A stretch of DNA of 64,000 nucleotides, taken from the NCBI RefSeq assembly GCF_051876855.1, contig NZ_JBJEIH010000024.1, forward strand, positions 11,924 through 75,923, read 5' to 3'. Position numbers and translations under genes: made by a program. A model generated the notes under the pieces. The model did not search any database and was not told the origin of the DNA. It worked only from the letters and a program-made list of their open reading frames with translations. Position 1 is the first letter of the stretch. Each line of letters starts with the position of its first letter. This DNA comes from Bifidobacterium sp. Lineage in GTDB: Bacteria > Actinomycetota > Actinomycetes > Actinomycetales > Bifidobacteriaceae. Positions 1-64,000 of this stretch are shown here, piece after piece.

Positions 1-3000
1 GCTCGGGCTCGGTGTCGGGTTCGGCTGCGCGTGCGGCTGGTACCTGTCGGCATCTTTCAGGCGCTCGCCGCTGGTCTCATTGCTCAATGCCGGGTCGTCG
101 CCGACCACGCGCGCCTTCCAGACATAGTCGACTCCCGTCGGGAGTATGTTGTTGACGTTGAGCGTGTGATCGGAGGGTGTCCACGGGACATCGTACGACT
201 TGCCTTCTGCTGTGAAGGTAATCATGGTTTTGCCTGACTGCCCGTACATGTTCACGGTTCCGCCCATGACGTCGATGGTGTCCGTATCGGTACTGCTCCA
301 GCGCAATTGCGGTGCTTGGATGCCCGCTTTCTGCTTATTCACATAGACCGGGGAGGCGCTGCCTTCGGTCGGTTTGCTTGTCACGCCCTTGAACCGCTGC
401 ATTACGCTGGCCGAAGTGCAGGACTGCCATGGGGCCATCATGAAATCGTGCGACCGTTCGGATGCCCCGGCCTCATAGGGATCGAACCCGCTTGCGTGTA
501 CGGTGTACCCGTCGGCGTGCCCCCGCATCTTCCACGTGACCGTGCAGATGCCGTTGTCGCCGGAAACGGAGACGCGCTCCGGCTTCTCCACGGTGTACAG
601 CGGGGTGAAGGTCACCTTGGCGGGGTCGCTTCGCGTCGCCTTCTTGCCGATGACGATCGCTTCAACGACGTATTCCTTTGTGTTGAGATTACGCTCCGGG
701 ATGTCGAAGGATTCCGACCCGGAGCAGGACATCGTCATGGTGACGTCTCCGGACAGTTCAATGGACTTGCATCCCGCGTTGCGCGTATTGCCGACCGATT
801 CGACGGTGACGGTTCCGCGCGTGTCATCATTGGTCAACGTGACGGTCGGAGCGTCCGGCCTGCCCCATGGTTTCGCATCGTCGGACTGTTTGGAAGGCTG
901 GCTCCAGTTCACGTTGTTGTGCGATTGCACGGTCGCCTTGTAGGATGCGCCGTCGACGATTGTGTTGTTTTCGATGGTGAAAGTGACGCTGGTGCCGGTC
1001 GTTTCAACGGGAGCGGGTGCGTTCGTGCCGCTCAGCGTCACCCGGTACTTGTCGATCGCGGAGAAATTGCCGTTCGGGGCTTTCCATGTGACCGTGACGG
1101 AGCGTTCACCGGCTTCCGCCGTCACATCTGTCGGCGCGTCCGGCAGTTTGTCGGGGGTGCTTTGCACGGTGTTGGATTCCTTCGACCAGCCGACCTCGTT
1201 CTTCGCCTGCACTTTGAATGTGTAGGTTTTGCCGTTTCTCAGGCCGTCCACCGTACATGAGGTAGCCGCGCCACAGGATTTCTGGCCGGAACCCTCACCA
1301 CCCCAGATGACCCGATATTCGGAGATCGGGCTGCCGTTGGCCGATCCGGCCGTCCAACTCAAATCAACCCTGCCGTCCTGTGGTTTGCTGGAAACCGCGG
1401 ACAGGAGCGGTGCATCTGGCTTGTCCGTCACGGAAACGTTGATGGTCCCGGTCACTTCGCGGTCCTTGGCCTGGGTGGCGTCGCGCACGGTGACGATCAC
1501 CCTGTTCGTGCTTGCACCGATGTCTGAGGCCGCTTTGATGGATACCACGCCATCGGGCGAACAATCCACGGTGAATTTCGCGTTCTTGTCCGAAACGCAG
1601 CCGGTCACGGTCAAGGGGGTGTTCGGGAACGGGTTGTAGGCGTCGGACAGCATATTCACCTGCCCGACGGACCCAGCTTTGATGGTTATCGTCTTATCGC
1701 CCAGACGCGCCAACGGTCTGGTGGATGAGGTGACGCGTACCGTCAAGCCGGCGTTGACGGTACCTTTCGAATAGGCGATGGCGATCGGCACATTGACGGT
1801 GGTGCCGGCTGTAGCAGTTTTGTCTGCGGACACGGTCAGTTTGCCGGTCGCACTCACCTTGGCAGTGACGCCGTTGGCGTTCGCCCCACCGGAATACGTG
1901 TACTGCTTTTCGTCATCGTATAATCCGGACGCCGAATGGGTCAGCGCTTTCAAATCGATGGTCGAAGCGCTTTCCCCGGCCACCACATCGATTGTGGAGG
2001 AGGAGAAGGTCGGGGCGGGTACGTCACGCCCGATTACGGTGATCGGCAGGGTGAGCACCGCGGAATTGACGATTTTCACGTTGTCGTTCTTGCCGCGTTT
2101 GCCGTCCGTTGCGGTGAAGGTGATGGAAGCCGGGCCGGCATAGTTGCTGGGCGCGGTGAAACGTAGCGTTTGGTCGTTGACATACAGGTTGTCGTCCGCG
2201 GCTTTTGTGGTGGTCACCGAATCAGCGCCGTCCACGTAGGCGGTTTTACCCGCGCCCACACGAACATAGTTGGCGATGTTGATGGTGATGGTTTCACGTG
2301 CGTTGACTTTCAACGCGGGGGCTTTCGGACGCAGGGTGGGCGGGAAGACGCCGTACGCCGGCACTTGGATGAACGCGGTGGATGTGATGCCGTACGTCGT
2401 GTTCGTCACGGTGTACGGGACCGCACGCGCCTCGTCGGTCAGTTCCACGGTGATGGTTGTGGAGCCCTTGCCGCCTTTGACATGAGCATGCTCCGTGGCG
2501 GAGGGGTCGACGCCCACGCTCAGCTCGTCTGCGGTTCCCGAAGGATTGGCGATCCACTGCGAGACATCCACGTCCACGGATTTCTTGTCGATTGTGGCGG
2601 CTGCGGGAACGCGGTAATCATAAGCGGTCGGAGGATCGATGGGGGCGTTCGCGTCTACGTTCACCGTCAGGGTCGCGGTGTCGGACAAGCCGGCCTTGTT
2701 CTTGACCGTATACGCCACGTAATAGGTGCCTGCCTGTTTCGGCGTGGTGAACGCGAGCATGCCGTCGATGACGGTGATGCCGTTGATGCCTTGCGATTCG
2801 ACGTGTTTTGCGACCGTGAGGTCCGTGTTGTCGCCGCAGATGTCGTTCTGGGCTACTGGTACGGTCGCCGCCGTGTTCGGACGCAGGGTGATTTCGTCAT
2901 CGCGTGCGTACACGCCGGAATCGGAGCCGGAGGAGAAGACGCCCACGCGGATTTGCGCGGTTGCGCGTTGACCGGTCCAATCTTCCACGGCGTAGGAGAA

Positions 3001-5907
3001 GGTGTCGGTGCCTGACGAATCGGCGTACGCCTCATACACCAGGTATGTGGCGCCCACTTCGGTGATTCGGCCGAGTTTCGGTGCCTTGTTGCCTAATCCA
3101 AGCAGTTGCACGTCATCGCCGTCCGGATCGATACCGGTCAGCGTGATCGGGATCTGGACCTTTCTGCCCGCTGCCACCTGGGCCTCCGTGTCCGAGGGGG
3201 TGGGGGCCGCCTTGTCGACGGCGTCCTTGCGGTGTACGTCGATGGTGATTGTGGCGGAGGCTGTGTTACCCAGATTGTCTTTGACCGTGTATGTGACGGG
3301 GTAGGACCCGGGTTCTCCCGTGGCCTGATAGCGCACGGTGTTCCCGGAGACGAACACCAGGCCCTTGAACGTGGCCTTGTCGACCTGCAGGTTGTCTTGC
3401 AGTTTCACTGTGGTCCCGTCCGAGTAGGTCACATGGTCGAGCACATTCACGGACACGATGCCGCCGGTTCTCACCTGCGCTGTGACATTCTCGGCTTTCG
3501 GTACGGAGTTCGATCTGGTCAATGCGGGCGGTTGCAGGGTGATGACACCCGTCGACGATCCGGCGGCATTGGCCACGGTGTATGTCAATTGCACCGGTTC
3601 GGTCGGCACCTGGCGGGCGGTGATGTAGATTCGCTTGTTGCCCACAATGCCGGTTTTGATGCCGCTTTGCGTGTCCGCGGCGACGCTGGCCACTGACAGG
3701 ACGCCTCCCAACGGGTCGACATCGTTGGTCAGCGGCTCGACGATTGCGGTGTTGTCTGCGCCCAGTAGCGCCACATCGTTCGCCGCAACCGGCTTGGCGG
3801 CGTCGCCGGTCACTGCTTGCACCTCCACCCGTACGAGACCGGTCGCCGGGATGGTGCCTTGGATGATGGTGTACGGCACATAGTAGGTGCCCGGGCTTGA
3901 CACGCTAAACGCAATCGACATATCCGCAGCGTTCATGGTGGCGGATACGCCGGGTACGGATTCCACTGATGTCAGTCGGGCGGGTTCCGCGCTGGTGCCG
4001 TGCACATACTGCTTGAGCGCGATGGTGGTGCAGGTGCCGGGCGTGGTCTGCATAGCCACCGGGTCGATCACGGCGGCGAGCGTGTTCGCCGGTTTCACGG
4101 AGAAATAGATCATTCCCGTACCGGTCTGCTTTCCGTCCGACACGGTGACTTCGATGCCCACGCGTCCTGAGGACATGGAACCGGCGTTGAACACAAGTTG
4201 GCCGTCGGCTCGCGTGGAGACGGTCACCTGATCGGTGTTCTGTGGGGATGCCGACACCAAGGTCAGCGGGTCGCCGTCAGGATCGGAGAAGCTTTCCAAC
4301 GCATTGGCGGTATAGGAAGCCCCCTGCTCGACGTCGATTTGTGGAGGAATATCGGTCTGCTGCGGGGCCCGGTCCTCGCCGTCGGCGAGGTTCAGGGACA
4401 CGTTCGCGCTGGCGGTCTGGCCGTGTCCGTCAGAAATCTCGTAGCTGAACGTCACCTCGCCCGCCCCTGCCGCCGAGGCGTCAAGTTGCAGGTACCGTCC
4501 GTCATAAATGGGGAAGACCGTAATATTCGCGCCATCGGGTGCGCTGACCGAATCGATGTGCAGCACCGAGCAGTCGGTCTGCTCATCGTTACGCAACACG
4601 TCGAGAATCTGCTGGGACCCGGTGCGCGCGCCGAACGCATCGTCTTGCGCCCTGATCTGCCCTGACTGGGATGAGCAGCTCTTGCTGAAACGGTGCTGAT
4701 TGCTGGCGCTGTCGTTGTTGCGCTCCTGCTGCTTGGATTCCTTGGTTTCCACCTTGTTCCACTGGATTTTGATGACTTTGGCGGAATCCTGCGGATTCCA
4801 CACATTGCCGTTGATTACGTCGTTGAGGACCACCAGACGATGGTTGGTGCGGAAGACGAGTTGCGAGGTGGGGTCGATGGATTCCAGCGATGAGTATGTC
4901 GCTCCCTCGCTGTTTGCATCGCATGCACTTACGTAGTTTTCAGCCCGCTGCGCCCACGCCGCGAAGACGCATCCGCCGGTCGACACCGGTCGTGCCACAT
5001 CGCCCTTGCCTGCTTTCGGCAATGTGTTGACAGCACCGGAATGCAGATTGACCAAGGCGAGGCCGCGCGGGGTCGCCGCCGCCACCCAGCTGCTCTGCTT
5101 GTCATCGGTGGACGGGGCCTGTAGTGTCACCTTACCTTGCAAGCCGATGTCGGCGCTTCCTTTCGGCCAGAACACCTTACCGTTGCCGGCGACGACCGGT
5201 GTGCCGCCGATGATTGTGAACGATTCAACCCCCGTAGCGTTCTCGATCCGAGCGACCTCATTCGACGAGCCCTGCGGGCCATTAACGCTCAACACCGCAT
5301 GGTCGGACGGGCGATACCCGTACACGACACCATCATGGGTCACGGCGATCGCACCCGAGGAGCCGAGTTTCATGGTCGGACTGCCGCTTGTCGGGTTCAC
5401 CGAGGCGATATCGGAGGCGGAACCCACCCACACGTTCCCCGATTTCGTGTTGATAATCGCCGCCGTCTTCCCGCCGATCACGGTTTCCATATCGGCGGTG
5501 ATGCTGGTGTTTCCGTGCACGCTGACGGTGGAGGCCGCGATATTGCTCGCTTTTGTCCCCTCGGCAATCACGGTGTCACCATCGTGCTGGGCTATGTCGA
5601 AACGCGCTGCAGTCGAGGCGACTCCGGCATCGGCGTCCTTGTTCTTCACGTTGAACCGTGCGGCCTTATGGTCTTTGAGCGAAGTGACCCATACCGTGCC
5701 GTCATCAAGCTGCACATGCGGCTGTGTCACCGAACTGACAATGACGCAACCGGCGACGATGCCGAGCAGCAGAACCAGCATGACGACCGGGGTGATCCAC
5801 CGCCGGTTGCCGGACGGTACCAACCGGCGCATCGGGGCAGGGAAACGCTTCCGCATCTCGCTGGGCGGCGGCAACGGTTGACGTTCGATGAAATTGCTGC
5901 TGCTCAT
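1..5907 (-). CDS. Large fibronectin type III / Ig-like surface protein (Fn3 of PFNA-type operon), 3' end runs off the window
   Basis: ATG at 5907 preceded by AAGGAAGAG. Reads MSSSNFIERQ...WITPVVMLVLLLGIVAGCVIV (TM anchor), then tandem Ig-like repeats; NEVGWSKESN (WSKES at 1174-1188) is in the same frame. Absent from the ORF track, consistent with no stop inside the window; I did not check every codon. Confidence 0.85.
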   Translation of the reverse strand, partial: MSSSNFIERQPLPPPSEMRKRFPAPMRRLVPSGNRRWITPVVMLVLLLGIVAGCVIVSSVTQPHVQLDDGTVWVTSLKDHKAARFNVKNKDADAGVASTAARFDIAQHDGDTVIAEGTKASNIAASTVSVHGNTSITADMETVIGGKTAAIINTKSGNVWVGSASDIASVNPTSGSPTMKLGSSGAIAVTHDGVVYGYRPSDHAVLSVNGPQGSSNEVARIENATGVESFTIIGGTPVVAGNGKVFWPKGSADIGLQGKVTLQAPSTDDKQSSWVAAATPRGLALVNLHSGAVNTLPKAGKGDVARPVSTGGCVFAAWAQRAENYVSACDANSEGATYSSLESIDPTSQLVFRTNHRLVVLNDVINGNVWNPQDSAKVIKIQWNKVETKESKQQERNNDSASNQHRFSKSCSSQSGQIRAQDDAFGARTGSQQILDVLRNDEQTDCSVLHIDSVSAPDGANITVFPIYDGRYLQLDASAAGAGEVTFSYEISDGHGQTASANVSLNLADGEDRAPQQTDIPPQIDVEQGASYTANALESFSDPDGDPLTLVSASPQNTDQVTVSTRADGQLVFNAGSMSSGRVGIEVTVSDGKQTGTGMIYFSVKPANTLAAVIDPVAMQTTPGTCTTIALKQYVHGTSAEPARLTSVESVPGVSATMNAADMSIAFSVSSPGTYYVPYTIIQGTIPATGLVRVEVQAVTGDAAKPVAANDVALLGADNTAIVEPLTNDVDPLGGVLSVASVAADTQSGIKTGIVGNKRIYITARQVPTEPVQLTYTVANAAGSSTGVITLQPPALTRSNSVPKAENVTAQVRTGGIVSVNVLDHVTYSDGTTVKLQDNLQVDKATFKGLVFVSGNTVRYQATGEPGSYPVTYTVKDNLGNTASATITIDVHRKDAVDKAAPTPSDTEAQVAAGRKVQIPITLTGIDPDGDDVQLLGLGNKAPKLGRITEVGATYLVYEAYADSSGTDTFSYAVEDWTGQRATAQIRVGVFSSGSDSGVYARDDEITLRPNTAATVPVAQNDICGDNTDLTVAKHVESQGINGITVIDGMLAFTTPKQAGTYYVAYTVKNKAGLSDTATLTVNVDANAPIDPPTAYDYRVPAAATIDKKSVDVDVSQWIANPSGTADELSVGVDPSATEHAHVKGGKGSTTITVELTDEARAVPYTVTNTTYGITSTAFIQVPAYGVFPPTLRPKAPALKVNARETITINIANYVRVGAGKTAYVDGADSVTTTKAADDNLYVNDQTLRFTAPSNYAGPASITFTATDGKRGKNDNVKIVNSAVLTLPITVIGRDVPAPTFSSSTIDVVAGESASTIDLKALTHSASGLYDDEKQYTYSGGANANGVTAKVSATGKLTVSADKTATAGTTVNVPIAIAYSKGTVNAGLTVRVTSSTRPLARLGDKTITIKAGSVGQVNMLSDAYNPFPNTPLTVTGCVSDKNAKFTVDCSPDGVVSIKAASDIGASTNRVIVTVRDATQAKDREVTGTINVSVTDKPDAPLLSAVSSKPQDGRVDLSWTAGSANGSPISEYRVIWGGEGSGQKSCGAATSCTVDGLRNGKTYTFKVQAKNEVGWSKESNTVQSTPDKLPDAPTDVTAEAGERSVTVTWKAPNGNFSAIDKYRVTLSGTNAPAPVETTGTSVTFTIENNTIVDGASYKATVQSHNNVNWSQPSKQSDDAKPWGRPDAPTVTLTNDDTRGTVTVESVGNTRNAGCKSIELSGDVTMTMSCSGSESFDIPERNLNTKEYVVEAIVIGKKATRSDPAKVTFTPLYTVEKPERVSVSGDNGICTVTWKMRGHADGYTVHASGFDPYEAGASERSHDFMMAPWQSCTSASVMQRFKGVTSKPTEGSASPVYVNKQKAGIQAPQLRWSSTDTDTIDVMGGTVNMYGQSGKTMITFTAEGKSYDVPWTPSDHTLNVNNILPTGVDYVWKARVVGDDPALSNETSGERLKDADRYQPHAQPNPTPSPS

Positions 5908-5957
5908 ATCCTGGCTCTTCCTTGGGCGTGAAATGTACTGTGTTCTTGTGCTCACGA

Positions 5958-7559
5958 TTACGGTCTGATGGCGCATGCCATCGCGGGGGTGTCGGACATC
6001 CGTCTGTCCGCACGGATCAGACTCACCTGGATACAAGTGTGTGCTTCACCGGACGAATCGATTTCGATGGAAGTCGACGAGTTCAGCGTGCCCTGTGCGC
6101 CCGCGGGCGCGTCCGTGTCACCCACAATCGCCCACGCATATGTGTCGCCGTCCTGCGGTTCTGGATTAATCCACGTGAATGTCACTTTGTCTCCGACCGC
6201 GTTGTAAGTGCCGGTAAGATCATGCACCTGGGGTACGGATCCGGAAGTGACCGCGGAATCCGGATCATCCTCCTTGCGTTGTTCCTCGGCGTGATTGTCG
6301 CCGATACCGCCGCTGGAGACCTGCATGGCGCTGTTGTCCAAAGCCGTGTCCATATTCGGCGCGACGGCGAAGACAAACACCAGCGCGAGAACCGTAATCG
6401 CTGCCACCACAGACAGCACGGCAACAAGCGGCTTCACCCACGATGAGCGTTTGTGAGGAATCGCAGTAGACAGGGACTGAGGGGAGGCCTGCGAAACCGG
6501 GCGCAAATCCGCCGGCGCGTCCGCCTCACCTTCGATGGTCGTACGTGTGGCATGACCATATACTTCTTGCTGCGCGCGCTGCATATCGCGAGCGAATTCC
6601 AGCGCCGAATAATACCGGTCCTCGGGAGCCCAGCTCATCGCCTTGTGCAACACGCGCTCAACGGGGGCGGGAATATCCGGACGGTGGAATGCCGGCAACG
6701 GCTTTGCCAAGATGATGGCCTGCAATCGTTCCGCCCGTTCCCTCCTGTGGGAATCGCCCAAATCGTCGGCATACGCGTATTCATACGGGGATTGCCCAGT
6801 CACCATAGCGAACAAAGTGGCACCCAGGGAATAAATGTCAGACGCCTCATTGCCTCCTCCGCCGTTGGCTAGTACCTCGGGCGGCGCCCAAGCGACGGTG
6901 AATCCCACGCCGGGGCCTCCATAGATAGTGCCCGCGATACCGAAATCGGCGAGCATGGGCATATGCTGCGCGTTGATAAGTATGTTGCTTGGCTTGATAT
7001 CGCGGTGAATGATGCCTTTGCGATGTGCGGCGAACAGTGCGCTCGCCAGATCGATGCCGATGGTAAGCATCTGGTCCGCGGTGAGTCTGTCATGTTCGAG
7101 GAAAGCCTTGAAATTGCCTCCCGGGGCGTACTCGAACACGGTGTATCCGTGTCCGGTCGCGGTGATGCCGCTTCCGTAAATGGAAAGAATATAGGGATGC
7201 GCAGAAATCTGGCCCATGAAATCGGACTCGGAACGGAAACGGTTCGCCACCTGCGAATCCAGTATCTGCTTGCTGATTTTGATGGCAACCAGACGATCGG
7301 GGACATGCTGGCGGTACAGGCATACCTCGGCCTCGGAACCTGAGCCGAGCCGCGTGATGGGTGTGTAGCCGGGGATGCGCCCGACTGCGTGTTCTGTGAT
7401 GCCAGTTTGGGCAGCCTGGGTTGTTCGAAATGCTTCGATGATTCGGTGTACTTGCGTGCTCTTTGTGCTCGATGACGAATACCAGGCCTTGGCATCATCC
7501 GGCCTTGCAACAGGTCGCTCGTGTGGGCCACCAAGTGACAGCGGTGCACTGATAGTCAT
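5958..7559 (-). CDS. Hanks-type Ser/Thr protein kinase with TM helix and extracellular domain (Pkb2-like)
   Basis: LGSGSEAEV, VAIK, HRDIKPSN, ADFG, WAPPE motifs; TM LVAVLSVVAAITVLALVFVFAV; ATG 7559 after GGGGG RBS; directly upstream of the fn3 gene. Confidence 0.92.
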   Translation of the reverse strand: MTISAPLSLGGPHERPVARPDDAKAWYSSSSTKSTQVHRIIEAFRTTQAAQTGITEHAVGRIPGYTPITRLGSGSEAEVCLYRQHVPDRLVAIKISKQILDSQVANRFRSESDFMGQISAHPYILSIYGSGITATGHGYTVFEYAPGGNFKAFLEHDRLTADQMLTIGIDLASALFAAHRKGIIHRDIKPSNILINAQHMPMLADFGIAGTIYGGPGVGFTVAWAPPEVLANGGGGNEASDIYSLGATLFAMVTGQSPYEYAYADDLGDSHRRERAERLQAIILAKPLPAFHRPDIPAPVERVLHKAMSWAPEDRYYSALEFARDMQRAQQEVYGHATRTTIEGEADAPADLRPVSQASPQSLSTAIPHKRSSWVKPLVAVLSVVAAITVLALVFVFAVAPNMDTALDNSAMQVSSGGIGDNHAEEQRKEDDPDSAVTSGSVPQVHDLTGTYNAVGDKVTFTWINPEPQDGDTYAWAIVGDTDAPAGAQGTLNSSTSIEIDSSGEAHTCIQVSLIRADRRMSDTPAMACAIRP

Positions 7560-8060
7560 GACAATTCCCCCTGCAATTGTGCATACATTGTCCCCCATGC
7601 GCGTTGGTGTTCGCGCGAATGTATTGGTTGAAATCGTATCCTGTGCCGGGGATTGCGATGACGTGTCTCGCCGGTAACGAATTGCCTTCTGACGCGAAGC
7701 AATGATTCTGGAAAACAGCGATGTTCTGCGTCGTCAAACGTTTCACTTCATTTGTTCGCATTCGTGTTTGTCCGCTGGACGGGGCTATTGATTTCCTTGA
7801 AACGGTGCGGTGCCCATATGTTGAGACGGCGTGTCGGACGCGTGCAGTTGATGTCCCGACGTTGAAGCGGGGCGTCGGCGTACAAAAGCGGCGTATATAG
7901 GAGGGAATGACAATGCGTGATTGGTACTGCTGAGGTATATTCATGAGCATTGATGTCGCTGACAATCGGCTGACATGTATGGAAGGACAACGGAGACTGG
8001 TGGCCGGTTGGTCGGTGATGATTGGTCGGTGATGACTGTCACGATGCATGGAGGAAGGGT

Positions 8061-9179
8061 ATGGGCAATCCGAATATTATGCCGCCAGTTGGCCGCGGTG
8101 GACTGATGCCGCACGATGGGCGGATGCCGTCCGGCGGCCAAGTACCGGGGCAGCTCGGTTCGTCCGGTCAGCTGCCGTATTCGCAAGGGCGGTATGTGCA
8201 GGCGCCATCTCCGTACGGGTCGTATCCGCAGCAGCCGCTGTCATCGGAGCAGCCGCCGGCACCGCAGCAACAGTCGATACCGTCGATGCCTAGAGCGCAG
8301 CGGCAGATATCGCAACAACCTGCGATGCCATCAGTACCGCAACAGCCTGGTCCGCCGGCGCAATCTTCCTTCCGTCCGGGCACTCCCGCGCCATCGATGC
8401 CGAGGTATGCTCAGACTCCGCAACGGTTACCTTGGTCGCAGCAGTCGGTGGTTTCCGGGCAACCGCAGCCTTTGCAACAATCGCCAATATCGCAGCAACC
8501 GCAACCCATGCAACGGTCACCTTGGTCGCAGCGAGTCCCGCAGCAAGTCCTGCAGCAAGGCGGGCCGAATAGCAATCCCAATCCTGCGGCTGGTGTGGTG
8601 GCGACTGAATCACAGGATCATCGTTTCGACCTGCTACCCAATCGAATCGTCAATATCGTGTTCAGTGTCGTATCGTTGTTCATCATGTTCCTGCCCGGCC
8701 TTTCTTGGGGCGTCGGCGCCAGTGGTCTGCGCGGCAAGCTCATATTGGCAGTGGTGCTGCTTGTGGTCGGTGTGGTTGGAATCGTTTACATGCTTGTCAA
8801 GGCGGTGCCGCGACTGCGTCTGGCCAAAGACGTGGGGTGCGGCTGGAAGGTCGGCATGTCCGGGCGGACGGCGGTGGTGCTGACAGCGATTGTGCTGGCG
8901 GCAGGCGGAGTCTTGACGGCGTTCACGGTCTCGGATTATTCAACCGGCCCGGTGACCGACATGGCCACATTCGTGGAAAGGGGCACGCTCAGCGGCTCCA
9001 CGACAAGTGCCTATTACGAATTCCGCACTGACTACGGCAGAAAATTCCGTATTTCGTTGGCGAACGGTGACGAGGGACTCATGCCCGCAGACCTCGAATC
9101 CGGTCAGCGCGTCACCCTGACGTACTACTCGCGGACGGGAATCCTGGTGCCCGATCCCGCGCCAACACTCGCCGAATGA
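8061..9179 (+). CDS. Pro/Gln-rich membrane protein with about 3 TM helices, function unknown
   Basis: GGAGGAAGG RBS before ATG 8061; long P/Q-rich N-terminus, three hydrophobic segments, small C-terminal domain. Confidence 0.75.
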   Translation: MGNPNIMPPVGRGGLMPHDGRMPSGGQVPGQLGSSGQLPYSQGRYVQAPSPYGSYPQQPLSSEQPPAPQQQSIPSMPRAQRQISQQPAMPSVPQQPGPPAQSSFRPGTPAPSMPRYAQTPQRLPWSQQSVVSGQPQPLQQSPISQQPQPMQRSPWSQRVPQQVLQQGGPNSNPNPAAGVVATESQDHRFDLLPNRIVNIVFSVVSLFIMFLPGLSWGVGASGLRGKLILAVVLLVVGVVGIVYMLVKAVPRLRLAKDVGCGWKVGMSGRTAVVLTAIVLAAGGVLTAFTVSDYSTGPVTDMATFVERGTLSGSTTSAYYEFRTDYGRKFRISLANGDEGLMPADLESGQRVTLTYYSRTGILVPDPAPTLAE

Positions 9180-9189
9180 GCGGGGTGGC

Positions 9190-9238
9190 GCGGGCGTCTG
9201 CGGATGTCTGCGGGTGTCTGCGGGTGTCTGCGGGTGCC
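9190..9238. repeat. 10-bp tandem repeat (GCGGGTGTCT), about 5 copies
   Basis: gcgggcgtct gcggatgtct gcgggtgtct gcgggtgtct gcgggtgcc. Confidence 0.9.
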
Positions 9239-9303
9239 GCCGTTTTGATCGCGGTGGTTGCGGTTGCCATGTCTGTTGATTCCGATCTGCGTGAAGGCGC
9301 GCC

Positions 9304-9695
9304 TGTGTGAGGATTGACTCACACGATGGCGGGCCGGGTGGCCGGGCTTTGGGTTCTGGGCGGATCCGAGCGTCAATGTGTGAGGATTGGCTCGCATGAT
9401 GGTGGGTCAGGAGCATGGGGAGAGCTGATTTGGCGGTTCCGGAGGCCGTTGTGTGAGGATTCGCTCACACAATGACGGTTTGGGTGCGCGGGGAGAGCTG
9501 ATTTGGCTTGGTATGCCGTGTCTGTGTGAGGATTGGCTCGCATGGTGGCGGGTCGGGCGGCCGGGCTTTGGGTTCTGGGCGGCTCCGAGCGTCAATGTGT
9601 GAGGATTGGCTCACATGATGGCGGGCCGAGTGGTCTTTGGAGGCTGGTGTGGTGGTCCTTGAAGGCCATTGTGTGAGGATTGACTCACATGGTGG
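9304..9695. repeat. Array A: 6 palindromic repeats TGTGTGAGGATTSRCTCRCAY at 73-bp period
   Basis: Copies start at 9304, 9377, 9450, 9523, 9596, 9670 (spacings 73,73,73,73,74). Confidence 0.9.
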
Positions 9696-9752
9696 AGCAT
9701 CAACCAGTCATCAATCCCGCCTCTTGCGGGACCAATGCGGGGACTTCGCACA

Positions 9753-9804
9753 TTCTGCAAACTGGTTACGCTAACTCCCTTGTCAGGGTAACCAGTTTGT
9801 AGAA
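9753..9804. other. 17-bp inverted repeat hairpin
   Basis: ttctgcaaactggttac ... gtaaccagtttgtagaa (one mismatch, G-U compatible). Confidence 0.7.
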
Positions 9805-9957
9805 AGAGAGCGGATGAGTGATTGCAGCGGTGCAGTGGATCTGTGGGGTGGTGAGAGCGGTGCGGTAGGTCGCTGAGCGGTTCGGCGGGTCACAGCGGTG
9901 CAGTGGGTCAGTGAGTTGTCGGATAGGTTGGTGAGCGGTTCGGTGGTGTCAGTTCGT

Positions 9958-10480
9958 GTATCTCCTGACATACGCGAACCGTCTGATTGGCTTGTTCGGC
10001 GGCTGATTTCCGAGGCATTTGCTGGATTGTGCGTGCCCCGACATACGCAACCCGGCAACTGCCGCGCGCCAGTGTTGGATCATCAGTTTTCTGGCAAGCT
10101 TTGTATGTCGGGGCATGCGCAACTTGGCAGATGCTGCGGGTTAGTGTCGAATCGTCAGCTATCTGTCGCGTTTTGTATGTGGCGGCATGCTTGATGCGGC
10201 GCTCATCCGCCGCGTTTCGCGTGCATGGCATGTCCGGCATGCATACTTTGGGACGCTTAGTATGTTGCGACATGCTTGACGTTGCGTTTGCTCAGTGCGC
10301 TTCATGCACCTGTCGCACCCGTCGGATCCGCCGTACCCGCCGAGCCCGTCGCGTCAGTGTCGGACCGTCGGTTATCTGTAGTGTTTTGTATGTCGGGGCA
10401 TGCGCAACTTGGCAGATGCCGCGGGTTAGTGTCGGACCGTCAGTTATCTGTCGCGTTTTGTATGTGGTGACATGCTTGAT
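9958..10480. repeat. Array B: ~72-bp periodic repeats with palindromic core GTATGTNNNNRCATRC
   Basis: Cores at 9958, 10031, 10103, 10175, 10260, 10388, 10460; block about 10100-10210 duplicated at about 10385-10495. Confidence 0.8.
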
Positions 10481-10607
10481 GTGGAGTTCATCCGTCGCGC
10501 GAACCCTGCCACGTGAATCCCAGCACAATCAAGCACAATCAAACGCAATCAAGGCGCAGCACAACACCGCCATCAAGCCCGATCAAGCCGCCCCGATCAA
10601 ACCCCAA

Positions 10608-11753
10608 TCAAGCGTCGACGCCGACCGCTTCGCTGACGTGCTCGAACCCGTCCCGCCGCAGCAGCTCGGCGAGCCCGCGCTTGAGTACAGTGATCTGCTG
10701 CGGTCCGCGATACATGAGCGAGGAGATGAACATGACCAGGCTGGAGCCCGCGCGAATCTTCTCGTACGCCTGCTTGGGGGTGAATACGCCGCCGATGCCT
10801 GCGATGGCGAACCGGTCGCCGTACTCGCGGTAGGCCTGCCGAATCATTGCGTTGCTCGCGCGGTAGGTCGGCCCGCCGCTTAGTCCGCCCTTCCACATCG
10901 CCGGGATCTCCATGCCGCTGCGGTCCTTTTGCAGGTTCGCGATGCTGACGCCCTGCACATTGTGTTCCGCCAGCACGTCAAGCAGCTCGCGGAATTCGGG
11001 CCATGTCTTGTTCAGTGGCATCTTGACGAGCACTGGCTGCGGGCGGTCGATCTTGTCCAACGCGCTGAACAACCGATCGAGGTTTTCCGGCTTGCCGAAC
11101 GGTTCGCCGACATAGGTGTTCGGGCAGGAGATGTTGATTTCGATCATCGCCGTGTGCCCGGCCGCCCGACGCATCGACGTGCAATAATCTTCGATGCCTT
11201 CGTCGATGTCTCCGCACAGTTTGTCGTTCGTCCGCGCGATGGACACGGACACCTGCATGCTTTTGGCCTTATCCCATGCGCGTTCTGCCCGCGGAATGAT
11301 CCGTTCGCTGCCGTCGTTGGCAAGCCCGACATGGACGATCATCGAATCGTATTCCGGCAGCCGGTGGAACCATGGCCGCGGATTGCCTGCGCACGGGCGT
11401 GCGGTGGTCGAGCCGACTGTTTCAAAACCGAATCCGGCGTTGTCAAGCAGCACCGGCATGTCGCAGTTCTTGTCGAGGCCGGCGGACAGACCGAAGGGGT
11501 TGTCGAAATGCACGCCCATCACATCGGTCTCGAGGATTGGGTCGGTGTAGTTGAGCATTTCGCGCAACAGCCACATAAGCGGCGGAATGTTGCGGGTAAC
11601 CCGGCAGAATTCAATCATCTGGTCGTGCGCCACGTCGGGCGTGTGGTTGAACACGAAGAACGGCTTGACGATGTGCTTGTAGCCGAAAGTGAAAAGGTCT
11701 GTGGTCGCCTTGTTGACGGCGTCGTGCAACGGCTGTTCGGAAACGTAACTCAT
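10608..11753 (-). CDS. pyrD: Dihydroorotate dehydrogenase (class 2-like)
   Basis: NPFGLSAGLDKN, GNPRP, EINISCPN, GGLSG, AGIGGV motifs. Confidence 0.92.
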   Translation of the reverse strand: MSYVSEQPLHDAVNKATTDLFTFGYKHIVKPFFVFNHTPDVAHDQMIEFCRVTRNIPPLMWLLREMLNYTDPILETDVMGVHFDNPFGLSAGLDKNCDMPVLLDNAGFGFETVGSTTARPCAGNPRPWFHRLPEYDSMIVHVGLANDGSERIIPRAERAWDKAKSMQVSVSIARTNDKLCGDIDEGIEDYCTSMRRAAGHTAMIEINISCPNTYVGEPFGKPENLDRLFSALDKIDRPQPVLVKMPLNKTWPEFRELLDVLAEHNVQGVSIANLQKDRSGMEIPAMWKGGLSGGPTYRASNAMIRQAYREYGDRFAIAGIGGVFTPKQAYEKIRAGSSLVMFISSLMYRGPQQITVLKRGLAELLRRDGFEHVSEAVGVDA

Positions 11754-11929
11754 ACCTCATATTGTGGCACTGTTGTCAGCGTGTTCGCAACAAACGCGGG
11801 TACTCTGAACACAGAGTCCAATTGGGACTGGTGGCATCAAACGGCTTGAGGCGGCACAGACGGCCTGAATATCGTTTGATGTGACATGAAATGATGGAAA
11901 ACAACGTGAAGCAGACTGAAAGGGGAGTC

Positions 11930-12703
11930 ATGACAGCATCTGCGAGCGGAACCAGCATGGCGGGGGGCAACGTGTGCGTGGTGATGCCGACATATAACGA
12001 GCGTGAGAACCTCCGCACGACCCTTGATGGCGTGTTCGCCTACAATCCGGGTGTCGACGTGTTGATTGTCGATGACGCCTCCCCGGACGGCACGGGTGAG
12101 CTCGCCGATTGGATGGCGCAGGACAACGGGCGCATTCATGTGCTGCATCGCGCTGGCAAAGGCGGCCTGGGGCCGGCGTATCTGGCCGGGTTCGCGTGGG
12201 CGCTGGATCGCGGGTATGCCGTGATATGCGAGATGGATATGGATGGATCGCACCGCCCGCAGGATCTGGCGCGCATGCTCAAGGTGATGCGCTGCGACCG
12301 TGGCGTGGATCTGGTGATCGGCTCGAGGCGTGTGCCGGGCGGGCGCACAGAAGGCTGGCCGTGGTATCGCGACTTGATTTCCAGGGGTGGATCATGGTAT
12401 GCGCGCAGGATGCTGGGGTTGGGTGTGCGCGATATGACCGCCGGGTTCCGCGCGTACCGGGCTGATTTGCTCAGGCGGATGGATTTGCGGTCCGTTGAGG
12501 CGAACGGCTATGTCTTCCAAATTGATATGACTAGGCGCGCTGCGGCGGTCGGCGGCAGGATTCTCGAGGTGCCGATTGTCTTCCCTGAGCGTCGCCGTGG
12601 TGTGTCGAAGATGGATTCGGCGATTGTCGTTGAGGCGATGCGGAATGTCACCTTGTGGGGGATTGCGCGGATACGTTTTGCCCATGGCCGTCGTGCCGAT
12701 TAG
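11930..12703 (+). CDS. Polyprenol-monophosphomannose synthase (GT2, Ppm1/DPM1-like)
   Basis: VVMPTYNERENL, IVDDASPDGTG, KGGLGPAY, EMDMDGSH, GYVFQID; GAAAGGGG RBS before 11930. Confidence 0.9.
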   Translation: MTASASGTSMAGGNVCVVMPTYNERENLRTTLDGVFAYNPGVDVLIVDDASPDGTGELADWMAQDNGRIHVLHRAGKGGLGPAYLAGFAWALDRGYAVICEMDMDGSHRPQDLARMLKVMRCDRGVDLVIGSRRVPGGRTEGWPWYRDLISRGGSWYARRMLGLGVRDMTAGFRAYRADLLRRMDLRSVEANGYVFQIDMTRRAAAVGGRILEVPIVFPERRRGVSKMDSAIVVEAMRNVTLWGIARIRFAHGRRAD

Positions 12704-12806
12704 CGGATCGACTGGCGGGGTGCCGGGTAACGCGCGGTAGAGAGCATTCAGCCTGTGATACGCAGCAGAAGATAGCCAGCAGACGGTATCCGACAGACGA
12801 CACCCA

Positions 12807-12862
12807 GCGGGTGACGCGCAACAGGCGACGCGCAGCGGGCGACGCGCAGCGGGCGACACGCC
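12807..12862. repeat. 14-bp tandem repeat (GCGGGCGACGCGCA), about 4 copies
   Basis: gcgggtgacgcgca acaggcgacgcgca gcgggcgacgcgca gcgggcgacacgcc. Confidence 0.8.
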
Positions 12863-13013
12863 GATAGCCATAACAAGGATGCGTTCGTTTTTGTTCGTCT
12901 TGCTTATGGAAAGTGCGGAAAACTTAGCGTTTTTGTGAGTTTTATCAGCGTTGTCGAGCGTTATCCGCTCAAGCCTGTCACTTGTGTGCGCAATTGTGTG
13001 CGATAATGTTCAT

Positions 13014-14006
13014 ATGATTTCGTCACAACGTCAGCATCTGATTCTCAGCAGATTGCGCACCCGCGGTGCGGTGCGCATCACCGCGCTGTCCAAAGAGCTC
13101 GGCGTGTCAGCCATGACCGTGCGTCGGGACATTGCCGAACTCGCCGACAAGGGCCTGCTCAAACGCGTCCACGGCGGCGCAGTGACCACCAGCACCCTGC
13201 TGAGCGAGCCACTGTTCTCCGTCAAATCGCAGATGGACATCGGCCTCAAGGATGCCATCGCGCAGGAGGCAGTCAACTACGTCTCCCCGGGCGACGTCAT
13301 CGCCATCGGCGGCGGCACAACCGCCTACGTGTTCGCCCAGCATCTGCTTGAATCCCAGCAATCCAGCGGCGTCACCATCCTCACCAACTCAATTCCCGTC
13401 GCTGAACTCGTCCAGGCGCTCGAATCCAAGGATGTCGAGGTGATTGTCACCGGTGGCGTCATCACCCGTTCCAACTCTCTGGTCGGGCCGATTGCGGACA
13501 AGGTCGTGCAATCCTTGCGCGTGAACACCGTGTTCCTCGGCACGCATTCGGTGTCCATCCCGCGCGGATTCCTCATGCCGAACTCATTGGAAGCGGCCAC
13601 CGATATGGCGATGATGGATATCGCCGACCGGACGATCATTCTCACCGACCACACAAAATGGAGCAGCACCTCGCTGTCCCTGTTCGCCAACTTCGACCAA
13701 GTCGACACCGTGATCACCGATGATGGGCTCGACCCTGATTCCGTCGCCAAAACACGCGAACTGGTCAAGGAACTCGTGCTCGCCAAGCAGGGCGAGTCGG
13801 ATGAATCGGTTCGTTCGCCCCGCCGGATTCACCCGAACGAGAACGGCGTGGTCGCCGAACACGTCGGGGCGCATGCGGCCGCGGGAAGCCCGGGGTATCC
13901 CGATCCCGTCGCTGACGAGTATGACCTTCCGGCGGACCGTGCCCCTCGCGGCAGGGAGACGAAGGGCAGCCGGACGGCGGGGGCGCCGAAGCCGGCCGGC
14001 AAGTAA
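13014..14006 (+). CDS. DeoR/GlpR-family regulator of the gal genes
   Basis: HTH LGVSAMTVRRDI...RVHGGA, IGGGTT, ILTNS; upstream of galT-galK. TGCGATAAT lies 6 nt before the ATG, suggesting a leaderless mRNA. Confidence 0.9.
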   Translation: MISSQRQHLILSRLRTRGAVRITALSKELGVSAMTVRRDIAELADKGLLKRVHGGAVTTSTLLSEPLFSVKSQMDIGLKDAIAQEAVNYVSPGDVIAIGGGTTAYVFAQHLLESQQSSGVTILTNSIPVAELVQALESKDVEVIVTGGVITRSNSLVGPIADKVVQSLRVNTVFLGTHSVSIPRGFLMPNSLEAATDMAMMDIADRTIILTDHTKWSSTSLSLFANFDQVDTVITDDGLDPDSVAKTRELVKELVLAKQGESDESVRSPRRIHPNENGVVAEHVGAHAAAGSPGYPDPVADEYDLPADRAPRGRETKGSRTAGAPKPAGK

Positions 14007-14161
14007 CAGACAACCACAACCAGACCCGGCGGCGGGCAGTGCAGCCCGTCGCCGTGGCAGGGGCGCAATGCGGCGTATTCAGCGTTTTGCGACGCATACC
14101 AACGGCTCTGCCGCGAAAGAAACAGACAACACAAGCTCAACCGTCCAACAAAGGAGACGAC

Positions 14162-15445
14162 ATGACCACCCAATCATCTCAATCGGCTCAGCAGACGCCA
14201 GCATGGCAGTACTACCAGCCCGGCGCATACGCGAGCGCCAATATCCGCATCACGCCGACCACCCTCGCCGACGGGCGCGACTTCTTCTATCTCGACGACG
14301 ACCCCGAGTACGTCAGCGGCAAGAAGACCCGCGAACTGCATGATCCTCGCCATCTCGCCTACCGTTTCGCGCCTCATCTGGACGCCGACGGCAACGAGGT
14401 GCCGTACGCCGCACCGCAGATGCGCCGCGACCCGCTGACCGGCGACTGGATCCCCATGGCCACTGCGCGCATGAATCGGCCGATCACCGCCGGTCCGGGG
14501 GCAACCGCGAAGGGCAACCCGCTCGCCGCACGCAAGCCGGGTGACCCGTATCAGGACGGCGAAGTGCCGGATACCGATTACAACGTTGTCATTTTCGAAA
14601 ACCGTTTCCCCTCGATGGTGCGCGTGCCCGGCGTGCCTGACACGGTGACGAATGTCGACGGCAACCCGCTGTGGCAGCAGAAAATGGCCGGTGGCAGGTG
14701 CGAGGTCATCTGCTTCGACCCCAACGAGCATGGTCTGCCCGCTGATTTGCCGGTGCGCCGCTTGCGCACGGTTGTCGAGGCATGGGCTTTCCGCACCGCC
14801 GAGATCTCTCATATCGACGGTATTGAGCAGATTTTCCCGTTTGAGAACCACGGTCAGGAAATCGGTGTCTCGCTCGCTCACCCGCACGGCCAGGTCTACT
14901 GCTATCCGTTCATCGCACCGAAGCTGGAAACCGAACTGCGGCACACCGAGGCATACCACGAGCGTACCGGCGGCAACCTGCTGTGTGACCTGATGAACGC
15001 CGAAATCGAGGCGGGGGAGCGGATCGTCATGCGCAATCACAGCTGGGTCGCTTACGTGCCGGCGGCGGCGCGCTGGCCGTTGGAAGTGCATGTCGCCCCT
15101 GTGCGCGACGTGCTCACCATCGACGAGCTTGATGACCAGGAGCGTTGGGATTTGGCGCAGATGTACTCCACGTTGCTCAAGCGTGGCAACGCCTTCTTCG
15201 ATAAGGGCGACGGCAAGGGCATGGATCTGCCGTACATCGCCGCGTGGCATCAGGCGCCGATTCATGACGCCCGCCGCGCGAACTACCGGCTCAACCTCCA
15301 GTTCTTCTCCTTCCGCAGGGCGGCGAACAAGATCAAGTATCTGGCGGGTTCCGAATCAGGTATGGCTGCATGGGTGTCCGACACGACGCCGGAACTCATC
15401 GCCAAGCGGTTCCATGAGCTCGGGCCGATTGACATCGACGACTGA
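14162..15445 (+). CDS. galT: Galactose-1-phosphate uridylyltransferase
   Basis: FENHGQEIGVSLAHPHGQ (HPH catalytic motif), RRDPLTGDW; AAGGAGA RBS. Confidence 0.95.
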   Translation: MTTQSSQSAQQTPAWQYYQPGAYASANIRITPTTLADGRDFFYLDDDPEYVSGKKTRELHDPRHLAYRFAPHLDADGNEVPYAAPQMRRDPLTGDWIPMATARMNRPITAGPGATAKGNPLAARKPGDPYQDGEVPDTDYNVVIFENRFPSMVRVPGVPDTVTNVDGNPLWQQKMAGGRCEVICFDPNEHGLPADLPVRRLRTVVEAWAFRTAEISHIDGIEQIFPFENHGQEIGVSLAHPHGQVYCYPFIAPKLETELRHTEAYHERTGGNLLCDLMNAEIEAGERIVMRNHSWVAYVPAAARWPLEVHVAPVRDVLTIDELDDQERWDLAQMYSTLLKRGNAFFDKGDGKGMDLPYIAAWHQAPIHDARRANYRLNLQFFSFRRAANKIKYLAGSESGMAAWVSDTTPELIAKRFHELGPIDIDD

Positions 15446-15551
15446 ACGCGCGGCGGTCCGGGCGTCGGCGTGCGGAACGTCGGCAGGCCGGGCCGCAGGC
15501 GGCCTGCAGCAAAGCGGCACATCAGCAGAACATCATTCGAAAGGAATAATC

Positions 15552-16841
15552 ATGACAACACCAGACCAGCAGCATGCAACGAAGGATGCCGCCGGAAGCA
15601 TCCCGTTCATCGACGCGATGAGCGACGCGGAAGGCGCCGCCGCAGCCCGAAAGCTGTTCGAACAAGCCTACGGTGAGGCGCCGGCAGGTGTGTGGGCGGC
15701 TCCGGGGCGTGTGAACCTCATCGGCGAGCACACCGATTACAACGCAGGCCTGTGCCTGCCGATCGCGCTGCCGCACCGCACGTATATCGCGCTGAAGCCG
15801 CGCGAAGACACGCGAGTGCGTGTGGTTTCAGACGTTAGCCCCGACAAGGTCGCACAAGCCAATCTGGACGGGCTCGCAGCAGGAGGCGTCGACGGGTGGG
15901 CGGCCTACCCGGTCGGTGTCGCGTGGGCGCTGCGTAAAGCAGGATTTGGACAGGTCAAGGGCTTTGACGCGGCCTTCGCCTCATGCGTGCCGCTCGGCTC
16001 CGGGCTGAGCTCCTCCGCCGCGATGACCTGCTCGACCGCCCTCGCCCTGGACGACGTGTACGGGCTCGGCTTCGGTTCAAGCGATGCGGGACGCATCACC
16101 CTGATCAACGCTGCCATTGCCGCGGAAAACGATATGGCGGGCGCTTCCACGGGCGGGCTCGACCAGAACGCCTCCATGCGATGCACGCCGGGGCACGCCC
16201 TGCTGCTGGACTGCCGGCCTGGCCTGAGCGCCCTCGAAAGCGTGTCCCAGCAGGCATTCGACCTCGACAAGTATGGGCTTGAACTGCTGGTCGTGGACAC
16301 GCGGGCCCCGCATCAGCTCAACGACGGGCAATACGCCCAGCGCCGCGCCACCTGCGAACAGGCGGCTGCCGGGCTCGGGGTGGAGAACCTGCGGGTGATT
16401 GCCGACCGGGTCAACGCCGCCGACGACCCCGAGGCCGCGCTTGCGGACGTTCTCGGCAAGCTCGATGATGACGTGGAGCGTCGGCGTGTACGTCACGTCA
16501 TCACCGAAATCGGTCGTGTCGGACAGTTCGTCGATGCGTTCGCAGCTGGGGATATCAAGCGTGCCGGCGAACTGTTCAACGCCTCCCACAATTCCCTGCG
16601 CGACGACTACCAAGTCACGGTGCCGGAGCTCGATGTCGCCGTGGACACCGCGCGGACCAACGGCGCGTACGGCGCCCGCATGACCGGCGGCGGCTTCGGC
16701 GGCTCCATCATCGCGCTGGTAGACAAGGGACGCAGCCGTGAGGTCGCGCAAAAGATCGCTGACGCGTTTGCAGTGCATGGATTCCACCAGCCTCGGGCGC
16801 TCGCCGCGGTCGCATCCGCTTCGGCGCACCGCGTCGACTGA
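15552..16841 (+). CDS. galK: Galactokinase
   Basis: APGRVNLIGEHTDYN, PLGSGLSSSAA, GARMTGGGFGG; AAAGGA RBS. Confidence 0.96.
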   Translation: MTTPDQQHATKDAAGSIPFIDAMSDAEGAAAARKLFEQAYGEAPAGVWAAPGRVNLIGEHTDYNAGLCLPIALPHRTYIALKPREDTRVRVVSDVSPDKVAQANLDGLAAGGVDGWAAYPVGVAWALRKAGFGQVKGFDAAFASCVPLGSGLSSSAAMTCSTALALDDVYGLGFGSSDAGRITLINAAIAAENDMAGASTGGLDQNASMRCTPGHALLLDCRPGLSALESVSQQAFDLDKYGLELLVVDTRAPHQLNDGQYAQRRATCEQAAAGLGVENLRVIADRVNAADDPEAALADVLGKLDDDVERRRVRHVITEIGRVGQFVDAFAAGDIKRAGELFNASHNSLRDDYQVTVPELDVAVDTARTNGAYGARMTGGGFGGSIIALVDKGRSREVAQKIADAFAVHGFHQPRALAAVASASAHRVD

Positions 16842-16883
16842 TACAAATCGACTGACACGGGGAACGTCAGCAACGCCTAGATG

Positions 16884-16927
16884 CCCGGAACGGACCGTCG
16901 GCAACAATGCCGAGTTCGTTTCGGGCG
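16884..16927 (+). terminator. Hairpin after galK
   Basis: gcccggaacgga...tcggca acaa tgccga...ttcgtttcgggc followed by T-rich sequence. Confidence 0.5.
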
Positions 16928-17145
16928 TCTGTTATTTCGGGTGTTTGTTGTTTCGATTGCCTGTTGTGTCGCGTGTCCCCGCTTCAGGCGTCGTTGACTT
17001 GGCGTCCGTTATTCTCACAGCGAGTCGGTGCCCTTCAGCCCTAGGCAAATCGTCCCGAAACGGACATTCCCGGCCCGATGACGTGTGCATTCCCTATACT
17101 TGAATCCATCTGGATACCATCGCACCGATTTTCCAAGGGAGATCC

Positions 17146-17418
17146 ATGAACAAGGCAATCATCACCGTCGTAGGCCAGGACACCGTCGGCATTATCGCCC
17201 GCGTCTGCACGTACCTTTCCGGTCACCATGTCAACGTCCTCGACATTTCGCAGACCATCATCGACGGGTTCTTCAACATGATGATGATCGTCGATTACAG
17301 CAACGCCGACAACGAATTCGGCACCATGGTCAACGACCTCGACAAGCTCGGCGAGGAAATCGGCGTGCGCATCCGCTGCCAGCGCGAAGAGATCTTCACC
17401 AAGATGCATCGCGTCTGA
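17146..17418 (+). CDS. ACT-domain protein (UPF0237)
   Basis: [18 protein letters not shown]...[12 protein letters not shown]; typical partner of UPF0210. Confidence 0.9.
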
Positions 17419-17485
17419 GTCCAGTTATCACGCGGATCGACGCGCAAGAACGCAACCGAACGAATCGAAAAGGACAGACACGACC

Positions 17486-18850
17486 ATGCTGAATATCATG
17501 GAGGTCCACGAGACCAACAAGATGATCGAGCAGGAGAAGCTCGACGTGCGCACCATCACCATGGGCATCAGCCTGCTTGACTGCGCGGCCGACACCGTGG
17601 ACGAGGTGTGTGACAACATCTACCGCAAGATCACCACGTACGCCAAGGACCTGGTTTCCACAGGCGAGGCCATCGAGCGCGATTACGGCATTCCGATTGT
17701 CAACAAGCGCATCACCGTCACGCCGATTTCGCTGGTCGGAGCCAGTGCTTGCAAGAGCTCCGAGGATTTTGTGCGCATCGCCCATGCGCTTGACAAAGCC
17801 GCGAAAACTGTCGGCGTTGACTTGATTGGCGGATACTCCGCACTTGTTTCCAAATCCATGACGCCCGCCGAGGAGATGCTCATCCGTTCCCTGCCGCAGG
17901 CACTGAGCGAAACCGACATCGTGTGCTCGTCGGTGAACGTCGGCTCCACCAAGACCGGCATTGATATGAACGCGGTCTACCTGCTCGGTCACATCGTCAA
18001 GGATGTCGCCTACGCCACCCGCGAGACCGACAGTGACGGCTGCACCAAGCTTGTGGTGTTCTGCAACGCGCCGGATGACAACCCGTTCATGGCGGGCGGC
18101 TTCCATGGTGTCACCGAAGGCGACGCGGTCATCAATGTCGGTGTTTCGGGCCCGGGTGTGGTCTCCCGCGCGCTTGACGAGGCCAAGGGTAAGGATTTCG
18201 AATTCCTGTGCGAGACCATCAAGCGTACCGCGTTCAAGATCACGCGTGTCGGCCAGCTGGTCGCCCAGGAGGCGTCGCGCCGACTCGGCATCCCGTTCGG
18301 CATCATCGATCTGTCGCTCGCCCCGACCGCCGCAGCCGGCGACTCCGTCGGCGAAGTGCTGGAGAAGTGCGGCCTCGAACAGGTCGGAGCTCCAGGCACG
18401 ACGGCGGCGCTCGCGATGCTCAACGACCAGGTCAAGAAGGGCGGCATCATGGCGTCCTCGTATGTCGGCGGTCTGTCCGGCGCGTTCATTCCGGTGTCCG
18501 AGGACAAGAACATGATCGACGCGGCGGCATCCGGCTGCCTGCGTATCGAAAAGCTTGAGGCGATGACCTGCGTATGCTCGGTCGGCCTTGACATGATTGC
18601 GATTCCGGGCGATACCACGCCGTCCACCATCTCCGGCCTGATCGCCGACGAGGCGGCCATCGGTATGGTCAACCAGAAGACAACCGCCGTGCGCGTGATT
18701 CCGGTCATCGGCAAGGGTGTCGGCGAATCTGCGGAATTCGGCGGTCTTATGGGCTACGCGCCGATCATGCCGGTCAACACCGCCAGCTGCGAGGCCTTCG
18801 TGACCCGTGGCGGCCGCATTCCGGCACCGATCCACTCCTTCAAGAACTAG
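17486..18850 (+). CDS. UPF0210 / DUF711 PFL-like protein
   Basis: [45 protein letters not shown]. Confidence 0.92.
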
Positions 18851-18878
18851 CGCATCTTCACGCTTGAGTGCATTGCTT

Positions 18879-18900
18879 CGGCCCCTCCGCGGAGGGGCCG
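18879..18900 (+). terminator. Rho-independent terminator-like hairpin
   Basis: cggcccctcc gc ggaggggccg followed by ttgtgttt. Confidence 0.7.
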
Positions 18901-19079
18901 TTGTGTTTGCGCATGGATGTGAGATGCGAGCTTGGTAGGGGAGTGCGGATTCACAGGAAACTCGCAGAAAAACATGGTGGTTCCTGAAGGTTAGGGAGGT
19001 TAACTATGTCTCAGCTGCAAAAAGCCTCGAACCGCAAGGTTCCCGATAATTGAATCCCCTTCTTCTCTCTTCTCTCTCT

Positions 19080-19110
19080 AAAGCCCGGAGGCGTTCGCCT
19101 CCGGGCTTTT
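19080..19110. terminator. Probable bidirectional terminator ending the minus-strand immunity genes
   Basis: aaagcccggaggcg ttc gcctccgggctttt. Confidence 0.8.
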
Positions 19111-19143
19111 CTGTTGATTGCATATTTTCTTAATGCAGCTGGT

Positions 19144-20118
19144 TTATTCGTCTGTTTCCGTTTCGGGTTTGCCTGGTCGGATGGTCGCGGCTCGCGCGAC
19201 CCGCAGGAGCTCGCCCTCCCAGCGTTCCACGGCCCTGGCCCTTCGCCCGGGCCGGGCCGCGTCCAGGCACAGCATCACGGCCAGGCCGCCCGACCGGGGC
19301 GCGAGCAGCGCGACCGTCAGGCACGAGCCGTTTCGCGCCTCCCAGCGGCGCGTGAACGGGCCCTCCGCGCACGGCTCGCGCGAGACCGAGCGCGCGGGCC
19401 CGTTCTCCTCCTCCCAGCGTTCCAGCCACTCGTCCCACGCCTCCCCGCCGTCCGGCCCCTCGTCCCATTCGGCCTCGGCCAGGTACAGGGACGCCACGGG
19501 ATCCCCGTCCCGGCCGGTGTGTTCGAAGGCGAGCAGCACCTCGCCCGCGGCCGACGTGCGCTCCACGAACCCCTCCCCCGGCCCGGGCAGCAGCACCTCG
19601 CCCCCGTCGCACAGTGCGGCGCTCCGCGCAACCGGCTCGCGTCCCCCGGCCCGCCGGCCGTGCGTCCTCTTCCACTCGTCGACCGCCCCGTACGCGTCCA
19701 TCACCGCATCCCCAAGCTCCTCGGCGGACGCGCCGGCAGGCACGGTGCCCTTCCACACCTCGTCGCCCACCAGATCACTGGTACGCGGCGGATATGCGCA
19801 CACCCAGTAGTACCTATCCTCGTAGTAGGTGACGTCCACGAAATCGTTGTTCCGGGCGAACGCCCTCCATGTCTTGTATCTGGTGTCGTGCCGCCAGCAG
19901 TTCTCCTGCTCCTCGAGGTTCAGTTCGAGCGGTCCCGTGCACTCGATGAACGCGAACGCGTCCAGCAATGCCCCGCCCACGTCCTCGGCCGTCACGTCGG
20001 GGCCCTTCAGACTCGCAAAGAACCGATCCGTTAATCGATCAACGCCCCAACACTCCACATAAGGTAGAAGCAGGAGCCTATTCCCCTCCCGGTTCACCGA
20101 TACCGTCATCACACCCAT
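19144..20118 (-). CDS. Orphan immunity paralog 2 (CdiI/DUF1436-like domain plus C-terminal domain)
   Basis: MGVMTVSVNREG... is collinear over its full length with 24810-25775 (RYKTWRAFARNN, PAGASAEELG, identical-looking C-domain); GGAAAGGAAG RBS. Confidence 0.8.
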   Translation of the reverse strand: MGVMTVSVNREGNRLLLLPYVECWGVDRLTDRFFASLKGPDVTAEDVGGALLDAFAFIECTGPLELNLEEQENCWRHDTRYKTWRAFARNNDFVDVTYYEDRYYWVCAYPPRTSDLVGDEVWKGTVPAGASAEELGDAVMDAYGAVDEWKRTHGRRAGGREPVARSAALCDGGEVLLPGPGEGFVERTSAAGEVLLAFEHTGRDGDPVASLYLAEAEWDEGPDGGEAWDEWLERWEEENGPARSVSREPCAEGPFTRRWEARNGSCLTVALLAPRSGGLAVMLCLDAARPGRRARAVERWEGELLRVARAATIRPGKPETETDE

Positions 20119-20661
20119 ATCATCTGCTTCCTTTCCTTCTGGTAATCCTGTACACGATCCGGAGCCTTGTTCACTCCCCGCTCGCCGCGCGCCCTCTTCC
20201 ACTCGTCGATCGCCCCGTACGCGTCCATCACTGCCCCGCCCGAGCTCCCCCGCGGACGCGCCGGCGGGCACGATGGCGTGCCATATGGAGTCTCCCGGAT
20301 CGTCGCCGCCCGACCTTGGCGCATAGGCGCACACCAGATACCTGCCGCCGGGACTGGTGGAGACCCGGACGAAATCGTTGTTCCGGACGAACGCCCGATG
20401 CGTCCTGTACCTCGTGTCATACCTCCAGGAATTCCTCCTTTCCTCGAGGCTCAGCTCGAGCTGGCCCGTGCGCTCGATGAACGCGAACGCGTCCAGCACC
20501 GCCCCGCCTATGTCCCCGGCCGTCATGCCGGGGCCCTTCAGGCTCCTGAAGAATCGGTCCGTCACCCGATTGACGCCCCAGGATTCTACGCATGGGCGAA
20601 TCAAGAAACGACTGCCCTCCTTGTCTATCAACACGAATCTGGGATCGAAGTCCGGTTCCAT
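20109..20661 (-). pseudogene. Orphan immunity paralog 1 (single domain) with a +1 frameshift near its C-terminus
   Basis: MEPDFDPRFVLIDKEG...PAGASAGELG, then an extra G in gggcgggg (20234-20241); the homologous GAVMDAYGAIDEWKR continues in another frame; AAAGGA RBS. Confidence 0.7.
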
Positions 20662-20672
20662 ATGCGGTCCTT

Positions 20673-20797
20673 TCACTTGGCGATCTTGTATACGATGCGT
20701 ATGCCCGTGCCGGCATGCTCCCTCTGGAACGCCCTCAGCGCCTCGGCGATGTCGTTGCCGATCGCAGTGTCCGGGAACACGACCTCAAGCATCTTGG
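20673..20797 (-). pseudogene. Orphan toxin C-terminal remnant (last ~40 codons of the toxin)
   Basis: KMLEVVFPDTAIGNDIAEALRAFQREHAGTGIRIVYKIAK*; inverted copy of 24674-24798 with about 9 mismatches in 125 bp. Confidence 0.88.
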
Positions 20798-21162
20798 TGA
20801 AGGCATTGCCGTGTATCGCCTTCCCCGTCTTCCGCTCCCCGGTATCGGCGGTGGCTACGGGAACGGAAGCCTCATTAGATGCACGATTGCTATCTGTGTT
20901 CAGATTGTCTAATCCCTGTGGCTGGTTGTTGTGTTGTCTCATATTCTGGACGTTTCCTGGTTGGTGGGTCAAAGGTTTGACGGCTGTGGTTCCAATGGTT
21001 CCGTTGGCGTTTTGTGTTCTGCCGTCGTTTGCGTTCCGGGGTGTTTGTCTGTTGTAATCGGTTGCGGGCCGCGGCCGTGCGGGCCCGCAGGGAAGTGAGG
21101 GATGCGTGGGGCGTCCGCGGCGGCGCACGCGCCCATGCGATGAGGTCAAGGGAAGAGGGCCT

Positions 21163-24100
21163 ATGAGAGGTTCCCGTCTGTCATGCGTGCTGTGCGCGCT
21201 GCTTTCGATGTTCATGGTGATGCCCGCCTCGGTGGCGTCCGCAGCCACCGATGGAAGCGGCGGATCAGGCGAAGTGACGATTCATTATTACGACAGTGCC
21301 GGCTGGGCGAAGCCGTTCGCGTACATGTACGGCGACGGCGTGCGCTCCGCGTCCTGGCCGGGCGAACGGATGACGGACGACGGCGACGGCTGGTACAGCG
21401 TCACCGTGGACGCGCCGCATGGATTGCGCGTGCTGTTCAGCGACAACGGAAAATCGCAGCACCCCGGAGCGAACCAACCGGGGTACGAGGTCAATGGCGA
21501 AGCCTGGTTCGTGGGGAGCACGCGGCACGACTCCATGCCGGAAGGCATGAAGGTGCACTTCTACGACTACGCGAACTGGGGCAAGGTCCGCCTGTACTAC
21601 TATTCCGAAGCGGCCAGAGGGCCGACGTGGCCGGGCGAGGCCATGCATGCAGACGGTGACGGATGGTATACCGCGACCATCTTCGGAACGCAGCCCGCCC
21701 GCGTGCTGTTCAACGATGGCGGCTCGAGGCAGACCCCGGCAAGCGGTCAGGAAGGTCATCTGGTAACGGCCGAGGCATGGTGCCGCAACGGCGTATGGAC
21801 CGACACGAGACCCGACGGCGTGCTCGTCATGTTCCATAAGCCATCGGGATGGGGCAGCCCCCGAATCTACTATTACACGTCCGATGCCGACACCGGGCCC
21901 GCCTGGCCGGGCAACGCCATGAAGCACATGGCGGACGGCTGGTATTCCTACACGATAACGAAATACGCCAAGGCGCGTGTGCTGTTCAACGACGGCGGGC
22001 ATCAGGTTCCCGCAAAGAGCGCGCCCGGCTACGAGGCGTCCGGGGTATGCCGTTGGGACGGCGGCGACTGGTCCTGCGGCGATCCGGCCATCGACGGCGA
22101 CGATGACGGCGTGCCCGATGTACTGGGCATGATGCTCGGCGGCGATAGCGACACCGACGGTGACGGACTGCCCGATGCGTTCGAAACCATCAGAACAGGC
22201 ACGGACCCCTCCCGCGCCGATAGCGATGGCGACGGCGTGGCGGATGGCGATGAGGATCCGGATGGCGACGGGCTGACGAACCTGAACGAGCGGGAGATCG
22301 GCACGGACCCGATGGCGGCCGATACGGATGGCGACGGGCTGACCGACGGCGAGGAAACGACGCGCACTCATACCGATCCCCTCAAATCGGACACGGACGG
22401 CGATGGCGTGGACGACCGGCGTGAGATCCAATGGGGCACGGACCCGCTCGTACCTCAGGAGACGTTCGATGTGACGGCACCCGCCGAGGATGTTGGGCAA
22501 GGCGACGTGGACGTGTCCGTGTCGGTGAATCTCCCCGCGAGCCAGGCCGCCACCCTCGACGTGCGCAGATACGACAACCCGTCGTATTTCCCGGACGATA
22601 TGCCGGGGCTCATAGGGGATGCGTACGAGTTCACCGTTGACGGGCAGGTGGGGTCCGCGACGCTGCGCTTCCGCTTCGACGAATCGCTGTTGTCGGATTC
22701 GTCGTTCGACCCGGCCATCTGCTGGTTCGACGAAAAGGAACAGCGGCTCGAGGAACTCGATACCACCGTGACCGGAAACGAGGCCACGGCGACGGTCTCG
22801 CATTTCTCGAAATACGTGCTGGTGAACCGGACCACGTTCCACGACTCGTTCTCATGGGAGGACGTGTGGGGCGACGAACAGTTCAACGCGGTGCAGACGG
22901 TGTTCGTCATAGACGATTCGGGCAGCATGTGGAGCAACGACCGCGGGAAGAAGCGCCTTTCCGTGGCCCGCGACCTTGTAGGGCGCTTCCCGGGGAACAC
23001 CCGCACCGGCGTCGTGCGCTTCGCGGACGGAGCCACGGACCTGACCGGCGGGCTTACGGATGCGCAGACCGCGAAGAACGCCCTGGCGGATGCGAACTTC
23101 CACGATTCGGGCGGCACCAGCATGTACCTGGCCGTACGGCAGGCCCTGAACATGTTCCAGGGCGACGATGATGCGACGCTACGCAACATCATCGTGCTTT
23201 CCGACGGGGAGACTGCCGATACGCGGCTGCATGACAGCGTGGTCGCCGAAGCCAACAAGCGCAAGGTCAAGATCAACGCGGTCGGACTGGGCGGAGGCGG
23301 CCCCGGATCATATTTCGAGCGATGGATGAAACCGCTGGCCAGCCAGACCGGCGGCGAATCCTATCTCGCCCAGGACGCCGATGCGCTGGCCGGCATCTAC
23401 GAGAACATCGGCAAGCTCATCGACATCGAGACCGACAACGACGGCGACGGCATCGCCGACTGGTACGAGGACCATCTCGTGCTGTTCAACGGCGTCTCGC
23501 TCAAACTCGACAAGAACAATCCCGACACGGACGGCGACGGCATCCCCGACGGCGAGGAGATCGACCGCCTCGACTACCGGTACAACGCCGACCGCACCAA
23601 GGTGATTGTCACCGGACGGCTCATCACGAACCCCACACTGGTCGATTCGGACGGTGACGGCATCGCCGACGCGGACGAACCGGACCCGACGACCGACCCG
23701 ATGAATCCCGACACGGACGGCGACGGGTTGACCGACGGCGACGAAGTGCGCCGCAACTTCGACCCGACCTCGCCCGACCCAGACGGCGACGGGCGGCGCG
23801 ACGACAGGGAGCTCGCCGACGACACCAGCCCGTACGTGTACGACAAGGCATGGTACGAGCAGTTCGCCTGCTTCGTGGTCGGAGCGCTTGCGGGGGACTT
23901 CATCACCGATGACGACGACCCCGTCACCCTGGCCGGCCAGATCATCGGGGGCGTCATCCCCACATCCGATGTTCGCGACGCCATAGCGAACGTGAAGCAC
24001 GGCGATTACGCATTCGCCGCGATCAGCGCCGCGGGCATCGTCCCCGCCGCCGGCGACGCGGCCAAGGGCGCGGCGAAGGCCGGCAGATTCATCCTGCGCA

Positions 24101-24798
24101 ACATAGACGACCCGGCGAAGGCCGCAAGACTGCTGGCCATACTGGAGGAGAGCTGCCCGAGCGTGGTCGCCAAGCTCGGCGGCAGCGACGGATTCGTCAA
24201 GGCCGCCGCCAGCTTCTCCCAGACCGGCCACGCAAGACTCACCAAAAAAGAGAAGCAGCATCTCGTCAAGGCCGTCAACAAGGCCGGTCTCGCCAAGCAT
24301 CTGGTCACATCCGGTAGGGACCTGCCCATCGCGGCCACAATCGACACCGGCAAGAACGTCTGGAACGAGCGGTGGCTGAAACGCGGCGACATCATCGACG
24401 AACACCTGAACGGGCATTCCACGGGCCGCGGCCTGGGCCGCACGTTCCCGGTCGCGGACAGGCTGGAGAACAGGGTCCTGGTGAGCACGAAAAGCCTCGA
24501 CCTGGACGCGCGCAGCTACCAGACGCCCGGCAGGCTGAGATCCAGACTCAACAAGTACGTGAAGGATCTCGAGGGATTCGAGGACAAGTATCTGAATAAG
24601 GTGGATAGTGAAGGCCACAGGTACAGAAAGATTGGAAATAGGGATAAACGTCTGTCCGAAAAGGACTATGACTCCAAGATGCTGGAGGTCGTGTTCCCGG
24701 ACACCGCCATCGGCAACGACATCGCCGGGGCGCTGAGGGCGTTCCAGAGGGAGCATGCCGGCACGGGCATACGCATCGTGTACAAGATCGCGAAATAG
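21163..24798 (+). CDS. Secreted polymorphic toxin: signal peptide, 3x CBM26-like, Ca-binding DxDxDG repeats, ZU5-like, vWA, repeats, pre-toxin helices, CdiA-EC869-like nuclease
   Basis: MRGSRLSCVLCALLSMFMVMPASVASA signal; three WPG..M...GWY...RVLF.D repeats; DTDGDG repeats; VSHFSKY; VFVIDDSGSM MIDAS; RGDIIDEHL..FPVAD..STKSLDL..SY..YVKDL toxin signature. Confidence 0.8.
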   Translation: MRGSRLSCVLCALLSMFMVMPASVASAATDGSGGSGEVTIHYYDSAGWAKPFAYMYGDGVRSASWPGERMTDDGDGWYSVTVDAPHGLRVLFSDNGKSQHPGANQPGYEVNGEAWFVGSTRHDSMPEGMKVHFYDYANWGKVRLYYYSEAARGPTWPGEAMHADGDGWYTATIFGTQPARVLFNDGGSRQTPASGQEGHLVTAEAWCRNGVWTDTRPDGVLVMFHKPSGWGSPRIYYYTSDADTGPAWPGNAMKHMADGWYSYTITKYAKARVLFNDGGHQVPAKSAPGYEASGVCRWDGGDWSCGDPAIDGDDDGVPDVLGMMLGGDSDTDGDGLPDAFETIRTGTDPSRADSDGDGVADGDEDPDGDGLTNLNEREIGTDPMAADTDGDGLTDGEETTRTHTDPLKSDTDGDGVDDRREIQWGTDPLVPQETFDVTAPAEDVGQGDVDVSVSVNLPASQAATLDVRRYDNPSYFPDDMPGLIGDAYEFTVDGQVGSATLRFRFDESLLSDSSFDPAICWFDEKEQRLEELDTTVTGNEATATVSHFSKYVLVNRTTFHDSFSWEDVWGDEQFNAVQTVFVIDDSGSMWSNDRGKKRLSVARDLVGRFPGNTRTGVVRFADGATDLTGGLTDAQTAKNALADANFHDSGGTSMYLAVRQALNMFQGDDDATLRNIIVLSDGETADTRLHDSVVAEANKRKVKINAVGLGGGGPGSYFERWMKPLASQTGGESYLAQDADALAGIYENIGKLIDIETDNDGDGIADWYEDHLVLFNGVSLKLDKNNPDTDGDGIPDGEEIDRLDYRYNADRTKVIVTGRLITNPTLVDSDGDGIADADEPDPTTDPMNPDTDGDGLTDGDEVRRNFDPTSPDPDGDGRRDDRELADDTSPYVYDKAWYEQFACFVVGALAGDFITDDDDPVTLAGQIIGGVIPTSDVRDAIANVKHGDYAFAAISAAGIVPAAGDAAKGAAKAGRFILRNIDDPAKAARLLAILEESCPSVVAKLGGSDGFVKAAASFSQTGHARLTKKEKQHLVKAVNKAGLAKHLVTSGRDLPIAATIDTGKNVWNERWLKRGDIIDEHLNGHSTGRGLGRTFPVADRLENRVLVSTKSLDLDARSYQTPGRLRSRLNKYVKDLEGFEDKYLNKVDSEGHRYRKIGNRDKRLSEKDYDSKMLEVVFPDTAIGNDIAGALRAFQREHAGTGIRIVYKIAK

Positions 24799-24809
24799 GA
24801 GGAAAATAC

Positions 24810-25775
24810 ATGAGCCAGATAAGGATAGTCTCCATAAACAGGGAGAAGGACAGGTTCCTGGTCTGCCCGTTCGTGATGAGCTGGGGCATCAATCGGGTGA
24901 CGGACCGGTTCTTTCGGAGTCTGAAGGGCCCCGGCGTGACGGCCGGGGATGTGGGCGTGGCGCTGCTGGACTCGTTCGCGTTCATCGAGCGCACGGGCCC
25001 GCTCGAGCTGAGCCTCGAGGAGCAGGAGAACTTCTGGCGGCACGACACCAGATACAGGACGTATCGGGCGTTCGTCCGGAACAACGACCTCGTCGAGGTC
25101 ACCAACTACAAGGACAAGGAATATTGGGTGTACGCATATCCGCCAAGAATCGGCGACGATTGGGACGACGAGGTGTGGCGGGGCACCGTGCCTGCCGGCG
25201 CGTCCGCCGAGGAGCTCGGACAGGCGGTGCTGGACGCGTACGCGGCCATCGACGAGTGGAAGAGAACGCACGGCCGGAGGCCCGCGCCCCGCGTGCCGGT
25301 TGCGCGGAGCGCGGGACTGTGCGACGGGGGCGAGGTGGTCATGCCCGGTCCGGGAGAGGGGTTCGCGGAGCGCACGTCGGCCGCGGGCGAGGTGCTGCTC
25401 GCCTTCGAACGGACCGGACGGGGCGGGGATCCCGTGGCGTCCCTGTACCTGGCCGAGGCGGAGTGGGACGCGGAGGCGGACGGCAGGGAGGCGTGGGACG
25501 AGTGGCTGGAGCGCTGGGAGGGGGATAACGGGCCCGCGCGCTCGGTCTCGCGCGAGCCGTGCGGGGAGGGCCCGTTCACCCGCCGCTGGGAGGCGCGCAA
25601 CGGCTCGTGTCTGACGGTCGCGCTGCTCGCGCCCCGGCCGGACGGCCTGGCCGTCATGCTGTGCCTGGACGCGGCCCGGCCCGGGCGTCGTCCCAAGGCC
25701 GTGGGGCGCTGGGAGGAAGAGCTCCATCGGATCGCACGCGCCGCGACCATCCGACCAGGCAAAACGGAATCTTGA
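24810..25775 (+). CDS. Cognate immunity protein (CdiI/DUF1436-like plus second domain)
   Basis: 11 bp after the toxin stop with AGGAGG RBS; DVGVALLDSF, YRTYRAFVRNN and SAEELGQAVLDA resemble the EC869-type CdiI pattern. Confidence 0.75.
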   Translation: MSQIRIVSINREKDRFLVCPFVMSWGINRVTDRFFRSLKGPGVTAGDVGVALLDSFAFIERTGPLELSLEEQENFWRHDTRYRTYRAFVRNNDLVEVTNYKDKEYWVYAYPPRIGDDWDDEVWRGTVPAGASAEELGQAVLDAYAAIDEWKRTHGRRPAPRVPVARSAGLCDGGEVVMPGPGEGFAERTSAAGEVLLAFERTGRGGDPVASLYLAEAEWDAEADGREAWDEWLERWEGDNGPARSVSREPCGEGPFTRRWEARNGSCLTVALLAPRPDGLAVMLCLDAARPGRRPKAVGRWEEELHRIARAATIRPGKTES

Positions 25776-25796
25776 GAATGTGAGGCAATAGTGAAA

Positions 25797-25848
25797 ACAA
25801 TAATCGCGGTGAAAGCAGCGTTTGCATTGCTTTCACCGCGATTATTGT
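25797..25848. terminator. Perfect 21-bp inverted repeat at the right end of the toxin island
   Basis: acaataatcgcggtgaaagca-10 nt-tgctttcaccgcgattattgt. Confidence 0.7.
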
Positions 25849-25967
25849 GGAGCATAAGGAATCCACTGGGCTTCTGCGTCACGCTCCGTTTGCAATTATT
25901 GACCGGCCTTGCGGCCGGACGGTCATATCTCCTCGTTCGGCACTGTCGTGCCTCTCTCGGCGGGGCT

Positions 25968-25994
25968 ACGTAGAAGCCCACCGGGCTTCTACGT
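25968..25994 (-). terminator. Hairpin directly after the trmL stop
   Basis: acgtagaagccc acc gggcttctacgt. Confidence 0.7.
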
Positions 25995-26635
25995 CACGCC
26001 CCGCCCTTGAAGCCCATTTGGCGCCAGGCTTCGTAGATGGCGATGGAAGCACAGTTGGTAAGGTTCAAGCTGCGCAGGCTCGGGCGCATCGGCAGACGCA
26101 CCTGCTCAGCCACATGCGGGCCGGCCATAATGTCCATCGGATCGGGAATATTGCCCGGTTCCGGGCCGAACAGCAGAATGTCGGTCGGCTTGTATTCGAT
26201 GTCGGTGTACAACTTGGTGGCGTGCGCGGTGAAGGCGATGATGCGCGAATCGGGCATCGATTCCACCAGATCCTCGAAATTCGGGTGCAGCACCACATGT
26301 GCCATGTCGTGGTAGTCAAGCCCCGCGCGGCGCAGCTTGGTGTCGCGTAGATTGAAGCCCAAGGGCTCCACCAAGTGCAGGATTGTGCCGGTTACGGCGC
26401 ACAGGCGGATTGCGGAACCCGTGTTGCCCGGAATGCGTGGGGAGTAGTAGCACAGATGCGGCGTGGAGGTTTCCGTTTTGGCCGCATCCTTCGCGCTCAG
26501 CATGGCGTCCACCACGGAAATCGGGTTGCCGTGCGCGTCGGTCACCAGCTCGTCCGGCCCGTAATTGGACTTGCGGTACCCGTATTCGAACATCTTTTCG
26601 ACATGATCCTCGGGATTTGCTGCTTCGTTAGTCAT
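25994..26635 (-). CDS. trmL: tRNA (cytidine/uridine-34-2'-O)-methyltransferase, SPOUT family
   Basis: PRIPGNTG, LHLVEPLGF, LRRAGLDY, LFGPE, RSLNL. Confidence 0.92.
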   Translation of the reverse strand: MTNEAANPEDHVEKMFEYGYRKSNYGPDELVTDAHGNPISVVDAMLSAKDAAKTETSTPHLCYYSPRIPGNTGSAIRLCAVTGTILHLVEPLGFNLRDTKLRRAGLDYHDMAHVVLHPNFEDLVESMPDSRIIAFTAHATKLYTDIEYKPTDILLFGPEPGNIPDPMDIMAGPHVAEQVRLPMRPSLRSLNLTNCASIAIYEAWRQMGFKGGA

Positions 26636-26652
26636 GAATGCTAAGAATAGGA

Positions 26653-27558
26653 ATGATGAATGACACCAAGAACCTTAACGCAACCGAAGTCGCGCTGTGC
26701 TTGGCCGCATGGTGGCGGTCCAATGCGCGTGACCTGCCGTGGCGCTTCGGACGGACCGGCGCCTGGGGCATCCTTGTCTCCGAAGTGATGAGCCAGCAGA
26801 CCCAGATGAGCCGTGTCGTACCGTATTGGACGGCATGGATGGAGCGTTGGCCCGACGCCAGTGCGCTCGCCGCCGCGCCCAAGGCTGAGGTCATCACCGC
26901 TTGGGGGCGCCTCGGCTACCCGCGCCGCGCCTTGCGCTTGCAGGAATGCGCCCGTACTGTGGCCAGCCAATACGATAATCAGCTGCCGCGCACCTACGGC
27001 GAGCTGCTGGCGCTGCCGGGTGTGGGTGATTACACCGCCAGCGCGGTGATGAGCTTTGCCTTCGGTGAACGTATCGCCGTGATCGACACCAATATTCGTC
27101 GCGTGATCTCGCGCGTATTCCGTGGTGGGGAATCCTTTGGCGGCGCGGCAAGCCCGGTGGAGCGTGAGACGGCGCGTCGTCTGCTTCCAGAGAACGACCG
27201 CGCATCCGTGGTCTGGAACCAGTCGCTGATGGAACTTGGTGCGACGGTATGCACCGCCAAAGCGCCGTTATGCGACCGGTGCCCGATCGCTGGGCAATGC
27301 GCCTTTCTGCGCAATGGCAGGCCGGGCTTGGGGGAGCGGCGTACCAGGCCTCGCCAACGGTTCCAAGGCACGGACCGGCAGGTGCGCGGACTGGTGCTTG
27401 AGGCGTTGCGCGGGCTGCCGGCTGGCTCAGTATTGGAACGCGAGCAGGCAGAACGGCTCTGGAAGGATCGTATCCAGCTTGACGCGTGCATCGCCTCACT
27501 GGATGATGACGGTCTTGTCGAGATGCTTGCCGACGGCTCGTTGCGCCTGCCGCAGTAG
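26653..27558 (+). CDS. mutY: A/G-specific adenine glycosylase
   Basis: RDLPWR, VSEVMSQQT, LGYPRRA, LPGVGDYTA (HhH-GPD), C-x6-C-x2-C-x5-C Fe-S motif; start uncertain. Confidence 0.93.
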   Translation: MMNDTKNLNATEVALCLAAWWRSNARDLPWRFGRTGAWGILVSEVMSQQTQMSRVVPYWTAWMERWPDASALAAAPKAEVITAWGRLGYPRRALRLQECARTVASQYDNQLPRTYGELLALPGVGDYTASAVMSFAFGERIAVIDTNIRRVISRVFRGGESFGGAASPVERETARRLLPENDRASVVWNQSLMELGATVCTAKAPLCDRCPIAGQCAFLRNGRPGLGERRTRPRQRFQGTDRQVRGLVLEALRGLPAGSVLEREQAERLWKDRIQLDACIASLDDDGLVEMLADGSLRLPQ

Positions 27559-27575
27559 GTAGACTGGGGTACGTT

Positions 27576-28208
27576 ATGACACAGGGCAAGAAGCGCAAGC
27601 GCAAACTCAGCAAGCGGCGGCGGGCGGTGTATCGTCGCCGTCGCATCGTCGTCGGTATCGCATTGGTATTGGCCGTTGCGCTGACGGTGTTCTGCGTGTA
27701 CAGTCTCGGCCGTGGCATGGCGGCGATTGACGCGACAATCCGGCATGACGATCTGATGGCGTTGTCACGCAAGGCTGTGCCTGCTCCCAAGCAGAAAAGC
27801 AAGGTGAAGGATTGCACGGCGTCGAACGTCAAACTGTCACTGCAATCGGATTCGCAGTCGGTGCCTGTCGGCGGGGCGATGAAATTCACTGCGACGATCA
27901 CATTCGTCCCCAAAGACAGCAGCAGTTGCCTGATTGACGCTTCGGACCATTCGCGGGTCCTGACCATCACCTCGGGCGGCGACACTGTATGGCGTTCCGA
28001 CGCGTGCGATGTCGATTCGCGTAAACTGCTGCTCGCGGCGGGGGACACCGATACGCAGACGATGACGTGGAATACGAATCGTTCCGGGCAAACCTGCACC
28101 GAGGATTCGAAATTGCCGAAGGTCGACGCGGGTACGTATACCGCGCAATTGTCGATGAGAGACCATCCGAAAATCGTCAGCAACAAGGTCACCATCACGG
28201 TCCAGTAG
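27576..28208 (+). CDS. Conserved actinobacterial membrane-anchored protein upstream of rpoB
   Basis: Basic N-terminus (VYRRRR), single TM, Cys-containing beta-rich extracellular domain. Confidence 0.8.
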   Translation: MTQGKKRKRKLSKRRRAVYRRRRIVVGIALVLAVALTVFCVYSLGRGMAAIDATIRHDDLMALSRKAVPAPKQKSKVKDCTASNVKLSLQSDSQSVPVGGAMKFTATITFVPKDSSSCLIDASDHSRVLTITSGGDTVWRSDACDVDSRKLLLAAGDTDTQTMTWNTNRSGQTCTEDSKLPKVDAGTYTAQLSMRDHPKIVSNKVTITVQ

Positions 28209-28429
28209 CGGGTGGGATGCGGTGGCGCATGAATCAGCTCCCACAACCGTGACGTCGAGCGTGTCGTGGTTGCGTATCGTATAACAATCGGCTATCCTAT
28301 TGAATTTGCGTAAAGTGTGTCATATTGCGGGCATGCTGACAGTGAAGAAGCGCCCGCGAACAGCATATAGTGGCCGTCCGCCCGCGTTTCCGGGGAACAA
28401 ACGACAAAGCGAGCGATAAGGAACGTCCA

Positions 28430-31400
28430 TTGGCTGCTGAACAAGCTACGACGAACACCACCAAAGTCATCGCACGTGCCGACGAGCATGACATCAAACT
28501 GCACAAGGCGTCGGATCGCGTGAATTTCGGCTCCATCCGTGAGCCCATCGATGTGCCCTACCTGCTGGGCGTGCAGACCGACAGCTTCGATTGGCTGATC
28601 GGCAACGAGCGCTGGAAGAAGCGCGTCGAGGAAGACGAAAAGAACGGCACCAACACCGTGCCGCACGTCTCCGGCCTTGACGAGGTCTTCCAGGAGATTT
28701 CTCCGATCGAGAACTTCACCCAGACCATGAGCCTGACCTTCTCCGACCCGTACTTCGAAGAGCCGCGTCACACGGTCCAGGAGTGCAAGGAGAAGGATTA
28801 CACCTATTCCGCGCCGCTGTATGTGAACGCTGAGTTCGAAAACGGCGACACCGGCGAGATCAAGAGCCAGACCGTCTTCATGGGCGATTTCCCGCTGCAG
28901 ACCCCGCACGGCACTTTCATTATCGGCGGTACCGAGCGTGTCATCGTTTCGCAGCTCGTGCGCTCCCCGGGCGTGTATTTCGACCGCCAGCAGGACCGCA
29001 CCTCCGACAAGGAGGTCTTCGGCGCGAAGATCATTCCGAGCCGCGGCGCATGGCTTGAATTCGAGATCGACAAGCGTGACGTCCTCGGCGTGCGCGTGGA
29101 CCGCAAGCGCAAGCAGTCCGCGATCGTGTTCCTCATGGCCATCGGCATGACCAAGCAGGAAATCGCCGAGTCCTTCAAGGATTACCCGCTCGTGCTTGAC
29201 GCGCTGGCGAAGGAAACCTCGATCAACACGCAGGACGAGGCCCTCATCGACCTGTACCGCAAGATTCGCCCGGCGGACACCCCGACCCCCGAGGCTGGCA
29301 AGAACCTGCTGGATTCCTTCTACTTCAACACCAAGCGCTACGATCTGGCACGCGTCGGCCGCTACAAGATCAACCGCAAGCTGGGCCTTGAGCGTGATTA
29401 CAACGATCGCAGCCTGAGCCGCGAGGACATCATCGCCACCATCAAGTACCTGGTGACTTTGCATGCCGGCGACAAGACCTTCCCGGGCATGCGTGACGGT
29501 GAGCCGGTCGATCTGCGTGTGGACGTCGACGATATCGATCACTTCGGCAACCGTCGTATCCGCCAGGTCGGCGAGCTGATCCAAAACCAGCTGCGCACTG
29601 GCCTGAGCCGTATGGAGCGTGTCGTGCGCGAACGCATGACCACCCAGGACGCCGAGGCCATCACCCCGCAGTCCCTGATCAACATTCGCCCGGTCAACGC
29701 GACCATCAAGGAGTTCTTCGGCACTTCCCAGCTGTCCCAGTTCATGGACCAGAACAACCCGCTGGCCGGCGTGACGAACAAGCGTCGTCTGTCCGCCCTC
29801 GGCCCCGGCGGCCTGTCCCGTGACCGCGCATCCATGGAAGTGCGAGACGTGCACCCGTCCCACTTCGGCCGTATGTGCCCGATCGAATCCCCTGAAGGCC
29901 CGAACATCGGCCTGATCGGCTCGCTGGCGACCTTCGGCCGCATCAACCCGTTCGGCTTCATCGAGACCCCGTACCGCAAGGTCGTCAATGGCCATGTGAC
30001 CGACGAGGTCGTCTACATGACAGCCGACCGCGAAGCCGAGCACGTCATCGCGCAGGCCAACCAGGAGCTTGACGAGAACGGCAACTTCGTCTCCAAGGAA
30101 GCCCTTGTGCGTGACGCCCAGGGCGAGGCGGAAGATGTCCCGGTCGAGATGGTCGACTACATGGATGTCTCCCCGCGTCAGATGGTGTCCGTAGGCGCCT
30201 CCCTGATTCCGTTCCTCGAGCACGATGAAGGCCACCGAGCGCTGATGGGTACCAACATGCAGCGTCAGGCCGTCCCGCTGGTCAAGTCCGAGCGCCCGCT
30301 CGTGGGCACCGGCTCCGAATGGCGTGCAGCCGTCGATTCCGGCGATGTGATCCTCGCCGAGAAGGACGGTGTGGTCACCTACGTGTCCGCCGACATCATC
30401 CGCACGATGAACGACGACGGCACGCAGTCCAGCTACAAGCTCGCCAAGTTCCAGCGTTCCAACCAGACCACCTGCTACAACCAGGTTCCGCTCGTCAAGC
30501 ACGGTGAGCGCGTGGAGAAGGGCACTGTTCTCGCGGATGGCCCGGCCACCGAGAAGGGCGATCTGGCACTGGGCAAGAACCTGCTCATCGCGTTCATGCC
30601 GTGGAACGGCTACAACTACGAGGACGCCGTGATCATCTCCCAGCGTCTGGTGCGCGACGACACCCTGTCCTCGATCCACATCGAGGAGTACGAGATCGAC
30701 GCCCGCGAAACCAAGCTCGGCGCTGAGGAAATCACCCGCGACCTGCCGAACGTCGGTGAGGACGCGGTCGCGAACCTCGACGAGCGCGGCATCATCCGCA
30801 TCGGTGCCGAGGTCGAGGCCGGCGATATCCTCGTTGGCAAGGTCACCCCGAAGGGCGAGACCGAGCTGACCCCGGAGGAGCGCCTGCTGCGCGCCATCTT
30901 CGGCGAGAAGAGCCGTGAAGTTCGTGATACCTCGCTGCGCGTGCCGCACGGCGAGACCGGTACTGTCATTGCGGTCAAGGAAATCACCCGTGAGGATGCC
31001 GAGGAGGATGGCGACGAGCTGCCCAACGGCGTCAACCAGATGATTCGCGTGTATATCGCCCAGCACCGCAAGATCACGCAGGGCGACAAGCTCTCCGGCC
31101 GCCACGGCAACAAGGGCGTCATCTCCCGGATCCTTCCGGAAGAGGATATGCCGTTCATGGCCGACGGCACCCCGATTGACATCATGCTCAACCCGCTGGG
31201 CGTGCCGAGCCGAATGAACTTGGGCCAGGTGCTCGAGCTTCACTTGGGCTGGATTGCACACGCCGGCTGGGATATCAGCATCGACCCGGATGTCGAGGCC
31301 GCTTGGAAGAAGTACGTGCCTCAGGGCGCCGAAAAGGGCGCGCCTGGCACCCCGGTCGCGACCCCGGTGTTCGACGGCGTCCGTCCGGACACCTTGAAGG

Positions 31401-31999
31401 GCCTGCTCAAGTGCACGCTGCCGGACAAGGACGGCAACAAGCTCGTGGGCGAGGACGGCAAGGCGCAACTGTTCGACGGCCGCACCGGCGAACCGTTCCC
31501 GAAGCCGATTTCCGTGGGCTACATGTACATGCTCAAGCTCCACCACCTCGTGGACGACAAGATCCACGCGCGTTCCACCGGCCCGTACTCGATGATCACC
31601 CAGCAGCCGCTCGGCGGCAAGGCCCAGTTCGGTGGCCAGCGCTTCGGCGAGATGGAGGTGTGGGCCCTCGAGGCTTACGGCGCCGCCTACACGCTGCACG
31701 AGATGATGACCACCAAGTCCGATGACGTCGACGGCCGCGTGCGCGCCTACGGAGCCATCGTGAAGGGCGAGAACCTGCCGCCGGCAGGCATCCCGGAGTC
31801 CTTCAAGGTGCTTCTGAAGGAAATGCAGTCGCTCGCCCTGAACGTCGAGGTGCTCAACGCCGACGGCCAGGCGATCGACATGCGCGAGGAAGACGACGAC
31901 CCGGCTTCCAACTCCAACGATCTCGGCTTCAACATCGGTGCCCGCCCGGACGCCTCCGCCAAGGAGGACCAGGCCGCGGAAGAGCCCGAATACAAGTGA
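28430..31999 (+). CDS. rpoB: RNA polymerase beta subunit
   Basis: [33 protein letters not shown]; TTG start after AAGGA. Confidence 0.99.
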
Positions 32000-32005
32000 C
32001 GACAC

Positions 32006-32047
32006 AGCTGTCCGCGTCCCGCCTGAAGCGGGCCGGGCGCGGACAGC
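32006..32047 (+). other. GC-rich hairpin in the rpoB-rpoC spacer
   Basis: agctgtccgcg...cgcggacagct. Confidence 0.6.
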
Positions 32048-32091
32048 TCCCGCAAACGTGATGGAAACAATTTCAAAGACAGGAATCAAGA

Positions 32092-36237
<4,146 letters not shown>

Positions 36238-36283
36238 TAGACCTGTGATCCACTGGGCGCGCTGAGAGCGCTCAGTATATTCG

Positions 36284-36327
36284 AGTCGGGCCGGGTGACT
36301 GTGGAAACGCAGTCGCCCGGCCCGACT
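36284..36327 (+). terminator. Terminator hairpin after rpoC
   Basis: agtcgggccgggtgactg...cagtcgcccggcccgact. Confidence 0.75.
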
Positions 36328-36331
36328 TCGT

Positions 36332-37010
36332 GTATCTCGGGGATGTGCGACTGTGCGGTCGCATGGTGAGCGGGTTTTGTTTGGTTTCTGCCTTGGGGGT
36401 TGGAGTATCTCGCTGCTGTGCGGCTTACGCGTCGCATTACAGCTAGGTTCTGGCTGATTTCCACGGCTCTGGTGAGGTATCTGGCTGCTGTGTGGCTGGC
36501 GGGTTGCATGGCGGGTGAGTGTTGCCGGGTAGAGGGTTGATCTGTTGGCTATCTCGTCGCCGTGTGACTGTGCGGTCGCATTACAGCTAGGTTCTGGCTG
36601 ATTTCCGCGGTTCTGGTGAGGTATCTGGCTGCCGCGTGACTGGCGGGTTGCATGGCGGGGAGATGCTGGTCGGATTGTGTTTTTGGGGTGGGGGATATCT
36701 GTCCGCTGTGTGACTGGCGGGTTGCACAGCGGCTGGGTTTCCTCCGCGGGAGCTGGAGTATCTCGTTGCTGTGTGACTGACAGGTAGCATTACAGCTAGG
36801 TTCTGGCTGATTTCCACGGTTCTGACAAGGTATCTGGCTGCCGTGTGACTGGCGGGTTGCATGGCGGGTGAGTGTCGCCGGGGTTGGGGTTGATTGGTTG
36901 GTTATCTGGCTGCGGTGTGACTGGCAGGTCGCACGGCAGGGTGGTTTTGGTGGATTTCCGCCTTGGGAGCTGGGATATCTCGGTGCTGTGCGACTGACGT
37001 GTCGCACGGC
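36332..37010. repeat. Array C: 10 units of ~72 bp with TATCT-N8-GTGYGAC-N6-GTYGCAY core
   Basis: Unit starts 36332, 36405, 36477, 36549, 36621, 36695, 36758, 36830, 36902, 36975. Confidence 0.9.
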
Positions 37011-37556
37011 AGAGTTGTTCGCACTGGGACGGGCGGTATCATCGACGATTCTGGACAGTTGTGGCAATGATGGTACGCGGCAGTCGGCAATGTCCGCGAC
37101 ACCAGGCTTCTCATACCGCGTTCGCCGATAGCGAGCGAGACGACACGCCGAGAGCGCGGAAGATTAGGGGGTATCGGTGGAGGGGACAGACGGAACCACA
37201 GCTGCGCCGGAAGCTGCGGAACCCAATCGGCAGTAGGGAATACAGAGGAGTGCAAGGGAACGTTGAGGAATACTTGGGATTGCTCGGATAATGATTGAGC
37301 GCCCGATGTATGTCACCATGATGTAACTTTCGCCACACAACAGACGAAAATGTCGTTAAACGTTTGACGTGGTCGCAAGTGTGTTCTATAAATAGGGGGT
37401 GGTCAATGGGGAAATAGAAATAGAAATGCATTGAAGCTGTACCGGCTTGAAGAAGTTGGCGCGTTGCTGAAATGAATCCCTTGGCCCATCGGAATGTTTG
37501 CGTAACCATTCGCATCGCGATCAATCGATTGCCGGACAATTCCAGGGGGTGAGAGC

Positions 37557-40500
37557 ATGGAGAACGCACGTCATACCGCATGCGGTGAATCGTCCGCAAG
37601 TCGCAGACCGGCAATAAGCCGACGGCACGTTGGACGGTTGCCGTTTGCCGGCATTTCGTCCAACAAGGGGGTGATTCGCCGCGCCCATGCCCGTCATCGC
37701 GGAATAACTTCCATCCGCGCCCGTCATGCAGGTGGCACGGTCATCCGCGCCCGTCATGCCGCCACCCTTCGCTTCGGTGTGCAGCGGCTGTGGGCATGTG
37801 TTGTGGTCATCGCGCTGCTGGCGACCGGCGCTGTGTTCGCTATGGGATGGAAGCCTGCGTCGGCGTTCGCCAACGACTCCACCGGCACATCCGCGTCAGC
37901 GCCAACGTCATCGTCATCAGACGGTTTGGGCAACTCAACCGGATCAGCAGACGCGACCCCCGGCACCTGCACCGAACAAACCGTCGCACTGGGCGGCGGC
38001 AGCACCTCACTCGCCCAAGCCGACACCGGCGTGGCGACGTACGTCGGCAAGGACATGTACATCGGCGGCAAGCCCTCGAACTTGAGCTCGCTTGAAAACG
38101 CCACCGGTCCGAACGGCACCTATGCGGCGGAAGCGGAGGGACTGACCGTCGTCAACGGCAAACTCGCCATGAAGCAGATCAAGAACAGCTGGGGCGGCAT
38201 GGGCTTCCGTTTCGGCAACACGGGGTACGGCACGCAATATCGTCCTGCCGCGAACAATACCGTTCTTGCGGTCGGTCGGCGTAACGGCAAGAGCGTGACT
38301 CTCGGCTCTGGCGCAAATGCAGGTGAGATTGCGGTACTGTCGTGGAACGCCCCCGACAACACTTTCAAGACCGACACCAACCGCGGCAGCCATATGAATC
38401 TGGGTGGCGGCTGGGCGGGATTCCCCTCGGGCGGCGAAACCGAGAATATGAACTACAACATCCGCATCGCCGGCCCCGAGACCTACGCGTGGGGCTACCC
38501 GTTTGCACCATCGCTGTACCAGTACAACAAGGACACGCTCAACTCGAACGGCGTAGGAACTATTCAGCCATTGCCGGCAAGCCAGACCAACCAGTTTGCG
38601 CAGGATTTCACGGTGAACGGCACCGATTACAGCACCTTCGGCTCGCAAATAAGGCAGGATTCGACCGATCTTTCCAGTTTGACGCCCACGGGTGACGTGT
38701 CGTATGATATCGCGCCGCGTCCGAACGAGGACTACAAGAGTTCGAAGAGCAACTACAAGATTGATTATGTCAACTACAAATACGATTGGTTCGCAAGTGA
38801 AGTTTGGAATGCCAATCCGGTAGAGACATATGAATATATTTTCAAAGATTCTTCGCTTGAGAATGAGAAACTCATCACCTTCACCGGTGACGGCCACTCT
38901 TCACTACAGGTGTTCGACTTGCCTGCCAGTGAGCTGAACGCGTCAACATACACTGGCATCGACTTCTGGTTCCGCGGGATTCCCGAATACGCTTCGGTCG
39001 TCGTGAATGTGACCGGCGGCCAAGCCATCGATTTCCATAACGGATGGCGTTTCTGGTGGGGTGGGGACGCGAGTACATCCGATGACACCTTCATCACCCA
39101 GGCGGATAGTAGCGTCTACAATCCAGACAGTAAAACGAACGGTGTCCGCGATATTTCAAATGATTATGCGCGACAGAGCAATTCCGACGCCGATCGCGTG
39201 GCCGAATATTCAAAGCGTGCGCAGCAGGTGCTCTGGAACTTCACAGATACCCCTTCGTTGACGATTCGCGGTGGCCAGGCGACAGGAACACAGTATTCGA
39301 AGGCGTCCTCAGAGGCCTATATTCCGAAGAAGAGCGGCGCGATGACAGTGTATGACGATCCCAGCGCCACTTGGATGGGGTCTGTCCTGCTGCCAAACGG
39401 CGATTTCGAATCTCATGTCTCCACCGCAGGGCGTGTCTATGTCGGCGGCGATTTCCAGATGTACAATCCAACGCCGGTGTCCTTCAATAACAAGAAATTC
39501 GTCAACTGGGAGGGCGGCAATTCCGCCTCCGCAATCGACATGGACCAGGTGCGTTACAACCTCCCGTGGAGCGGCCAAATAACCACGCAATGCTCGATGC
39601 TGCAATGGCAGGTGGCCAGCGACAAATCCGGCAGCCCGTTGTTAGGCGGTTCGTCGTGGGGTGTGTACGCATCTCCCGATGACGCGCGCGACGGCAAGAA
39701 TCCGATTACCACCGTCACTGACGATGGCAGCAACGATTGGGATTCGACGCCGGGGGTGATCACACTGAAAGGCGTTACGCCCCGAGCTGTGTATTATCTG
39801 CGCCAGCTCGGGGCGGAAGGCGCCTATGACGTCAGCCCGTATATTTACGGTGTCACTGCCGCCTACACTGCCGACACGCCGAACTGGGTCGGCTATTCGC
39901 TTGACGCGAACAACTCGTGGAGCAGCACGCAGGGACTCGTTGAGATTGGCGGCAATCCGGCAATCGTCAACCATTACGACCCGACCATCAGCTGGAAGGC
40001 CATCGACGATTCTGACCCATCCCATACCGGTGTGGCTGGCGCGACATGGAAAGTGGAACGGCTTGACTCCACCGGAAAGGTCGTCGAACACTGGACAGTC
40101 GCTGACAACACGCGCGGATCCGTTATCTGCAATGCCTCCACCGCCTCGTGTGACGCCGACCCGTCCCGTGGTATCGTCACCCTGCACACTGGCGCAAGCG
40201 GCTCCGCATTGGCGGACGGAACCTACCGGATCACGCAACTGACCGCGGGTAAAGGCTTTGTCGCAGATGGCACACAGTACATATGCACGCTGTCGAACGG
40301 CATCGCCACATGGAGCGGACACAACGCAGGCGAAGCGTTGACGGTCGGCAATTCGCGTGTCGGCGGCACGATGTCTTGGAAGGTGACGAACACCAGTAAT
40401 GACGCGCTCGGCGATTCGCAGTGGACCATCACCCAGACCAGCGCGGTCCGCTACGATGCCAACACCGGAACATACGCCTACCAGCCAATTGATGCAGATG

Positions 40501-40940
40501 CCCGCCATGCCGTCGCCGTCGTTGATTGTGCTGATGGGCAGGGCGGGAACGCCGGGTCGTCCGAGGGGTGCACGGCAACGGGAACCGGGACGCTCGCCGA
40601 TGCCGACCATACGCGCGGCAGTCTTACGGTGGATTCGCTTGACTGGGGAACCTACGAAATCCGGCAGACCGCCGCTGCGAAAGGGTACCACACCGACACG
40701 CGGGTGGCCACGATTACGGTCGGCCCGTCGGGAACCGATGCCATCAACGCCGACAGCGGATTTTCGGGGCTGACCACCAAGGCGGACGCCGGAACATGGG
40801 TCAACACTTCCGACGTGCTGCTGCCTTCGGCAGGTGGCCACGGCGGACATTGGCCGGTCGCGCTGATTGCGCTGGTCGCCGGTATCGCGGCGATGCTGCT
40901 TGCCGTGACCATTCGGCTCAGGGGCAGGAGACACGCATGA
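37557..40940 (+). CDS. Ancillary/tip pilin adhesin (choice-of-anchor A-like and SpaA-like domains)
   Basis: Signal peptide ending ASAFA; AAEAEGLTVVNG; E-box-like YEIRQTAAAKGY; LPSAG + TM + basic tail; upstream of major pilin and sortase; start uncertain. Confidence 0.82.
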   Translation: MENARHTACGESSASRRPAISRRHVGRLPFAGISSNKGVIRRAHARHRGITSIRARHAGGTVIRARHAATLRFGVQRLWACVVVIALLATGAVFAMGWKPASAFANDSTGTSASAPTSSSSDGLGNSTGSADATPGTCTEQTVALGGGSTSLAQADTGVATYVGKDMYIGGKPSNLSSLENATGPNGTYAAEAEGLTVVNGKLAMKQIKNSWGGMGFRFGNTGYGTQYRPAANNTVLAVGRRNGKSVTLGSGANAGEIAVLSWNAPDNTFKTDTNRGSHMNLGGGWAGFPSGGETENMNYNIRIAGPETYAWGYPFAPSLYQYNKDTLNSNGVGTIQPLPASQTNQFAQDFTVNGTDYSTFGSQIRQDSTDLSSLTPTGDVSYDIAPRPNEDYKSSKSNYKIDYVNYKYDWFASEVWNANPVETYEYIFKDSSLENEKLITFTGDGHSSLQVFDLPASELNASTYTGIDFWFRGIPEYASVVVNVTGGQAIDFHNGWRFWWGGDASTSDDTFITQADSSVYNPDSKTNGVRDISNDYARQSNSDADRVAEYSKRAQQVLWNFTDTPSLTIRGGQATGTQYSKASSEAYIPKKSGAMTVYDDPSATWMGSVLLPNGDFESHVSTAGRVYVGGDFQMYNPTPVSFNNKKFVNWEGGNSASAIDMDQVRYNLPWSGQITTQCSMLQWQVASDKSGSPLLGGSSWGVYASPDDARDGKNPITTVTDDGSNDWDSTPGVITLKGVTPRAVYYLRQLGAEGAYDVSPYIYGVTAAYTADTPNWVGYSLDANNSWSSTQGLVEIGGNPAIVNHYDPTISWKAIDDSDPSHTGVAGATWKVERLDSTGKVVEHWTVADNTRGSVICNASTASCDADPSRGIVTLHTGASGSALADGTYRITQLTAGKGFVADGTQYICTLSNGIATWSGHNAGEALTVGNSRVGGTMSWKVTNTSNDALGDSQWTITQTSAVRYDANTGTYAYQPIDADARHAVAVVDCADGQGGNAGSSEGCTATGTGTLADADHTRGSLTVDSLDWGTYEIRQTAAAKGYHTDTRVATITVGPSGTDAINADSGFSGLTTKADAGTWVNTSDVLLPSAGGHGGHWPVALIALVAGIAAMLLAVTIRLRGRRHA

Positions 40941-41047
40941 CGGAGATGATTCGATTGCGGGCACCTTTCCATGCACCTGGGTAAGACGCAGCGCCAGTAA
41001 GGCGTTGCGAAAACACAAGACCATCACAAAGTAGAGAAAGGAAAATT

Positions 41048-42676
41048 ATGAGAAAGATAACCAGTCGATTTGCAGCGGCCATGTTGGCCGTCGCCACGCT
41101 CGCCGCATCCGCGGTTATGGCGACGGCACCCGCACGTAAGGCACAAGCTGTGACGAACGCTTGGCCTACTTCGGAGATCGTTGTTCACGGCGCCATGCAG
41201 GGCGCGACTTTTACTGCTTACCGCCTACTCAATTCCACGGATGACGGTACGAATTACTCATACACGCTACGTAACGTCCGCGATACCAGCACCAGCGATA
41301 TCCAGGTGAGTGACAACGATACGAATATTACCAATGTGCTGACGACGGTAACCGGAAAGACGAGTGCGAGCGAAATCTACGATTTGCTGAGAAGCAAGGC
41401 TTCAAGCCAACAAGGTCTCAACCAGCAGATGAAGACCATCTACAAGGCAATCAAGGCGAACTCCGCGATCACTCCAGATGCTAACGCGTCCGCCGATACT
41501 ACCGACGCGCAGAAGCCCGGTGCCTACCAAGCGACGTTCAGCAATATGCCACAAGGCTACTATCTGATTGCACAAACCGACGACAGCAGCGCAGCAGGAT
41601 CGACCGTCTCCTTGCTGATTGCCAATACTGCGAACAGTACGAATGATAATGCCGGAAACCCCGGTGTCGATGTGGAAGTGAAAACCGATACCATCCAGCT
41701 TCTTTCTGCTACCGACAACGGCAATCCAGCCGCGCAATATCATGACGATTTTGCAATCGGTAAGAACTTCACATGGAGTGCCACCGGCACGTTGCCGGCC
41801 AACTATTCGCTTTATGATGCCTATAAGTACGCGTTTACTGTGAAGCTTCCTGCTGGTGTCGCCGCTGTTTCAGCTGATAACAATGGCTGCCCTGTGGTCA
41901 CCGCTTCGGCGGTCAACGACGATAACGAGACGCCGATTGCTTCCGGTGCTTTCACCGTCCAGAAGCTTGCGGACGGAACCGGTTGCACCTATAGTTTCGG
42001 CGACCTGAAGACCGCTACAGCTTCAGATACCACAGCCCCGCTCACCATCGCCGCAGGCACCAGCATCCGCCTGAGTATGAAAGCGCACCTCACATCTGGT
42101 GCGACTCTCGGCAACAAAGGCAACATCATCAGCTCAAGCGTGAGCTATTCCAGCAATCCACTCGATTCAACCATGACCGGTACTACCGCCCCGAGCACCG
42201 CGACGTTGTACACCTACAAGCTGACGATCAACAACATAAACAACGATAACAAAGCGTTGTCAAATGGCGCGAAATATTCGCTCTACAGCTGCGATGACAA
42301 GGGCTGCAACACCCAGATCGGCACTGAGACCGAAGTCTCTGGCACCGATGCGTCAGCTGTGTTCAGCGGATTGGACTCCGGCACCTATGAAGTGCGAGAA
42401 ACCACTGTGCCTGCGGGCTATTCTGCCGCCAGCCCGGTGCACTTTACAGTGACCCCGAACTTCCAGGATGGTACCGTCACCTTGACGAGCGATAACCCTG
42501 CAGTCACCACTACGGACGCATCGATGGTCATCCAAATGAAGAACACGTCGAGCGGCGGCCTGCTGCCGTCCACCGGCGGTATCGGCGTGGTCATCATGTA
42601 TGTGTGCGGAGCGCTGCTGGTCGGTGTTTCGCTTGCTGGCATCATCGTAGCCGCACGTCGTCGTGATCGCGATTAA
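41048..42676 (+). CDS. Major (backbone) pilin, FimA-like
   Basis: Signal peptide ending KAQA; E-box YEVRETTVPAGY; LPSTGG + TM + RRRDRD; GAAAGGA RBS. Confidence 0.88.
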   Translation: MRKITSRFAAAMLAVATLAASAVMATAPARKAQAVTNAWPTSEIVVHGAMQGATFTAYRLLNSTDDGTNYSYTLRNVRDTSTSDIQVSDNDTNITNVLTTVTGKTSASEIYDLLRSKASSQQGLNQQMKTIYKAIKANSAITPDANASADTTDAQKPGAYQATFSNMPQGYYLIAQTDDSSAAGSTVSLLIANTANSTNDNAGNPGVDVEVKTDTIQLLSATDNGNPAAQYHDDFAIGKNFTWSATGTLPANYSLYDAYKYAFTVKLPAGVAAVSADNNGCPVVTASAVNDDNETPIASGAFTVQKLADGTGCTYSFGDLKTATASDTTAPLTIAAGTSIRLSMKAHLTSGATLGNKGNIISSSVSYSSNPLDSTMTGTTAPSTATLYTYKLTINNINNDNKALSNGAKYSLYSCDDKGCNTQIGTETEVSGTDASAVFSGLDSGTYEVRETTVPAGYSAASPVHFTVTPNFQDGTVTLTSDNPAVTTTDASMVIQMKNTSSGGLLPSTGGIGVVIMYVCGALLVGVSLAGIIVAARRRDRD

Positions 42677-42685
42677 TCTGCTGGT

Positions 42686-43621
42686 ATGACCGATTACGTG
42701 ACAGAGCCGAACGGCGTTGGAACCGTCTTGTCTGATGAGGACAAGACGGCCCGGCGCCGTTTCGGCATCTATGACGCTGTGATTGCGGCGTTCCTTGTCG
42801 TCCTGATTGTGGGATTGGGACTTCTGGCGTACCCGACGGTCAGCGACTGGTGGAACCGTTGGCATCAATCCGCGGCGGTCGCGGGTTACGTGAGCCGCTC
42901 CGACCGCCTTTCCACCACGCAACGCAAGCAGGCCATCGATCAGGCGAGAGCCTACAATGCGTGGCTTGCAACGGTGCCCGACCGGTGGCATCCGAGCAGC
43001 GAAGACACCCAACGCTACGACAACACGCTGAACGTGACCGGGGATGGGGTGATGGCCTACCTGAGCATTCCGAAAATCCATGTGCAGCTGCCGATTTACC
43101 ACGGTACGGACCCATCGGTGTTGCAAGTTGGCATCGGGCATCTGCAAAGCTCGTCGCTTCCGGTGGGCGGAGTCTCAACACATGCTGCCATGTCCGGGCA
43201 TACGGGGTTGCCGTCGGCGACTCTGCTGAGCAATCTTGACAGGCTCAGGAAAGGCGATACTTTCGCCTTCCACGTGCTGGGGGAGACCTACACCTATCAG
43301 GTTGACCGCATCGACGTGGTTCTGCCGAGCGATTTGAGCAAACTCACGCTTGACTATGGCAAAGACGAGGCGACACTCATCACGTGCACGCCCTACGGAG
43401 TCAACACGCATCGCCTGCTGGTGCGCGGACACCGGATTGCCAACCGTCCCGACCACACGGCGTACGACACGCCGAATACCATGCTTGCGAGGTTGTGCGG
43501 CCTTGGAGCAGGGGTCGGCACGCTCGCCGCGGGCTGGTTGGCGCTGCTGATTGCCGGTTGGCGGCGGCGTGGTAAGGAGGGGCCGATTCCGGTGCGGCAT
43601 AGGGGCACGACGGGACGCTGA
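42686..43621 (+). CDS. srtC: Class C (pilus) sortase
   Basis: LPIYHGT, HAAMSGHTG, TLITCTPYGVNTHRLLVRG; N- and C-terminal TM helices. Confidence 0.95.
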   Translation: MTDYVTEPNGVGTVLSDEDKTARRRFGIYDAVIAAFLVVLIVGLGLLAYPTVSDWWNRWHQSAAVAGYVSRSDRLSTTQRKQAIDQARAYNAWLATVPDRWHPSSEDTQRYDNTLNVTGDGVMAYLSIPKIHVQLPIYHGTDPSVLQVGIGHLQSSSLPVGGVSTHAAMSGHTGLPSATLLSNLDRLRKGDTFAFHVLGETYTYQVDRIDVVLPSDLSKLTLDYGKDEATLITCTPYGVNTHRLLVRGHRIANRPDHTAYDTPNTMLARLCGLGAGVGTLAAGWLALLIAGWRRRGKEGPIPVRHRGTTGR

Positions 43622-43796
43622 GGCGTTGCGCTGGGTTGGTGTTATGCCGGGTCTGGTGCCGCGCTCGGTTTGGTGCCCCACCGGACGTCGGTTGTGCCGG
43701 GTTTGACGTCATGCCGGACGTCGGTTGCGGTAGATGTTCCGCTTCGAATCATCGGCGTGTCGCGCACATATGATGGATTTCATAGGAGGTACATCT

Positions 43797-46700
43797 ATGC
43801 GAAGCAACACGACGTTCGGCGGGCGCAGCGAAAGCGGGCAGCCCTGCGGTGATTTGGTGCAGGCGTTGCTCGCCGGCACGCTGACGAACAGCTCCGGGAA
43901 TCCTACCCGGACGTTGGTGGTCTTGGGAGCGCCTTGCAGCGGCAAAACGCAGTTCGCCTATCGCGCGCTGCTTGGGGGCATCCGCGCGTTTGGGGACACA
44001 CGCGCGGTGATGACCGTATCGGGACGCGTTGCGGCGGATGCATTGGGTAACGAGGCCATTCGTGCGCTCGGGGCGGTTTCTCAGGCCCGTCCGGTGACAA
44101 CCATGTCGGCACTCGCGTTCAGGGTGATTACGGCAGTGCGGTCGGCCGAGGGCAAGGCGTTGCCGCGTCTGCTCAACGGCGCCGAACAAGATGCGCTGCT
44201 GCGTTTGGTGGTTGCCGAGCATATTCAGCATGCCCGTAGTGGAGACGAATGCCCCACATGCGCGCTGTTGCGCGAGTATTTCGCTCAAGATTCCTGGGCA
44301 GATATGGTCTGCGATCCTGTATCGCAGCAAGGTGTGCGTGCGGGTGCCAACCCAAGCGGGGTTTCCGGGCGTGGTGCGGCATCGGAATCCACATCGCTGG
44401 CGATGTTCACCAAAGGTATCAGCGACGCGTTCATCATCCAGTTGCGCGATATCATCTCCCGCATCAATGAGCTAGGACTGCGTGAGTCAGACGAGCAGCC
44501 GCTGATTGGGCGCTTGCACACGATTGCCGGAGCGACGGGGACTTCCGGCGCGGGTATGGGACCGCAGGCGAAACGGCTTGATGTCCAGTGGCGTTTAGCC
44601 TTCGCATTGCGGCAGGAATATGCGGCGGCGATTGAGCACAATTATCCGGGGCAATACCGGCTTGACCCGTCCATGCTGCTTGTTGAAGGGGCGCTCGCGG
44701 TGCCCTCGTTGAGTGGAGAGGATCTTCCCGAACTCATTGTGGTCGACGACGCGCAGGATTTGACGCTCGCAGGTCTCGCTTTCCTCAAGCAAGCGACCGG
44801 TGCCGGTGCACGGTTGCTCATTGTGGACGATCCGGACGAATCAGTGCAGGCGTTCCGCGGGTCGCATCCAGAATATGCGTTGGGGCGTCTGTTGGCGGCG
44901 CAGGGCGTATTCCATGCCGCGGTAGGTGCGCTGGACAAGCCTGAGCAGGGTGGGTACCGCAATCTGGTCGCCTCGCGGGTGAGCCTTGACATCGCCTCTG
45001 AAGAACAACTCGATATGCCGATTCCGGAACGTCCGTGGAAGAATGCGGTCGTGCCCGGAAGCTATCCGATTGCATCTATCAACACTGAAACGTCGGACGG
45101 AAGCATCACTGACCATACCCAGGACGGCAGCGTGGGCACCCGGCTGTATGCTTCGGCGAATGAAGAGCTCGAAGCTGTGGTCGCCGCCATCAAGGCAGAG
45201 CATCTCGATCATGGGCGTGCGTGGAATGATATGGCGGTTATTGCGCATGACAACGCGACTGTGCGGGCGTTCGGTGAGAGGCTGCGTCGTGACGGTGTGC
45301 CGGTGCGGTACTCGTCGGTGACCACGCCGTTGAAGGACGAACCGTTCGTCCAAGGACTCTTCGCGTTGATTGAACTCGCCCAAGTGCGTCTGCGTGGCAC
45401 ATCCGCCGTCAATGATGCGCGATTCGTTGGAGCTTCTGATGCGGATGCAGCCGGGCGGGACAATATTTCGAGGCTGGCTGCGTTCATCCGTTCCCGTGTG
45501 CGCATGGTCATGGGTTCGCCGTTGATTACCGCTCGGCGGAAGAGTGGTAAGTCCCCGGCGCGTATCGAACCCGTGGAGTTGGCCATGCAGTCTCTGGTCT
45601 CGCTGTCCACAGTCATACGGCAGCAGACCGCCGGAAAGACAGACCAAACTTCTGATACCGGTAATGCTATGGGTACCGGTCACGTTGAGGGTGTTGAAAA
45701 TGCCGGTGGGGCTGGTGCAGATTCGGCCGCACAACCTCGGAATGAAGCCCCGTTGCGGTTCTTGGAACAGCAGTGGGGTACGCTGCGAGACGCGCTGACC
45801 CAGGCTAGTGAACAAGGCGGTCAGGCATCTCCAGAAGCAACGTCAGACGAGGCGACCGAGCCGCCAGCGTTGACGCTGGACGCGATGTACTTGCTGCTCA
45901 CTTGCCCGCAGGCAGCCCACGATGCAACGCATGATGAGGGGGAGGAGACCGAAGACGCGTCTGTGCGAGTGTTGGGCGCTTTGAGCTCCATTTCCCGTCA
46001 TGACGCGGATATTCGCGCATTCGGCAACCTGTGGCGGATTGTGGGCGAGATTGCCTCCGGTATCACCAAGCTTGACGACACCAAGCCGGTGTATGTGTTG
46101 AGCCTGGCTTGGGAGCGTTGCCATGTCGCCACCGCATGGCAGACGGCGGCGCTGGTCAATTCGCAGGAGGGGCGTGCCGCCAACGACCGGCTCGACGTGG
46201 CGATGCGTCTGTTCGACTACGCTTCCGGCGCAGGCGCAGGAGGCGATATCACCGCCTTCTTCCGCAAGGTGCGCTCGATGCGTATCGAAGCGGATTCGTT
46301 GGCCAAAGTCGCGCCGATCGACCAAGCGGTCACGTTGACGACACCGGCGGGTTCGGGCGGCAGACACTGGCCGCTTGTATGGATTGTCGCCATGCAGCAG
46401 GATGTATGGCCGAATCTCATGCCGCGCAACACAATGTTCGGCGGCGAAGACCTGGACGACCTCGTATTGCATGGCACGCTGCCATCATTGAACCACGGGG
46501 CGCATCGGGACGAACGTCTCACCACAGTGCTCCACAATGAGCAGAAAGGCCTGCTGGTAGCCTTGACACGTGCCTGCGAGCACGTGACGCTCACTGCGGT
46601 GCGCTCGGACGATCTCATTCCGTCGGACTTCCTGTTGCGGTATCTTCCTGAACGCTTCGACGGTTCAGATGTCGGCGGGTCTGCTACAGGCGAGACCGCT

Positions 46701-48323
46701 GGCGGTGATGTTGCAGACGGTGATGTTGCAGGCGGCCAAGGTGCAGGCATGGCCACCGGAGGTGAAACCGCTGTCGCACAGAGTGGAACGGATATGCCGG
46801 TTCTGGATGCGCAGCTCGACGCCATGTGCACCGACGTGCGTGGTCTGGTGGCGGCGGCTCGTATCACGCTCGCCCGCAACACCGGCGATACTGAGACTGA
46901 ACGGCACGCCCGTGAGGACGCGTACAAGACCCTGACCATGCTTAAGGACCACGGAGTGCTGTCGGCAGATCCACGCAACTGGTCCTTCCTCACTGCGGTG
47001 CCGAAGGTGCCGGAGGGCAACGGGGAGCATACCGAGCCCGAGACGGATACCCAGATATCGGTACGGCAGCAAGGGGAGCAGACTGGTCAAGGGGAACAAC
47101 ACAACCCCAACGAAGTTAAACTGTCCCCGTCGTCCGTTGACGGTCTGTGGGCGTGCCCGGTGTGCTGGATGATGGACAACCAGTTCGCTGGACCGCGCCC
47201 CGGTGGAGTGCAGGCGAGCATTGGTACCATCGTCCACCAGATTGCCCAGGAAGCCAGCCAGGACTGGCATCTTGACGCGCCTGACAACCAGCAGGGGGAA
47301 ACAGAGGATCAACGAATTGCCGTCATCAGTGATCAGATGATGGCGCGCTATCAGGAATTGCGCGTCGATCCCGCTACGGTCAGCGACCCCGCCGATCGCT
47401 ACACCCTGCTATACAAAGACGCTCAAGTGAGCACCATGCTGGACAATATCGCCTCATACTTCGTGAAGTCCAATGACCCGGAGTATGGGATACTCAGTGG
47501 CGGCAAAGACACGGAACCAATCGAGGTCGGCAAACTCGAGTCAGCTGAATGCGAGAAGGAATTCAACGCCAAGTTCACTTTGAACGACATCGCTGAGGCA
47601 TACAACAGAGTTAAGAATGTTACCGTACCGGCGACTGCTGCCGAAATCGGCGCAATAATGGGTGCATTAGTCGGCGGATGGCCAGAAGGGATGAGTGAGG
47701 ATCTGACGATTCGCTTGTCAGGACGCATCGACCGCGAGGAACACCGGAGTGTCAACGGCAATCAAGTCATCAGGCTCATCGACTATAAAACTGGCAACAA
47801 ACCAGACGTCAAAGGGATTTTCAACGATTTGCAGCTGGTGTGCTACCAGCTGGGGCTGGCCTACCCATCCGAAGGAGCCAGACTCGGCGAAACGAGCCAA
47901 CCGTTGGTTGCCCAAAGCGAATTGTTCCATGTCAGTGCAAACGCGACTCCCGCGGAAAGCTACGCTCCGGAAACCTTGTACCAGCCCCCGCTCTTTGTCG
48001 ATGGACATCTCAACGACCATGAGTTCTCCAATCGGTACCACTACCGTGATCCTGAAAAGCTCTACGATTATCCCCACAACGGCGAACGGCCTGCGAAAGT
48101 GCGAGAAGAGTTGTGGGAAAACTTTACCGCAATCTCTGCCGGCACCCAGATTGCTTGGGCGTTGGCGATGATTGCCCGGGTGTTCTACGCGGGTGCCGCC
48201 ATACGGTCCGAACGGATTGCCGCGCATCCGCAGAAGGCGCATCTGGAATATTGCGACGGGAATGGCATTTGCCCGGCGTGCGCAGGGGAAATCAACACGG
48301 TGTTCGAAACGAGGAAAGTATGA
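43797..48323 (+). CDS. AdnA-like subunit: degenerate UvrD helicase plus PD-(D/E)XK nuclease
   Basis: GAPCSGKT, VVDDAQDL, LSPSSVD..WACP, GRIDR..IDYKTG..QLVCY, C-terminal Cys cluster; AGGAGG RBS. Confidence 0.88.
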   Translation: MRSNTTFGGRSESGQPCGDLVQALLAGTLTNSSGNPTRTLVVLGAPCSGKTQFAYRALLGGIRAFGDTRAVMTVSGRVAADALGNEAIRALGAVSQARPVTTMSALAFRVITAVRSAEGKALPRLLNGAEQDALLRLVVAEHIQHARSGDECPTCALLREYFAQDSWADMVCDPVSQQGVRAGANPSGVSGRGAASESTSLAMFTKGISDAFIIQLRDIISRINELGLRESDEQPLIGRLHTIAGATGTSGAGMGPQAKRLDVQWRLAFALRQEYAAAIEHNYPGQYRLDPSMLLVEGALAVPSLSGEDLPELIVVDDAQDLTLAGLAFLKQATGAGARLLIVDDPDESVQAFRGSHPEYALGRLLAAQGVFHAAVGALDKPEQGGYRNLVASRVSLDIASEEQLDMPIPERPWKNAVVPGSYPIASINTETSDGSITDHTQDGSVGTRLYASANEELEAVVAAIKAEHLDHGRAWNDMAVIAHDNATVRAFGERLRRDGVPVRYSSVTTPLKDEPFVQGLFALIELAQVRLRGTSAVNDARFVGASDADAAGRDNISRLAAFIRSRVRMVMGSPLITARRKSGKSPARIEPVELAMQSLVSLSTVIRQQTAGKTDQTSDTGNAMGTGHVEGVENAGGAGADSAAQPRNEAPLRFLEQQWGTLRDALTQASEQGGQASPEATSDEATEPPALTLDAMYLLLTCPQAAHDATHDEGEETEDASVRVLGALSSISRHDADIRAFGNLWRIVGEIASGITKLDDTKPVYVLSLAWERCHVATAWQTAALVNSQEGRAANDRLDVAMRLFDYASGAGAGGDITAFFRKVRSMRIEADSLAKVAPIDQAVTLTTPAGSGGRHWPLVWIVAMQQDVWPNLMPRNTMFGGEDLDDLVLHGTLPSLNHGAHRDERLTTVLHNEQKGLLVALTRACEHVTLTAVRSDDLIPSDFLLRYLPERFDGSDVGGSATGETAGGDVADGDVAGGQGAGMATGGETAVAQSGTDMPVLDAQLDAMCTDVRGLVAAARITLARNTGDTETERHAREDAYKTLTMLKDHGVLSADPRNWSFLTAVPKVPEGNGEHTEPETDTQISVRQQGEQTGQGEQHNPNEVKLSPSSVDGLWACPVCWMMDNQFAGPRPGGVQASIGTIVHQIAQEASQDWHLDAPDNQQGETEDQRIAVISDQMMARYQELRVDPATVSDPADRYTLLYKDAQVSTMLDNIASYFVKSNDPEYGILSGGKDTEPIEVGKLESAECEKEFNAKFTLNDIAEAYNRVKNVTVPATAAEIGAIMGALVGGWPEGMSEDLTIRLSGRIDREEHRSVNGNQVIRLIDYKTGNKPDVKGIFNDLQLVCYQLGLAYPSEGARLGETSQPLVAQSELFHVSANATPAESYAPETLYQPPLFVDGHLNDHEFSNRYHYRDPEKLYDYPHNGERPAKVREELWENFTAISAGTQIAWALAMIARVFYAGAAIRSERIAAHPQKAHLEYCDGNGICPACAGEINTVFETRKV

Positions 48324-51300
48324 ACGGAATGAAAGCTAAGGGGAACACATTCCAGCCGAGCGACGAGCAGCGGCAAGTCGCCTATGCGCCCGAAAACGAT
48401 GACGTACTGGTCGTAGCTGGCGCGGGAAGCGGCAAAACCACGACGATGACCGCGCGTGTGAACCACCTCATTGCTTGCGGAGTTCCGCCGGAGCGCATCC
48501 TCGGCCTGACCTTCACCAAAAAGGCGGCTGCCGAACTGTCCGAAAAGGTCTCAGGTGGGCTCCAGACCAGCACGAATATGTTGCTCAAGCCCACGGTTAT
48601 GACCTATGACGCGTTCTTCCAGTCAATCGTCAGACAATACGGGCTTCTAGTCGGATTCGACCAGGATACACAGCCGTTGAGCGATGCAGGAGCCATCCAA
48701 CTCGCCTCCAACGTCATCGAAGCGCATTTGGACGAACTGTTCGCCGCTTCCGGGCAAGACGGCGACGACGGACAAGACGACGGATCCGACACCGACGAAC
48801 CGGATGGCACACAGCAAGGCAAGTTCCGCACGCTTGTCGGAAAACTACTCAACCTGTCGCACGCCATCGGTGGAGCCATGATCGGTGGTGACTGCGATTC
48901 GGTCGCCGAAGCGGTGCGCCGCATCCGACATTGGGACGACGCATTCATCGAGCGGGTGCAGCACATCGTCGATGCCGATATCAAAGAGCGGAACGCCGTG
49001 ATTCCGTCCCGGGACCCGCTGGGTGAAGATGAGAAAAAGCGACGCAAAAGAGCAAAGAAAGACACCGATGAAGAGTATGCCGAGAAAGTGAGGAAACAGG
49101 AAGAAGAATGGCGTCAGCGACGTGCCGATGCCGCGCTGTTCCACTGCGCGAAGATGCTCGGCGCAACCAAGCAGCGCAATGTCCTGCTCAATCTGGTCGA
49201 AGCCTACGAGCAGGCGAAGCGTGAAGCCGGCATGGCTGAATTCAGTGATTTCACTATCGCCGCATACCAACTGGTCAGGCGTTTCCCGTCCATCGGGCAG
49301 CAATACCGCCACAGGTACACCCATGTCCTGCTTGACGAATACCAAGATACGTCCACCACGCAGTCAGAACTGATCGCCGCGCTGTTCCACCCTGACGCAG
49401 GCGGTTCAATCGCTGATGCCGGCAGATCCGCGGTAACTGCGGTGGGCGATCCATACCAGTCCATCTATGCTTGGCGTGGCGCAAGCCCGGGCGCGCTGCG
49501 AATCTTTCAGCGTGCGTTCGATTTGGAACAGCCCGGATTCAAGCCATACCCGATGACCATCAGCCGCAGGAACCCGCGCATGGTATTGCAGATGGCGAAC
49601 AATCTCACCTTGGGGCTGCGTCGAGCGCACCGCAGGCGGAGCAGCTCGCGGATGTCCGAAGTCGATGTGCTCCCGCTGAACAACAATCCCGACAACACCG
49701 AACGTGGCACGGTCGGCGTCCAGGAGTATGCGACACTCGGGCAGGAAATCGACGCCGTCGTGCGATTCGCCGAATTCGCCATCGCGCGCCATACGAATGC
49801 CGATCCGGCGGCGGATGCCAAAGAGCGGCCGCATGTTGCCGTGCTGTTCCGCAGCAAACGGCAGATGGCGTACTACGAGCAGGCGTTGCGCGCCAAAGGT
49901 TTGAGCGTACAGACCGTTGGATACTCCGCCCTGCTTGAGCGTGCGGACGTACGCGATGTCCTCGCCTTGCTGCGTGTCGCCGCGGATCCCACCGACTCGC
50001 AATCGCTGATGCGTCTGCTGGCGACCCCTCGATTCCACATGGAAGCCAGGCAACTGACCGCGCTTGCCCGGTGCGCTGATCAGCGAGACACTGAGCGGCG
50101 GTATCAGGCGCTTGTCCAAGCCGGTTACGCCACAGGCGAGGAAACGGCCCGGCAGCGGGCCGAAGTCGTGCGGGAACATCGAGGGCAACTGCCGCATATG
50201 GTCTACCTGTCCGATGTGGTCGCCGACACCCATGAACCCGCCGATCTTGCCGGTTGCAAGCTGGACGAGACCGCGGTGGATGCCGTCGTGCGTGCCGGCG
50301 GCATCCTGCGCGAGGTGCGACAGGCCATGGGCTTGCCGTTGGAGCATGTGGTTCGCACCGCAATCCGCGCTTTGGATTTGGACGTCGATACCGTGCTCGC
50401 CCAGGCATTCGCCGATTCACAGCATTCGGTCAATCCGGCTCTTGCACATGCGCCGGTCGAATCTATTATCGAACTGGTCGGCACCTACACCCAAGAAATC
50501 GTGCAAGCCGGTCAGGCGACGCTGCGAGGCTTCATCAGCTGGGTCGATTCGCTGAAAACCGTGGACGACCCGACCGCTGCCGTGCATACGGAGCCGGTCG
50601 ACGTCGTGCTCATGACAATCCATCAGGCCAAAGGCTTGCAATGGGATGCCGTCGCCGTCGTTGACGTCAACGACAAGACCTTCCCCAGCAACCAAGGCGA
50701 CTCCCTCAGTGTCAAACCCGCCGACGACGCCAAGACCGTCAGTTCGACGAACGCCGCAGGAGAGTGGGAGCCGCCGGAATACACGGAAAAAGCCAACACA
50801 TGGCTGACCTGTGCCGATATGGTGCCCGCACCGGTTCGCGCCGATGCAGATATTCTGCCGCGCTTCCCTCATGACGCCGTCCAGGGCGCTGATCCGACCG
50901 AAGCTTTCGGCGAATTCGAAGATACGCTCACCCTGGCGGACGAGGAATACGGAACAGGCCGCAATTTGCCGATCGACGGCATGGACTCCATCGATAAGAA
51001 CAAGCTGTTCCTCACCCAGCGCGAAGAATACGGCCGACGCCTGCATGAAGATGAACGGCGATTGGCGTATGTCGCCGTCACCCGTGCCAAGCACGAGGTC
51101 TTCGTCACCGCAACGCAGTCAAGCAGCATCAACATGTGGTCCGAAGACGGAAAAAGCAACACCCGGTCCGTCTTCTGGCAGGAAATGTACGATTCCATGA
51201 GGCATTACGCGAAGGCGGAGGGGCTGGAACCGGCGGCGCTGCCCTCATGGGCGGATCGGCGCGAACTCGAATCCGACCAGAACGTAGACCCGAAGGACGG

Positions 51301-52762
51301 ACATCCGCATACGCTCGCATCCGTCGGCCAGTCGCTACCGGATGGTTTCTTCGTCGGCGATGGCGCGCAGGACTTCGAGGACGCGGTCGTGGGACAGGCG
51401 TGGACGACTCCTGTGGAGCTAATCCACGAAAAAACGAGCTTGGCGTGGCCGGCGAACTTGAGCGATAAAATCCGCAGAAAGCTCGACGAATCCGCGCAAG
51501 AGACACTCGACTGGATGACATCGGCAGAATCCGTGAAGTCTGTGGCGTCTGTGGAATCTGTGGAACCGTCGGAATCCGCGGTATCCGAAGAATCCGGGGA
51601 ATCGCGGGTATCTACGGCATTGTCGGACTCCACGGAATCGCCGGAATCCAAGCCGAGTGACGCCTCCCAAGGGCACGGGCGAACCGAGCCATGGGATATC
51701 AGCGAAATCGACGTGCTGTCGCGCAGGACGCGCGCCCTGCTGAACGATATGGATTTGCAGCCGCAGGAATACCAGCTCTCCACCGTCCCCGACGATCTTG
51801 ACGACCAAGTGAAGCAGGCCGCCGTGCGTCTGATGGCGAACAGCCGCCGTTCGGTCACTTCCCTGCAGACGCAGGCGGGCCAGACCGACAACCGCAAGTT
51901 GCAACAGTATTGGCGCGGTATGATCCGGCCAATTCCGCGTATCGCCTCGCCGAGCGCCGAAGCGGGAACCCTGTTCCATGCTTGGGCCGAGCAGTTCGTG
52001 AACGCCTACGATGACAGCGGAATCATCGAAGACACCGATGCTTCCGGCATCGACGGCCAGGCGCCCGACACTGCCGTTCCGGCATCCGCCGCGACCACGC
52101 GTGAGGCGATGATCAGCGACCTCAATACTCGCGCTCAGCTGCTGTCCGCTGCAAAGGCTGAAAATCCTGAAGGCTCTGTAGGCGTCGCTGAAGGCTCTGT
52201 GGACGCTATTCGAAGCGGTGCCGCCGCTGCAAGCGCTTCCATTGCCGGTTCTTCCCCTGCCGACACAAACGCGAAAGCAGACGCCAGTGCAGCAGCTGGT
52301 ACCAGCGCGAAAGGTACCGCGCTCGAACGGAAGCTCGTCACCTGGGAACGCCGATTGGTCGCGTCCCGGTGGGCGAAACGTCGCCCCCAAGCCGCTGAGC
52401 GCCAAATCGTCATTTCGCTGCCGCAACTGGATGACATCATCGTCCATGGCAAGCTTGACGCGGTCTTCTACGGTGGCCTCGATCCGCAGGACGATACCAA
52501 GCGGTTCACGGTCGTCGACTGGAAAACCGGAAGGAAACCGCGCAAACCGAGCGACATCGACGAGAAACTCGCCCAGCTGGACATGTATCGGCTGCTGCTT
52601 TCGCGGGTCGAGAACATCCCGTTGGGCTCCATCGACGCCACCCTGTACTATCTGAGTGAGCCCCAAGAGGCTGACCGCGAGCTACATGCGCGCGGGAAAA
52701 CAGAACAGGATATCCTTGCCGAGTTGAGCTCCGGAATCCCCGAAGAATCTGACAACGACTGA
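48320..52762 (+). CDS. AdnB-like subunit: UvrD/REP helicase plus RecB-family nuclease
   Basis: AGAGSGKT, LDEYQDT, VGDPYQSIYAWRGA, MTIHQAKGLQW, YVAVTRAK, GKLDAV..VDWKTG..QLDMY; ATGA overlap with the upstream gene. Confidence 0.92.
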   Translation: MNGMKAKGNTFQPSDEQRQVAYAPENDDVLVVAGAGSGKTTTMTARVNHLIACGVPPERILGLTFTKKAAAELSEKVSGGLQTSTNMLLKPTVMTYDAFFQSIVRQYGLLVGFDQDTQPLSDAGAIQLASNVIEAHLDELFAASGQDGDDGQDDGSDTDEPDGTQQGKFRTLVGKLLNLSHAIGGAMIGGDCDSVAEAVRRIRHWDDAFIERVQHIVDADIKERNAVIPSRDPLGEDEKKRRKRAKKDTDEEYAEKVRKQEEEWRQRRADAALFHCAKMLGATKQRNVLLNLVEAYEQAKREAGMAEFSDFTIAAYQLVRRFPSIGQQYRHRYTHVLLDEYQDTSTTQSELIAALFHPDAGGSIADAGRSAVTAVGDPYQSIYAWRGASPGALRIFQRAFDLEQPGFKPYPMTISRRNPRMVLQMANNLTLGLRRAHRRRSSSRMSEVDVLPLNNNPDNTERGTVGVQEYATLGQEIDAVVRFAEFAIARHTNADPAADAKERPHVAVLFRSKRQMAYYEQALRAKGLSVQTVGYSALLERADVRDVLALLRVAADPTDSQSLMRLLATPRFHMEARQLTALARCADQRDTERRYQALVQAGYATGEETARQRAEVVREHRGQLPHMVYLSDVVADTHEPADLAGCKLDETAVDAVVRAGGILREVRQAMGLPLEHVVRTAIRALDLDVDTVLAQAFADSQHSVNPALAHAPVESIIELVGTYTQEIVQAGQATLRGFISWVDSLKTVDDPTAAVHTEPVDVVLMTIHQAKGLQWDAVAVVDVNDKTFPSNQGDSLSVKPADDAKTVSSTNAAGEWEPPEYTEKANTWLTCADMVPAPVRADADILPRFPHDAVQGADPTEAFGEFEDTLTLADEEYGTGRNLPIDGMDSIDKNKLFLTQREEYGRRLHEDERRLAYVAVTRAKHEVFVTATQSSSINMWSEDGKSNTRSVFWQEMYDSMRHYAKAEGLEPAALPSWADRRELESDQNVDPKDGHPHTLASVGQSLPDGFFVGDGAQDFEDAVVGQAWTTPVELIHEKTSLAWPANLSDKIRRKLDESAQETLDWMTSAESVKSVASVESVEPSESAVSEESGESRVSTALSDSTESPESKPSDASQGHGRTEPWDISEIDVLSRRTRALLNDMDLQPQEYQLSTVPDDLDDQVKQAAVRLMANSRRSVTSLQTQAGQTDNRKLQQYWRGMIRPIPRIASPSAEAGTLFHAWAEQFVNAYDDSGIIEDTDASGIDGQAPDTAVPASAATTREAMISDLNTRAQLLSAAKAENPEGSVGVAEGSVDAIRSGAAAASASIAGSSPADTNAKADASAAAGTSAKGTALERKLVTWERRLVASRWAKRRPQAAERQIVISLPQLDDIIVHGKLDAVFYGGLDPQDDTKRFTVVDWKTGRKPRKPSDIDEKLAQLDMYRLLLSRVENIPLGSIDATLYYLSEPQEADRELHARGKTEQDILAELSSGIPEESDND

Positions 52763-52893
52763 CCTGCGCGTGGGCGCGGGCGGCGGTCCACGGACTGGAA
52801 AACGCGTCCGTGGACGGTCATGTCAGCGGGGCCGCGACCCTCGAGCAGCATGTGTGGGCGGGCACACGTGCCGGATGCTGAGTTGAAACGAAA

Positions 52894-53829
52894 GTGAGGA
52901 ACATCATGGGCGCGATCCGCGACCATATCCACAACGCCAAGGCATCATCTCGTAACCATACCGATGATGCGCGCATCGAGAACCGCAACCGCTCATCTAT
53001 TCAGCGCTCGCCGCAGGCCGTCGTCCCGTTGCAGACGACCCGAAGCCATGCCAAACCTGCCGTATCTGCCGTGCTCATGCCCGAGACGTCATCGGATGCC
53101 GCCGCCACAGGTGGCAACGCTGTTACCTACCGGCCGCTGACGGCAACGGACCTTCCCGCGATCATCGACGAATACGACCAGACATGGGGATTCCGTCCGC
53201 TGTCGAAGCGCCGCCCGTTGTCGCAGATGGTCTCAAAACGATTCGTCATGCATTACCTCGAAGGCACCACCCGAGCGGAAGTCGCCGAGCTTGACGGCAA
53301 GGTCCTCGGCCTGACTTTCGCACAAGTGGACGGTGAACGCCCGCTGTATCCGCATGCGCAGGAAACACTCGCTGGCATCGACGACCGGCTGCGCGCCGAC
53401 GACACCGGTTCCGTCGCCCTGCGCGAGACCCTGTACTGGCATCGCGCGGAAAACCGTCTCGAGCGCATCAGCCAAATCGGCAAAGTCACCCAGGCGGAGC
53501 TGCGGCTGTTCCTCGTCTCGCCCAAAGCCCGCGGCCATGGCGTGGGCGGAGGTCTGTGGCGGCGCCTGATGGCCTACTTCCAGGCGTGTGGCGTCAAACG
53601 CTACTTCCTGCACACGGACAATAGCTGCGATGTCAGCTTCTATGACCATCAAGGCTTGGTATGCAACGCGAAACGCATTGCCGCCGACCATCCGGAAGAC
53701 CATGTCGAGAAGATGTACGGGCGGATGAACGACCTGTATATCTATTCCGGCGAACCGTCCCGAACCGTACGGCATCGTCGGCGCGGCGGCAATTCCGACG
53801 CGGGGCAGCAACCGAAACGGGGTGAGTGA
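52894..53829 (+). CDS. GNAT-family acetyltransferase
   Basis: LFLVSPKARGHGVG (motif A), LHTD, FYDHQG; start uncertain. Confidence 0.85.
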   Translation: MRNIMGAIRDHIHNAKASSRNHTDDARIENRNRSSIQRSPQAVVPLQTTRSHAKPAVSAVLMPETSSDAAATGGNAVTYRPLTATDLPAIIDEYDQTWGFRPLSKRRPLSQMVSKRFVMHYLEGTTRAEVAELDGKVLGLTFAQVDGERPLYPHAQETLAGIDDRLRADDTGSVALRETLYWHRAENRLERISQIGKVTQAELRLFLVSPKARGHGVGGGLWRRLMAYFQACGVKRYFLHTDNSCDVSFYDHQGLVCNAKRIAADHPEDHVEKMYGRMNDLYIYSGEPSRTVRHRRRGGNSDAGQQPKRGE

Positions 53830-55215
53830 TTGGCTACGACGCCATCAAGCGCCGCAACGGTCGATCAGCAAGCCGGTTCGCCGTATCTGCGGCTGTTCCG
53901 TTTGCCGGGCGCGAAAGCCTTCTGTATCTCCGGCGCCATCGCGCGTCTGCCGATATCCATGATGAGTCTGGGCATCGTGCTCGCGCTCAACCACCTGTAC
54001 GACAACTGGACCATCGCCGGAACCATGAGCGCGGTGTATATCCTCGCAGTCTCGGCGGTCACACCGTTCTACGCGCGCTTGTTCGACCGGCTCGGTCAGC
54101 GGCGTGTCGGATTCCCGGTACTCGCCTTGCAAGTGGCGAGCATGTTCGTCTTCGCGTTCGCCGCAATGGCCCGCGTGCCGATTGCCGTACTGTTCGTCCT
54201 TGCCGTACTCATGGGACTTTGCCAGTTCTCCATCGGCGCGCTCGTGCGCACACGTTGGGCATACGCGTTGCGCGGCAATCCGGACGCGTCGTTGCTGAAC
54301 ACCGCGTACGCCTTGGAAGCCGCAGTCGACGAAATCGTGTTCATTCTCGGGCCGATTCTCGCTGCTTTCCTCGCAACCTCCGTCAGCCCGGTCTCCCAGC
54401 TGTTCGTGCCGACTTTCGCGGCCGGAATCGGGGGAGCGGTGTTCTTCTCGTTGCGCAACACCGCGCCGCCCGTTATCGAAGTGGTGGAGGTCAAACCCGC
54501 ACCTTCCGACGACGCCGACGTGCTGCATGCCGTCAGTCGTGGTCCTGAAACCGGCTCCGGCACGGCCGTCACGCTTGATAGCGGCGGTCTGCGCACCCCG
54601 CGCCGCCGCAATCGCAGCGTGCTCACCTATCCGGGTATCGGGCCGTTGCTCGCCGTGTTCGTCGTGTTCAACATCAGCTTCAACGCCTTCGACGTGTCGA
54701 TGACCGCCGACTACAAGGCGCTCGGCATCGAGAAATTCCTCGGATTGCAGCTCGCCATGTTCGCCCTCGGTTCGTGCATTGGCGCGATCATCTTCGGCAC
54801 GCGCAAACTCAAAGGTTCAAACTGGTCGCATATGGTGGGCTTCCTGTGCCTGCTGACCTGCGGATACGTGATGTTCCGTCTGAGCATGGATCATCTGATT
54901 GTGCTCGGTGTGCTCGAAGTCCTTGCCGGACTGTGCGTGTCGCCGTTGTTCGCGACCGGCAACCTCATCGTCAAGGACATCGTGCCGGAAGGCTCACTGA
55001 CCGAAGGCCTGTCGTGGGTGACCACCGCCGGAACCGTCGGCACGTCGCTCGGCTCGACCATCGCCGGCGTGGTCGTCGATCATGCCGGTCCGCATGCTGG
55101 GCTCATGATCCCGTGGATCGCCACCGCGTGCGCCATACCGATCGCACTGCTCGGATGGAGGCTGTCGCGGCGGGGTAGAGGCAAAGCCGGTAAAGCCGTC
55201 GAAGCGTCTCTTTAG
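53830..55215 (+). CDS. MFS transporter
   Basis: About 12 hydrophobic segments, ARLFDRLGQRRV motif A; TTG abuts the GNAT stop. Confidence 0.9.
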   Translation: MATTPSSAATVDQQAGSPYLRLFRLPGAKAFCISGAIARLPISMMSLGIVLALNHLYDNWTIAGTMSAVYILAVSAVTPFYARLFDRLGQRRVGFPVLALQVASMFVFAFAAMARVPIAVLFVLAVLMGLCQFSIGALVRTRWAYALRGNPDASLLNTAYALEAAVDEIVFILGPILAAFLATSVSPVSQLFVPTFAAGIGGAVFFSLRNTAPPVIEVVEVKPAPSDDADVLHAVSRGPETGSGTAVTLDSGGLRTPRRRNRSVLTYPGIGPLLAVFVVFNISFNAFDVSMTADYKALGIEKFLGLQLAMFALGSCIGAIIFGTRKLKGSNWSHMVGFLCLLTCGYVMFRLSMDHLIVLGVLEVLAGLCVSPLFATGNLIVKDIVPEGSLTEGLSWVTTAGTVGTSLGSTIAGVVVDHAGPHAGLMIPWIATACAIPIALLGWRLSRRGRGKAGKAVEASL

Positions 55216-55316
55216 ATTCATAAGAGTAAGTATTCGTAAGGGTGTATTGATGATATCCGGGCGGTCCGATGCGATTCATGGCATACGGGCCGTCCGGAAT
55301 CAGGCAAGGAGCGAAC

Positions 55317-56069
55317 ATGATCAAGGTTTCCGTCGTCGGCGCCAAGGGACGCATGGGGTCGCACGTGGTCGAAGCGGTGAACGGGGCAGAGGACACGAGC
55401 CTTGCGCTTGCGCTCGACGCGGGTGACGACCTTACGCAGATCACCCCCGAAAACACCGATGTCGTCGTCGAATTCACAGTGCCGACCGTCTCGCTGGACA
55501 ACGTGCTCGCTCTTGTCGCCCAAGGCGTCAACGTGGTTGTCGGCACAACTGGATGGACCGACGAGAAACTCGACCAGGTCCGTGCCGCGCTCGCCAAGGC
55601 TCCACGCGAAAACCAGAGCGTGTTTATCGCCCCGAATTTCGCGATTTCCGCGGTGCTGGCGGACTATTTCGCGAAGGTCGCGGCACCCTATTTCGAATCC
55701 GCTGAGGTAATCGAACTGCATCATCCGAATAAGGTGGATGCGCCTTCCGGCACGGCGATCCACACCGCGCACGCCATCGCCGAAGCGCGGAAGGATGCCG
55801 GTCTTGGCGCTGTCCCGGACAATACGCAGACCGACGGCGGCTCGCGCGGCCAGGTGATTGACGGCATCCACGTGCATGCGGTGCGTCTGCGCGGCCTCAA
55901 CGCCCATGAGGAGGTCCTGTTCGGCAACGCCGGCGAGCAGCTGACGATTCGCGCCGACAGCTTCGACCGCTTCTCCTTCATGCCCGGCGTCCTGCTCGCC
56001 GTGCGCAAGATTGCGTCCGGCAACTACCCCGGTCTCACCATCGGCCTAGACCACTTCCTCAACCTCTAA
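55317..56069 (+). CDS. dapB: 4-hydroxy-tetrahydrodipicolinate reductase
   Basis: GAKGRMG, VGTTG, ELHHPNKVDAPSGTA; AAGGAG RBS. Confidence 0.96.
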   Translation: MIKVSVVGAKGRMGSHVVEAVNGAEDTSLALALDAGDDLTQITPENTDVVVEFTVPTVSLDNVLALVAQGVNVVVGTTGWTDEKLDQVRAALAKAPRENQSVFIAPNFAISAVLADYFAKVAAPYFESAEVIELHHPNKVDAPSGTAIHTAHAIAEARKDAGLGAVPDNTQTDGGSRGQVIDGIHVHAVRLRGLNAHEEVLFGNAGEQLTIRADSFDRFSFMPGVLLAVRKIASGNYPGLTIGLDHFLNL

Positions 56070-56081
56070 CCTCACTTCCCT

Positions 56082-56230
56082 CCTTCTACCGACGCTGAGA
56101 CCGTCCTGAGCGTCGGTAGAAGGTTGCGTTTCTGTTTCTGCCGACGCTGAGCACCGTCTGAGTGTCGGTGGTGGGTTTTGCCGACGCTGAGATGGTCCTG
56201 AGTGTCGGTAGAGAGTTGTGCCGACGCTGG
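56082..56230. repeat. REP-like palindromic repeats (3 full, 1 partial)
   Basis: CCGACGCTGAG-N6-CTGAGYGTCGG at 56089, 56141, 56181; partial at 56221. Confidence 0.85.
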
Positions 56231-56304
56231 GTGGCTTGGAAGCCTCAAGTGGGGCTTGTGGGAGACGGGGTCTGCGTCCCACCCCAGAGGTACGGTTACC
56301 AAGT

Positions 56305-57210
56305 ATGAGTGATACCACCATGCATCTTCTTGATCCGGCCCCGTTCGGGCGTATTCTGCCCGCTATGGTGACGCCGATGAAAACTGACGGTTCCATCGAT
56401 TATGAAGCAGCCCAGAAGCTCGCCAAGCAGCTGGTCGCGGATGGCGCCGACGGTCTGGTGGTCAACGGCACAACCGGCGAATCGCCGGTCACCCACATGG
56501 AGGAGAAAGTCGACCTCGTCACCGCGGTCAAGGAAGCGGTTGATGTCCCGATTATCTCCGGTGCCGGCTCGAACGACACCGCGCACACCGTACGCATGGT
56601 CGAGCAGACGCAAGAGGCGGGCTGTGACGCTGTGCTCGTGGTGGCGCCGTACTATTCCCGCCCTTCACAAGAGGGCATTTTCCGTCACTATCAGGCGGTC
56701 AACGAATCGGCGGACAAGCCGATCATCATCTATGACGTCCCGGGTCGCACCGGCGTGCACATCCAGCTGGAAACGTACCGTCGTATGGCTGAGCTGGATC
56801 ACGTCAAGGCGGTCAAGGACGCGACCGGCGACATCGCTGGAGCGGTGCGCAAGCGTCTGGAAACCGGTCTGACTTGGTATTCCGGCGATGATGGTCTGTT
56901 CCTGCCGTTCCTGTCCGTCGGCGCCGTCGGCATCATCTCGGTGATTGCCCATGCGGCCGCCGGCCCGATGCGCGATCTGGCCAATGCGTTCGATCAAGGC
57001 GACATCCATACGGCGCAAAAGATCGCCGTCCAGCTTTCCCCGCTGGTCGAATCGCTCAATGGCACCGGATTCCAGGCGGTCATGGCCAAAGCCGCGCTCA
57101 AGGTTCGCGGCGTGCTGGATTGCACGACGATGCGTCTGCCGAATGTCGGACCGGGCGAACCCGAGTTCGAACGCGCGCGCGAAGGCATGCGCGCCGCCGG
57201 CCTCCTGTGA
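56305..57210 (+). CDS. dapA: 4-hydroxy-tetrahydrodipicolinate synthase
   Basis: NGTTGES, PYY, YDVPGRT, VKDATG. Confidence 0.96.
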   Translation: MSDTTMHLLDPAPFGRILPAMVTPMKTDGSIDYEAAQKLAKQLVADGADGLVVNGTTGESPVTHMEEKVDLVTAVKEAVDVPIISGAGSNDTAHTVRMVEQTQEAGCDAVLVVAPYYSRPSQEGIFRHYQAVNESADKPIIIYDVPGRTGVHIQLETYRRMAELDHVKAVKDATGDIAGAVRKRLETGLTWYSGDDGLFLPFLSVGAVGIISVIAHAAAGPMRDLANAFDQGDIHTAQKIAVQLSPLVESLNGTGFQAVMAKAALKVRGVLDCTTMRLPNVGPGEPEFERAREGMRAAGLL

Positions 57211-57270
57211 CGGGCACTACCTCGCCCACGTATAGGCGCGGGCACTAAGTAACAGAAACCCAACGAGGAA

Positions 57271-59130
57271 ATGGCAAAAGAACAAGAACAGAACAAGAGC
57301 AATTCCCGCAGGCGCGGCCAGCATACCGGCCGCCGCGCCCGCACGTCGTCAGCCCGTAACACCGGCCGTACGACCACGCGCCGTGGATCGCGCCCACAGG
57401 AGTTCGCCACGGCCCCCCAGCAGGACGATGTGCTGATCGCCCCGCCGAAGTACCGCAAGGGCTCGATGCGTATCGTGCCGCTTGGCGGTCTTGGCGAAAT
57501 CGGCCGCAACATGAACGTGGTCGAATACAACGGCCACCTGCTGCTCATCGATTGCGGCGTGCTCTTCCCCGAGGAGGAGCAGCCGGGCGTCGACCTGATC
57601 CTGCCTGATTTCCACTACATCAAGGACCGTCTCGACAAGGTTGAGGCCTTGGTGCTCACCCACGGCCACGAAGACCATATCGGCGGCGTACCGTACCTGC
57701 TCAAGCTGCGTCCGGACATCCCGCTGATCGGTTCCAAGCTGACGCTCGCCTTCGTAGAAGCCAAGTGCAAGGAACACCACATCAGCCCGACGATGATTGA
57801 GGTCAAAGGCCGTGACAAGATCAAGGCCGGCCCGTTCAATCTCGAGTTCGTGACCGTCACCCACTCGATTCCGGACGCGCTTGCCGTATGCGTGCGCACA
57901 CCCGCCGGCTCGCTTATCGACACCGGCGATATCAAGCTTGACCAGCTGCCGCTTGACCACAAGATCACTGATTTGGTTGAGTTCGGCAAGCTTGGCGAAC
58001 GTGGCATCGACCTGCTGATGATGGATTCCACGAACGCGGAAGTCCCCGGATTCGTGCGCCCCGAGACCACGATCGGCCCGGTGCTTGACCGCGTGTTCGC
58101 CGAAGCGACTCGCAAGATCATCGTCGCGAGCTTCTCCAGCCACGTGCACCGCGTGCAGCAGGTCGTCGACGCCGCCCACAAGTACGGCCGCAAGGTCGTC
58201 TTCGTTGGCCGTTCGATGGTGCGCAACATGTCCATCGCAGCCGATTTGGGTTACCTGCACATCCCCGAGGGAACGGTCGTCGACCTCAAGAAGGCCAAGG
58301 ACATCCAGGACGACAAGATCGTCTACATGTGCACCGGTTCGCAGGGCGAGCCGATGGCGGCGCTTGGGCGTATCGCCGACGGCAATCATCGCGATATCAC
58401 CGTCAACGAGTTCGATACCGTGATCCTGGCCAGCTCGCTGATCCCGGGCAACGAGAACGGCGTGTATCGTGTGATCAACAAGCTCGTCCAGCTGGGCGCC
58501 CGCGTGGTGAACAAAGACAATGCGGCGGTTCATGTGTCCGGTCACGCGAACGAGGGCGAACTGCTGTACTTGTACAACATCATCAAGCCGAAGTGCGCGA
58601 TGCCGATCCACGGCGAGAACCGCCATCTGGTCGCCAACGGCTTGATTGCGGTCAAGACGGGCGTGGCCCCGGACAACGTCGTGCTTGCGGAAGACGGCGA
58701 TGTCGTCGACCTGTACCATGGCAAGGCAGCGGTCGTCGGTTCTGTGCCGTGCGGCTATGTGTATGTCGATGGCGATTCGGTCGGCGAACTGACCGATGAG
58801 GATCTCGAGAAGCGCCGCATCCTCGGCACCGAAGGCTTCGTGTCGAGCTTCGTGGTGGTCAATACCGACACCGCGGACGTGCTCTCCGGCCCGAAGATTT
58901 ACCTGAACGCTGTGGCTGAGGACGAAAGCGAGTTCGAAAAGGTCCGTCACCAGATCGTCGAGCAGTTGCAGGACGCGATGATGCAGGGCACCCGCGACAC
59001 GCACAAGCTCCAGCAGATCATGCGTCGTACGCTGGGCAGTTGGGTCGCGCGTCAGCTGCATCGCAAGCCGGTTATCGTGCCGGTGGTCGCCGATATCGCC
59101 CAGCGCGACGAGGACGATCCGCTGCGCTGA
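57271..59130 (+). CDS. rnj: Ribonuclease J
   Basis: PLGGLGEIGRNM, THGHEDHIG, TGSQGEP, HVSGH. Confidence 0.96.
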   Translation: MAKEQEQNKSNSRRRGQHTGRRARTSSARNTGRTTTRRGSRPQEFATAPQQDDVLIAPPKYRKGSMRIVPLGGLGEIGRNMNVVEYNGHLLLIDCGVLFPEEEQPGVDLILPDFHYIKDRLDKVEALVLTHGHEDHIGGVPYLLKLRPDIPLIGSKLTLAFVEAKCKEHHISPTMIEVKGRDKIKAGPFNLEFVTVTHSIPDALAVCVRTPAGSLIDTGDIKLDQLPLDHKITDLVEFGKLGERGIDLLMMDSTNAEVPGFVRPETTIGPVLDRVFAEATRKIIVASFSSHVHRVQQVVDAAHKYGRKVVFVGRSMVRNMSIAADLGYLHIPEGTVVDLKKAKDIQDDKIVYMCTGSQGEPMAALGRIADGNHRDITVNEFDTVILASSLIPGNENGVYRVINKLVQLGARVVNKDNAAVHVSGHANEGELLYLYNIIKPKCAMPIHGENRHLVANGLIAVKTGVAPDNVVLAEDGDVVDLYHGKAAVVGSVPCGYVYVDGDSVGELTDEDLEKRRILGTEGFVSSFVVVNTDTADVLSGPKIYLNAVAEDESEFEKVRHQIVEQLQDAMMQGTRDTHKLQQIMRRTLGSWVARQLHRKPVIVPVVADIAQRDEDDPLR

Positions 59131-59194
59131 ACGAGCGGCACGGCTTCGCGTCGATTTTCGCGGCGACGACAGCTGTGATTCAGCGGCAATTCAT

Positions 59195-59237
59195 GAGTGA
59201 GCGCCGTTCCACCATCTTCGTGGGACGGCGCTCACTC
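59195..59237. terminator. Hairpin after rnj
   Basis: gagtgagcgccgt...acggcgctcactc. Confidence 0.65.
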
Positions 59238-59651
59238 ATATATCATCGGATATATTATCGGCGGGGTCGCGCGGTTTGTTCTGCGATTGTCCTATTGCTG
59301 TTCTGTGATTTCCTGTGGTTGCCCCATGATTACCAGTGATTCCCAGCTCCGCCAATATCATCTGCCTGCGACTTTTCCCTTGTAGCACACCCGGTTCTGT
59401 CGAATAATGGACATTGCCCGTACCGTGGCGTAGAATCGTCACGTTATCGACAACCAGTGCGGCAAGCACTGAAGAACAACCAACATCGCGGCGCGGCGTG
59501 GCTCACATGCCGAGTCGCGATGTTTTGCGTATACACGGCATCATGGCATCAGCCATGCGAATTTCGATACCGGCCGGCAACCACGGACAGTTACACCGTG
59601 CCAACCGGCGGATTCCGACATGCAGCCAAGGCCGTACAAGGAAGGAACGAC

Positions 59652-62258
59652 ATGCCAGGCGCGAACCTCACCAGAGAAGAAGCACAGGAACGTAAATCCA
59701 TCGTCAAGGCGCCCATCCACTATGCCGTCAGCCTCGACCTGACCCAAGGCGCAACGGATTTCGGTTCGACCACCACCATCACTTTCGGCGCAAACACCGG
59801 TGCGAGCACGTTCCTCGACCTGATCGCCGACGACGTCACCTCGATCACCCTCAACGGCAAGGCACTCGACCCGGCGACCGCCTACCGCGACAACCGCATC
59901 GAACTGGCCGGGTTGCTCGAGCACAACGAGGTCACCGTCACCGCCCGCTGCCAGTACTCGCGTACCGGCGAAGGCCTGCATCGCAGCGTCGACCCCTCCG
60001 ACGGCAACATCTACCTGTACACCCAGTTCGAGGTGCCGGACGCCCGTCGCGTCTATGCGGTCTTCGACCAGCCTGATCTCAAAGCGATTTTCGAGTTCCA
60101 CGTGCTCGCCCCACAAAGCTGGATCGTCACGTCGAATATGCCGGTCATCTCCACGCAAGACGTGGACCATATCACCGCTGAGGGCACGCTCGGCGACCAT
60201 CCGGCGGAAAGCTCCCGCCAGTGGACGTTTGAGCCCACCCCGGTGATGAGCTCCTACCTGACCGCGATCTGCGCCGGTCCGTATGCGCAGTGGCACACCG
60301 AATACGCGAACGAGGACGGTCGTACCGTCCCGATGGCGCTCTACTGCCGTCAGGCGCTCAAGGATGCGCTCGACAAGGACGCTGATTACCTGTTCGACAT
60401 CACCAAGAAGGGCTTCGCGTTCTACGCCAAGACCTGGGGTGTGCCGTACCCGTACGCCAAGTACGACCAAATCTTTGTGCCGGAATACAATGCGGGCGCG
60501 ATGGAGAACATCGGCATGGTCACCATCCGCGACCAGTACGTGTTCGAATCCAAGGTGACTGACGCGTATGCTGAGCGCCGCGTAGTCACCGTGCTGCACG
60601 AGCTCGCCCACATGTGGTTCGGCGATTATGTGACCATGAAGTGGTGGAATGATCTGTGGCTGAACGAATCCTTCGCCGAATTCATGTCCACGCTCGCCAC
60701 CGCGGAGGCGACCGAATGGCATGACGCGTGGGCGACCTTCAGCTCCGGCGAGAAGAGCTGGGGCCAGGCGCAAGACCAGCTGCCGACCACCCACCCGATC
60801 GTTGCGCCGATCAACGACCTGAACGACACCTACGTGAACTTCGACGGCATCACCTATGCGAAGGGCGCGTCCGTGCTCAAGCAGCTCGTCGCCTATGTCG
60901 GCCGCGACAAGTTCTTCGAAGGTATCAACCACTACCTCAACAAGCACGCGTACAGCAACGCCACGCTCGCCGACCTGCTCTCCGAACTCGAACAGACCTC
61001 CGGACGCGACCTCAAGGCCTGGAGCAAGCAGTGGCTGGAAGCCGCGGGTATCAACACCATCAGCGCCCGCGTTGACGAGAACACCGACGGCACCATCGCA
61101 ACGCTGACCCTCGACCAGAGCGCGCCCGCCGAGCATCCCGTGCTGCGGCCTCACCGTCTGGCGGTCGGCTTCTACAACGAGAACGCCGACGGGCAGATCG
61201 TGCGTACCGACCGGTTCGAACTCGACGTGACCGGCGAGCATACGACCGTCGAGGAAGCCGCCGGCAAGAAGCGTCCGGCCTTCATCCTCGTCAACGACGA
61301 TGACCTGACGTACACCAAGTTGCGGTTCGACGCGCAATCCCTCGAATTCGCGGCGGACAACCTCTACCGCTTCGCTGACCCGCTTGCGCGGTCCGTGGTG
61401 TGGCTGTCCCTGTGGGATATGACCCGTGACGGCGAATTCCCGGCCGAACGCTTCATCAACACGAGTCTCGACGCGCTGGCGACCGAACACGAGTCCACCA
61501 CCTTCCGCTATGCGCTCGCCCAGGTGTCCACGACGGCCCACCACTATGTCGCCCCCGTCCGCAGCGCCGACGTGGCGAAGAACACCGCCGAGCGCCTGTG
61601 GAAGCTCGCCGGCAAGGCGAAGGCCGGCTCCGACGAGCAGTTCCAGCTGGTCGGCGCCTACCTCACCTACGGCGTGGAAGGCGACGAGCGGTTCCTTGCC
61701 AATGCGGAGGGCCTGTTGAGCGGCAATGTCAAGCTCGAGGGGCTGGACATCGACAACAACATGCGCTGGACGATCCTCAAGGCGCTCGCCGGTGTGAACG
61801 CCATCGACAACGCACGCATCGACGAGGAGCTCGCCAAGCGCGACACGACCGAGAACCGTGAATTCGCCTACGGAGCCCGTGCGAGCCGTGCGACGACCAA
61901 GGCGAAGGCGTGGGCGTGGGATCAGGCGCTGCACAACGGCGATTTGACCAACATGCAGCTTGAAGCGGTCGCCGCAGGCTTCGCGTCCACCCCGCGCGAG
62001 GATCTCGCCAAGCCGTACGCCGCCGAGTATTTCAACCAGGTGGACTGGGTGTGGGAACACAAGACCTTCCACATGGCAGAGGCCCTGCTCGAAGGACTGT
62101 ACCCGTCCTATGCGGATCCGGCGGAACTCGTCCGGCTGGGCGACCAGTGGCTCGGCGAGCACGCCGATGCGCCGCGTGCGTTGCGCCGCATCATCATCGA
62201 GAACGTCGAATCCTCCCGCCGCGTGCTCAAGGTGCGCGCCTACAACGAGGCGCTGTGA
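59652..62258 (+). CDS. pepN: Aminopeptidase N (M1 family)
   Basis: GAMEN, HELAH...WLNE, ITYAKG; GAAGGA RBS. Confidence 0.96.
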   Translation: MPGANLTREEAQERKSIVKAPIHYAVSLDLTQGATDFGSTTTITFGANTGASTFLDLIADDVTSITLNGKALDPATAYRDNRIELAGLLEHNEVTVTARCQYSRTGEGLHRSVDPSDGNIYLYTQFEVPDARRVYAVFDQPDLKAIFEFHVLAPQSWIVTSNMPVISTQDVDHITAEGTLGDHPAESSRQWTFEPTPVMSSYLTAICAGPYAQWHTEYANEDGRTVPMALYCRQALKDALDKDADYLFDITKKGFAFYAKTWGVPYPYAKYDQIFVPEYNAGAMENIGMVTIRDQYVFESKVTDAYAERRVVTVLHELAHMWFGDYVTMKWWNDLWLNESFAEFMSTLATAEATEWHDAWATFSSGEKSWGQAQDQLPTTHPIVAPINDLNDTYVNFDGITYAKGASVLKQLVAYVGRDKFFEGINHYLNKHAYSNATLADLLSELEQTSGRDLKAWSKQWLEAAGINTISARVDENTDGTIATLTLDQSAPAEHPVLRPHRLAVGFYNENADGQIVRTDRFELDVTGEHTTVEEAAGKKRPAFILVNDDDLTYTKLRFDAQSLEFAADNLYRFADPLARSVVWLSLWDMTRDGEFPAERFINTSLDALATEHESTTFRYALAQVSTTAHHYVAPVRSADVAKNTAERLWKLAGKAKAGSDEQFQLVGAYLTYGVEGDERFLANAEGLLSGNVKLEGLDIDNNMRWTILKALAGVNAIDNARIDEELAKRDTTENREFAYGARASRATTKAKAWAWDQALHNGDLTNMQLEAVAAGFASTPREDLAKPYAAEYFNQVDWVWEHKTFHMAEALLEGLYPSYADPAELVRLGDQWLGEHADAPRALRRIIIENVESSRRVLKVRAYNEAL

Positions 62259-62280
62259 CCTGCTGACGCAGGCACGCTGA

Positions 62281-62315
62281 GGGCCGGCCGGCTGCTGTAT
62301 TGCACCGGCCGGCCC
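62281..62315. terminator. Hairpin after pepN
   Basis: gggccggccgg...ccggccggccc. Confidence 0.6.
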
Positions 62316-62334
62316 TTCCGATAACCTGGAACGA

Positions 62335-62351
62335 CATATATAGCATATATG
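62335..62351. promoter_or_regulatory. AT-rich palindrome overlapping the TA promoter (putative operator)
   Basis: CATATA-tagca-TATATG; TATAGT follows and the ATG has no SD. Confidence 0.45.
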
Positions 62352-62364
62352 ATATAGTGGTGCT

Positions 62365-62886
62365 ATGGACACCATTAACGCATTGAAGGCCCGCCGTCTT
62401 GAAGCGGGGTTGAGCCAGCAAGCGGTGGCGTCACGGATGGGCACCACGCAATCGGCATTATCCCGGGCGGAACACGGCGGCAATCCGACCCAGGATTTCC
62501 TGCAACGGTATGACGATGCCCTTTCCGATCTCACGGCGACATCAAGTATCACAGTGAAGTCCGGTAGTACTGTCGATATCACGACGGTGAAGCTGGTCAC
62601 CGGTGCTATCGCCGCGAAATACGGTCTTGCACAAGTGTATCTGTACGGTTCATTCGCTCGTGGGGAGGCGGATGACGATTCCGATATCGACTTGCTGTAT
62701 GTCTCGCGGGAGGCAAGCCAATCCGGCATGGGCGACCTTGCACGATTGAAGGGTGAACTGGAGCGGTCGTTTGGTAGGGAAGTCTCGCTGACCTCGCTTG
62801 TTTCACTGCGTCGACACGCGCAGCGCAGTCGCGCAAGCAGGCGATTCTATGAGCATATTCAGCGCGATATGGTTCGGGTGGTGTGA
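62365..62886 (+). CDS. XRE-HTH plus minimal nucleotidyltransferase (MntA-like antitoxin)
   Basis: LSQQAVASRMGTTQSALSRAE HTH; YGSFARGEADDDSDIDL (GS-x10-DxD). Confidence 0.88.
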   Translation: MDTINALKARRLEAGLSQQAVASRMGTTQSALSRAEHGGNPTQDFLQRYDDALSDLTATSSITVKSGSTVDITTVKLVTGAIAAKYGLAQVYLYGSFARGEADDDSDIDLLYVSREASQSGMGDLARLKGELERSFGREVSLTSLVSLRRHAQRSRASRRFYEHIQRDMVRVV

Positions 62887-63254
62887 TGCATCGACGACAT
62901 ACCGACCAGAGATTCAGAGATGACACGAATCTCATCCGCCTCGCGGAACATCTGGCCCGGGCAAGCCGTGATGCCAGCGCGGTTTCTTCGGTTCAGGAGC
63001 TGGAAACGGATTACATGAGGTTCAATTCGGTCGCTATGGATATGGTCCAGGCCCAGGAGGCTGCGCGGAAGCTATCCGACGGGTTTCTCGAGGAGGTCCC
63101 GCAGCTGCCGTGGCATGAACTGCGGGGATTGCGCAACGCCATCGTCCATGAATACGACGAAATCGACCCTGACGCCCTGTACGTCACCGCCACGGTGGAT
63201 GTTCCGCGGCTGCTTGCCCAGTTGCAGCCGTATCTTGACGCCATCGAGGATTGA
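62883..63254 (+). CDS. HEPN (HepT/DUF86-like) RNase toxin
   Basis: PW..LRGLRNAIVHEY (RxxxxHxY); overlaps the MNT stop. Confidence 0.88.
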   Translation: MMHRRHTDQRFRDDTNLIRLAEHLARASRDASAVSSVQELETDYMRFNSVAMDMVQAQEAARKLSDGFLEEVPQLPWHELRGLRNAIVHEYDEIDPDALYVTATVDVPRLLAQLQPYLDAIED

Positions 63255-63367
63255 ACGCCGGTATTGGCAACGGGATTCTTGCAGACATACAAGTGGCGGG
63301 CCACCCAACCGTTGCGATAGGATGACCCGCCACTTACGTGATACGTTATCGGGACGATTGCCACAGG

Positions 63368-63412
63368 CGAATCCGTCGAATCCGTCGAATCCGTCGAATC
63401 CACGGAATACGT
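63368..63412. repeat. 9-bp tandem repeat (CGAATCCGT), about 5 copies
   Basis: cgaatccgt x3, cgaatccac, ggaatacgt. Confidence 0.85.
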
Positions 63413-63432
63413 AAGGCAACCACCTGCGCCGC

Positions 63433-64000
63433 TTACTTCGCGAGAGCCGCCTTGAGGGACTCCTCAAAGATTTCCAGACCGCGCTTGGTTTGCTCGTCGG
63501 TCATGACGAGCGGGGCGAGGAAGCGGATGACATTGCTGTCGGTGCCTGCGGATTCCATGAGCAGACCGCGCTGGAGAGCCTCCTGGATGAGGTTGGCGAC
63601 GAGCTCGGTGGCCGGTTCCTTGGTTTCACGATCCTTGACGAATTCCACGCCGATCATCGCGCCGAGGCCGCGGATATCGCCGATGACGTCGTACTTCTCG
63701 GCCATCGCCTTGAAGCCCGCGGTCACCTGCTCACCGATATGGCGTGCCTTGGCCGGGAAATCCTCTTCCTTGTAAATCTTCATCGCAGCCAGGCCGGACG
63801 CGCAGGACAGCGGATTGCCGCAGAAGGTGCCGCCGATGGTGCCGGCGGGGGCGGCGTCCATGACCTCGTCACGGCCTGTGATCGCCGAAATCGGCATGCC
63901 GCCGGCGAGGGACTTCGCGGTGGTCACGATATCCGGGGCGGCGCCCGCCTCGGCCCAGTACTCGGAGGCGAAGTACTTGCCGGTACGGCAGTTGCCGCAC
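63433..64000 (-). CDS. gabT: Class III aminotransferase (4-aminobutyrate aminotransferase-like), 5' end outside the window
   Basis: PDIVTTAKSLAGGMP, GGTFCGNP, DIRGLGAMIGVE, VIRFLAPL. Confidence 0.85.
   Translation of the reverse strand, partial: CGNCRTGKYFASEYWAEAGAAPDIVTTAKSLAGGMPISAITGRDEVMDAAPAGTIGGTFCGNPLSCASGLAAMKIYKEEDFPAKARHIGEQVTAGFKAMAEKYDVIGDIRGLGAMIGVEFVKDRETKEPATELVANLIQEALQRGLLMESAGTDSNVIRFLAPLVMTDEQTKRGLEIFEESLKAALAK

Follow-up and report, generated by a model that had tools for sequence, protein, structure and literature searches.

We found that the adjacent genes P0001 and P0002, carried in a 64,000-nucleotide window of DNA from a gut bifidobacterium (genome assembly 87% complete), are very likely a toxin-immunity pair belonging to a modular family. 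We consider it probable that P0001 is a Sec-exported toxin that parks on starch through CBM26 modules and kills Gram-positive rivals with a PD-(D/E)XK DNase, P0002 providing CdiI-fold immunity. From N to C terminus, P0001 consists of a signal-like N-terminus, three CBM26 modules, TSP3 repeats, a ZU5-like domain, a vWA domain, further TSP3 repeats, a helical region, and a nuclease tip, at the following positions of the window:

21163..24798, + strand: polymorphic toxin gene P0001, 1211 aa
21163..21243, + strand: predicted Sec signal peptide (hydrophobic stretch at residues 6-24, putative A-x-A end)
21271..22086, + strand: three CBM26 starch-binding modules, each Y-x-Y...W-P-G (Pfam E 6.8e-57, 3 stretches)
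22093..22458, + strand: first acidic TSP3 (DxDxDG) block (Pfam, motif count)
22459..22872, + strand: ZU5-like domain defining the family (HHalign to bacterial ZU5)
22801-22809, + strand: H547-F548-S549, predicted autoproteolysis site (H-F-S conservation)
22894..23412, + strand: vWA domain carrying a MIDAS, candidate module for target binding (Pfam)
23428..23817, + strand: second TSP3 block (Pfam, motif count)
23845..24312, + strand: helical pre-toxin region rich in Gly and Ala, a predicted aid to translocation (structure model)
24319..24795, + strand: EC869-like PD-(D/E)XK nuclease tip (D1079, D1099, S1108, K1110; fold model)
24810..25775, + strand: predicted cognate immunity gene P0002, 321 aa (fold searches, pairing)

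The assignments of the tip and its partner rest on fold searches, because their sequence scores fall below Pfam cut-offs. Structural comparison aligned the modelled tip with CdiA-CT of EC869 (4G6U_A; Z 15.5, rmsd 2.8, 143 aligned), the next structures matching at Z 11.5 and then 7.8, and Foldseek returned 4G6U_A (E 1.6e-5), 4ZQU_A (E 1.1e-3), and then a match at 0.07. The EC869-like identity given in the original prediction is thus upheld by fold but not by Pfam score: against CDI_toxin_EC869_like (PF21111; gathering cut-off 27), the whole protein reached 19.2 bits and the tip alone 24.4, with four homologues above the cut-off (P0097, 46.7; P0247, 40.3; P0240, 28.2; P0015, 27.2). Searching the PDB with the tip sequence gave no match (best E 0.29), and a profile search was swamped by the vWA domain. 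The tip is basic, as had been proposed (pI 9.66), and carries the anticipated motifs FPVAD (residue 1095), STKSLDL (1108), and YVKDL (1132); none of the 17 aligned tips departs from D1099, S1108, and K1110, and all have an acidic residue at position 1079. From the spacing of these residues, we infer that D1079/D1099/S1108/K1110 would correspond to the 4G6U active-site pattern E177/D198/S209/K211 (PMC9086364). Among 10 near-identical copies, a hairpin at about residues 1152-1181 varies at 17 of 30 sites, compared with 1-10 varying sites in each of the other 30-residue blocks, and is the predicted immunity-binding element; covariation of hairpin and immunity protein is imperfect, with L147 and L153 departing.

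The downstream gene had been described as small and tightly coupled. The coupling is real, with the ATG at 24810 lying 11 nt past the toxin stop and behind AGGAGG, but the protein is not small, its 321 aa being modelled as a CdiI fold (residues 1-146) and a PsbP/Mog1 fold (approximately 160-316). Its proposed identity as a DUF1436 CdiI holds in fold, in that 4G6U_B matches residues 1-146 (Z 13.8), the top five Foldseek matches are four CdiI structures of the EC869-type family and NMB0488, and 4ZQW_B gives E 5.1e-6; the score against Pfam CdiI (PF07262/DUF1436) is below the cut-off (E 0.098, 13 bits versus gathering 25). Tandem homologues of P0002 bear the PF07262 label. Since the tip matches 4G6U_A and P0002 matches 4G6U_B, the pair matches both chains of one solved complex. 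The expected cognate pairing was supported in 6/6 genome and 24/24 metagenome loci that have an EC869 tip and downstream DNA, many near-identical or redundant sequences included, a P0002 homologue following the tip in each. Four AHH-tip loci have a different gene downstream, and the next genes of ten hydrolase-type or unclassified tips all encode a hydrophobic segment (score at least 2.1; maximum for six EC869 partners, 1.63). Of these ten membrane-type genes, two (at L031 and L032) lie on the opposite strand; no obvious small partner gene was seen at L037/L038. The fold, the pairing, and the polymorphism speak against an amylase or adhesin that acquired its tail by chance, and this reading was rejected.

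Inverted immunity arrays lie on both sides of the toxin, which was seen in both orientations. The window holds the following elements:

24674..24803, + strand: right arm of a 130-nt inverted repeat (toxin tail), 92% complementary to 20668-20797
20668..20797, - strand: left arm, a copy of the toxin's final 41 codons in inverse orientation (95% identical in amino acids)
20109..20661, - strand: immunity paralogue A (66%), with the CdiI domain alone (sequence comparison)
19144..20118, - strand: two-domain immunity paralogue B, with 78% identity to P0002 (sequence comparison)
25797..25848, no strand: perfect 21-bp hairpin after P0002, possible terminator (repeat scan)
19080..19109, no strand: possible terminator following paralogue B, a 13-bp hairpin (hairpin scan)

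Paralogue A is frameshifted near its end and reads into paralogue B, a fusion also present in P0147, and paralogue B and P0002 form a 942-nt inverted repeat (86%). The immunity genes are duplicated and mosaic, and in genome G123 the toxin is deleted and the immunity retained. Contigs from DNA runs end at the tail repeat in 4/4 runs. We rejected an assembly artefact because G065 and G070 carry the gene at 95% DNA identity throughout its length and a single contig spans the whole toxin gene in 4/4 runs. The toxin stretch is present in pig and chicken gut metagenomes and in 6 RNA runs from 4 studies; contigs span the toxin in all four RNA runs examined, and the upstream non-coding bin is bare in two, a weak hint of transcription, with DNA carry-over possible. 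A promoter scan returned 2 sites versus 0.9 expected, which is not significant.

The original prediction had the toxin act without T7SS or CDI machinery. For T7SS, this is correct for the protein and locus, where we found no LXG/WXG domain and no adjacent secretion genes, but not for the genome, which elsewhere encodes one lone WXG100 protein and two FtsK-domain proteins; a T7SS LXG/WXG effector was rejected given the missing Pfam match and the hydrophobic N-terminus. For CDI, CdiB and FHA-repeat CdiA domains are absent from the protein and its neighbourhood, and CdiBAI membership was rejected on these grounds. No secreted S8 protease was found at the locus or in the 87%-complete genome, and membership of the ABP / S8-PTS group was rejected for want of an adjacent S8 protease.

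The family of P0001 has the genetic features of polymorphic toxins, with variable tips, a tip-specific downstream gene, and supernumerary or orphan cassettes of immunity genes and tips. The prediction that one chassis would bear different C-termini was borne out by 20 tip clusters among 171 members and by 74 tip changes, alongside 52 anchor changes, on the core tree (155 rows); the defining-domain profile matches 1,913 clusters, not all checked as toxins. Hydrolases make up most tips, with lipase-like clusters of 31, 30, and 9 members, and other tips include deaminase, Ntox35, and AHH. The region before the P0001 tip is modelled as helical (the first ~80 residues at low confidence) and contains both pre-toxin motifs noted previously (GVIPTSDVRD at residue 930, GIVPAAGDAAK at 958), which we take to resemble PT-TG. 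The PT-TG profile (PF14449) matched neither 23806-24342 nor any scanned homologue, and PT-TG membership by Pfam was rejected. The helical region occurs in 26/175 members, namely 21/21 EC869, 2/2 AHH, the deaminase, the Ntox35, and one unclassified member, and in 0/145 others, and is thus confined to nucleic-acid-type tips plus one unclassified tip. The abundance of hydrolases would suit an extracellular enzyme platform whose nuclease clears or harvests DNA in a starch biofilm, the partner guarding the producer before export, and surface proteins in which ZU5 occurs together with lipases and adhesion modules have been proposed to remodel extracellular polymers (Zhang 2012, PMC3482391). Such a platform is highly improbable, however, as the deaminase, Ntox35, and AHH tips require an intracellular target and are tracked by the helical region, and it does not fit the hypervariable hairpin or immunity genes that diversify and outlast the toxin.

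The predicted vWA domain was found at residues 580-747 (E 1.9e-12) with its MIDAS (D584-x-S586-x-S588), and the acidic DxDxDG repeats were found as 13 motifs in two blocks (TSP3_bac E 5e-20). Three relatives (P0028, P0030, and P0071) have a C-type lectin in the vWA slot. Gut ciliates engulf starch, and vWA and C-type lectin domains can both bind eukaryotic surfaces; P0001 might then be bait for such grazers, with coated granules swallowed and the nuclease or lipase acting inside, a reading in keeping with DNA from pig and chicken guts. We give it hardly any credence, given that diversified and orphan immunity genes make sense only with bacterial targets.

The three ~90-aa repeats assigned earlier to CBM26 were confirmed as such (190 bits versus a cut-off of 28.1; start-to-start spacing 273 and 276 nt), and the region matches PDB 2C3G (BhCBM26, E 5.2e-11) and R. 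bromii Amy10 (E 1.8e-12). Because of this membership and an aromatic platform (Y-x-Y...W) intact in 3/3 repeats, P0001 is predicted to bind alpha-glucan. CBM26 binds short malto-oligosaccharides, and granule binding in Sas6 is driven by CBM74 rather than RbCBM26 (Sas6 preprint), so granule binding by CBM26 on its own may be weak. The host genome has 16 alpha-amylase-family matches, and one secreted-type amylase, on C26, carries repeats related to those of the toxin, which would therefore gather where its producer feeds. Starch docking is the putative delivery strategy of P0001. CBM26 is a minority anchor (10/175 members) that joined the core in at least three places on the tree, as forced by starred branches, and is swapped with CBM2, SLH, cohesin, CWB2, and copper-amine-oxidase-N. 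The same pair might instead use CBM26 as a receptor-binding arm for alpha-glucan on or around the target, in the manner of Streptomyces umbrella lectins. Binding of short malto-oligosaccharides and repeated acquisition would agree with this, as would the recognition of competitors' surface glycans by umbrella particles (PMC13460014). We think it unlikely, because the alternative occupants of the slot, including cellulose-binding CBM2, are positioning modules, the slot precedes the predicted cleavage site, and the slot exchanged for a C-type lectin is that of vWA.

SLH anchors occur in 24/175 members and CWB2 and cohesin in others; with so many relatives bearing producer-wall anchors (SLH, CWB2), cell tethering, not food, may be the family default. 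These anchors, and long TSP3 spacers that could serve as a stalk, would fit a toxin kept by its producer, on its own capsule or as a shared-granule bridge, and acting by contact only, like Gram-positive wall-displayed CDI-like toxins. For P0001, we regard this as quite improbable. The predicted Sec signal was recovered as a hydrophobic stretch (residues 6-24), and such a stretch is present in 154/175 full-length members, whereas LPxTG motifs and C-terminal TM segments were found in 0/175; P0001 accordingly lacks the LPxTG anchor whose absence had been noted, and a Pfam scan of the protein detected neither a wall-binding domain nor, in line with the earlier reading, a glycoside hydrolase. An NCBIfam scan gave TSP3, vWA, and CBM matches only, all sub-threshold.

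The earlier reading overlooked the family-wide anchor swapping, the inverted immunity arrays, and the ZU5-like H-F-S domain. Pfam and PDB sequence searches with this domain gave no match, and an Atlas feature search returned unnamed clusters only (<=0.83, within chance range). HHalign comparison of 229 sequences with bacterial ZU5 gave 73-84% (controls <=1.7%), and another comparison to ZU5 gave 58%; the Pfam-ZU5 template comprised 12 sequences, 10 of which lack the H/x-F-S motif. We have moderate confidence in the ZU5 relationship suggested by these alignments. H-F-S is kept in 212/229 aligned sequences and is likely a self-cleavage site in P0001. A cut at S549 would release a 663-aa, acidic fragment (pI 4.9), and with this size and charge further cleavage or a receptor of its own would be needed.

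In the mechanism we favor, P0001 would leave the cell through Sec, as its signal-like N-terminus and missing wall anchor suggest, and the three CBM26 modules would hold it on starch, where the producer feeds. The ZU5-like domain would cleave itself at F548/S549. On the model of PIDD and NLRP1, the two fragments may remain associated until pulled apart, the anchor staying on the granule. Contact with the target cell would fall to the vWA domain, which is replaced by a lectin in some relatives; the helical region, judging from its co-occurrence pattern, would take the basic tip across the membrane, and DNA would then be cut up by the tip. The immunity protein would neutralise the tip by beta-augmentation of the variable hairpin, and recombination between the inverted arrays may shuffle specificities.

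More tentatively, and at less than even confidence, P0001 may represent a substrate-addressed class of single-chain toxins parked on polymers or walls, cocked by ZU5 and guided by vWA, whose effectors hit non-immune colonisers. If so, delivery would be distinct from that of cell-addressed and needle-delivered toxins, with starch reached via CBM26 and cellulose via CBM2, and a nuclease, deaminase, lipase, or cell-wall hydrolase freed from a cocked non-covalent pair. Gut fermentation is shaped by the bacteria that first settle on resistant starch and fibre; a food-particle-addressed toxin would offer them a way to defend particles from cross-feeders and rivals, and would link diet to interbacterial killing by a direct, testable mechanism. 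The source names of family members are 'starch-binding', 'cellulose binding', or 'VWA domain' proteins, so these toxins would be tallied among carbohydrate-utilisation genes. Numerous tip types in the family lack annotation, and its modular build supplies a natural chassis for antibacterials that would be aimed at gut bacteria through polysaccharide targeting.

The claim that no such system had been described nearly stands: a literature search found no description of the family beyond two undiscussed supplementary-table rows (2026), relatives with CBM2 and cohesin anchors. Within PT-TG groups 18, 19, and 26 of the Pandoomain catalogue (PMC13483458), these two entries are WP_013657215.1 (CBM2x2-TSP3x6-PT-TG) and WP_305993459.1 (cohesin-TSP3-VWA-TSP3x2-PT-TG), which resemble the P0001 family in architecture and are given as table rows without mechanism or test. 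The supplement has no CBM26 or PF21111 row, and the main text has 0 mentions of VWA, TSP3, or CBM; the Bacillus SLHx3-PT-TG proteins in those groups have an anchor-plus-tip logic in common with our family (PMC13483458).

Among known systems, P0001/P0002 share the tip and partner folds of CdiA-CT/CdiI o11 from E. coli EC869 (TA271; 4G6U) and of YPIII 4ZQU (PF21111/PF07262), and the EC869 and P0001 tips have in common the D-S-K catalytic pattern and a hairpin inserted in the nuclease core. They differ from the EC869 and YPIII systems in sequence (13-18% identity), in their Gram-positive host, in lacking CdiB and FHA repeats, and in the extra PsbP/Mog1 domain of P0002. With CBM26 amylases and starch adherence proteins (BhCBM26 2C3G; R. 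bromii Amy10, Amy16, and Sas6), P0001 shares the Tyr-x-Tyr/Trp platform, but it has no glycoside hydrolase, dockerin, or CBM74 and ends in a nuclease. ABP / S8-PTS toxins of Bacillota and Actinomycetota (PMC13460014, PMC13556192) are, as predicted for P0001, Sec-type secreted, with a basic tip, cytoplasmic immunity, and proteolytic activation; by comparison, P0001 has no adjacent protease and instead combines an anchor with TSP3, vWA, and a ZU5-like site predicted to act in cis, and its family includes lipase and cell-wall tips. A ZU5-type autopeptidase upstream of nuclease tips, as predicted for P0001, appears in Zhang et al. 2012, in toxins that use RHS repeats with SpvB/TcdB-TcaC export, unlike P0001; the accessible main text has 0 mentions of vWA, SLH, thrombospondin, or carbohydrate-binding (PMC3482391). 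Finally, the Streptomyces umbrella toxins (PMC11062931) offer a diffusible Gram-positive polymorphic toxin aimed by glycan binding, as we propose for P0001; the umbrella toxin is a multi-protein particle directed at a target glycan, whereas P0001 is one polypeptide, with a glycan binder of the kind that fits a dietary polymer.

The toxin-immunity element lies in a host genome of 2.08 Mb (87% complete), and the named homologues of the window's proteins are bifidobacterial. The DUF711 gene borders the element on one side; on the other comes a presumed trmL-like gene, then mutY-like and rpoB-like ones.

17486–18850: DUF711 gene, one side of the element
within 19144–20661, minus strand: two immunity paralogues
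21163–24798, plus strand: toxin, 1211 aa
24810–25775, plus strand: P0002, predicted immunity protein, 321 aa
25863–26003: short duplicated stretch 3′ of the trmL-like gene, differing among strains

The element is patchy across the genus: the toxin's defining middle domain is found in 4 of 151 genomes and the immunity gene in 7, with a strong match in 5 of those 7. Runs containing its DNA come from pig and chicken gut, and some of the contigs that match it bear the title human gut metagenome. The host genome has 16 alpha-amylase-family matches and encodes an amylase with repeats related to the toxin's CBM26 repeats. It also carries a lone WXG100 gene adjoining a groEL-like gene (G000:C83:26480–26734), with no secretion cluster evident there.

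Every feature named in the original prediction was found again in the 1211-aa ORF: a hydrophobic N-terminus in keeping with the claimed secretion signal, three CBM26 modules (Pfam E 6.8e-57), acidic repeats forming two TSP3 blocks that flank a vWA domain with intact DxSxS, Gly/Ala-rich pre-toxin helices and a tip with a basic pI of 9.66. The ORF lacks a hydrolase domain and an LPxTG motif, as had been claimed, and it also lacks a TM anchor. All three CBM26 modules retain Y-x-Y...W, the pattern of the RbCBM26 binding residues Y53/Y55/W63 reported in a preprint (10.1101/2022.11.20.514607), and the block matches CBM26 proteins of solved structure.

The tip scored under the cut-off for Pfam PF21111 and was therefore modelled as structure (residues 882–1211, from 17 sequences; pLDDT 76.8, about 90 across most of the tip and low in the first 80 residues). 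Foldseek with this model returned CdiA-CT of E. coli EC869 (4G6U_A, E 1.6e-5) and YPIII (4ZQU_A, E 1.1e-3), the rest far behind, and a wide fold search gave Z 15.5 and 11.5, with the next at 7.8; the predicted EC869-like tip is thus supported by fold match to these two chains and not by Pfam score. PMC9086364 describes the EC869 toxin as a Zn-dependent DNase with active site E177, D198, S209 and K211, inhibited via beta-augmentation of a hairpin inserted in its core. D1099, S1108 and K1110 are invariant in 17 of 17 aligned tips, and position 1079 is D or E in all 17; from their spacing, we infer that these four are equivalent to the EC869 residues. In the model, two strands pair at about 1153–1165. 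Among 10 near-identical metagenome toxin copies, 17 of 30 sites vary in residues 1152–1181, versus 1–10 in each of the ten remaining blocks, and three hairpin alleles can be distinguished.

P0002 has nothing above cut-off in Pfam, but its model (13 sequences; pLDDT 81.6) matches CdiI of EC869 in residues 1–146 (Z 13.8), which bears out the anticipated CdiI/DUF1436 partner at fold level. Because the tip resembles 4G6U_A and P0002 the CdiI chain, these are independent matches to both chains of one solved complex, of which the two proteins would be the predicted counterparts. Residues of about 160–316 match PsbP/Mog1 proteins; this second domain (DcrB-like; window 25275–25772) is kept in all aligned Lachnospiraceae-type partners and may serve as a chaperone or a second binding site. 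We examined the best 31 of 80 genome loci (L021–L051; the other 49 are short weak matches, mostly vWA-only), and a P0002 homologue (22–59%) comes next in 6 of the 6 with an EC869-like tip and downstream DNA. Among 31 metagenome loci, 25 have the tip and 24 downstream DNA, with a P0002 homologue next in 24 of 24, counts that include many near-copies (e.g. 7 of one gene); both sets agree with the cognate pairing proposed earlier. In the four metagenome loci with AHH tips, the next gene differs from P0002, and 2 further loci are truncated.

A whole-protein search gave 3,518 matches, the middle domain being common to 99 of 120 among the matches listed. At an E cut-off of 0.001 the profile of this domain found 1,913 clusters; tightening it to 1e-10 left 1,028, and to 1e-30, 228. 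The best 150 of the 1,913 were retrieved, and 229 members in all were analysed, 175 of them at least 900 aa and 171 of these with a scorable tail; 66 proteins were scanned in Pfam and the remainder labelled with local profiles. The search for the same chassis with different C-termini yielded 20 tip clusters among the 171, with Pfam names including EC869-like, AHH, Ntox35, XOO_2897 deaminase, Lipase_3, Mbeg1-like, PGAP1-like, phage lysozyme, M23 peptidase, DUF4474 and DUF3289. Six clusters of 4–14 members (C4 and C6–C10; representatives scanned P0046, P0054, P0023, P0025, P0065 and P0043) have no confident name in the Pfam copy scanned and are candidate new toxin domains. N-termini (n = 175) carry CBM26 (10), CBM2 (32) or SLH (24), and others Listeria-Bacteroides repeats, cohesin, CWB2, ricin-type lectin or RTX repeats. 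Six members (P0053, P0056, P0057, P0062, P0067, P0096) have a CxxC...CxxC zinc-ribbon-like start in place of the signal peptide and are probably membrane-anchored versions.

On the core FastTree (155 rows, the 171 less 16 that lack a matching vWA span), there are 74 tip and 52 anchor changes, and CBM26 requires 3 changes even with starred branches. The bifidobacterial toxin gene is a mosaic. Its CBMs share 45–51% identity with the CBM26x4 blocks found in some relatives, yet the middle and vWA domains of those relatives share just 24–42% with its own, and CBM2-type relatives have cores 35–57% identical to the bifidobacterial core. Two family members stand in tandem at L026:2494–11810, each followed by a separate partner, and a further immunity copy is present. 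One of the two has a tip that by eye resembles a restriction endonuclease and carries a glycine-rich tail, the other an EC869-like tip. On a contig titled Collinsella (L023:3–2318), 96% identical middle and vWA domains join a phage-tail-like C-terminus (by eye), which may be a genuine fusion or an assembly chimera.

Of the 175 members, 26 have the helical region: all those with EC869 (21/21) or AHH (2/2) tips, the deaminase and Ntox35 members, and one whose tip is unclassified. No member with a hydrolase tip has it. Among 18 next genes checked, all 10 that follow a hydrolase-type or unclassified tip are hydrophobic (two of them on the opposite strand) and the 6 EC869 partners are not; antibacterial toxins and their immunity proteins should show just such a match of compartments. 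At L034:9468–11877 and L035:9442–10751, non-nuclease tips are followed by series of small membrane-type paralogues, possibly orphan immunity arrays. The antibacterial toxin-immunity pair is real and well supported, the toxin and P0002 very probably forming it; that the protein is a nuclease but not a weapon is improbable.

The middle domain (residues 433–570) ends in H547-F548-S549; across 229 middle domains, HFS is present in 212 and E/D/M-F-S in 6, with no motif called in 11. Its sequence has no match in Pfam or PDB. HHalign against 12 actinobacterial Pfam-ZU5 domains gave 58%, rising with a larger alignment to 73–84% (E 3e-5 to 8e-6 over about 100 columns), where the HFS motifs of the last strand fall in register. 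Neither the reversed control nor any of 30 shuffled ones exceeded 1.7%. HFS itself is present in just one of the 12 templates. ZU5 is listed as a processing autopeptidase of polymorphic toxins (Zhang 2012, PMC3482391), and PMC3334886 places ZU5-type cleavage before a serine, the fragments remaining associated. We consider it somewhat probable that the middle domain self-cleaves.

Three points lead us to favour a model in which CBM26 would be a parking module docking the toxin on starch: relatives hold wall anchors, cohesin or cellulose binders in this slot; CBM26 precedes the predicted cut; and it is a different slot in which three relatives carry a C-type lectin instead of vWA. A producer-tethered toxin acting on contact is an unlikely reading, and CBM26 as a receptor for alpha-glucan on the target surface, given the separate lectin slot, is also unlikely, if slightly less so. 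Bait against grazers is very improbable. Docking at the food particle itself is plausible. Against it, CBM26 is a minority anchor in the family, the predicted cut would release a large, acidic half, a second protease is not apparent in the 87%-complete genome, and CBM26 on its own may bind granules weakly (10.1101/2022.11.20.514607).

Upstream of the toxin, the minus strand holds an inverted copy of its last 41 codons and the two immunity paralogues; the same inverted upstream immunity copy occurs in Pseudoscardovia suis. In genome G189, the toxin has a frameshift near residue 280–295 and its reading direction leads into the paralogue array, while the P0002 type lies upstream. In complete genome G123, only a stub of 119 toxin codons is left, pointing to the DUF711 side, and both immunity arrays remain. 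Seven metagenome loci have a single clear flank, and in them the toxin points towards DUF711, the reverse of its direction in the window; one additional locus with DUF711 on both sides is probably misassembled. Across window 19144–25775, L119 (G189), L120 (G123) and L145–L158, the toxin segment lies between inverted repeats of tail and immunity sequence, and at least three configurations of it occur. The tail repeat is where assemblies break, and immunity alleles are mosaics. The segment may be an invertible cassette shuffling immunity alleles. A promoter-like site within it (20943–20972, minus strand), not above chance, points to the upstream array, so that both arrays might be transcribed whichever way the segment lies.

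In its testable features, the toxin behaves as a polymorphic toxin. CDI and T7SS effector membership were both rejected, in line with the original prediction of delivery without either machinery, as was ABP/S8-PTS membership on the descriptions available from PMC13460014 and PMC13556192. A term search of PMC12582261 gave 0 matches. The searched literature, outside which most subscription journals lie, holds no description of the chassis or of a starch-binding toxin, and no paper joining TSP3, VWA, toxin, immunity protein and polymorphic; ZU5 surface proteins of this kind may be listed in Zhang 2012 Additional file 1. The claim that no such system had been described nearly holds: two supplementary rows of Pandoomain (PMC13483458) come close, CBM2x2-TSP3-PT-TG and cohesin-TSP3-VWA-TSP3-PT-TG. 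They are undiscussed in the sections searched, and the supplement has no CBM26 row. What is new here is the essentially undescribed delivery chassis of an antibacterial toxin-immunity pair, for which a toxin architecture with glucan-binding GbpC, described in the lipocone paper, differs in design and provides a conceptual precedent for polysaccharide anchoring.
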